IMG/VR virus record: IMGVR_UViG_3300048576_000515
Coordinates: 1 to 26,938 of that record
Source: a virus
Taxonomy: Duplodnaviria > Caudoviricetes
Length of the DNA stretch: 26,938 nucleotides
Direction: 5' to 3' (one strand)
The translations under genes were made by a program, and so were the position numbers. Under the pieces are notes generated by a model. The model was given only the letters and a program-made list of their open reading frames with translations, did not search any database and had not been told where the DNA came from. This document shows positions 1 to 26,938 of this stretch, piece after piece. How positions within the stretch are numbered: the first letter of the stretch is position 1; the number at the start of each line of letters is the position of its first letter.

Positions 1-765
1 ATGAAACTCAAGTTGGACGACAAGGGCAACGCGGTCTTGCAGGACGGCAAGCCGGTCTATGTTCACGATGACGGGAAGGAAATCCCTTTCGATGCTCCGG
101 CCGCCATGGCCAAGATATCGGCCCTCAATGCCGAGGCCAAGGACCATCGCGTGAAGGCCGAGGAAGCCGTCGCCAAGCTGGCGACTTTCGCCGGCATCGA
201 CGACCCGGAGACGGCCAAGAAAGCCATGGAGATGGTCAAGAACCTTGACGCCAAGAAGCTGATCGACGCGGGCGACGTGGAGAAGATGAAGGACGAAATC
301 CGGCAGGAAACCACCAAGTCCTACGAGGTCAAGCTGGCCGACCTGGATAAGCAGCTCCAGGCCAAGGACGGCATGATCTACGCCATGAAGGTGTCCGGCG
401 GGTTCGCCAACTCCAAGTTCGTCAAGGACAAGGTGGCCATCCCCTCCGACCTGCTCGAAGCCAAGTTCGGCAGCGCCTTCAAGGTCGAGGACGGCCGCGT
501 GGTCGGCTACCTCAACGGCAACAAGGTCTATTCCCGCTCCAAGCCCGGCGAACTGGCCGAGTTCGACGAAGCCCTCGAAACCATCTTGGACGCCTATCCC
601 CAGAAAGAAGCCATTTTGAAGGGCACCGGCGCGACTGGCGGCGGCGCTCCGAATAACCCGAACCCCGCGACCATCATCCCCGCCGGCTCCATCGCCAAGA
701 CCGACCAGAAGGCCTTCCTGGCGAACCTGGACAAGGTCGCCTCCGGGGAAATGAAGGTCGTATAA
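1..765 (+). CDS. Phage capsid scaffolding protein (DUF6651-like)
   Basis: Starts MKLKLDDKGNAVLQDGKPVYVHDDGKEIPFDA, has a charged helical body, a SRSKPGELAEFDEALE motif and a Gly-rich C-terminal linker; lies directly upstream of the capsid gene. Confidence 0.85.
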   Translation: MKLKLDDKGNAVLQDGKPVYVHDDGKEIPFDAPAAMAKISALNAEAKDHRVKAEEAVAKLATFAGIDDPETAKKAMEMVKNLDAKKLIDAGDVEKMKDEIRQETTKSYEVKLADLDKQLQAKDGMIYAMKVSGGFANSKFVKDKVAIPSDLLEAKFGSAFKVEDGRVVGYLNGNKVYSRSKPGELAEFDEALETILDAYPQKEAILKGTGATGGGAPNNPNPATIIPAGSIAKTDQKAFLANLDKVASGEMKVV

Positions 766-783
766 CCGCAAGGAGCAGCCATC

Positions 784-1959
784 ATGGCCGTGAGCAACAC
801 GCTTACCGCACTCATCCCCTCCATCTTCGCCCAGGGCCTGCTGGCCCTGCGTTCGGCCTGCACCATGCCGGGCATCGTCAACAACGACTATTCCGTGGAC
901 GCCGCCAAGAAGGGCGCGACGGTCGATATCCCCATCCCCTCGGCCGTCGCGGTCACGGACGTGGTTCCCGGCCCCTACGCCCCCGACCCGGGCAACCTGG
1001 CCCCGACCACCGCCAAGATTTCCCTGGACCGGTGGAAGGAGGCGGCCTTCACCCTGAACGAAGCCGAACTGGCGAAGATCACCCAGGGCCTTCCGTCCCT
1101 GGAAGTCGGTTCGGCCGTCAAGGCCCTCGCCGAGTACATCAACGCCGACATCTTCAGCGCGGCCAACGCGTTCTACACGGTCATGGGAACCGCCGGGACC
1201 ACGCCCTTCGGCACGCTGGCCGCCCCGCTGGTTTCGGACGCAACCGGCTGTCGCAAGCTGCTCTCCAAGGCCCTGGCCCCCCTCCGCGACCGACACATGG
1301 TCCTGGACGTGGACGCCGCCGCCGCCGCCATGAACCTCCAGGCCTTCCAATTCCTCCAGAACTCCGGCGATCCGAACGTCATGCGCGAAGGCATGCTCGG
1401 CCGAAAATTTGGCTTTGACTTCCACGAGGACCAGCAGGTCCCGACCCATACCTCCGGCACCATCACCACCGGCTTGGCCGCCAAAGCCGCCACGGCCCAG
1501 GCCGCCGGACTGACCAGCATCGTGGCCACCACGGCCGCCTCCACCGGGGCTTGCGCCCTCAAGCTCGGCGACATCATCACCTTCGCCGGAGACGCTCAGA
1601 AATACGTCCTCACCGCCGATGCCACCCAGGCCACGGCCGCATCCGACATCACCCTGGCCATCAGCCCGGCCAAGGCCGTTGCGCTGGCCGGCGGCGAGGC
1701 CATCACCGTCACCGCCAGCCACGTCATGAACCTGGCTTTCCACCGGGACGCCCTGGCCTTCGCCTCCCGCGCCCTGGGCAACGACCCCACCATCAGCACG
1801 GTCCCCATCGAGAACATGATGCAGGTCGCGGACCCGGTGTCCGGACTGACCCTGCGTCTGCACGTGCGCGAGGAGTTTCATCGCATCCGGTGGGCGTTCG
1901 ACTGCCTGTGGGGCGTCGGCGCCCCCCGCCCCGCCCTCGGCGTCCGGCTGATGGGCTAG
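784..1959 (+). CDS. Major capsid protein (P22 gp5 coat-like, HK97 fold)
   Basis: 391 aa; AAGGAG RBS; motifs KKGATVDIPIP, LGRKFGFDFHEDQ, NLAFHRDALAFASR and FDCLWG typical of this coat family; follows the scaffold. Confidence 0.9.
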   Translation: MAVSNTLTALIPSIFAQGLLALRSACTMPGIVNNDYSVDAAKKGATVDIPIPSAVAVTDVVPGPYAPDPGNLAPTTAKISLDRWKEAAFTLNEAELAKITQGLPSLEVGSAVKALAEYINADIFSAANAFYTVMGTAGTTPFGTLAAPLVSDATGCRKLLSKALAPLRDRHMVLDVDAAAAAMNLQAFQFLQNSGDPNVMREGMLGRKFGFDFHEDQQVPTHTSGTITTGLAAKAATAQAAGLTSIVATTAASTGACALKLGDIITFAGDAQKYVLTADATQATAASDITLAISPAKAVALAGGEAITVTASHVMNLAFHRDALAFASRALGNDPTISTVPIENMMQVADPVSGLTLRLHVREEFHRIRWAFDCLWGVGAPRPALGVRLMG

Positions 1960-1972
1960 GGCCAAAAAAACC

Positions 1973-2004
1973 CGTCACGGGGCGGCTCCGGTCGCCCCGT
2001 GACG
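1973..2004. terminator. 14-bp stem-loop after the capsid gene (mRNA stabiliser/attenuator, or minus-strand terminator)
   Basis: CGTCACGGGGCGGC-TCCG-GTCGCCCCGTGACG; an A7 run at 1964-1970 gives a U-tail only on the minus strand. Confidence 0.6.
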
Positions 2005-2017
2005 AGAAGAGGCTGAT

Positions 2018-2302
2018 ATGGACCAAATCAAGACCATCCGCATCGAACACGAGGGTTTCCCCGACGGGATGCTCATCAACGAGTCCGACTTCGACCCGCA
2101 GGAACACACCAAGTTCGGCGAGACCGCCGAAGCGGAGCTCAAGATGACCGTGGCTGAGCTTCGCGCCTTTGCCAAAGATCACGGCATCACCCTCGGGGCA
2201 GACGCGACCACCAAGGACGCTATCCTGTCCGTGATCCAGGCCGCCGGTTTCAAGCTGAATGCCTTCGAGCCAAAAGAAGGGGAATCCGAAGATCATTCCT
2301 AG
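2018..2302 (+). CDS. Small head-module protein with HeH/LEM- or Rho_N-like helical motif
   Basis: GAGG RBS; MTVAELRAFAKDHGITLGADATTKDAILSVI resembles the motif common in post-capsid genes. Confidence 0.7.
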   Translation: MDQIKTIRIEHEGFPDGMLINESDFDPQEHTKFGETAEAELKMTVAELRAFAKDHGITLGADATTKDAILSVIQAAGFKLNAFEPKEGESEDHS

Positions 2303-2352
2303 CCCCTCTCCTTCATTCTGGAGACTAGAATGAAGGAATTGAGGCTAGGAAT
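2295..2352. repeat. Long imperfect inverted repeat
   Basis: ATTCCTAGCC (2295-2304) pairs with GGCTAGGAAT (2343-2352); TCCTTCATTCT (2309-2319) pairs with AGAATGAAGGA (2327-2337). Confidence 0.8.
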
Positions 2353-2375
2353 ACGCATTTAGCGCGAGGGAACAA

Positions 2376-2651
2376 ATGGAAGTCATAAAATCGATATCAG
2401 CCGAGAACACGTTTTCCGATCCAATAACTGTCGGCTGCGGATATTTTAAGATTTACATCTGGGGGTCTTCATTCTCAGCCACGGTGAGTCTTCAAACAAC
2501 ACCTGACGATGGCGTGACCTGGATAACAGCCAAGACTTATACAGGCAAATCCGTTGATGTTGGACTTGATCCAACAGGCGGAAAGTATCGACTTGGCATT
2601 GAGACAGGAAATTACACAAGCGGAACTGTCAACGTAAAAATTAATTCTTAG
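2376..2651 (+). CDS. Small beta-rich protein, probable capsid decoration/spike base
   Basis: GAGGG RBS; 91 aa, beta-strand pattern (FSATVSLQTTPDDGVTW...YRLGIETGNYTSGTVNVKI); lower GC than neighbours; lies in the head module. Confidence 0.55.
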   Translation: MEVIKSISAENTFSDPITVGCGYFKIYIWGSSFSATVSLQTTPDDGVTWITAKTYTGKSVDVGLDPTGGKYRLGIETGNYTSGTVNVKINS

Positions 2652-2683
2652 CCAGCTGGGTCAATACTTAACAGGAAACGGAC

Positions 2684-3220
2684 ATGGCCCTTGTTATTGA
2701 GGACGGAAGCGGCGTTTCTGGGTCCAACTCCTTCGTGGATGTGGCCTACGCCGACGCCTACTTCGCCGGGGCTGGGCAAGCCGTCTGGGTCGGCGATGAT
2801 GTGGCGAAGGAAGCCGCTTTGATTCGCGCGGGGCGCTACCTGAACGGCCTCCGCTGGCAGGGATCGAAGTTCGATTTTCGCCATTCCATGTGCTGGCCCC
2901 GTTTTGGTGTTCCGGTCGCGGATATGGAAGGCTCAATTTCCCTCTACCCCTCTGGCTTTGGCTATGGCCTTTACTGGAACACCAACGAGGTTCCCGAGCC
3001 CGTCAAGCAAGCCCAATGCGAGGCCGCCCTGCGCTACCTCGCCGGCACCGAGATGCTGCCGGATCTGGAGCGCGGGGGCCAGGTGGTCATGGAGCGCGTG
3101 GACGTCATCACGACGCAGTACGCCAGCGGCGCGCCGGCCGGGACGCGGTTCCTGGCGGTTGAGGCGTTGTTGCGGCCGTTTCTCAAGTCGAGCGCCAGCG
3201 TGGATCTGGTACGTGGCTAG
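2684..3220 (+). CDS. Head-tail adaptor (DnaT-like family of phage head completion proteins)
   Basis: MALVIEDGSGVSGSNSFVDVAYADAYF start, KEAALIRA, WPR and VPEPVKQAQCEAA motifs. Confidence 0.8.
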   Translation: MALVIEDGSGVSGSNSFVDVAYADAYFAGAGQAVWVGDDVAKEAALIRAGRYLNGLRWQGSKFDFRHSMCWPRFGVPVADMEGSISLYPSGFGYGLYWNTNEVPEPVKQAQCEAALRYLAGTEMLPDLERGGQVVMERVDVITTQYASGAPAGTRFLAVEALLRPFLKSSASVDLVRG

Positions 3221-3756
3221 ATATGCACCCAGGTTTTACGATGCACGATACGATATATCGTAGAATGATCCACGCCAAACATGGCACCAAGGGGTCGGTA
3301 TCCGATTCCTTTCTGCACAAGTGTTCTAATTTTTCTAACATCGTCCTCATTCAGTATGGCACATCCGTGATCCTCTCCTATCTGGGGCGGGTGAAGCCCT
3401 GCTTTTACAGCGTGGCGCATATTCTCTTCCTGAGTTGCCCATTCAAGGTTGTCGGCTTTGTTGTTAAACCGATTGCCATCCTTATGGTTCACCTGACCTT
3501 TGGAATCTTTATTGTCAAGAAAGACAGATGCAACCACCCGCGCCACGCGATGAGTCTTAGCATTCCCATTTTTAGAAAGACTAACCTTCAGATATCTCTC
3601 GTTGCAAGCGAACTGCTTTATTATCTTGCCATGAACAAAAGCCATCCGGCCGGATGGACTTTTTTTAATGAATCTGTCCAACGACCGAATTTCGCCAAAG
3701 TTAGAGACTTCATACAGTCCTTCATATTCAACGACAGGCTTCCATTCTGTTTCCAT
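3217..3756 (-). CDS. NUMOD4-HNH homing endonuclease with C-terminal HTH
   Basis: WKPVVEYEGLYEVSNFGEIRSLDR (NUMOD4); HRVA...VNHKDGNRFNNKADNLEWATQEENMRHA (HNH); AT-rich; ATG at 3756 preferred over TTG at 3768. Confidence 0.92.
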   Translation of the reverse strand: METEWKPVVEYEGLYEVSNFGEIRSLDRFIKKSPSGRMAFVHGKIIKQFACNERYLKVSLSKNGNAKTHRVARVVASVFLDNKDSKGQVNHKDGNRFNNKADNLEWATQEENMRHAVKAGLHPPQIGEDHGCAILNEDDVRKIRTLVQKGIGYRPLGAMFGVDHSTIYRIVHRKTWVHI

Positions 3757-3785
3757 ATGCAACCCCAATCACACTGTTTGGCATA

Positions 3786-3814
3786 ATAATATAAAATTAC
3801 ATAAACTATGTCAA
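3786..3814 (-). promoter_or_regulatory. Sigma70-type promoter for the HNH gene
   Basis: Minus strand TTGACA (3814-3809), 17-nt spacer, TATTAT (3791-3786). Confidence 0.75.
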
Positions 3815-3831
3815 CACAAGAGATATAATAC

Positions 3832-4200
3832 ATGAACTACGCCACCACCGCCGCCCGCGCCGCCGCCCAAATCAAGGCCAAGGGCCAGCCCATCACCATC
3901 ACCCGTGCCCAGGACGGGAACGGAGAGTTTGACCCGGCCACCGGGGCGTACGTTCCCGTCGATCCCCTCACCTTCTCGGGCTACGCCGTCGCCAGCAACT
4001 ACAGCCAGAATCTCGTTGACGGCGCCCTCATCCAGCAGGGCGACAAGCTTTTCACCGTAGCGGCCTCGGGCCTGGGCTGCGTGCCCATGGCCTCGGACAG
4101 CCTGACGGACGCCGCTGGCGACGTCTGGTCGGTCGTCAACGTGGGCATCGTGAGCCCGGCCGGCGTGGCGCTGCTCTACAAGGTCCAGGGGCGCAAATAG
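3832..4200 (+). CDS. Head closure / head-tail joining protein
   Basis: 122 aa; FDPATG and VDGALIQQGDK motifs, ends LYKVQGRK; canonical position. Confidence 0.75.
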   Translation: MNYATTAARAAAQIKAKGQPITITRAQDGNGEFDPATGAYVPVDPLTFSGYAVASNYSQNLVDGALIQQGDKLFTVAASGLGCVPMASDSLTDAAGDVWSVVNVGIVSPAGVALLYKVQGRK

Positions 4201-4629
4201 ATGCAATCCGACCTCCTCGCCGCAGCCGAAGTATTCGGGAGATCCTTGCAGGAGATGGTGGACACCATTGAGCTTGACGCTCGTCGCATCATCCTCAGGG
4301 TGCTCCTCGACCTTCTCTCGGACCTTATGTCCGAAAACCCGAAGGACACGCACCGCTGCGCCGCCTCGTGGAACGTGGATACGCATCCCTCGGATTGGGT
4401 GGAGCCGCCGGGTGATTACACAGGCGTTGACCTCGCGGCCCGGGCCAAAGGGATCGTTGATGGCTTGCCCGACTCCGACGTCTACGTGCTCTTCAACAAC
4501 ATCGAATATCTCATGGCCCTTGAAGACGGACACTCCACGCGCGCCCCTTCTGGGTTCATTGCCAACGCCTTGAACGCGACAGCCGACTACCTCTCCAGGG
4601 CGGCCCGGGAACGGGGGTACACCTCATGA
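4201..4629 (+). CDS. Neck/tail completion protein (HK97 gp10-like)
   Basis: NPKDTHRCAASW and NNIEYLMALEDGHSTRAPSGFI resemble the PVDTGR..SW and N..Y...LE.GHS.QAP.G motifs. Confidence 0.75.
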   Translation: MQSDLLAAAEVFGRSLQEMVDTIELDARRIILRVLLDLLSDLMSENPKDTHRCAASWNVDTHPSDWVEPPGDYTGVDLAARAKGIVDGLPDSDVYVLFNNIEYLMALEDGHSTRAPSGFIANALNATADYLSRAARERGYTS

Positions 4630-5042
4630 CCCCCGACGCCATCATCCAAGCTGTTCACATCTACTTCAACGCCAACTGGACCGCCACGCCGGTTGCCTAC
4701 GACAACCTGCCCTTTACGCCGCCGGCCGATGGGAAATGGGTCCGATGCACAGTGCTCCCCGGCAAGTCCTTCTCCGATGAGGTTGGCGAAGGGGCCGCCG
4801 GTCATCGCAACGGCGTGGTTAAGGTGCAGGCGTTCACCCCGGCCGGCGTCGGCGTGCAGGTCGGCTGGGCTTTGGGGGCACAGGTCGAGGCGCTTTTCCG
4901 GGGGGTGGAGGTGAACGGGGTCTTTTTCGCGCCGGGGGACTTCAGCGATCAGGAAGGGCCGTCCACCGTGGATAGCGGCGTCACGAACGGAAACCAGCAA
5001 CACACCGTCACCTGCCCGTTTTGGGCGTGGGACGGGGAATAG
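4626..5042 (+). CDS. Tail terminator protein
   Basis: VAYDNLPFTPP..GKWVR and GVVKVQAFTPAGVG motifs; ATGA overlap with the upstream gene; precedes the tail tube. Confidence 0.75.
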   Translation: MTPDAIIQAVHIYFNANWTATPVAYDNLPFTPPADGKWVRCTVLPGKSFSDEVGEGAAGHRNGVVKVQAFTPAGVGVQVGWALGAQVEALFRGVEVNGVFFAPGDFSDQEGPSTVDSGVTNGNQQHTVTCPFWAWDGE

Positions 5043-5051
5043 GAGGCTACC

Positions 5052-6218
5052 ATGCCCATCACCAACCCCATCGGAACCGCCAGGGAGCAGGCGTTTTTCT
5101 TCAGCCTGGAATCCGCTCGCGGCTCCCTCATCGCCCCCGCGTCCAACGCCGGCCTGATCACGGCCGGCTACGCGGACATGAGCCAGAACCCGAGCTTCAC
5201 CGACTCCGAGGAAATCCCGACCAACACCCGCGGCCTGATCGACCAGTTCCAGGACCAGACCGGGGCCGGGACCTGTACCGTGCCGTTCTATTTGCGCCCG
5301 TCGGGGACGGCCGGCGTCGCCCCGCTGGCCGATGGCATTTTGACCAGCCTTTTCGGCAAAAAGACCGTCACATCGGGAACGAAGGTCGTCTATTCGCCGG
5401 CCATCACCAAACCCTCCGGTTCTGCCTGGTTCAAGCGCGGGCACACCCTCTTCTTTTCGCGCGGCGGCGTCGTGGATCAGGGGAAAATCACCGCCTCCAA
5501 CAAGGGCGCGGCCAAGCTGGAGGCGAACCTCCAGTTCATGCAGATGGGCTGGGCCGGTCGCGATGGCGTCGCTTCCGCCGCTGCCGCCGCCGCAACACAG
5601 GTCACGGTTTACAAAGCCAAAAAGTATGCGGTCGGCGCCCTGATTCACAACAAGACGAAAAGCGACCACGCGACCGTTGGCTACACCGTCACCGCCGTGG
5701 ACGTCGTCAGCAACAAGCTGACCATCAGCCCGGGCATCGTCACCGCCGGCGGATGGGAAGTGGACGACATCATCGAGGGTTGGCTGCCCACCGCCTCCAC
5801 CAGCATCGGCCGTCCCATCGAGAGCCGCAAGACCGTGGTCACCATCGGGGGCACGGCTCGGACGCTGCAAAGCCTGGATCTCACCTTTGCCGACAAGGTC
5901 GTCATGATCGTGGACGAGATGACCCCCTCGGGCTTCCCCGAGGACTACGGCGAGGATGTCCGCAAGGTCAGCGGCATGATCAAGCTCCACTTCCGTGCGA
6001 ACGATGCCGTGGCCTTCTACGACGGCTCCAACGGCACCGAGCAGGCCATCTCGATCCAGTTCGGCGACACGGCCGGCTACAAGAGCCGGATCGACATGCC
6101 CCGCTGTCGTCTCCAAGTCCCGAAGCCCAGCACCAACGCGCCTTTCGTGGACATCAGCATCGACTTCACGGCCCTGGAGCAGGACGGCGAGGACTCCATC
6201 ACCCTCACGTTCGAGTAG
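5052..6218 (+). CDS. Major tail (tube) protein
   Basis: 388 aa; AGGAGG RBS; strong GC3 bias; sits between terminator and chaperones; ends in a typical ..ITLTFE strand. Confidence 0.8.
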   Translation: MPITNPIGTAREQAFFFSLESARGSLIAPASNAGLITAGYADMSQNPSFTDSEEIPTNTRGLIDQFQDQTGAGTCTVPFYLRPSGTAGVAPLADGILTSLFGKKTVTSGTKVVYSPAITKPSGSAWFKRGHTLFFSRGGVVDQGKITASNKGAAKLEANLQFMQMGWAGRDGVASAAAAAATQVTVYKAKKYAVGALIHNKTKSDHATVGYTVTAVDVVSNKLTISPGIVTAGGWEVDDIIEGWLPTASTSIGRPIESRKTVVTIGGTARTLQSLDLTFADKVVMIVDEMTPSGFPEDYGEDVRKVSGMIKLHFRANDAVAFYDGSNGTEQAISIQFGDTAGYKSRIDMPRCRLQVPKPSTNAPFVDISIDFTALEQDGEDSITLTFE

Positions 6219-6307
6219 CCTTTCGCGGGTCGGATAGGGCGCGCGCCCGACAAGCGGAATCCCCGGCCGCTTCCGGCCCGCCAAACTCGGGGAAAGGGGA
6301 AAGAATC

Positions 6308-6694
6308 ATGGCTCTTAAGTTCTCTCTCAAGCCGAAGGAAAAGAACATCCGGATCCTGTCCGCCCCGGGCGTCGTCTGGAAAGTCGTGCCCATGACCTCA
6401 TCCGAGGATGCGGAGCTCGTCAAGAAATTCCAGGAGTACGATACCCGCGCCCGGGCCTATCTCGTTTCGGACGACATGGGCCTGCTCAAGGCCAGGGCCA
6501 TCCAGATCATTCGGGGGTGGGAAGGCCTGCCCGGGGACGAAACCGATGCCGACGGCAAACCGATGATGATCCCCTACACCACGTCCAACCTGGAGGCTCT
6601 GTGCGAGATGGCCACGCCCGTTATCTCCGAGGTCATCCTCGAGTCCCGCCGGGCTGACGCCTTGGTCGTGGAGGCCGCCGAAAAAAACTCCTAG
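6308..6694 (+). CDS. Tail assembly chaperone (gpG-like)
   Basis: True start MALKFSLK at 6308 after a purine-rich RBS; IIRGWEG motif; ends EAAEKNS over a slippery sequence. Confidence 0.8.
   Translation: MALKFSLKPKEKNIRILSAPGVVWKVVPMTSSEDAELVKKFQEYDTRARAYLVSDDMGLLKARAIQIIRGWEGLPGDETDADGKPMMIPYTTSNLEALCEMATPVISEVILESRRADALVVEAAEKNS
6682..6688 (+). other. -1 programmed ribosomal frameshift site (A AAA AAC)
   Basis: X XXY YYZ heptamer in the correct phase just before the TAG; the -1 frame is open from 6688 to 7119. Confidence 0.85.
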
Positions 6695-7119
6695 CCTGGG
6701 GTCGGTGGGACATCTGGAGCCTTGAAGGGGACCCATGCGATGCCTGTCGCGATCTCTATGAGGACGATGACCTTAGACCGCCATGTGGGGGGCATGAATG
6801 CCTGAGGCCTGATGACCTTTGGCCCGAGAATGTCACCCTATGGAAAATCTGGAAGATAGCGGATAAGCATGATCGGCCGACGCGAACGGAATTCATTGCG
6901 ACGATGGGGGCCGCCCAGTCCGTCTCCGTCCCGGCCAGGATCCCATCCCAGGCTATCGGGAGTCTCTGCGAGGTCTACGACGAATCCCTGGAGTCGTTCG
7001 AGCGAATATTGTGGCTCGAAAACAGGCTTTACCCGCTGATCCTGGAACGGTCGGAGCGGGACAGGGGGCAACAAGGAGACGGGGGTGGGGGCGGAAGCCC
7101 GTGGGGAGAGGAAGATTGA
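6688..7119 (+). CDS. Tail assembly chaperone gpT part (made as a G-T fusion)
   Basis: -1 frame reads LLAWGRWDIWSLEGDPCDACRDLYEDDDLRPPCGGHECLRPDDLWPENVTLWKIW... and joins track ORF 6904..7119; LWPEN..W motif. Confidence 0.8.
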   Translation, partial: LLAWGRWDIWSLEGDPCDACRDLYEDDDLRPPCGGHECLRPDDLWPENVTLWKIWKIADKHDRPTRTEFIATMGAAQSVSVPARIPSQAIGSLCEVYDESLESFERILWLENRLYPLILERSERDRGQQGDGGGGGSPWGEED

Positions 7120-7121
7120 AC

Positions 7122-7153
7122 AGGGGCCGGCGAGAGTCGGCCCCTTGTTGTTG
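7122..7153 (+). terminator. Intrinsic terminator-like hairpin after the tail chaperones
   Basis: AGGGGCCGGC-GAGA-GTCGGCCCCT followed by TGTTGTTG; the G-U pair and GNRA loop favour the + strand. Confidence 0.65.
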
Positions 7154-7164
7154 AACTCCCAGGA

Positions 7165-7243
7165 AAGGCGACGCCCACCCACGCGGGGCGTGACATGGGA
7201 CAGGGCGGATTCTCCGGGTCATCTCCGCTATCGCGGGGAACAA
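7165..7243 (-). CRISPR. CRISPR-like mini-unit: type I-E-like repeat, 20-21 nt spacer, degenerate second hairpin
   Basis: Minus strand 7243-7215 = TTGTTCCCCGCGATAGCGGAGATGACCCG, 23/29 identical to the E. coli I-E repeat GTGTTCCCCGCGCCAGCGGGGATAAACCG; then GAGAATCCGCCCTGTCCCAT; then GTCACGCCCCGCGTGGGTGGGCGTCGCC. The first repeat is well supported, the second is weak. Confidence 0.75.
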
Positions 7244-7247
7244 ATGG

Positions 7248-7667
7248 TCATTTCCCTGCGCGGGCGTCCAACACCTCACTAATCAGTTTTTGCAATGCGC
7301 GCAACCTGTCGCTGGTCATGCGCGGGATCTGCCGCTCGATGACGACGCCGTTGCCGACCGGAAACGGCTCGACGCCGCATCGCCCCCGCATGTCCCGCAC
7401 GGCCTCGCCGCTGCGGCCGAGCAGCTGGCCGACGCGGGCGTCGGTGTCCGTGCCGAGCAGGGCTACCTCGTGGTTTGTCCACTCGCTGTACGCCTCGCGC
7501 TCGGCCGGGGTGACGTGGCCCAGGGAGGCAGCCGGGATGTGCCAGTGGCCACGCTCGTCCTGTTCGGCGCCGGGGATTTTGCCGGCGGCGCACAGGCGGC
7601 GCACGCGCACGGCGGTCGTGCCGGCCTGTTTTGCGGCGGCGTGGGGGGAGAGGTGGGTGTCAGGCAT
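7248..7667 (-). CDS. HTH DNA-binding protein (excisionase/MerR-like HTH plus a second helical motif); Aca-like candidate
   Basis: LSPHAAAKQAGTTAVRVRRLCAAGKIPGA...GHWHIP; second motif WTNHEVALLGTDTDARVGQLLGRSGEAVRDMR; GGAGG RBS; overlaps the cas5 3' end by 8 nt. Confidence 0.8.
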   Translation of the reverse strand: MPDTHLSPHAAAKQAGTTAVRVRRLCAAGKIPGAEQDERGHWHIPAASLGHVTPAEREAYSEWTNHEVALLGTDTDARVGQLLGRSGEAVRDMRGRCGVEPFPVGNGVVIERQIPRMTSDRLRALQKLISEVLDARAGK

Positions 7668-8427
7668 GGATGCGCCTCCAGGTTTCCTCCCGAAAATTAC
7701 GCCCCTTGCCGGTCGGGAGACTCCAGCCGGTCAGGGTGGAGCCGTGTTCGTCGTCCCCTGTAAACGCGAACGCGTCGAGGAGTGTCTCGCGCAACCAAAA
7801 TTGCGGCCTGTTGTCGGGATGGTATTTGCCGCCCCAATCCCGGCGCAAATGCGCGTCCAGGGGATAGGCGCGCAGCGCGTCCACGGGGGTTTCGTGCTCC
7901 TCGATCCGAGGCGCAAGGGGAACGGCCAGGGCGCAGGATTTGCGCCCGAAAAACGGAACCCAGCGGGGGCGGCGCATGGCCTCGGCCAGGGTTTCGAGAG
8001 GAGGCGCGGCCGGACCGATGGTCCAGGCGGCCACCACGAACGGTGCGTTTTGCAGGTACTCGCGGCGGGACAAATTGGGATGGGGCCGTGTGGTCGGCGG
8101 GCGGTAGCAATGTTGCCGCGTGTAGGCCGCCAGCTCGTCCGCGCGGGTGAAAAGCGGTGTCAAATCCTTGCCCTCGGATGGAATTTGGATGGTGTGGAAA
8201 TCGGTCATGGGCGGCGCGGCGGGATTGATGGCCATAACGCACAGCCCCAGGTCGTCAGCCATGGCCGCCAGCTCCAGACGGCGGTCACGGCCGATGCCCA
8301 GGCAGGCTCCGAACAGGCCGATAAGCTGGGACGTGCGCGGGATTTTAGCGCTTGGTCGGATTTCGCCGTAGGCCTCGCGCCCCATGGCGGCCAGGGGCGC
8401 GTAGAGTTGGAACGTGAGGAATTGCAC
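7660..8427 (-). CDS. cas5e: Orphan type I-E CRISPR-associated Cas5 (CasD/Cas5e) homologue
   Basis: FQLYAPLAAMG..AYGEIRPSAKIPRTSQLIGLFGACLGI.RD, DFHTIQIP, TRADEL, LSRREYL and LAEAMRRPRWVPFFGRKSC match Cas5e blocks in order; 255 aa; GGAGG RBS with GTG start. Confidence 0.9.
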   Translation of the reverse strand: MQFLTFQLYAPLAAMGREAYGEIRPSAKIPRTSQLIGLFGACLGIGRDRRLELAAMADDLGLCVMAINPAAPPMTDFHTIQIPSEGKDLTPLFTRADELAAYTRQHCYRPPTTRPHPNLSRREYLQNAPFVVAAWTIGPAAPPLETLAEAMRRPRWVPFFGRKSCALAVPLAPRIEEHETPVDALRAYPLDAHLRRDWGGKYHPDNRPQFWLRETLLDAFAFTGDDEHGSTLTGWSLPTGKGRNFREETWRRIHA

Positions 8428-8439
8428 GGTGCGCCTCCG

Positions 8440-8856
8440 TCAGTTGGCGAGGTCGAGCGCGCCGTCGTCGTTGATTTCATAGGCCACGTCGCCGCCCTGG
8501 TCGCGCACGGCCTGGGCCAGGCGCGCCGTGCAGGGGCGCACGTACAGGCTGCCGATGGTTTCGCCGCCGATGCGGGCGCGGGGCGTCTCGACCTCGGCCT
8601 CGCCCTCGATCCATTGCCGGGCGTCCGCGATGGCGGCCTGCGCGCTGTTGCCGGTCCCGAACACGTTGTGGCCGCTCTGGTACACTGCGTACATGGTCGT
8701 TTCCTCCGGGTTTTGTGCGTTGGCGTCCCTGGCCAGGGCCTCGCGGACGGCGTTCTCACAGTATTTGGTTTTGCTCCAGCCGCCGCGCTTGGCGGCCGCG
8801 ATCTGGATTTGCTGGTGCTCCTCATCGGTGAGGTTGCGCAGGGTCATGATGGGCAT
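8440..8856 (-). CDS. Ribbon-helix-helix N-terminus fused to a small acidic domain (internal start at 8694); Acr/regulator candidate
   Basis: MPIMTLRNLTDEEHQQIQIAAAKRG resembles a FitA/Arc-like RHH; internal GGAGGAAACGACC-ATG gives an 84-aa product MYAVYQSGHNVFGTG... Confidence 0.7.
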   Translation of the reverse strand: MPIMTLRNLTDEEHQQIQIAAAKRGGWSKTKYCENAVREALARDANAQNPEETTMYAVYQSGHNVFGTGNSAQAAIADARQWIEGEAEVETPRARIGGETIGSLYVRPCTARLAQAVRDQGGDVAYEINDDGALDLAN

Positions 8857-8903
8857 GGCGTCCCCTCTCTTGTTTCCGGCTCGGGCCGATTCCCGTTTGC
8901 TGT

Positions 8904-8939
8904 TAGCTGCAATATATGCACTAGCCGCAATGCAGTCAA
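8904..8939 (-). promoter_or_regulatory. Sigma70-type promoter of the cas5 operon with overlapping direct repeats
   Basis: TTGACT (8939-8934), 17 nt, TATATT (8916-8911); TAGCTGCAAT (8904-8913) and TAGCCGCAAT (8922-8931) repeats. Confidence 0.75.
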
Positions 8940-9037
8940 GCCCAAACTTAAAATTTCCTCTATTTTTATACTCTATTAAACCAGGTAGTTACCATGGGCG
9001 TGCAGCGTAAGCGCGGGCCGGGGGGGCTATACCCACC

Positions 9038-9063
9038 AAAAAAGGCCGCTCTTCCGAGCGGCC
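9038..9063 (-). terminator. Intrinsic terminator of the antirepressor operon
   Basis: Minus strand GGCCGCTC-GGAA-GAGCGGCC-TTTTTT. Confidence 0.85.
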
Positions 9064-9089
9064 CATAACCTCTTATCCTCTCCCCTGCC

Positions 9090-9224
9090 CTACGCCGGCA
9101 CCACCTCCGGGGCCGGGGCGGCGTCATCCCGGTTGCCGGCTGTCTCCCGGCATATCACGCGGGCAAGCTCAAATATAGCCATGGCCAGGGCCTTTGCCTC
9201 GTCGGCATTTCGGGGGTCGCTCAT
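9090..9224 (-). CDS. 44-aa hypothetical protein (not in the ORF track)
   Basis: AGGAGG RBS then MSDPRNADEAKALAMAIFELARVICRETAGNRDDAAPAPEVVPA; fills the gap between the upstream stop and the terminator. Confidence 0.6.
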   Translation of the reverse strand: MSDPRNADEAKALAMAIFELARVICRETAGNRDDAAPAPEVVPA

Positions 9225-9227
9225 GGC

Positions 9228-9533
9228 CTACCTCCTCTCCAGCCCGAGGGCGCGTTCGAAATCGCGTTGCGCCGGTATTGGCTTCGGCTCGTCCTGTTCG
9301 GCCTCGTAGGCCTCAATTTCGCGCTGCGCTTCGGGGGTCGGTTCCCACCCCTCCTGGCAGGGCTTGGCGCTCCAGGCGACCGTGATGCTGACGTCGAGAG
9401 GCGTCATCCCGGCTCGGGCCATGCCCTCCCTGGCATTTTCCTCGGCCCCGGCACAGGTGCCCTTGGTCCAGTCGCGCTCGTTCTCGCACCATTCCGTGCA
9501 CATCGAGCAATTGGCGTACGTGGGGATGTTCAT
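9228..9533 (-). CDS. Small acidic Cys-containing hypothetical protein (101 aa)
   Basis: Likely start MNIPTYANCSMCTEWC 11 nt after the antirepressor stop; CxxC plus further Cys; Glu-rich. Confidence 0.65.
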   Translation of the reverse strand: MNIPTYANCSMCTEWCENERDWTKGTCAGAEENAREGMARAGMTPLDVSITVAWSAKPCQEGWEPTPEAQREIEAYEAEQDEPKPIPAQRDFERALGLERR

Positions 9534-9544
9534 GGTTACGCCCC

Positions 9545-10525
9545 CTACACCATCATCCTGGACAGCAAGCCGATGCCGTCCAGGGTTTCGTCCATCAGGC
9601 GCCATCCTGCCCACGCGGAGTCATGGGCATAGCCCAATGCCCTCAGAAATCGGGCCATGGCCACATCGGGCAAGTCCATGGCCCTGTGTGGGCCGCCAGC
9701 CAGAGCGTTCTCAACCTGCCGGCGCACATCAAAGGCTACCCCCTGAAAGCGGACGAAGATCTCTTCGAGGGCTTGCCTGGCTTGCTGGATCTTTTCAGGG
9801 GCAAGTCGTTGAATCGGCCGGCTCTCACGATACAAAGGCCGCTCCGGATCGAACGCCGGCGGCAACGCCTTGGGCTGCTCGCCGGCCGGCAGGGTCAGCT
9901 TCATTTCCATGGCCAGGATGTAGCTCACCACGTCCGGGTACACCGCCTGGGGAATCTCCTCGTACTTCGCCACCTGGAACTTGTTCTTCACCCGGCTCCA
10001 GGCTTCCTTGAAGGCCTTTGGGCGCAGTTCCGAGGGGTAGTGCGAAACCTTGGCCGCGATCAGGTTTTGGATCGAAAGGCGGGAAGAGGTGGAGAGGGTC
10101 GCGGGGAGGGCAGGGGCGGCGGGGGCTTGCTGGCGGTTAAAGTAATTCTCTTCCAGAAGCTCAAACACGTCCCAGGCCTTGTCCGTGTTCAACATCTTGG
10201 CGTGGCGGGCCGCTCCTCGTTCCGTCCAAAGGGTAAGCTCTCCTCCCGTTTTCGGGACGAGGTCGGATGAGTCCGAATTTCGGACGCATTCCTTGAGGGC
10301 GCGCAACTCCTCGCCGGAAACCTTGAAAAGGTGCTTGCCTTCGGTAAAGCGGTCGCGGTTGGCACGGTAGTTCTCGCGGATTCTGGTCTGCGTTGTGCCG
10401 TATACGGCCGAGAGCAACGCCGTTGTCAGAACGGGAACGTCCTTATAGAGAATGGGGGTCAGGGATTCGACGGGGATCACGGGATTGCCCGCGACGACGG
10501 GTTCGTTTAAGATAGCGGTAGCCAT
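9545..10525 (-). CDS. Phage antirepressor-like protein (ORF6N domain plus ORF6C/P22AR-like region)
   Basis: PVLTTALLSAVYGT...IRENYRANRDRFTEGKHLFKVSGEELRALK...LWTERGAARHAKMLNTDKAWDVFELLEENYF; WSRVKNKFQVAKYEEIP; ATG at 10525 follows GAGGTG. Confidence 0.88.
   Translation of the reverse strand: MATAILNEPVVAGNPVIPVESLTPILYKDVPVLTTALLSAVYGTTQTRIRENYRANRDRFTEGKHLFKVSGEELRALKECVRNSDSSDLVPKTGGELTLWTERGAARHAKMLNTDKAWDVFELLEENYFNRQQAPAAPALPATLSTSSRLSIQNLIAAKVSHYPSELRPKAFKEAWSRVKNKFQVAKYEEIPQAVYPDVVSYILAMEMKLTLPAGEQPKALPPAFDPERPLYRESRPIQRLAPEKIQQARQALEEIFVRFQGVAFDVRRQVENALAGGPHRAMDLPDVAMARFLRALGYAHDSAWAGWRLMDETLDGIGLLSRMMV
10485..10513 (+). promoter_or_regulatory. Antisense promoter inside the 5' end of the antirepressor gene
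   Basis: TTGCCC (10485-10490), 17 nt, TAAGAT (10508-10513). Confidence 0.6.
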
Positions 10526-10600
10526 AATCACACCTCGCACGTGTGGTTGCTGGTTAGGCCCTGGTCGGGTGTTCCACCACCCGGCTGGGGCTGTTTACTT
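10519..10600 (+). ncRNA. Putative sar-like antisense RNA covering the antirepressor start codon and RBS
   Basis: Promoter upstream; 14-bp stem 10558-10591 pairs fully only on the + strand (three G-U pairs) and is followed by TGTTTACTT. Confidence 0.6.
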
Positions 10601-10756
10601 CCTGCTTGCCTTCGCCTCTTCCTCCTCCAGAAGCTTTTGCAGGCATGCCACAAAAAGCCCCTTGATCGTGGTCTCCTTGTCCACGGCAAGCTGCTTAATT
10701 TTTTCGTGAAATTTCTTGGTTACACGGATCGTTATGGTGGTTTTCTCGCCGTCCAT
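10595..10756 (-). CDS. Arc-like ribbon-helix-helix repressor (53 aa)
   Basis: MDGEKTTITIRVTKKFHEKIKQLAVDKETTIKGLFVACLQKLL; directly upstream of the antirepressor; no SD, possibly leaderless. Confidence 0.75.
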   Translation of the reverse strand: MDGEKTTITIRVTKKFHEKIKQLAVDKETTIKGLFVACLQKLLEEEEAKASRK

Positions 10757-10763
10757 GGCTTCA

Positions 10764-10792
10764 GATATAATTATATCGTCATTACAAGTCAA
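10764..10792 (-). promoter_or_regulatory. Promoter/operator for the RHH-antirepressor operon
   Basis: TTGACT (10792-10787) upstream of an AT-rich -10 region that lies within the perfect palindrome GATATAATTATATC (10764-10777). Confidence 0.6.
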
Positions 10793-10824
10793 GCCTGTCC
10801 AGCGAAATTATTGCGGGTGTCAAG

Positions 10825-10858
10825 AAAAAAAGAAGGCCCCCGGATTTTCGGGAGCCTT
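10825..10858 (-). terminator. Intrinsic terminator of the AT-rich moron genes
   Basis: Minus strand AAGGCTCCCG-AAAATC-CGGGGGCCTT-CTTTTTTT. Confidence 0.85.
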
Positions 10859-10907
10859 GGGCTAGCTGAGCCAGGAGAAAGTCAACCTTGAAGAACCTTG
10901 ATGCAAC

Positions 10908-11822
10908 TTACCGTGATTCTTTCAAATCTTCCAGCATAAATTCAGCTTTTCTGACATATCCACGGTAAGCATTGCCTGTATAGTCTGTAACTATAGAACG
11001 CAGAAGCGACCTTGCCTCTTTAATGAGGCCGAATTTTATAAATATTCCAGATAAATTCAGTTTGACATTGATAACCTCCGGCGTCAACTCCTCTACACGT
11101 ATCCTGCAAAATTCAGCATCGTACTTCCCGACTACACCCTTTGCCATGTTGACTTGCCATTGGCCATAAATATTTGAACTTATTATATCAATATCATTCA
11201 ATATGCTTGCAAGAAGTTTTACGTCAATCAGCCCGTCTTGCTGGTTGCTCGCGGTTGAATAATACAGTTTGATTTTTTCAACCAAACTTTCCCCCTCTGC
11301 CTTGCAGTCTTCTTTTTTTACAACAGCATCTTTGCGAACATCGCCATGCCCTAAAGCGGTGCATATGCCGCTGAGAAGGGTAAAAAGAGGTTCTCCATTT
11401 TTAACCTCCATGACGGGGAATTTTCTATTGTTGTCAAAAACAAGAGCGCCTTTAGACGAAAAATATTTGTCTGTTAGAACATTCATTTTGTTGTTATCGC
11501 AATTGAAAACTATTTCTCCCACGCCATATGATACATTTTTCAAATCAACTGACGCTAAGTCACTATTTAGCTTAAGGCGGTCTCTCCCATCATTAGATAA
11601 ATTCAATTTCATCTTAACCTTGTATATTTTCCCGCCTACGTGTTCGACAGAACCTTTGTCGTAATATGTTTCCCCCGCGCGCTCTTTAAGCAAAGGTGTC
11701 CACATCTCTCGCTGTGCGATGCACTCAGATGTAATAGTCATGTGTATGCACGCAGCGACAAAAGTAACAAGCACAAACGCTGAAAACTGATTCAATGCAC
11801 TCGAAAAAATTAATTTTAGCAT
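10908..11822 (-). CDS. Exported/membrane-anchored hypothetical protein (adhesin-E-like N-terminal domain, helical C-terminus)
   Basis: Hydrophobic N-terminus; W..L....TYYDKGSV...FNC...KYFSSKG...IC pattern; AT-rich moron. Confidence 0.6.
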   Translation of the reverse strand: MLKLIFSSALNQFSAFVLVTFVAACIHMTITSECIAQREMWTPLLKERAGETYYDKGSVEHVGGKIYKVKMKLNLSNDGRDRLKLNSDLASVDLKNVSYGVGEIVFNCDNNKMNVLTDKYFSSKGALVFDNNRKFPVMEVKNGEPLFTLLSGICTALGHGDVRKDAVVKKEDCKAEGESLVEKIKLYYSTASNQQDGLIDVKLLASILNDIDIISSNIYGQWQVNMAKGVVGKYDAEFCRIRVEELTPEVINVKLNLSGIFIKFGLIKEARSLLRSIVTDYTGNAYRGYVRKAEFMLEDLKESR

Positions 11823-11824
11823 AC

Positions 11825-12670
11825 CTATAATCCGTCCTTCATCTTGAAGTAAGCTTGCATTTTGTGTACAACGGACTTTCCTATTCCGGGGATCTCTAGT
11901 ATCAAATTAACGTCAGCTGATTTTATGTCATCGATTGTATAGAAGCCTTTTTCAAAAAGTACTTTTGCCGTCTTTAGACCAACTCCAGGAATTTCTGTTA
12001 ATTTGTTATAAAAGAACGACTCCGGGAAATCAGAAATATTGTTCTTGAGTGTTTTTGCATACTCGCTATAAAGTTCATTCGAACAACAAAGATCGTTTAT
12101 TGCTTTAATTTTATCAAATACAAGTGAACTGCTTTCGACTATTTCACGAAATGAAATGAGAAACGGTAAGAACTTCGAACTATCCACAGGACCGACAGAC
12201 GAGGACGACATACATGGTTTCATCTCATCAATATCTACCCCTAGGGAGCGCCACGTTCTAGTTTTATGAATCCACATGCCGTCGCCTTGACTGCCTATAG
12301 ATGGCAATTTAGACGGTGGGCCTTTGTGAAATTCTCCATGGTGCCGGAGGACACATAATGGAGTCCTTAGTATTAGGTTGGCAAGGAATACATATCCAGT
12401 AAGGACGTCGCTATTTTCCTCAAAGTACTCATCGTTGTGCAAAAGTTCATATGAGGCGCGAAACTCATAAGAATTCCTGATAATCGGTACGGTTTCTCCT
12501 TCTACCTCGAAATCAAATAGTTCCTTTTTATATTTATTGTATTTCCCCTCTTCCTCAAGGACCCTTCTCCCCACAAGGCGAAGTACATCATGTCCAGTTG
12601 CCTGCGCCTCGCCGTTTTTTGGGGGGCTTTCTTTCCCCAGCAGCGACAAGAAGAACTGTTTTAAGCCCAT
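11825..12670 (-). CDS. Hypothetical protein with C-terminal tandem helix-hairpin-helix DNA-binding motifs
   Basis: LTEIPGVGLKTAKVL and ILEIPGIGKSVVHKM; AT-rich. Confidence 0.75.
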   Translation of the reverse strand: MGLKQFFLSLLGKESPPKNGEAQATGHDVLRLVGRRVLEEEGKYNKYKKELFDFEVEGETVPIIRNSYEFRASYELLHNDEYFEENSDVLTGYVFLANLILRTPLCVLRHHGEFHKGPPSKLPSIGSQGDGMWIHKTRTWRSLGVDIDEMKPCMSSSSVGPVDSSKFLPFLISFREIVESSSLVFDKIKAINDLCCSNELYSEYAKTLKNNISDFPESFFYNKLTEIPGVGLKTAKVLFEKGFYTIDDIKSADVNLILEIPGIGKSVVHKMQAYFKMKDGL

Positions 12671-12676
12671 GGCCTA

Positions 12677-12760
12677 TTACCTCGGCCTCCCGCACCCCGG
12701 ACAAACCTTCGCCTTATCCGACACTTCCCACCCGCAGTCGGGGCACTTGTGCAACGCCAT
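12677..12760 (-). CDS. 27-aa zinc-ribbon peptide (possibly a truncated gene)
   Basis: GGAGGG RBS; MALHKCPDCGWEVSDKAKVCPGCGRPR with two CPxCG motifs. Confidence 0.6.
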   Translation of the reverse strand: MALHKCPDCGWEVSDKAKVCPGCGRPR

Positions 12761-12847
12761 GACGCCCTCCCCCGTTTCGCCAAACCGATACCAGCGGACC
12801 GGGCTGAAGGGCAAGCGCGGGTCGTCGTGACCGGCGAGGAAGTCAAG

Positions 12848-12874
12848 AAAAAAAAGGCCCACGCGAGGCGGACC
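12848..12874 (-). terminator. Minus-strand intrinsic terminator insulating the island
   Basis: GGTCCGC-CTCGC-GTGGGCC-TTTTTTTT. Confidence 0.6.
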
Positions 12875-12981
12875 AATCTTGTCTTTTTTCTTAACCACTC
12901 CCTCTCCTCATATCTTTTCGCACCCATGTAATCGCGCATGCGCACAGCCAGGGGCACGGTCCAACGAACAAGGACCGCCCC

Positions 12982-15900
12982 ATGCCTGGATACCGCATTG
13001 ACATCGAAACCGCCGGCGCCAGGTCGAACACGGACGCCCTCCGGCAATCCATCGATGCCCTGGCAGGCCAAACGAAAAAGTCCGCCGAGCAGTTGGCCGC
13101 ATGGAACGCTCGCATGGCCGAGCGAGACGCCATTTCCGGGGCAACCAGCGCGATTGACGCTTATCGTCAATCTGTCGAAAACCTGGCAAGGGCTCAAGGC
13201 GCGAGCGAAAAAGAGGCCAAGGCCCTTGGCGAACGGGCCGTCCAAAACGCCGCGCAACTTCGTGACGCAAGTTCAAGCACAAACATTCTCAGCAACTCTT
13301 TCGCAAGCCTGGCAACAAAAATAACAGCCGTTGCCGGAGCTTATATTTCACTGCGAAGCGCTTCGGAGTTCCTCTCCGAGTCCACCACCCTGGCCGCCCG
13401 GTATGACACGCTCGGCGTCGTCGTCCATACGGTCGGGGCCAACGCGGGCTATGCCACCACATACGTCGACGGACTGACAGCCTCCCTGCAACAGCAGGGC
13501 ATTACCATGAACGCCTCACGCCAGGCCGTGACCCAAATGATCCAGGGCCATATGGATCTGGCAAATGCCACGAAGCTCTCCCGCGCCGCCCAGGATGCCG
13601 CTGTCATCGGCGGCGTCAACTCCTCCGAAGCCTTCCAGCGCATGACCACGGCCATCCAGACGGCTCAACCGGAAATGCTCCGCACCCTTGGGATCAACGT
13701 TAACTTCGACGTGTCCTACCAGAAACTGGCCGCTACCCTGCACACCACCACCGAGGCCCTGACCGAGAACGAAAAGATGCAGGCCAGGGCCAACGCCACC
13801 ATGGAGGCCACGAAAACCATTGCCGGGGCCTATGAGGCGGCCATGGGAACGGCCGGCAAGCAAGCCCTTTCGCTCGAACGATACTGGGAAGATTTCAAGG
13901 TCTCCCTGGGACAAGGGATGCAGCCTGGCTACTCGGCGCTCATCGAAGGGGCGACCAGCGCCATCAAGGAGCTTACTGTCACTGTAAAAGACCCATCCTT
14001 CCAGGAAAGCATGAGGCAATGGGGGGAGAGTCTTGGCACTGTTGCAAAACACATGGCGGAGATTGCTAAATACTCCGGGGTTCGGTCTCAAGTAGGAACA
14101 CTTAATGAAGGAAAGCGCCTCTATCAACAAGGTGCAGTCGATGAAAAATGGTGGAAAGAATTTACTCGCGGCGAACTATTTGACTTCAGCGGTGAGAATT
14201 CATGGAACAATCCAAAGGAAGCTCTGCACCGCCAGCAGATGGTTGACGCGGCCAAAGCCGGAACAGAGCGTGACCGCAAGCAGTGGCTCATAGACAACTG
14301 GGGGTATCTCCCCGCCCAAGGTGGTGGCGATAGGCCAAGTGCAATTAAAGAGGATGAGATAAAAAAACTTTATGAAGGGGACCGCTCGGCTAGAATCCTT
14401 GATCTCCAAAACTTCATGTCTCCATACCTGGAGCGCAACAAAGGCTTTCAATCGACTGCCGATCAACTTACCTACGCCACGGATACATGGCAAGGCGAGC
14501 GCGGAAAATTCGAGAAGGCCGCCTCTTTGGCTAAAGAGACTGGCGATGTCCAGACGCTTGCCAATGCCGAACGGGGGTGGGCCGAGGCGGACCAAAAGCT
14601 CATCCAAACCCGCAATCAACTCATCAAGGCCGACGACGACGTCCGCCGATCCATTGAGTCCATGGGCGCGTCGGTCCGGGCGGAATGGGCCGATCTTTCC
14701 GGGGACAAATACACTGGCGCGAGCATCAAATCCTTCCAGGCCATGGGTGATGAACTTGCTCAGCTTCGAGATCGCATGGCCGGCTACAAGGGTGAGAATA
14801 AGGACGCCCTGGAATCTTCGGGGCGCATGTGGATCTCCGAGAAGCAAAAAATCGCCGAAGCTCGCACCGAGCTCGAGAAGTGGAAAGACACCCTTTCCAC
14901 CACTTCCGCCCTCCTTGCCGACCTCGGGCGCCTGACCGGCAACCCCGAAGCCTCCTACCAGGGGGCTATGCTCGGGCTCAAGGGGCAGTACAAGGAAGCC
15001 AGCGACCAAGCCAAAGCCCTGGGCATACCTCAGGACCTGGTTGACCAGACCTACATTCTCAAGGCCCGAGACGCCTGGCAGCAGGCCTACAAGAACCTGG
15101 GCACCATCAACGGCTCCGTCTTTGACAACCAGCGGGCCATGCTTGCCCAGGAAGTGGAAGCCTACCGCAAGCAGGGCACCGACATCACCGCCCTGCGCGT
15201 CTACGCGGCGCAGCGGTCCGAGGAAATAGCCCAACAGGAACTTCAGTCCAAGCAGGCCTACGCGACCAGCTTCACGGACTTCTTGCGGGGCCAGGTCGCC
15301 CTGGATGCCGGCCTTTATCATGGTGAGCATTCTCGGCAACTGACGGAATGGCAAGACTATTACAGTGACCTCAAGAACTATGCCACTGGGTTTTCCGATA
15401 CCCTCAAGTCCGGCATAGTTGACGGCCTTGAGGGTATTTTTGAGGGCAAGAATCCGGAAGAAGCCTTCAAGAATATGCTGGCCGGCATGCGTCGGCAATT
15501 CCTCCAGTTCATCGTCGATCTCGCATTTGATTGGGCCAAGCATAACTTTTTCAAGCCGATGCTGGATCAGGTGTCCGGGGCCAGCCCGGGGGCAACGGCA
15601 AACAAGACCATTGAGGGCGCCACGCGTGGCCTTGCAAACACTTCCCCGCAGGCACCGTCAAGCCAGGCGTCCTTGAGCTATTTCCAGCAAGGCGTCCCCT
15701 CGTTTGCGACAGACAATATCTTGCAGCGCTATAACGATGTGGGGCTTGGCCTTCCCCGGGGAACGACCATCGAAAAGCCGCTCAGCGGTTGGAGCGCGAA
15801 CAAGGGGTACATCGAAAGCGCGGCGAAACAACTTGGCGTTGACCCGGGGGTGATGGCGCAGATCGCTGGCGCCGAGTCCGGGTTCAAGGCCTCGGAAATC

Positions 15901-18900
15901 AATCCTCGCCAAGGACATGCCGGAGGTCTTTTCCAATTCCTGGATTCGTCCTGGGCAGCGGCAAAGGCCCAGTGGGGCGATGAACTTGGGGTCCCGGCTA
16001 CCTCATCCAAAACCGATCCCCAGGCGAACTCTATCCTGGGGGCTGCCTACATCAAGTCGAACATGGCATCGTACCGGAAGGCGTTCGGAACTGACGCCTC
16101 GGCTGCCGATGTCTACGCCATGCACTTCTTGGGAGACTCGGGCGGGATAAATTTCCTCCGCGCATTGCGCGAGAACCCAAACCAGCCCGTCTCGAACATC
16201 GTTTCCAAGGCGGCCATCGCCAACAACCCGGAATACCTTGGCGGCGGGAAATCCGCCCAGGACGTATACTCCGTCCTGGATAAGGCAGTGGGCAAATACA
16301 AGCCTTATGCCGATGCCGCACGGGCTGATGTTGCACAGCAGGGGTTCTCGTCCGCCTACGGCGTCCCTGGCGAAGAAGCCTCCCGGGCCATGTCGTCGGC
16401 GGTTTCCTCCTACGGCGCGTTCGGCTGGTTCGGCTCCCTCGGCGCCCAATCGATCCTCTCCAAGATCGATACGCGCGGTGGCGTCTGGAAGGCCCTGACA
16501 GGCGAAGACGTCACCACCAACACGTGGAACTCCATCACGCAGACAATACCCCCGACAGGTATGCTCGGCACATTCCCCGTGACTTCTTCCGATCTTACGG
16601 CCAGCTACACTTTTGCCGGCCTTGATGGCGACGAAGCCTCCTCACAAATCCAGGCTCTGGTTTCCCAGGGCGTTTCCTTCCCCCAGGCGGTTTCCTTGGT
16701 CGCCACAGGAGCCGGCACCGGCTTTCACGGCATCGCCGCCATGCCGAAATTCACCACGGTCACGACACAGGCTGGGGCCGCTGCCGGCCAGTCCACGCTC
16801 CAGAGTGCAACCAATGTCTCCCCGCAGGCCCAGCAGCAAGGAAAATCAGGGTCCAGCTTTAGCGACCTCTTCAAGTCTGGCAACGGGGGATCATCCTGGA
16901 CTTCATCCTTAGACAAGTGGGGATACGAAAACCTCGGTATTGGCACGGAAACCCCAAATAGTTGGGTCCTCAATTCGGACCAAGCCGCAACCTACGACTA
17001 CTGGGTAGCAAATGGAGGTGATCCTGCAACATCGTGGGAGGCGGCCGCTAATCAGGGTGGATCGACGATAGGCGGGGGTCTTGGGAGCTACGCCTCTAGC
17101 GCCGTCTCCGGGGCCGGCATGGGCATGTCCGTCTCGTCTTTGGTCTACCCCAACGGAACGGGGACCGTGGGCGGGACCATCGGTGGAACCATTGGCGGCG
17201 TGATCGGCAACATGCTCCTTCCCGGCATCGGCGGCATTGTCGGCGGCTTGCTGGGTGGCGTGGTGGGGTCGCTGCTTGGAGGATCGGACACCAAAAAGAC
17301 CGAGAAGACCGGATCCGGTGCCTGGATAAACATGAGCCAGCCCGGCATCATCAACTCCATCGGGTTCGATCAATACCGCACCACGACATCCGGGTCGTTC
17401 GGCTCAGGCGGTACTACGCACACCACGAAATACAGCGTGGCCGATCCCGAGGTGGTGGCCAGCTTCCGTCAAGCGTTCGAGGACTATCAAAACAGCACAT
17501 TCCGGGGGCTGACCACGCTTGGCGTCTCCACCAAGTCGCTTTCCAGCTTCTCGGTCCCGGGATCGTTCCCGATCAATCAGCAATACGCGGGAGCCATCGG
17601 CAAGAACATCGCCAACCTGGAGGCTGAGGAAGTCCTTGAAGTTACCGGCATGAAGAGCGAATTCGACGCGGCAGCCAAAGCCGGAGAAGTCTACGTCGAC
17701 GAGATCAAGCGAATCGCCGAGGCCTACAACGCCGGTTCCGTGGCAGCCGACCGGGCCGGATCGAGCCTGTCCACCTTATCCGGGTCATTGTCCCAGGTCG
17801 CCCAGGGCAACTACTTCAGCCAGTTTTCGGACCTCGTGGGCAGTGTGGAAGCAGCCGTACAATCCCTCCAGAACTATTCCGACTACGGGATATCCAAAAC
17901 ACAGGCTTCCCAGCAGGCTTTGAACACCTACGCCATGGGGGCAGGTCGATCCATTGCCCAACTTGACGACAGTAGTGTCAATATAAGCAACTTTTGGAGT
18001 AAATACGGGGAGGCGCTTAGTTCTGACATCTCGGCTGCCGATCTCGCTTTGTGGGCCGATGCCTCCCAATGGGTCAAGGAATTCGATGACGCAATCACCT
18101 CTTCAGAACAGCTTTTGCAGACGCAAAACAGCACGGCCATCGCCAAAATTCAGGCGGCGGAAGAAGAATTCAACCTTACCTATGTTCTACCCATTCAGCA
18201 GTCCCAGGCCAGGAGAAATGCCAATGAGATTGAACCACTCCAGATTCAGGAAACCATAAACAACAACCAGATCAAGGTACTTCAAGACCAACTCGCCACA
18301 GCGCAATCGGTGAAAGTCATGATGAATGGACTTTATCAGTCCGTTCAGTCCGTATACGGCGCTTATAACTCACTTTTTAATTCGCTGACATCGACGATCC
18401 ACTCTATCACCTGGAGTTCCAGCCTATCGCCAAACACACCGACCCAGAATTTTGAACAACAGAAGTCATATTATGCTGAACTGTTATCTAAAGTCCAGGG
18501 CGAGGATACTTCAAGCATTTCCTATTCAGAGGATATAGGCAATCTCAATTCTTTCGCGCAGACATATTTGCAAACTGCGAAGAGCTACTATGGATCGTCA
18601 AGCGCCTACTATGCTATTTATGACAGCGTGACCGGGGAATTGTCCACTCTCAAAAGTTCTACGGAAAATGAACTAACGACGCTCCGTTCCCAACTCACCA
18701 CGCAAAATGATATCTCGAATACCGTCCAGCTTTCCGTGGATCAACTCGCCTTGGCCAACAACGCTCTGGATGAGCAATTAAATGAGTTGAATCTTCAGAC
18801 ATCCATGGAACAAATGCAGATCGACCAACTTGAATTGCAATTACAGGATGACCAGTTGCAAATTGCTCAATTGCAGTTGGTCAACAGCAATCTTTCCATC

Positions 18901-19416
18901 ATCCTCTCCGGCATGGAGGGCCTTGGGGAACAGACCCTGGCGGCCCTCTCGGCCCTGGGCGGGAACGCGGCCAACACCGTGTCCAGCATCAACAGCGCCA
19001 TTTCCGCCGCATCGTCGTCCCAGGCTTCGGCCGCCGCCACCCTGTCTTCGACATCGTCCAATACGGACCTGTCTTCCACGCAGGCGGCGATGATGATGAT
19101 GATGTTCGCGGCCATGGCCGGATATGCCACCGGCGGCGATCCCACGGCTGGGGAATGGGCCATGGTCGGCGAGAAAGGGCCTGAGCTGGTCCGATTCGGC
19201 TCCGATGCCCGGGTCTATAACGCCAGCGAGACTGCCAACATTCTGTCGGCGAAAAACAGTGGTGCCAGCAGCAAGGAAACCACTAATGCCGTGAACCGGA
19301 ATACCCAGGTCACAGCGGCGTTCCTTGGGTCACTTAAGGATTCCGTGGACAGCCTGACGCAGGAAAACAAGCGCATGCGGGCTGCCTTGGAGCGGCTGGT
19401 GAGCAGGGTGAACTGA
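12982..19416 (+). CDS. Tape measure protein with internal lytic transglycosylase-like domain
   Basis: 2144 aa, Ala/Gln-rich and helical; IAGAESGF...GGLFQF...GAAYI...YAMHFLG domain (about 15808-16284); glycine zipper; C-terminal GYATGG...VGEKGPELV motif. Confidence 0.92.
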   Translation: MPGYRIDIETAGARSNTDALRQSIDALAGQTKKSAEQLAAWNARMAERDAISGATSAIDAYRQSVENLARAQGASEKEAKALGERAVQNAAQLRDASSSTNILSNSFASLATKITAVAGAYISLRSASEFLSESTTLAARYDTLGVVVHTVGANAGYATTYVDGLTASLQQQGITMNASRQAVTQMIQGHMDLANATKLSRAAQDAAVIGGVNSSEAFQRMTTAIQTAQPEMLRTLGINVNFDVSYQKLAATLHTTTEALTENEKMQARANATMEATKTIAGAYEAAMGTAGKQALSLERYWEDFKVSLGQGMQPGYSALIEGATSAIKELTVTVKDPSFQESMRQWGESLGTVAKHMAEIAKYSGVRSQVGTLNEGKRLYQQGAVDEKWWKEFTRGELFDFSGENSWNNPKEALHRQQMVDAAKAGTERDRKQWLIDNWGYLPAQGGGDRPSAIKEDEIKKLYEGDRSARILDLQNFMSPYLERNKGFQSTADQLTYATDTWQGERGKFEKAASLAKETGDVQTLANAERGWAEADQKLIQTRNQLIKADDDVRRSIESMGASVRAEWADLSGDKYTGASIKSFQAMGDELAQLRDRMAGYKGENKDALESSGRMWISEKQKIAEARTELEKWKDTLSTTSALLADLGRLTGNPEASYQGAMLGLKGQYKEASDQAKALGIPQDLVDQTYILKARDAWQQAYKNLGTINGSVFDNQRAMLAQEVEAYRKQGTDITALRVYAAQRSEEIAQQELQSKQAYATSFTDFLRGQVALDAGLYHGEHSRQLTEWQDYYSDLKNYATGFSDTLKSGIVDGLEGIFEGKNPEEAFKNMLAGMRRQFLQFIVDLAFDWAKHNFFKPMLDQVSGASPGATANKTIEGATRGLANTSPQAPSSQASLSYFQQGVPSFATDNILQRYNDVGLGLPRGTTIEKPLSGWSANKGYIESAAKQLGVDPGVMAQIAGAESGFKASEINPRQGHAGGLFQFLDSSWAAAKAQWGDELGVPATSSKTDPQANSILGAAYIKSNMASYRKAFGTDASAADVYAMHFLGDSGGINFLRALRENPNQPVSNIVSKAAIANNPEYLGGGKSAQDVYSVLDKAVGKYKPYADAARADVAQQGFSSAYGVPGEEASRAMSSAVSSYGAFGWFGSLGAQSILSKIDTRGGVWKALTGEDVTTNTWNSITQTIPPTGMLGTFPVTSSDLTASYTFAGLDGDEASSQIQALVSQGVSFPQAVSLVATGAGTGFHGIAAMPKFTTVTTQAGAAAGQSTLQSATNVSPQAQQQGKSGSSFSDLFKSGNGGSSWTSSLDKWGYENLGIGTETPNSWVLNSDQAATYDYWVANGGDPATSWEAAANQGGSTIGGGLGSYASSAVSGAGMGMSVSSLVYPNGTGTVGGTIGGTIGGVIGNMLLPGIGGIVGGLLGGVVGSLLGGSDTKKTEKTGSGAWINMSQPGIINSIGFDQYRTTTSGSFGSGGTTHTTKYSVADPEVVASFRQAFEDYQNSTFRGLTTLGVSTKSLSSFSVPGSFPINQQYAGAIGKNIANLEAEEVLEVTGMKSEFDAAAKAGEVYVDEIKRIAEAYNAGSVAADRAGSSLSTLSGSLSQVAQGNYFSQFSDLVGSVEAAVQSLQNYSDYGISKTQASQQALNTYAMGAGRSIAQLDDSSVNISNFWSKYGEALSSDISAADLALWADASQWVKEFDDAITSSEQLLQTQNSTAIAKIQAAEEEFNLTYVLPIQQSQARRNANEIEPLQIQETINNNQIKVLQDQLATAQSVKVMMNGLYQSVQSVYGAYNSLFNSLTSTIHSITWSSSLSPNTPTQNFEQQKSYYAELLSKVQGEDTSSISYSEDIGNLNSFAQTYLQTAKSYYGSSSAYYAIYDSVTGELSTLKSSTENELTTLRSQLTTQNDISNTVQLSVDQLALANNALDEQLNELNLQTSMEQMQIDQLELQLQDDQLQIAQLQLVNSNLSIILSGMEGLGEQTLAALSALGGNAANTVSSINSAISAASSSQASAAATLSSTSSNTDLSSTQAAMMMMMFAAMAGYATGGDPTAGEWAMVGEKGPELVRFGSDARVYNASETANILSAKNSGASSKETTNAVNRNTQVTAAFLGSLKDSVDSLTQENKRMRAALERLVSRVN

Positions 19417-19418
19417 TC

Positions 19419-21674
19419 ATGGGCGTGCCTGTCTACCTGATGGAAATGACTTACCTCGATCCGTCGACGCTTCAGACGGCCACTCTCCGTTTTTCATCCG
19501 GAGGTGGAGGGTATTGCACCAGGCCAACGGACGATCCGCCCAGCACCTACTATGAACCCAGGATCAGCATCCCCAACAATTGGCAGGCTGCCGTTTTCAA
19601 GGACGGTCTCACTGGAGGCGGGGCAGACGGCGGTTTGGGAACGGCACAACTCATCAACAACGATGGGCACTTTGATCAGTTCATGTCCATGGCGTGGGAC
19701 GGCCAGCCCCTGCGGTTGCTCTATGGAGATAACGAATCCCCATACACTTCGTTTGATTTGCTTCTCACTGGAACAATGTGCCAGCCAGAATTCAACTGGC
19801 ACTATATGAACGTGAAAGTCCGCGACTACAGCCTGTTACTGAGCAAGGCCTTGAGTCAGTTCGTCTACCTCGGAAACAATGTCGTCGGGGTCGGCGTCGA
19901 AGGGACAACAGATGACCTCCTTGGCAAGACCAAGCCGCTCTGTTTCGGCCACTGCCTCAATGTCACACCGGCCCTGGTCAGCGCCTCGGCCATCATTTTT
20001 CAGGTCCACAACGGCCCGATCAAAGCCGTGGAGACCGTGTACATCGATGGAATCGGGCTCCCCCTCGACACGGGCAACGGGGGCAACGGAGAGGGTGGAC
20101 CGGGAGACTTCGCCACCCATGCCAGCCTGGCCGCATCCACCATTGCCGAAGGGAAGTTCCAGACTTGCCTGGCCGAAGGCATGTTCAAGGTCTACGGCTC
20201 GGTCTCGAGCGGGATCACGGCCGACGTCCTTGGCTGCAACCACGGGGGCTCATGCCCGACAACGGCCTACGGCATCATTCGCCGGATCGTGGAGCACTAT
20301 ATCCAGCGGCCGCGTACCAACCTCCTCTATCCGAGCGAGGACTTCACGGACGCTTCTTGGGCTACCACGGGCCTACTCAAAGGTTCGGCCGCCTCCACGG
20401 CCCCAAAGCCTGGCATGGGGGCCATCCTGCTCCTCGAGGATGCTTCCTCCGGGCCCCACTCGTTGTCCAAAACCATGGACAATGCCACGGGCATGTATTG
20501 CTTCTCGATCATGGTCCTTCCGCTCGGCCGCTCCCTGGCCAGGCTCAAGCTCCAGAACCCGGCCGCCACCGAAAATAACTGTCTGGTGGATTTCGACCTG
20601 GTCACCGGGGCCGTACTGCTCAAGCAGTCAAACGGCCAGGCCGTTGGGCCGCAATACACGGCCACCGGCTTCATCACCGACGGCGGCGTGATCCAGGAAC
20701 AAAACGGATGGCTGCGGTTGTGGATCGCCGGTCAGCCCGACGAAAGCTTTTCCCAGATCAAGGGCTTGCTTCTCCCCTTGTCCGGGACACCAACAAGCTA
20801 CGTCGAGAGCTACCCGGGGAACGGAGGACCGGCCCTTGGCGTCTCCGGTGCCCAGCTCGAGGCCTACTCCTCCCCTGCCACCTATACCGGCCCAACCTTC
20901 AGCGGCCCGCTGACAGGGTACGACCCGATTCTCGGAATATCCATCAACGAGGCCTCTTTCTCGGCCCTGGCCGCCCTCGGAACCGCTGACGCGGAAGTCG
21001 GATATTCCCTGCCGGCCGGAGACACCTCCACGTCCTCCGACGTCATGAACGCCTTGGCTGCCTCCGTGGGCTGCTTCTGGGCTTTTGATCGAACGGGTGA
21101 GCTACGGATCGGACAATTTGCCAAACCATCGCCAGGCGCGACCCCGGTTGCCAGGTTCACCAAAGATGTCCCCGCGTTCCCGTCCAATATCATCGACGAC
21201 TCCTTCGACCGGTATATCCCTTATAACGCCGGGAATGGAACAATTGCCTTCAGAATTGTTATGAACTGTATAAAAAACTGGACGGTGCTGAATAAATCAA
21301 GCGTCGCCACTTCATTGTGGACAAGCAACCCAACTTGGGTTTGTTGGCTTGGGAAAGAATGGCGAGAAATGTACGCTGAAGACTTGAACACATTGGCGGC
21401 ACATCCGCTTGCTTGCGTCATAAATGTCACATCGTACATTGTAAAACAAATTGATGCACTTGATGAATGTAAAAGAATTCTTGCTCTCTATGGAAAGACA
21501 CTGGGTAGATTCAACTTCAAGGCAACTATTAAAGACGTTGCCATGATTAATATTGGAGATATTGTTTTCATTCAAATGCCTCGTTTTGATCTCTCGTCTG
21601 GACGAAATTTTATCGTTGTCGGGATCACGGAGCTTCACGAAATGAACGAGGCGACATTGGAGGTACTCGGCTGA
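19419..21674 (+). CDS. Tail tip/hub protein with an inserted carbohydrate-binding-like domain
   Basis: Follows the TMP; GKTKPLCFGHCLNVTP motif; C-terminal IGDIV...PRFDL..G..F.VVG; insert RTNLLYPSEDF...GWLRLW...GAQLEA. Confidence 0.75.
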   Translation: MGVPVYLMEMTYLDPSTLQTATLRFSSGGGGYCTRPTDDPPSTYYEPRISIPNNWQAAVFKDGLTGGGADGGLGTAQLINNDGHFDQFMSMAWDGQPLRLLYGDNESPYTSFDLLLTGTMCQPEFNWHYMNVKVRDYSLLLSKALSQFVYLGNNVVGVGVEGTTDDLLGKTKPLCFGHCLNVTPALVSASAIIFQVHNGPIKAVETVYIDGIGLPLDTGNGGNGEGGPGDFATHASLAASTIAEGKFQTCLAEGMFKVYGSVSSGITADVLGCNHGGSCPTTAYGIIRRIVEHYIQRPRTNLLYPSEDFTDASWATTGLLKGSAASTAPKPGMGAILLLEDASSGPHSLSKTMDNATGMYCFSIMVLPLGRSLARLKLQNPAATENNCLVDFDLVTGAVLLKQSNGQAVGPQYTATGFITDGGVIQEQNGWLRLWIAGQPDESFSQIKGLLLPLSGTPTSYVESYPGNGGPALGVSGAQLEAYSSPATYTGPTFSGPLTGYDPILGISINEASFSALAALGTADAEVGYSLPAGDTSTSSDVMNALAASVGCFWAFDRTGELRIGQFAKPSPGATPVARFTKDVPAFPSNIIDDSFDRYIPYNAGNGTIAFRIVMNCIKNWTVLNKSSVATSLWTSNPTWVCWLGKEWREMYAEDLNTLAAHPLACVINVTSYIVKQIDALDECKRILALYGKTLGRFNFKATIKDVAMINIGDIVFIQMPRFDLSSGRNFIVVGITELHEMNEATLEVLG

Positions 21675-22585
21675 TGGCAAAGTGCATGATCTGCCACCCG
21701 AACTACGCCGATAGTGCCACTATTACGGGATCCCCTTGGACCGACACCTTGCCGGTGACCAATATACAAACACCATACATCCGGCAGATGGCACGCACCA
21801 CGGGAGTCGCGCTCATGGACCCGACCCCGGCGCTCCCGGATGGCGGCCAGGCAAGCGCGGTCATCAATATCGATTTTGGCCGGCTTCGCTATCTCACGGC
21901 CGTGTCCCTGACCAATCACAACCTCTCCCGGGGGGCTATGGTCCGCCTCGTGCTTTGGTCTGATGCCACCAGAAGCACGGTCAAATATGACTTCGGATGG
22001 CAACCGGTCTGGCCCCGGTGGTTCGACACCATGCAGCTGCGCTGGGCTGATTCTAACTTTTGGTACGGCCAAATTACCGACGAGCTTATCAAAACATACC
22101 CGAAGATTTTTTTGCAGATGCTCAATACCGGCGGGGCTGTCGCCAACGCAACAAGTGTTAGATACGCCAGTATTTACCTGGAAGATACGGAAAATATCAA
22201 TGGGTACATAGATATTGGCCGCCTCTTTGCCGCTGAGGACTGGACACCCAAGAACAATATGCTCTATGGAGCCGGCATTCAATGGGTTGACCCTTCGGTA
22301 ATCAATAAATCCCTTGACGGTACAAAATATATGGAAAAAAGAACAAAATACCGTCAAGTAATCTTTCAGCTCAAATACATGAAGCCAATAGAGGGCGTCA
22401 ATAAAGCCCTTTTGCTAACACAGCAAGCTGGTATCACGGGTGAGGTTTTATATATCTTCGATCCTTCCGACTTACAACTCATGCAACAACGCTCATTTGT
22501 CGGAACTTTATCCGAACTGAGCCCGCTTGAATGGTGGATGTTCGGCCGAACATCCATGGCATTCAAAATTGAGGAGGCTGTCTAA
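21674..22585 (+). CDS. Tail tip protein (distal-tail-like)
   Basis: Coupled stop/start overlaps on both sides; LTNHNLS, GYIDIGRLF...WTP..N..YG and D.S....SLDG motifs. Confidence 0.65.
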   Translation: MAKCMICHPNYADSATITGSPWTDTLPVTNIQTPYIRQMARTTGVALMDPTPALPDGGQASAVINIDFGRLRYLTAVSLTNHNLSRGAMVRLVLWSDATRSTVKYDFGWQPVWPRWFDTMQLRWADSNFWYGQITDELIKTYPKIFLQMLNTGGAVANATSVRYASIYLEDTENINGYIDIGRLFAAEDWTPKNNMLYGAGIQWVDPSVINKSLDGTKYMEKRTKYRQVIFQLKYMKPIEGVNKALLLTQQAGITGEVLYIFDPSDLQLMQQRSFVGTLSELSPLEWWMFGRTSMAFKIEEAV

Positions 22586-24264
22586 TGGCATTCCCTGGGA
22601 CCCCCTTAACCCGTCTTTCAGGCTACTACAATGACGGGGATTACGACCCGTCATTGAACCCCGGCGGCCTTAACAACAACGGGCATGCCGTGAACTTGAT
22701 GCAGCTCTTAAGCGACGTCGCCTTTGTTTCGGCGGCGGTGCAGCAACAGGCTGCCATTGTCTCCACCTATCTGGCTGGAACCACGGGGTGGACGCAAGAG
22801 CCTGGCGGCATCGCGCGGATCTCCGCTACGGAATTCACCGTTTCCGGCGGGAACAAAACGAACATCTACACCAAGGGCCGGGCCCTTTCCGTCATCCAGA
22901 CCGCGAGCGGGACCGGCTATGTCGCCGGCAGCTCCTTCGATTCGGGAGCAGGCTTAACCGTGGTCACGGTCTTTGACTTGACCCTGGACTCCGGCCTGCT
23001 CCAGGTCTTTTTCGGACAGGACACGACGAACAGCCCTAAGCAGGAAGATGTCTGGGCACCCTTTGGCGGGGCGGTTACCTTCGTCTCTGCAACGCAGTTC
23101 ACGGCCCAGGGCGACTTGACCAGCCTGCTTGCCGCCGGCGTGCGTATCAAGGCGAATTGCGGCCAGGATGGCACCCGGTATGGGACCGTCTCGTCGGCAA
23201 ATTTCTCGAGTGCGACCGGATTGACTACCGTGGCCGTAGCGCTCGACTCCGGGGAGATTACCGCCAACCTGGCGGCAGCCTACCGGGGAGCGTCCTCGAG
23301 GTCGTCCGCAGCCATTCACGGCCACTCCGGTCCGGGAGACGGGGGCCTAGTCAGCCACCTTGACCTGGGCGACATCGGAGAAATCTCCCACGCCGCGCTC
23401 GACGCCTTTTTAGCCAGCAAAGGGCAGGCGGGCGGCCTTGCCTCCCTTGACGAAACGGGCCGAACCCCCTCCTCCCAGGTTGGCAGTCATGCGGCACGGC
23501 ATGCCGCCGAAGGTGAAGACGAGGTTTCTCCCGAGGCCATCGGAGCCGCCAACGCCATCCACGCGGCCCAGCACGCATCCGGTGGCGACGATCCCGTGAC
23601 CCCGGCCGCTATTGGCGCGGCCCACGACGGGCGGCTGGTCAAATCCGTGGCCGGCGGCTCGGCTGTTACGCTGACGTCGGCCGACGTTGCCCATGGGGTG
23701 ATCGAGTTCACAGGGGCTCTGACGGCCAATATTGACGTAACATTTCCAGCCGTCTCCCGGGCCTGGATTGCGGTCAACAACACGACAGGCGATCACTCTC
23801 TTACCTGCAAGGTGTCGGGCGGCACAGGGGTGGTGTTGGAGCGGGGCGGAATGGTAAAAACCATTCTGGCATACAATGGCACTGACATCGTTCAATCTAT
23901 TGATCAGCCGAAAATCGCAATAGGATCGTTTTCCAGGAACCTCGGCGCGACCTCCGGGTCCCAGAATATCACGGGCGTCGGCTTCCGGCCGCGAGAGGTG
24001 GAGTTTTTCGGCGCCGTGACAGGGACAATCGCGGCATCATGGGGATTTGACAACGGATCATCCCACTACAGTATCGGGCAATATGCCTCGGGCGGCTTGT
24101 TTTCTCAAACGAACGCCGAGTCGATCATCCTTTTTCAGGATGACTCCAACAGGCAGTTTGGCCACATCTCATCCATGGATGCCGACGGTTTTACTATGGC
24201 CTGGACGTTGACCGGCGCCCCTGCCTCGGCGACCGCCAATATCTATTACAAAGCCAAGGGGTAG
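22585..24264 (+). CDS. Tail fibre / receptor-binding protein
   Basis: 559 aa, Gly/Ser/Thr-rich; duplicated SATxFT..G module; His repeats; IEFTGALTANIDVTFP...NNTTG module; C-terminal ITGVGFRP domain. Confidence 0.8.
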   Translation: MAFPGTPLTRLSGYYNDGDYDPSLNPGGLNNNGHAVNLMQLLSDVAFVSAAVQQQAAIVSTYLAGTTGWTQEPGGIARISATEFTVSGGNKTNIYTKGRALSVIQTASGTGYVAGSSFDSGAGLTVVTVFDLTLDSGLLQVFFGQDTTNSPKQEDVWAPFGGAVTFVSATQFTAQGDLTSLLAAGVRIKANCGQDGTRYGTVSSANFSSATGLTTVAVALDSGEITANLAAAYRGASSRSSAAIHGHSGPGDGGLVSHLDLGDIGEISHAALDAFLASKGQAGGLASLDETGRTPSSQVGSHAARHAAEGEDEVSPEAIGAANAIHAAQHASGGDDPVTPAAIGAAHDGRLVKSVAGGSAVTLTSADVAHGVIEFTGALTANIDVTFPAVSRAWIAVNNTTGDHSLTCKVSGGTGVVLERGGMVKTILAYNGTDIVQSIDQPKIAIGSFSRNLGATSGSQNITGVGFRPREVEFFGAVTGTIAASWGFDNGSSHYSIGQYASGGLFSQTNAESIILFQDDSNRQFGHISSMDADGFTMAWTLTGAPASATANIYYKAKG

Positions 24265-24269
24265 CAACC

Positions 24270-24818
24270 ATGCGCGTTTGCATTGAAACATCCACGGGCA
24301 AACTCATCGAGGCCCAATCCGGCGACCAGGCTCCCCTGGACACGCTTTTGGCCAACGCCCTGGCCGCCGGGTACGCGGCCGAGGCCGTCGAGGTCAAGGT
24401 GGTCGACGAGGAGACGTATCAGGCCCTACTCACCCCCTCCCCCGCTCTGGACGAGGCGAAAAAGGCCGCCTGCGCCCGTATCGATGCCCGGGCCGAGGCC
24501 TTGCGCCTGACGGTGCTGACGCCCGGCTCCGGCCAGATGTCCGCCTATCTGGCCAAGGAGGCCCAGGCCACGGCCTATCTCCAGGATGCCGACCCCACCG
24601 AGGCGGAATACCCCGACCTCTATAACGAGGTGGGCATTACGGCAGACACGGTCCACGATGTGGCCATGGCCGTGCTGGCGGCGGCCGAGACGTGGCGCAT
24701 CTTCGGCCGGGCGATCGAAAGGGCCCGTCTGTCCGGAAAAAAGGCGGTCCGGGAGGCCATTGACCTGGCCGGCGTGGCCGCTGCCGAGGCGGGGGTGGTA
24801 TGGCCGACCGAGGGATAA
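24270..24818 (+). CDS. Tail fibre assembly/chaperone-like protein
   Basis: Follows the fibre; AKKAACARIDARAEALR...PGSGQMSAYLAKEAQA...YP.L..EVG pattern. Confidence 0.7.
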   Translation: MRVCIETSTGKLIEAQSGDQAPLDTLLANALAAGYAAEAVEVKVVDEETYQALLTPSPALDEAKKAACARIDARAEALRLTVLTPGSGQMSAYLAKEAQATAYLQDADPTEAEYPDLYNEVGITADTVHDVAMAVLAAAETWRIFGRAIERARLSGKKAVREAIDLAGVAAAEAGVVWPTEG

Positions 24819-24970
24819 AATCGATCCGAGACCCCGCTCGCGTCCTTTGGCTGACAGTCTGGACGATTCGGCAACTTGTGGCGGCTATAAGGCGGCGTGA
24901 CTACAAGACGAAAAGTTTTCATCATATCCTGACAATCGCCGTGAGTCGGGCGAAAAGGGCGGTGCTGTAG

Positions 24971-26938
24971 ATGGCCATAATTTCCAAAGACTCGTTCACG
25001 GACGCGAATGCCACAACATTGACGTCGCATACCGCTGACAGTGGTTCAAAATGGACAAAGCATTCAGCATACGCTTCCACGGCTTCTATTTATTGGAATA
25101 GGGTTATCAGCCCAACGGCAACGAGTGTCGCCTACACTGGTTCACCAGCCGGGACGGATTATTCTGTTGAGGCTGATTTCGTAGTCAAGACCGCAGCGAG
25201 CACGCCGAAACTCCTCGCCAGGCTCGATACAAGCGCGTTTACTACGTATGCCGCCGAGTGGGACGGAGTAAACGGCGTCTGGTCGATTAAACGCTACAAT
25301 GCCGGATCGGCTACGTCGGGCGGAACGTATTCAATGACGGCTACCCCAGGGGCGAATGTTCATGCGAAACTGACCGTCTCTGGTTCCGGCGCTACTGTTA
25401 CAGTCACTCTCTACCTCAACGGCGTGCAAAGAATCCAATGGTCCGATACCAGCGGATCAAGGTTGACCTCGGCCGGTGTACCTGGAGTTTTCCAAAACGC
25501 TAGCAACTACATCACTGGTATTGCTATCGATAATTTTCTTTCAAAGGATGCCGGCTCATCTGATTCCATAGAAATAAACGAACTCAATGACTATCAGATA
25601 CTCCAGCGTGATTCAGCAGCCTCTAGTTCGTCTAACCTTACTATTCTAGGAACATATGAAGGGGCCCCGACTGGAATAGAGGCCAAGGTTGTATTAGCCT
25701 CCGACGGAACAACCGTTGTCAAGGATTGGACTGCGCTCGCATCGGCAACAATCGGAAACGGGTTCTTTTCTGGAACACTTTCCGAGGTAACAAATGGTGG
25801 GTGGTATAAAATTCTTGTCCGTTTTGCCAATGAGACAGACACCACCGCAACAGGGGCAAAAAGTTTCGGCGTTGGCATCTTGATTGGTACGACAGGCCAA
25901 AGCAACGTCGCAAACTATTTCGGCATTGCCGGGGGAACGCCAAACTCTTTGCTCCGCGTTTTTGACGCTGTAGGCTGGTACGCTCCCACAGGCCTTGGCG
26001 CGATTACAATGGGGAACAAAATCGTGTCTGAAACAGGGTTGCCTGTTGGCCTATTGAATTATGCCATATCTGGGACGGCTCTCTTGTCCGGGCTCGGCCC
26101 TGACTACTGGCTCAATACCGCCGCAACAGCCATGGCCGCGAAGTACAGGCATGGCATCATGGAATGTGGAGGAAAGATTGACTCAACCCTTTGGGTGCAA
26201 GGCGAGACCGAAGCAAAATATACGACTGCCATTTCAACGTCAATATACAAGGCCGGCCTTGATACTCTCTTTGGGTGGTTCAGAACTTACGCAAACGACG
26301 CTTCGCATCCTATCCACATCCAACCCTTGGCGACTGATACAGAGTCAAGTCTGGACAATACAAAATGGGAGAACATCAGGCTAGCGCAAATACAGGCTCT
26401 AGCTGATTCGAACAACTTCTTTGGTGGTTGCGGTTGGGATTTGGCGATGAGTGCCATCCACTACTCAAACTATACGACGATTTCCACAAGAGCCGCCCTG
26501 GCTATTTTACGTCGTCTCGGCGTCAAATCGTATGGGTATGGACCAAAAATCGTAAACGCAACACGAGTTTCGACTACCCTTTATGATATCAATCTTTCCC
26601 ATGACGGGGGGACTGATTTCACGCCTACGTCCGGAATCACAACTTTCGCGGTCTTCGACGAAAGCACTCCTGTGACGATCTCGTCAGCAGTGCGAACCGA
26701 TGCCAGCACGATCCGCTTGACCCTGGACACGGCCGTTGCATCTCCATCAATCTATTTTTGCTATGGCTATCTTCCAACGGTGTCGGCGGGCCCGCACGAC
26801 AACACGACAGACACGCTGCCGTTGCAGCCGTCAGGGCTGGTGACGATTGTCGACCCGACGCCGCCTCCCGCAACCGCCGACGACGGCATCATGGTCGGCA
26901 TCATGCGGGGGATTATGCGGGGGGTGATGGTGGGGTGA
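24971..26938 (+). CDS. Virion-associated SGNH/SASA (sialate O-acetylesterase-like) protein with N-terminal lectin-like beta domain
   Basis: GQSN (catalytic Ser), AISGT, WVQGETEA and a downstream IHY; Ser/Thr-rich beta N-terminus; lower GC than the core genes. Confidence 0.75.
   Translation: MAIISKDSFTDANATTLTSHTADSGSKWTKHSAYASTASIYWNRVISPTATSVAYTGSPAGTDYSVEADFVVKTAASTPKLLARLDTSAFTTYAAEWDGVNGVWSIKRYNAGSATSGGTYSMTATPGANVHAKLTVSGSGATVTVTLYLNGVQRIQWSDTSGSRLTSAGVPGVFQNASNYITGIAIDNFLSKDAGSSDSIEINELNDYQILQRDSAASSSSNLTILGTYEGAPTGIEAKVVLASDGTTVVKDWTALASATIGNGFFSGTLSEVTNGGWYKILVRFANETDTTATGAKSFGVGILIGTTGQSNVANYFGIAGGTPNSLLRVFDAVGWYAPTGLGAITMGNKIVSETGLPVGLLNYAISGTALLSGLGPDYWLNTAATAMAAKYRHGIMECGGKIDSTLWVQGETEAKYTTAISTSIYKAGLDTLFGWFRTYANDASHPIHIQPLATDTESSLDNTKWENIRLAQIQALADSNNFFGGCGWDLAMSAIHYSNYTTISTRAALAILRRLGVKSYGYGPKIVNATRVSTTLYDINLSHDGGTDFTPTSGITTFAVFDESTPVTISSAVRTDASTIRLTLDTAVASPSIYFCYGYLPTVSAGPHDNTTDTLPLQPSGLVTIVDPTPPPATADDGIMVGIMRGIMRGVMVG

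Follow-up and report, generated by a model that had tools for sequence, protein, structure and literature searches.

A candidate prophage anti-CRISPR cassette with an orphan Cas5e gene and a short crRNA-like guide matching the cas7 start of type I-E operons

Organization of the cassette and its relatives

The window, by which we mean the whole 26.9-kb stretch of DNA analyzed here, is a provirus fragment, estimated as 38% complete, whose gene content includes head and tail genes. Between the tail tube and tail chaperone genes and the tape measure gene lies a minus-strand accessory region organized as an operon: a promoter-like site, a ribbon-helix-helix (RHH)-like ORF, cas5e and a helix-turn-helix (HTH) gene are followed by a repeat-guide-hairpin element that closes the unit. 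The features are as follows.

8939-8911, minus strand: sigma-70-type promoter heading the cassette; 10/12 consensus positions; the only one found in 6200-11000
8856-8440, minus strand: 138-aa ORF, its N-terminus weakly ribbon-helix-helix-like (PF22513, E=0.019, below cut-off)
8427-7660, minus strand: Cas5e (CasD) homolog, 255 aa, GTG start (TIGR01868, 138 bits vs. a cut-off of 69; PF09704)
7667-7248, minus strand: 139-aa helix-turn-helix protein (HTH_17, E=0.008, below cut-off)
7243-7215, minus strand: type I-E repeat mimic, 29 nt; 6-bp stem with one C.A mismatch; 8-nt 5' handle at 7222-7215
7214-7194, minus strand: guide, 21 nt; over positions 1-18 (7214-7197) it agrees with the cas7 RBS/start of host-type I-E operons everywhere but at position 12 (7203)
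7193-7162, minus strand: degenerate terminal hairpin with a CTTTCC tail; GC hairpin at 7188-7173 (folding), lacking an I-E handle and homologous to the terminal hairpin of the sister array described below
7122-7145, no strand assigned: 10-bp GC hairpin between the converging tail chaperone gene and the cassette; terminator-like site listed on the plus strand

The original prediction had concerned the crRNA-like unit alone; the co-transcribed orphan cas5e and HTH gene had not been part of it. The promoter match is not significant by itself, since shuffled sequences give 0.8 +/- 0.9 such matches; a TTGACT element with a similar -10 region occupies the equivalent upstream place in the sister cassette. 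The 138-aa ORF has a 76% identical counterpart upstream of cas5e in the sister cassette, belongs to no named Atlas family and is possibly an autoregulator or an Acr. The HTH protein has six homologs, a dN/dS of 0.22 relative to the sister copy and Atlas leads that are HTH_17 clusters, all with scores <0.9, making it a candidate Aca-like regulator.

This sister cassette, 86% identical and carrying the same three genes, lies in a prophage (L001) within a Desulfovibrio-type MAG (G001). After the three genes come a repeat, a 32-nt spacer, a second repeat, ~23 nt and the same terminal hairpin, leaving the window with one repeat-spacer unit fewer. Spacer 1 of L001 (11214-11245) is 13/18 identical to the CreR spacer of a related genome, G004, and matches the promoter target of that spacer at 11/15 (6/500 shuffles); possibly it serves as a conventional Cracr against a strain outside the sample. 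Neither L001 spacer matches cas7 or has a site with <=2 mismatches in its own host G001 except the array itself, and no target above background was found for spacer 2. A type I-C repeat (9419-9450) stands alone in the same operon, ahead of the RHH-like ORF. We regard it as a candidate RacrIC; the bases following it had no target in the six loci examined. In a more distant relative, L121 (= L159), the HTH gene (65%) precedes an I-E mini-array of two repeats whose spacer is 26 nt long (3353-3435). This locus also has a solitary I-C-like repeat (about 4140-4170) and, upstream, what may be one more degenerate repeat of I-E-like type (about 2391-2420); cas5e is absent. Its spacer lands weakly on a host CreR site, with 14/500 shuffles doing as well on run plus match and 444/500 on matches alone. 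The CreR target sites met weakly by this spacer and by L001 spacer 1 are those of G004 and G080, and we treat these matches as suggestive only.

The HTH gene and an I-E mini-array thus occur together in three loci, two of which have cas5e, and a solitary I-C-like repeat lies near the array in both L001 and L121. Since L121 has the array without cas5e, the two are separable. HTH homologs at 56-58% identity (L117, L122, L160, and L161) are accompanied by neither a repeat nor cas5e. Searches of IMG/VR with the HTH, tail-tube or Cas5e protein or with the junction pattern revealed no further copies of the cassette, nor did a search of JGI metagenomes with Cas5e. The handle-plus-guide pattern had 30 matches in IMG/VR, none with an upstream repeat hairpin. 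Alignment of Cas5e returned two viral loci, both complete I-E operons, and INPHARED contained three distant Cas5e matches (34-39% identity).

We infer from the related cassettes, and from a tail-tube homolog at 56-59% identity in 1 of 25 genomes of the G001 genus, that the window belongs to a prophage of sulfate-reducing bacteria, the true host being deduced from these relatives. Of 405 host spacers, none came within 7 mismatches of the window, and none ties it to a strain. In another genome, G003 (C3:85224-87601; L245 and L246), the tail-tube homolog lies in two halves on opposite strands, which suggests an inversion or insertion.

Several other features of the window were recorded. An Rfam match to int-alpA RNA above the gathering score lies on the plus strand at 6227-6292, between the tail tube and tail chaperone genes; the same Rfam search gave no match at the repeat-guide element. 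The tail chaperone ORF (6308-7119, plus strand) has an A-run just before its stop codon, and another frame is open to 7119, consistent with a programmed frameshift. On the minus strand, 9090-10792 holds a second accessory operon that has terminator-like hairpins and in which two small ORFs accompany a small RHH-like gene and a gene of the ORF6N/ORF6C antirepressor type, and 10908-12670 is a low-GC island (40-48%) of two genes, one with an Adhesin_E-like match and one with a helix-hairpin-helix domain.

The orphan cas5e is the only cas gene in the 26.9-kb record, which contains neither cas7 nor cas6e, and the element lies on a mobile element outside any CRISPR-Cas locus, as far as the 38%-complete record extends. 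G001 has a single cas8e, cas7, and cas6e, all in the host locus, yet two cas5e genes. The best PDB sequence and fold matches of the phage protein are to E. coli CasD. Its dN/dS relative to the L001 copy is 0.17, and judging from its sequence, the orphan Cas5e is intact and under purifying selection. Three homologs were 59-86% identical to it (one named from Solidesulfovibrio sp. C21), and in a quick tree of 64 proteins the four formed a clade on a stem of 2.26 substitutions/site (SH-aLRT 100); identity to the host protein was 42-48%. The thumb-tip segment is 20 aa long and basic in this clade vs. 9-14 aa in 65 others (the lengths for P0002 and P0003 were taken from the alignment). A PRTS motif was present in 4/4 clade members and 0/106 others, of which 103 have P-x-R/K-S. 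We take both segments to be ones that contact the crRNA handle and Cas7 in E. coli Cascade structures. The C-terminal length of the clade members is ordinary. The structure model had a pLDDT of 56, falling below 50 in the thumb.

A type I-E repeat mimic and a guide that matches the cas7 start

The repeat begins 4 nt past the HTH stop codon, at the position equal to repeat 1 of L001. Its stem arms, CCCCGC (7238-7233) and GCGGAG (7228-7223), the single C.A mismatch (7237/7224, the second pair counted from the stem base) and a handle-like 3' end were all found on the minus strand, as first described, as was the short spacer of 20-21 nt, here the 21-nt segment at 7214-7194. The original prediction had also called for comparison with the host repeat: the mimic agrees at 22/29 positions with the repeat found in I-E arrays of related hosts, the best site in the window, a score reached by 0/300 dinucleotide-type shuffles of the window (maximum 21, in 7). 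With a folding energy of -8.2 kcal/mol, the mimic repeat is predicted to be less stable than the repeats of the host (-14.3) and of the sister prophage (-15.7); the mismatch weakens the hairpin that Cas6e must cut. The GCGGAG stem variant also occurs in 1 of 59 repeats counted, within a host array of G005, and the mismatch alone is therefore no special design. A 183-nt contig from a public run (X2) covers 7151-7332 with no differences, so neither the single-repeat form nor the stem mismatch is an assembly error; X2 may come from the source study and is therefore not independent evidence of spread.

The unit is solitary, consisting of one near-complete repeat and a degenerate hairpin. A type I-C-like reading of this second hairpin had been proposed and proved weak: in local alignment the hairpin scored 35 with the sister prophage terminal hairpin, compared with 17 for a genuine I-C repeat and 18 for the I-E repeat. 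By sequence, it would be either a second repeat relic or a terminator-like end, and the hairpin at 7122-7145 might possibly also end the guide transcript. The naked RNA is predicted to bury the guide seed in its own tail (-23.5 kcal/mol).

In type I R-loops, as stated for type I-F1, every sixth base is unpaired, leaving 15 pairing positions among the first 18 of the guide. A genome-wide pattern search of 401 family genomes located a target inside the type I-E operon, behind an AAG PAM, at the junction formed by the cas11 stop codon and the RBS and ATG of cas7. All 15 pairing positions matched, with an AAG PAM, in G001 and G036; 14/15 matched in G004 and G005 (AGG), G025 (AAG), and G177 (AGG). 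The sole mismatch within positions 1-18 falls on the flipped-out position 12, and the change removes the ATG from the phage RNA. Positions 19-21 mismatch the target and positions 22-24 match again. The protospacer is on the coding strand, and the guide would pair with the template strand; the guide has the same sense as the cas7 mRNA, which precludes antisense action on its part.

The G001 operon runs cas3, CreR, cas8e, cas11, the site, cas7, cas5, cas6, cas1, and cas2, with the flanking cas11 and cas7 assigned by NCBIfam; no internal promoter consensus was found in this operon. The PAM consists of the last two bases of the cas11 stop codon and the first G of the Shine-Dalgarno sequence, and a TAA-to-TAG change in that stop codon leaves an AGG PAM, as in G004 and G005. 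From its sequence, the target looks hard to escape. The cas7 site was the single best genome-wide match in all five genomes tested. We located 24 cas7 starts in 30 loci, of which 5 score 14-15 and the other 19 score 6-9 of 15. Three genomes of the genus with more divergent cas8e matches (G006, G009, and G022) had no site at one mismatch.

The original prediction had placed the guide's target next to a PAM, especially in cas promoters. A PAM-adjacent match in a host cas operon was indeed found in silico, at the cas11-cas7 junction and not at a cas promoter. No convincing guide match was present in 50 (30 + 20) cas8e-upstream regions, and 335/500 shuffles matched the promoter zone as well as the guide did; the same PAM-aware scan recovered the AAG-flanked targets of 8 of the 11 host CreR elements used as controls, 360-450 nt ahead of cas8e. 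Among 15 CreR spacers from the 50 cas8e-upstream regions, the best was identical to the guide at 6/18 positions, against a Cracr threshold of at least 9 PAM-proximal matches, and unsampled strains could differ. As for a self-target in the phage, no convincing PAM-adjacent site was seen in the window or in the G001 prophage contig.

A CreR-like mini-array separates cas3 from cas8e in the I-E operons of related hosts, among them G001, G004, G005, and further members of the family. Of 15 CreR-bearing Desulfovibrionaceae I-E loci, 10 (L035, L044, L047, L050, L053, L058, L060, L062, L064, and L068) contain an ORF of 27-33 aa with a basic start and a hydrophobic tail between the CreR-targeted promoter and cas8e, ~185-240 nt upstream of the latter. 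Its product is a candidate for a type I-E leader peptide or a peptide toxin resembling CreT. Four other short ORFs among the 50 cas8e-upstream regions look different.

The guide resembles a generic RBS plus ATG, and we examined how often such a match arises. Sites with <=1 mismatch numbered 75, in 56 of the 401 genomes, compared with 13 for a reversed control; 68 were itemized and the remaining 7 were assigned to G118 by subtraction. Twenty-five of the 75 were identified, including six cas7 starts, which are homologous and therefore count as one event. Exact sites outside cas genes numbered four, in 4/401 family genomes (by eye, one each hemL-like, transposase-like, and ychF-like and one intragenic), or ~0.01 exact background sites per genome, and the sole exact site in G001, the carrier of the sister cassette, is a cas gene start. 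When all 53,840 18-mers of the window were used as mock guides, a PAM-adjacent score of 15/15 in the G001 operon was reached by just one, whose first base, 7214, directly follows the repeat. We also considered and rejected the possibility that the guide is a remnant of cas5e capture: it matches host DNA at 18/19, far closer than the cas5e DNA (~68%, in patches), and is therefore not a leftover of that event. Sixteen of the one-mismatch sites lie in a single genome, G118. Comparable sites in G058, G155, and G048 stand at the start of a gene that by eye is transposase-like, so the G118 sites probably represent copies of an insertion sequence.

Proposed action of the cassette and competing explanations

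The anatomy of the element, the intact orphan Cas5e and the 18-nt PAM-adjacent match in I-E operons of likely host relatives are shown in silico. We propose, with a probability of roughly 0.65, that this is a phage anti-CRISPR cassette in which a Cracr-like guide makes host Cascade a roadblock before cas7 and is co-expressed with a modified Cas5e. Cleavage of the first repeat by host Cas6e would release an RNA in which the 21-nt guide sits between an 8-nt handle and a 3' tail that is left uncut. A short Cascade with ~4 Cas7 subunits would then bind the cas7 site, pairing with the template strand, in an 18-bp R-loop that would not license Cas3. The bound complex would slow RNA polymerase ahead of cas7-cas5-cas6-cas1-cas2, resulting in less Cascade, crRNA processing and adaptation, while the guide RNA would also compete for Cas proteins. 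Finally, the phage Cas5e would join Cascade, either as an AcrIB3-like faulty subunit in immune complexes or as the Cas5 of the repressor complex; by analogy, it could be either a poison or a supply, and this is the weakest of the five steps.

Published work on Cascade bears on these steps. In E. coli, mismatches over positions 19-32 are reported to allow robust Cascade binding with neither interference nor priming (PMC5904413), and template-strand targeting inside an ORF gave ~5-fold silencing, more than non-template targeting (PMC4288158). Intragenic repression by Cascade is described as weaker than promoter repression (PMC5904413, PMC4288158). Competition for Cas proteins has been demonstrated as a second effect of Cracrs (10.1101/2024.10.29.618823). 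The original prediction took the short spacer as a sign of binding without cutting, and length alone does not bear this out, as E. coli Cascade with a 20-nt spacer, shortened by 12 nt, is reported still able to interfere (PMC5159557); judging from the E. coli results (PMC5904413), the mismatches after position 18 matter at least as much. In S. thermophilus, Cascade fails to lock when its spacer is shortened, and R-loops in the unlocked state do not survive positive torsion (PMC6859484). Because short-spacer R-loops are unlocked and torsion-sensitive, the roadblock could be weak, and because silencing of cas7 also starves the repressor, only partial repression is expected.

A more elaborate form of the proposal, which we hold only tentatively and consider doubtful as a whole, is a two-part takeover of Cascade: the short guide would throttle host cas7-cas5-cas6-cas1-cas2 and the phage Cas5e, re-engineered, would replace the dwindling host Cas5e, such that short repressors assemble and bind DNA and full-length immune complexes are disabled. 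The site of such a takeover would be fixed by the stop codon, RBS and start codon and would lie downstream of the host CreR feedback promoter. Escape would be costly for the host because the target is constrained by three overlapping signals.

It is rather unlikely that the unit is a decoy or relic, that is, a former self-targeting spacer whose RNA is now a Racr-like Cas6/Cas7 sponge or inactive, with any anti-CRISPR effect coming from Cas5e only. The weakened stem and predicted seed burial would fit such a history, as would the renewed match at positions 22-24, a hint of an older, longer spacer, and the loss of one repeat-spacer unit relative to L001; RacrIF1, moreover, is reported to inhibit through RNA upstream of the cut site without a target (PMC10651486). 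Pairing is nevertheless perfect exactly at the positions relevant to binding, with the single change at a flipped-out base, a pattern that random decay would not favor, and the stem variant taken as a sign of decay is found inside a host array. Sponge action, which the original prediction had offered as an alternative, could operate in parallel with the guide; on its own it leaves the target match unexplained, and a PAM-adjacent target argues against a pure sponge.

Less probable still is a self-destruction guide, in which infrequent Cas3 recruitment or priming by the short Cascade at the cas7 start would select for lysogens whose own cas operon is deleted or broken. The PAM is the canonical AAG, and spacers shortened by 12 nt are reported to support both interference and priming in E. 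coli (PMC5159557). Pairing here ends at position 18, a configuration reported to give neither interference nor priming (PMC5904413), StCascade fails to lock when shortened (PMC6859484), and chromosomal cutting would usually kill the lysogen.

We give very little credence to a chance origin of the 21 nt as an RBS-like sequence (e.g., a dead phage gene start) resembling the cas7 start, for despite the enrichment of RBS-plus-ATG look-alikes (75 vs. 13 sites) and the four genomes with exact non-cas matches, exact background sites are rare (~0.01 per genome), G001 has its single exact site at the start of a cas gene and the match begins exactly after AAG, as for only 1/53,840 mock guides. Equally remote is an antisense RNA made by plus-strand read-through from the tail operon and blocking translation from the cas7 RBS/ATG without Cascade: 17 of the 18 plus-strand bases at 7197-7214 complement the cas7 mRNA, yet such an RNA requires read-through of the 7122-7145 hairpin and leaves the repeat, the PAM register and the position-12 change unexplained.

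Relation to known systems

The closest parallel to the proposed roadblock guide is the Salmonella prophage CracrIE array (Liu et al., 10.1101/2024.10.29.618823), described as a prophage-borne mimic of the I-E repeat whose spacer is 21 nt long and whose final repeat is degenerate; this natural I-E Cracr is reported to leave its last repeat unprocessed. Like a Cracr, the guide has a PAM-adjacent partial match in the host cas locus, and as in the I-F Cracr linked to a protein Acr (AcrIF24), it stands beside a protein, here Cas5e. Cracrs, as defined in that account, match host CreR/CreA spacers and target cas or creT promoters, and the present guide, compared with 15 CreR spacers and 50 cas8e-upstream regions, does neither; because it lacks a CreR-like spacer and a promoter target, we have not filed it as a Cracr. 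The main text of the Cracr paper (10.1101/2024.10.29.618823) contains no occurrence of "cas5," "cas7," "coding," or "start codon."

AcrIB3 is a Cas5 homolog and an anti-CRISPR of Listeria phages (Katz et al., 10.1101/2023.06.24.545427; review PMC13131331). As described there, it shares with the phage Cas5e a full-length Cas5 homology outside a cas operon, a clade of its own and, putatively, a clade-specific loop insertion. AcrIB3 is 38% identical to the host Cas5, compared with 42-48% here, and it has lost the Cas8-binding hook, whereas the phage Cas5e has an ordinary C-terminal length. Unlike AcrIB3, which is type I-B, the phage protein is type I-E and lies beside a guide RNA; the text of the AcrIB3 preprint (10.1101/2023.06.24.545427) does not contain "type I-E."

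Phages also silence cas operons by CasPR roadblocks inside cas genes (10.64898/2026.02.23.707548), and binding within the cas operon to block RNA polymerase is likewise what we propose here. CasPRs are described as CapR+AP2 proteins, whereas the proposed roadblock would be RNA-guided host Cascade; the cassette proteins had no Pfam or NCBIfam match to CapR or AP2 domains. With Racrs (PMC10651486), the unit shares a solitary repeat in a phage accessory operon, downstream of a promoter and an HTH gene. Racrs are reported to act by sequestration without a DNA target, through an aberrant Cas6-Cas7 subcomplex, while the unit here has its PAM-adjacent target. The repeat-spacer-degenerate repeat layout is also that of host CreR/crlRNA mini-arrays (Shmakov et al., 10.1101/2023.03.03.530964), which are host-encoded and described as aimed at the cas8e promoter; the present guide is phage-encoded and would be aimed at the cas7 start. 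Our literature search, which took in few subscription papers and no preprint supplementary tables, turned up no phage I-E Cas5 beside a guide and no guide at a cas7 start.

The orphan Cas5e is a candidate type I-E counterpart of AcrIB3, and together with the guide it is a candidate new protein-RNA pairing like AcrIF24-CracrIF. If the two-part takeover were true, it would be the first I-E Cas5-derived anti-CRISPR in the literature searched, with a captured Cas subunit working with a phage guide. The known viral crRNA mimics copy host regulatory guides and target promoters. Since the published target searches consulted here used matches to CreR/CreA spacers or to intergenic promoter regions, guides directed at gene junctions within operons would be missed, and some "targetless" viral mini-arrays may have targets at gene junctions inside cas operons.

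Follow-up and report, generated by a model that had tools for sequence, protein, structure and literature searches.

The window, i.e. the whole stretch of DNA that was analysed, is 26,938 nt long and is an entire virus record; its source contig is listed at 45,927 nt, of which 26,938 nt were examined and about 19 kb lie outside. Matches to PHROGs families were obtained for a scaffold, a major head protein, a head-tail adaptor, and head closure, neck and tail terminator proteins. The virion genes are followed by a cargo block on the minus strand and then by an SLT-domain protein of 2,144 aa that resembles a tape measure. Within the cargo block lies a cassette with a solitary type I-E cas5 gene, whose features are listed below from the promoter onwards (G001 is a metagenome bin that carries a related cassette and a type I-E system of its own).

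8911–8939, minus strand: sigma-70-type promoter with -35 and -10 elements, a 17-nt spacer and overlapping short repeated or palindromic motifs (candidate operator)
8440–8856, minus strand: 138-aa ORF, an RHH-like N-terminus in frame with an acidic 84-aa domain (X) of no known family
8440–8694, minus strand: domain X, with its own RBS and an ATG at 8694; candidate second anti-defence protein
7660–8427, minus strand: solo, full-length, divergent Cas5e; GTG start, 255 aa, no internal stops
7248–7667, minus strand: HTH_17-like protein of 139 aa, overlapping the cas5e stop; candidate Aca-like regulator
7215–7243, minus strand: solitary type I-E CRISPR-repeat-like unit, starting 4 bases past the HTH stop
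7192–7214, minus strand: 23-nt spacer-like guide, matching the cas11-stop/cas7-RBS/cas7-ATG junction of the G001 host behind an AAG PAM
7171–7191, minus strand: GC-rich hairpin, by folding, that closes the guide; either a terminator or a degenerate second repeat
7122–7145, no strand assigned: terminator-like hairpin between the plus-strand tail-chaperone genes and the minus-strand cassette

Virion genes 65–89% similar to those of the window were found in two prophages (G377 and G243) among the 25 genomes of the genus of G001, and the closest named homologue of the window Cas5e is from Solidesulfovibrio sp. C21. Together these point to a sulfate-reducing member of the Desulfovibrionaceae, probably a Solidesulfovibrio, as the host of the window phage. 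None of the 116 spacers of G001 or of the 314 spacers of six other arrays matched the window. Elsewhere in the window, a low-GC ORF between the head-tail adaptor and head closure genes (3217–3768) resembles, by eye, a NUMOD4/HNH homing endonuclease and had no Pfam match in the scan as submitted. At 6285–7119, a tail-chaperone-like ORF stops just past an A-run (approximately 6681–6688) and a second frame runs on, a possible programmed frameshift of the kind typical of tail chaperones. The minus strand at 9545–12898 holds more cargo, including an ORF6N anti-repressor-like gene, a zinc-ribbon membrane-like ORF and genes of low GC content (about 40%) whose products have Adhesin_E-like and helix-hairpin-helix domains. 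A 655-aa ORF with a SASA carbohydrate-esterase domain (24971–26938) stands at the end of the tail genes, and is a possible receptor-binding or capsule-modifying protein.

The gene at 7660–8427 is an intact, stand-alone type I-E cas5. Its product scores 138.1 bits against TIGR01868, the NCBIfam model for type I-E Cas5 (cut-off 68.95), and 83.3 bits against PF09704 from Pfam, and a sequence search of the PDB likewise assigns it to type I-E Cas5. The I-E model is its sole NCBIfam match, which places it outside type I-B Cas5, the family of AcrIB3 proper. The AF2 model (pLDDT 78.8) has E. coli Cas5e chains as its best Foldseek matches (E = 1e-15), and the protein is 40% identical to the operonic Cas5e of G001 across about 200 aa. 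A search by tblastn with seven Cas proteins of the G001 host found no other cas gene in the 26,938-nt window, so a hidden phage cas operon was rejected; no CRISPR array was found in the window either. Both cas7 and cas6 are neighbours at all 29 control Cas5e loci and neither is at the L010 copy; the window gene likewise lacks the cas7–cas6e operon setting. A GGAGG lies 7 nt before the start codon. The description in the earlier note of a full-length solo Cas5e with an intact frame and RBS is therefore borne out. The translational coupling that it also proposed exists on the downstream side, where cas5e and the HTH gene overlap by 8 nt; the upstream ORF stops 12 nt short of the cas5e start.

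The related cassette (L001, on G001:C372) adjoins DnaB in an otherwise unrelated phage, and three of its genes have 86% nucleotide identity to those of the window. A comparison of the two phages by blastn returned the cassette and its promoter as the only shared DNA, and the matching site in the G377 and G243 prophages is occupied by other small minus-strand genes. The promoter-RHH/X-cas5e-HTH segment is thus a unit of mobile cargo, and the site that it occupies is variable. Apart from the Cas5e homologue, no cas gene was found in the L001-bearing phage by tblastn (56.5 of 57.8 kb), and within the visible DNA the Cas5 homologue, like AcrIB3, sits on a mobile element and not in a CRISPR-cas locus. 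At the same site of the related prophages (L082:2062–3569 and L083:1499–2611), the small minus-strand ORFs are candidate anti-defence genes and include a shared 97-aa protein without family.

One promoter-like site was found within 6600–11000, with 0.8 expected by chance. The L001 promoter has the same hexamer layout with different spacer repeats, and the RHH/X ORF of L001 has a different N-terminus with X conserved. The promoter repeats (window 8911–8939, L001:9081–9109) and the RHH N-termini thus differ together, as expected for a co-varying operator and repressor. The match of the 138-aa ORF to PF22513 (FitA-like RHH) is sub-threshold (E = 0.019). Domain X, for which 2 homologues only were found, is probably also made alone: a GGAGG precedes its internal ATG in both the window and L001, and Solidesulfovibrio sp. 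C21 has an annotated stand-alone 84-aa X whose accession adjoins that of its cas5e. X is small and acidic like many Acrs and may be Acr-like. The HTH protein, a candidate Aca-like regulator, matches PF12728 below threshold (E = 0.008), and its gene is also present in L001 (dN/dS 0.225). Atlas matches for X and HTH were all below 0.9 and serve as leads only.

Three proteins are 59–86% identical to the window Cas5e, and the next ones are at most 45% identical. A profile search added two proteins, P0276 (WP_459932461.1, Fundidesulfovibrio butyratiphilus) and P0132, in which HTH_17 is a C-terminal domain fused to Cas5e. The HTH protein of the window is weakly similar to the P0132 tail (E = 0.001) and shows no similarity to that of P0276, so the fusions need not bear the window type of HTH. 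The tree that the earlier note had suggested as a check against operonic Cas5e (37 rows) separates a six-member clade from 23 operonic rows with a branch support of 100/99, both fusions being on long branches; a quick tree of a 72-row set gave a support of 97. Genomic context could be seen for two members of the clade, the window and L001. Between these two the dN/dS of cas5e is 0.18 (254 codons; bootstrap 95% CI 0.115–0.277), with regional values of 0.13 for the C-terminal 64 codons and 0.59 for 20 thumb-tip codons (few sites), and the reading frame is intact in clade members down to 40% identity. The window cas5e is therefore under purifying selection. This excludes neutral decay, which the earlier note had named as evidence against its own proposal; a pseudogene reading was rejected.

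The clade is rare in the material searched. One of 401 family genomes has a member (G001), and scans of viral contigs for the protein, alignments, fusions, HTH and repeat or guide patterns returned no clade member, one scan counting 2 matches without a locus. Of two metagenome scans, the first found nothing and the second 17 loci, each with at least one of cas8e, cas7 and cas6 adjoining; annotated phages and plasmids contained distant Cas5e only. A search of the 401 family and 5 genus genomes did not find the Fundidesulfovibrio fusion locus. Four wastewater runs (probably DNA) contain short identical pieces, which are uninformative on expression, and no RNA run was listed with the sequence among the sequencing runs.

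For the comparison with working Cas5e, 31 verified operonic controls were used (29 loci from the family, along with L002 and the host gene of G001; L003 was excluded as it has no cas6 match and L004 as very distant), together with a background set of 294 Cas5e proteins. The window protein keeps G16, R24, P30, S33, G37, G44, D76, H78, T79, R95, R122, Y124 and the GRKSC motif. Among these, R122 and T79 correspond to R108 and T87 of E. coli, which the accessible text of the review PMC5965380 describes as contacts of the handle and the thumb, with R108 as an essential residue. The view that all main Cas5e blocks are retained thus holds for residues 1–200 and fails for the C-terminal hairpin, where the RD...F-x-x-R motif is absent. 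The basic Pro-rich segment noticed earlier is real: the thumb, from R95 to R122, has 28 residues against 22 in the G001 host Cas5e, i.e. 6 more. Operonic thumbs have 22 residues in 18 of 31 cases (range 17–31), and one of the 31 exceeds the length seen in the window.

Several further positions separate the clade from the controls. A Thr found in 30/31 operonic proteins is Pro or Ala in 6/6 members, a Leu before GRKSC (31/31) is Phe or Ala in 6/6, and the Tyr corresponding to E. coli Y145 (26/31) is Phe in 5/6. The C-terminal divergence that had also been pointed out was located: an Asp present in 30/31 operonic proteins is Gly in all 4 unfused clade members, and an Arg present in 31/31 is Glu in 5/6. 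The alignment register in this region is anchored by P0276, an alternative register near residues 196–214 being less likely. The longer thumb and the loss of the near-invariant C-terminal Asp and Arg are clade-specific. In the available parts of PMC5965380 and PMC4787809, the Cas8e L1 helix fits into a pore formed by the Cas5e thumb, which also touches Cas7.6, so it is plausible that the changed thumb and C-terminus affect Cas8e or Cas7. The PLAAMG motif, read in the earlier note as a mark of a decoy, did not survive the comparison. Met at this position occurs in 36/294 background proteins (0/32 verified operonic ones, mostly from Desulfovibrionaceae), and PLAAMG itself is found verbatim at 8 of the 17 metagenome loci (about 4 distinct proteins), each with cas8e, cas7 and/or cas6 adjoining; it was rejected because operonic Cas5e carry it too.

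A repeat and a guide 3' of the operon are new relative to the earlier note. The repeat differs from the G001 host repeat at 7 of 29 positions and scores 22.8 bits with a PWM built from 13 repeats, the runner-up site in the window scoring 6.9; the score was reached in 2 of 200 shuffled windows (p of about 0.01 window-wide). Its hairpin has a z-score of -2.4, and Rfam gave no CRISPR match in the window. L001 has a homologous repeat at the equivalent place (26.6 bits). The lone repeat thus stands in viral DNA without an array and has the subtype of a I-E system, the host subtype being known for the L001 phage only. The 5' handles of the phage repeats differ from those of the host at positions -5/-4.

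The 23-nt sequence next to the repeat matches the cas11/cas7 junction of G001 in 17 of its first 18 nt. The match begins exactly after an AAG, at the first base past the repeat; the 11-nt seed is perfect, and the lone mismatch is at position 12, one of the bases flipped out by Cascade, whose target is described in the accessible text of PMC5965380 as kinked, with a base flipped out, at 6, 12 and 18. Among 53,840 18-mers of the window, the guide alone attains 17/18 when they are compared with the 297 AAG sites of the G001 operon. The cas7 start could be scored in 27 of 30 operons, with 15–17 matches out of 18 in 6 of them (behind AAG or AGG) and at most 10 in the other 21. Genome-wide, the junction is the top guide site in four of five host genomes and tied in the fifth; a reversed control pattern gave none. 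The guide is identical to the sense strand and would therefore pair with the template strand. The hairpin that closes it has a similar counterpart at the end of the L001 mini-array. As L001 carries other spacers, the cas7-junction guide is known from one case, and the viral-contig and family-genome searches turned up no second copy. Five family matches to a handle-plus-guide pattern were rejected because they lack the repeat hairpin.

The L001 cassette contains a type I-E repeat-32 nt-repeat unit. Upstream in that operon, an additional acidic ORF of 83 aa is followed by a solitary type I-C repeat (L001:9419–9450) which is the sole copy in G001, matches arrays in four other genomes of the genus and scores 22.8 bits against Rfam CRISPR-DR9, below the threshold of 45. 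As G001 has no I-C array, this repeat may act in other hosts. The L001 spacers have no good target in G001; spacer 1 loosely resembles a host regulatory spacer of G040. Spacer 1 also matches 7 of 8 seed bases in the L001 promoter itself, behind an AAG.

The type I-E system of G001 comprises cas3, cas8e, cas11, cas7, cas5e, cas6e and cas1. Four of its 116 spacers match its own cassette-bearing phage contig, with 0, 0, 2 and 3 mismatches and all at AAG; no spacer matched a shuffled version of this contig with fewer than 9 mismatches. This fixes the PAM as AAG and shows that a carrier of the cassette is under type I-E pressure. The spacers may reflect tolerated self-targeting or, since the phage contig in this bin has no visible host flank, immunity against a co-binned free phage. 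Past the second repeat of L001 (L001:11272–11303), host spacer 33 matches 25/32 positions, and both the PAM and the seven bases proximal to it are changed; this is a possible case of escape by replacement at the cassette edge.

A repeat-spacer-degenerate-repeat unit lies between cas3 and cas8e in 5 of the 7 host I-E regions examined (L007:14520–15200 in G001, L127, L128, L131 and L132). The five spacers partly match an AAG site just downstream, followed in 5/5 cases by a related hydrophobic ORF of 28–33 aa. These mini-arrays look like CreR/CreA-type self-regulation, possibly of a small protein toxin. If they are, the repression would be lost under an inhibitor that stops all binding to DNA. 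In the case of AcrIF24 this difficulty is overcome by Cracrs, according to the available text of 10.1101/2024.10.29.618823. The guide of the window resembles none of the five host CreR-like spacers, and its target is neither a cas nor a toxin promoter.

To judge from the sequence, the cassette combines a Cas5e in which the handle- and thumb-core residues are kept and the C-terminal hairpin is altered with an adjoining repeat and guide. We consider it likely, with a probability of roughly 0.65, that it is a mobile anti-CRISPR cassette which disarms the type I-E immunity of Desulfovibrionaceae hosts, the variant acting as a faulty Cascade subunit while the guide reduces the expression of cas7 and the genes after it. 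The operon would be transcribed early from one self-repressed promoter. The variant Cas5e would cap crRNA 5' handles and, like AcrIB3 in type I-B, displace the host Cas5e while Cascade is being assembled. The resulting Cascade would fail at interference, the likely cause being the longer thumb and the C-terminal changes, given that the thumb forms the Cas8e L1 pore and contacts Cas7.6. Host Cas6e would cut the phage repeat, and the short guide so released would park Cascade on the cas11/cas7 junction. With a partial match, the guide should bind without triggering Cas3, which would block transcription of cas7-cas5-cas6-cas1-cas2, lower the amount of host Cas5e and favour the phage copy.

The decoy idea of the earlier note is in this way supported in part: the exclusion of neutral decay, the separate clade, the mobile cassette with its repeat mimics, the related phage targeted by a I-E array and the AcrIB3 precedent speak for it, the altered Cas8e docking that it proposed may hold, and its PLAAMG mark is lost. 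Its suggestion that the decoy Cascade cannot recognise PAMs conflicts with the co-encoded guide, whose AAG PAM and perfect seed would call for a DNA-binding Cascade. We therefore lean slightly towards a variant complex that binds DNA without activating Cas3 (or that spares short-guide complexes) over a PAM-blind one, because the guide step needs PAM-dependent DNA binding. More specifically, the exchange of subunits might give a Cascade that reads PAMs and binds DNA without licensing Cas3 and is guided to the host cas7 start, any crRNA-repressed guard toxin staying repressed. This is tentative and, taken as a whole, rather doubtful; if true, immunity would be switched to a self-silencing CRISPRi device, and the variant would be, within the searchable literature, the first type I-E Cas-derived inhibitor and one working with its own guide RNA.

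The same observations can be read in other ways. The variant could be a working partner of the phage guides, with Cascade serving as a repressor of cas or guard-toxin promoters and the immune complexes left unharmed. In both cassettes seen, cas5e and the repeat travel jointly, and the handle-binding residues are kept with the Y145 equivalent changed to Phe; host loci also have mini-arrays of the CreR/CreA-like kind, whose AAG targets precede a small hydrophobic ORF, so that a blunt killing of Cascade could be costly. Against this, published Cracrs use the host Cas5 ('Cas5' is absent from the accessible text of 10.1101/2024.10.29.618823), the handle changes are small, and the absence of residues that are nearly invariant elsewhere is more suggestive of failure by design, which makes this explanation unlikely. 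The kept RNA-binding core and changed C-terminal hairpin would equally suit a protein that acts outside Cascade, binding crRNA 5' handles or free Cas7e/Cas8e and so preventing assembly, and Racr and AcrIE10 show that a block of assembly works (PMC10651486 and PMC13131331, as far as their available text goes). However, a full-length fold with an intact thumb has been maintained under selection, and in the accessible part of 10.1101/2023.06.24.545427 the nearest parallel, AcrIB3, is purified together with a Cascade that is complete in other respects; such a sponge is quite improbable.

It could also be asked whether cas5e has any anti-immunity role at all, or whether it is a captured gene or part of a phage CRISPR module in reduced form, X or the RNA being the active component. 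The rarity of the clade in family genomes and viral contigs and the Acr-like size and charge of X fit this, and X or the RNA could be the active inhibitor. The low dN/dS, the frame kept intact in distant members and the lack of any other cas gene in the window or in the searched part of the related phage speak against a mere passenger, which we regard as the least probable of these explanations.

As far as the accessible portions of the cited sources go, the window gene resembles AcrIB3 of Listeria (10.1101/2023.06.24.545427, PMC13131331) in that the latter is also a full-length Cas5 homologue, about 38–40% identical to the host subunit, which lies on mobile DNA away from cas operons and forms its own clade. 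AcrIB3 belongs to type I-B, whereas the window gene is of type I-E and comes from a probable Desulfovibrionaceae phage. AcrIB3 has lost an 18-residue Cas8-binding hook and gained a Cas7-contacting loop; no equivalent of the lost hook was identified in the window protein, which has the 6-residue longer thumb. AcrIB3 blocks target binding, while the window cassette co-encodes a PAM-dependent guide. The term 'I-E' is absent from the accessible text of the Katz preprint (10.1101/2023.06.24.545427), whose Table S3 holds 358 orphan viral cas genes that may include the window gene or its kin. No type I-E Cas5-derived inhibitor was found in literature listings and abstracts, subscription journals lying outside this search. 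With respect to operonic Cas5e/CasD (TIGR01868; PDB 4U7U, 4TVX), the fold, the family score, the N-terminal 200 residues and the R108 equivalent are shared, whereas the window protein stands alone, has a longer thumb, has lost the C-terminal Asp and Arg and has an HTH neighbour or, in the fusions, an HTH domain.

The RNA part of the cassette is closest to the Cracrs (CracrIE1, and CracrIF with AcrIF24; 10.1101/2024.10.29.618823), which likewise consist of a viral repeat-like unit with a short, partly matching spacer (24 nt in CracrIE1, 23 nt in the window), target the host cas locus behind a PAM and are co-encoded with a protein inhibitor. Cracrs target cas or toxin promoters by mimicry of the host CreR, and are processed by Cas6 to repress transcription, whereas the guide of the window is aimed at the cas11/cas7 junction, and its partner is a Cas5 homologue, neither 'Cas5' nor 'Desulfo' occurring in the main text of that preprint as available. 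Racrs and solitary repeat units (PMC10651486, available text) share the lone I-E repeat (in L001 also I-C) in a viral operon of small genes; Racrs inhibit by tying up Cas6/Cas7 in an aberrant subcomplex. The repeat of the window differs in that it closes the operon on the 3' side and runs into a spacer whose target is specific. In CasPR (10.64898/2026.02.23.707548, available text), a roadblock inside the operon also silences the downstream cas genes, but CasPRs are sequence-specific DNA-binding proteins, and the roadblock proposed here would be an RNA-guided Cascade.

Cas-derived inhibitors have been shown for type I-B and VI-A in Listeria, and a Cas5 counterpart for type I-E would bring in the Cascade that has been studied best, the structures of which make the mechanism directly testable. 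A natural Cas5e that allows binding and blocks cutting would let endogenous I-E systems be turned from cleavage to repression by a single gene. Its combination with a guide whose target lies within the host cas operon suggests a way for a phage to disarm Cascade without releasing the crRNA-guided self-regulation or guard toxins of which the host loci show signs. By analogy with these systems, the best reading of the cassette is an AcrIB3-like faulty Cas5e together with a Cracr-like guide, in type I-E and with an unusual, intragenic target.
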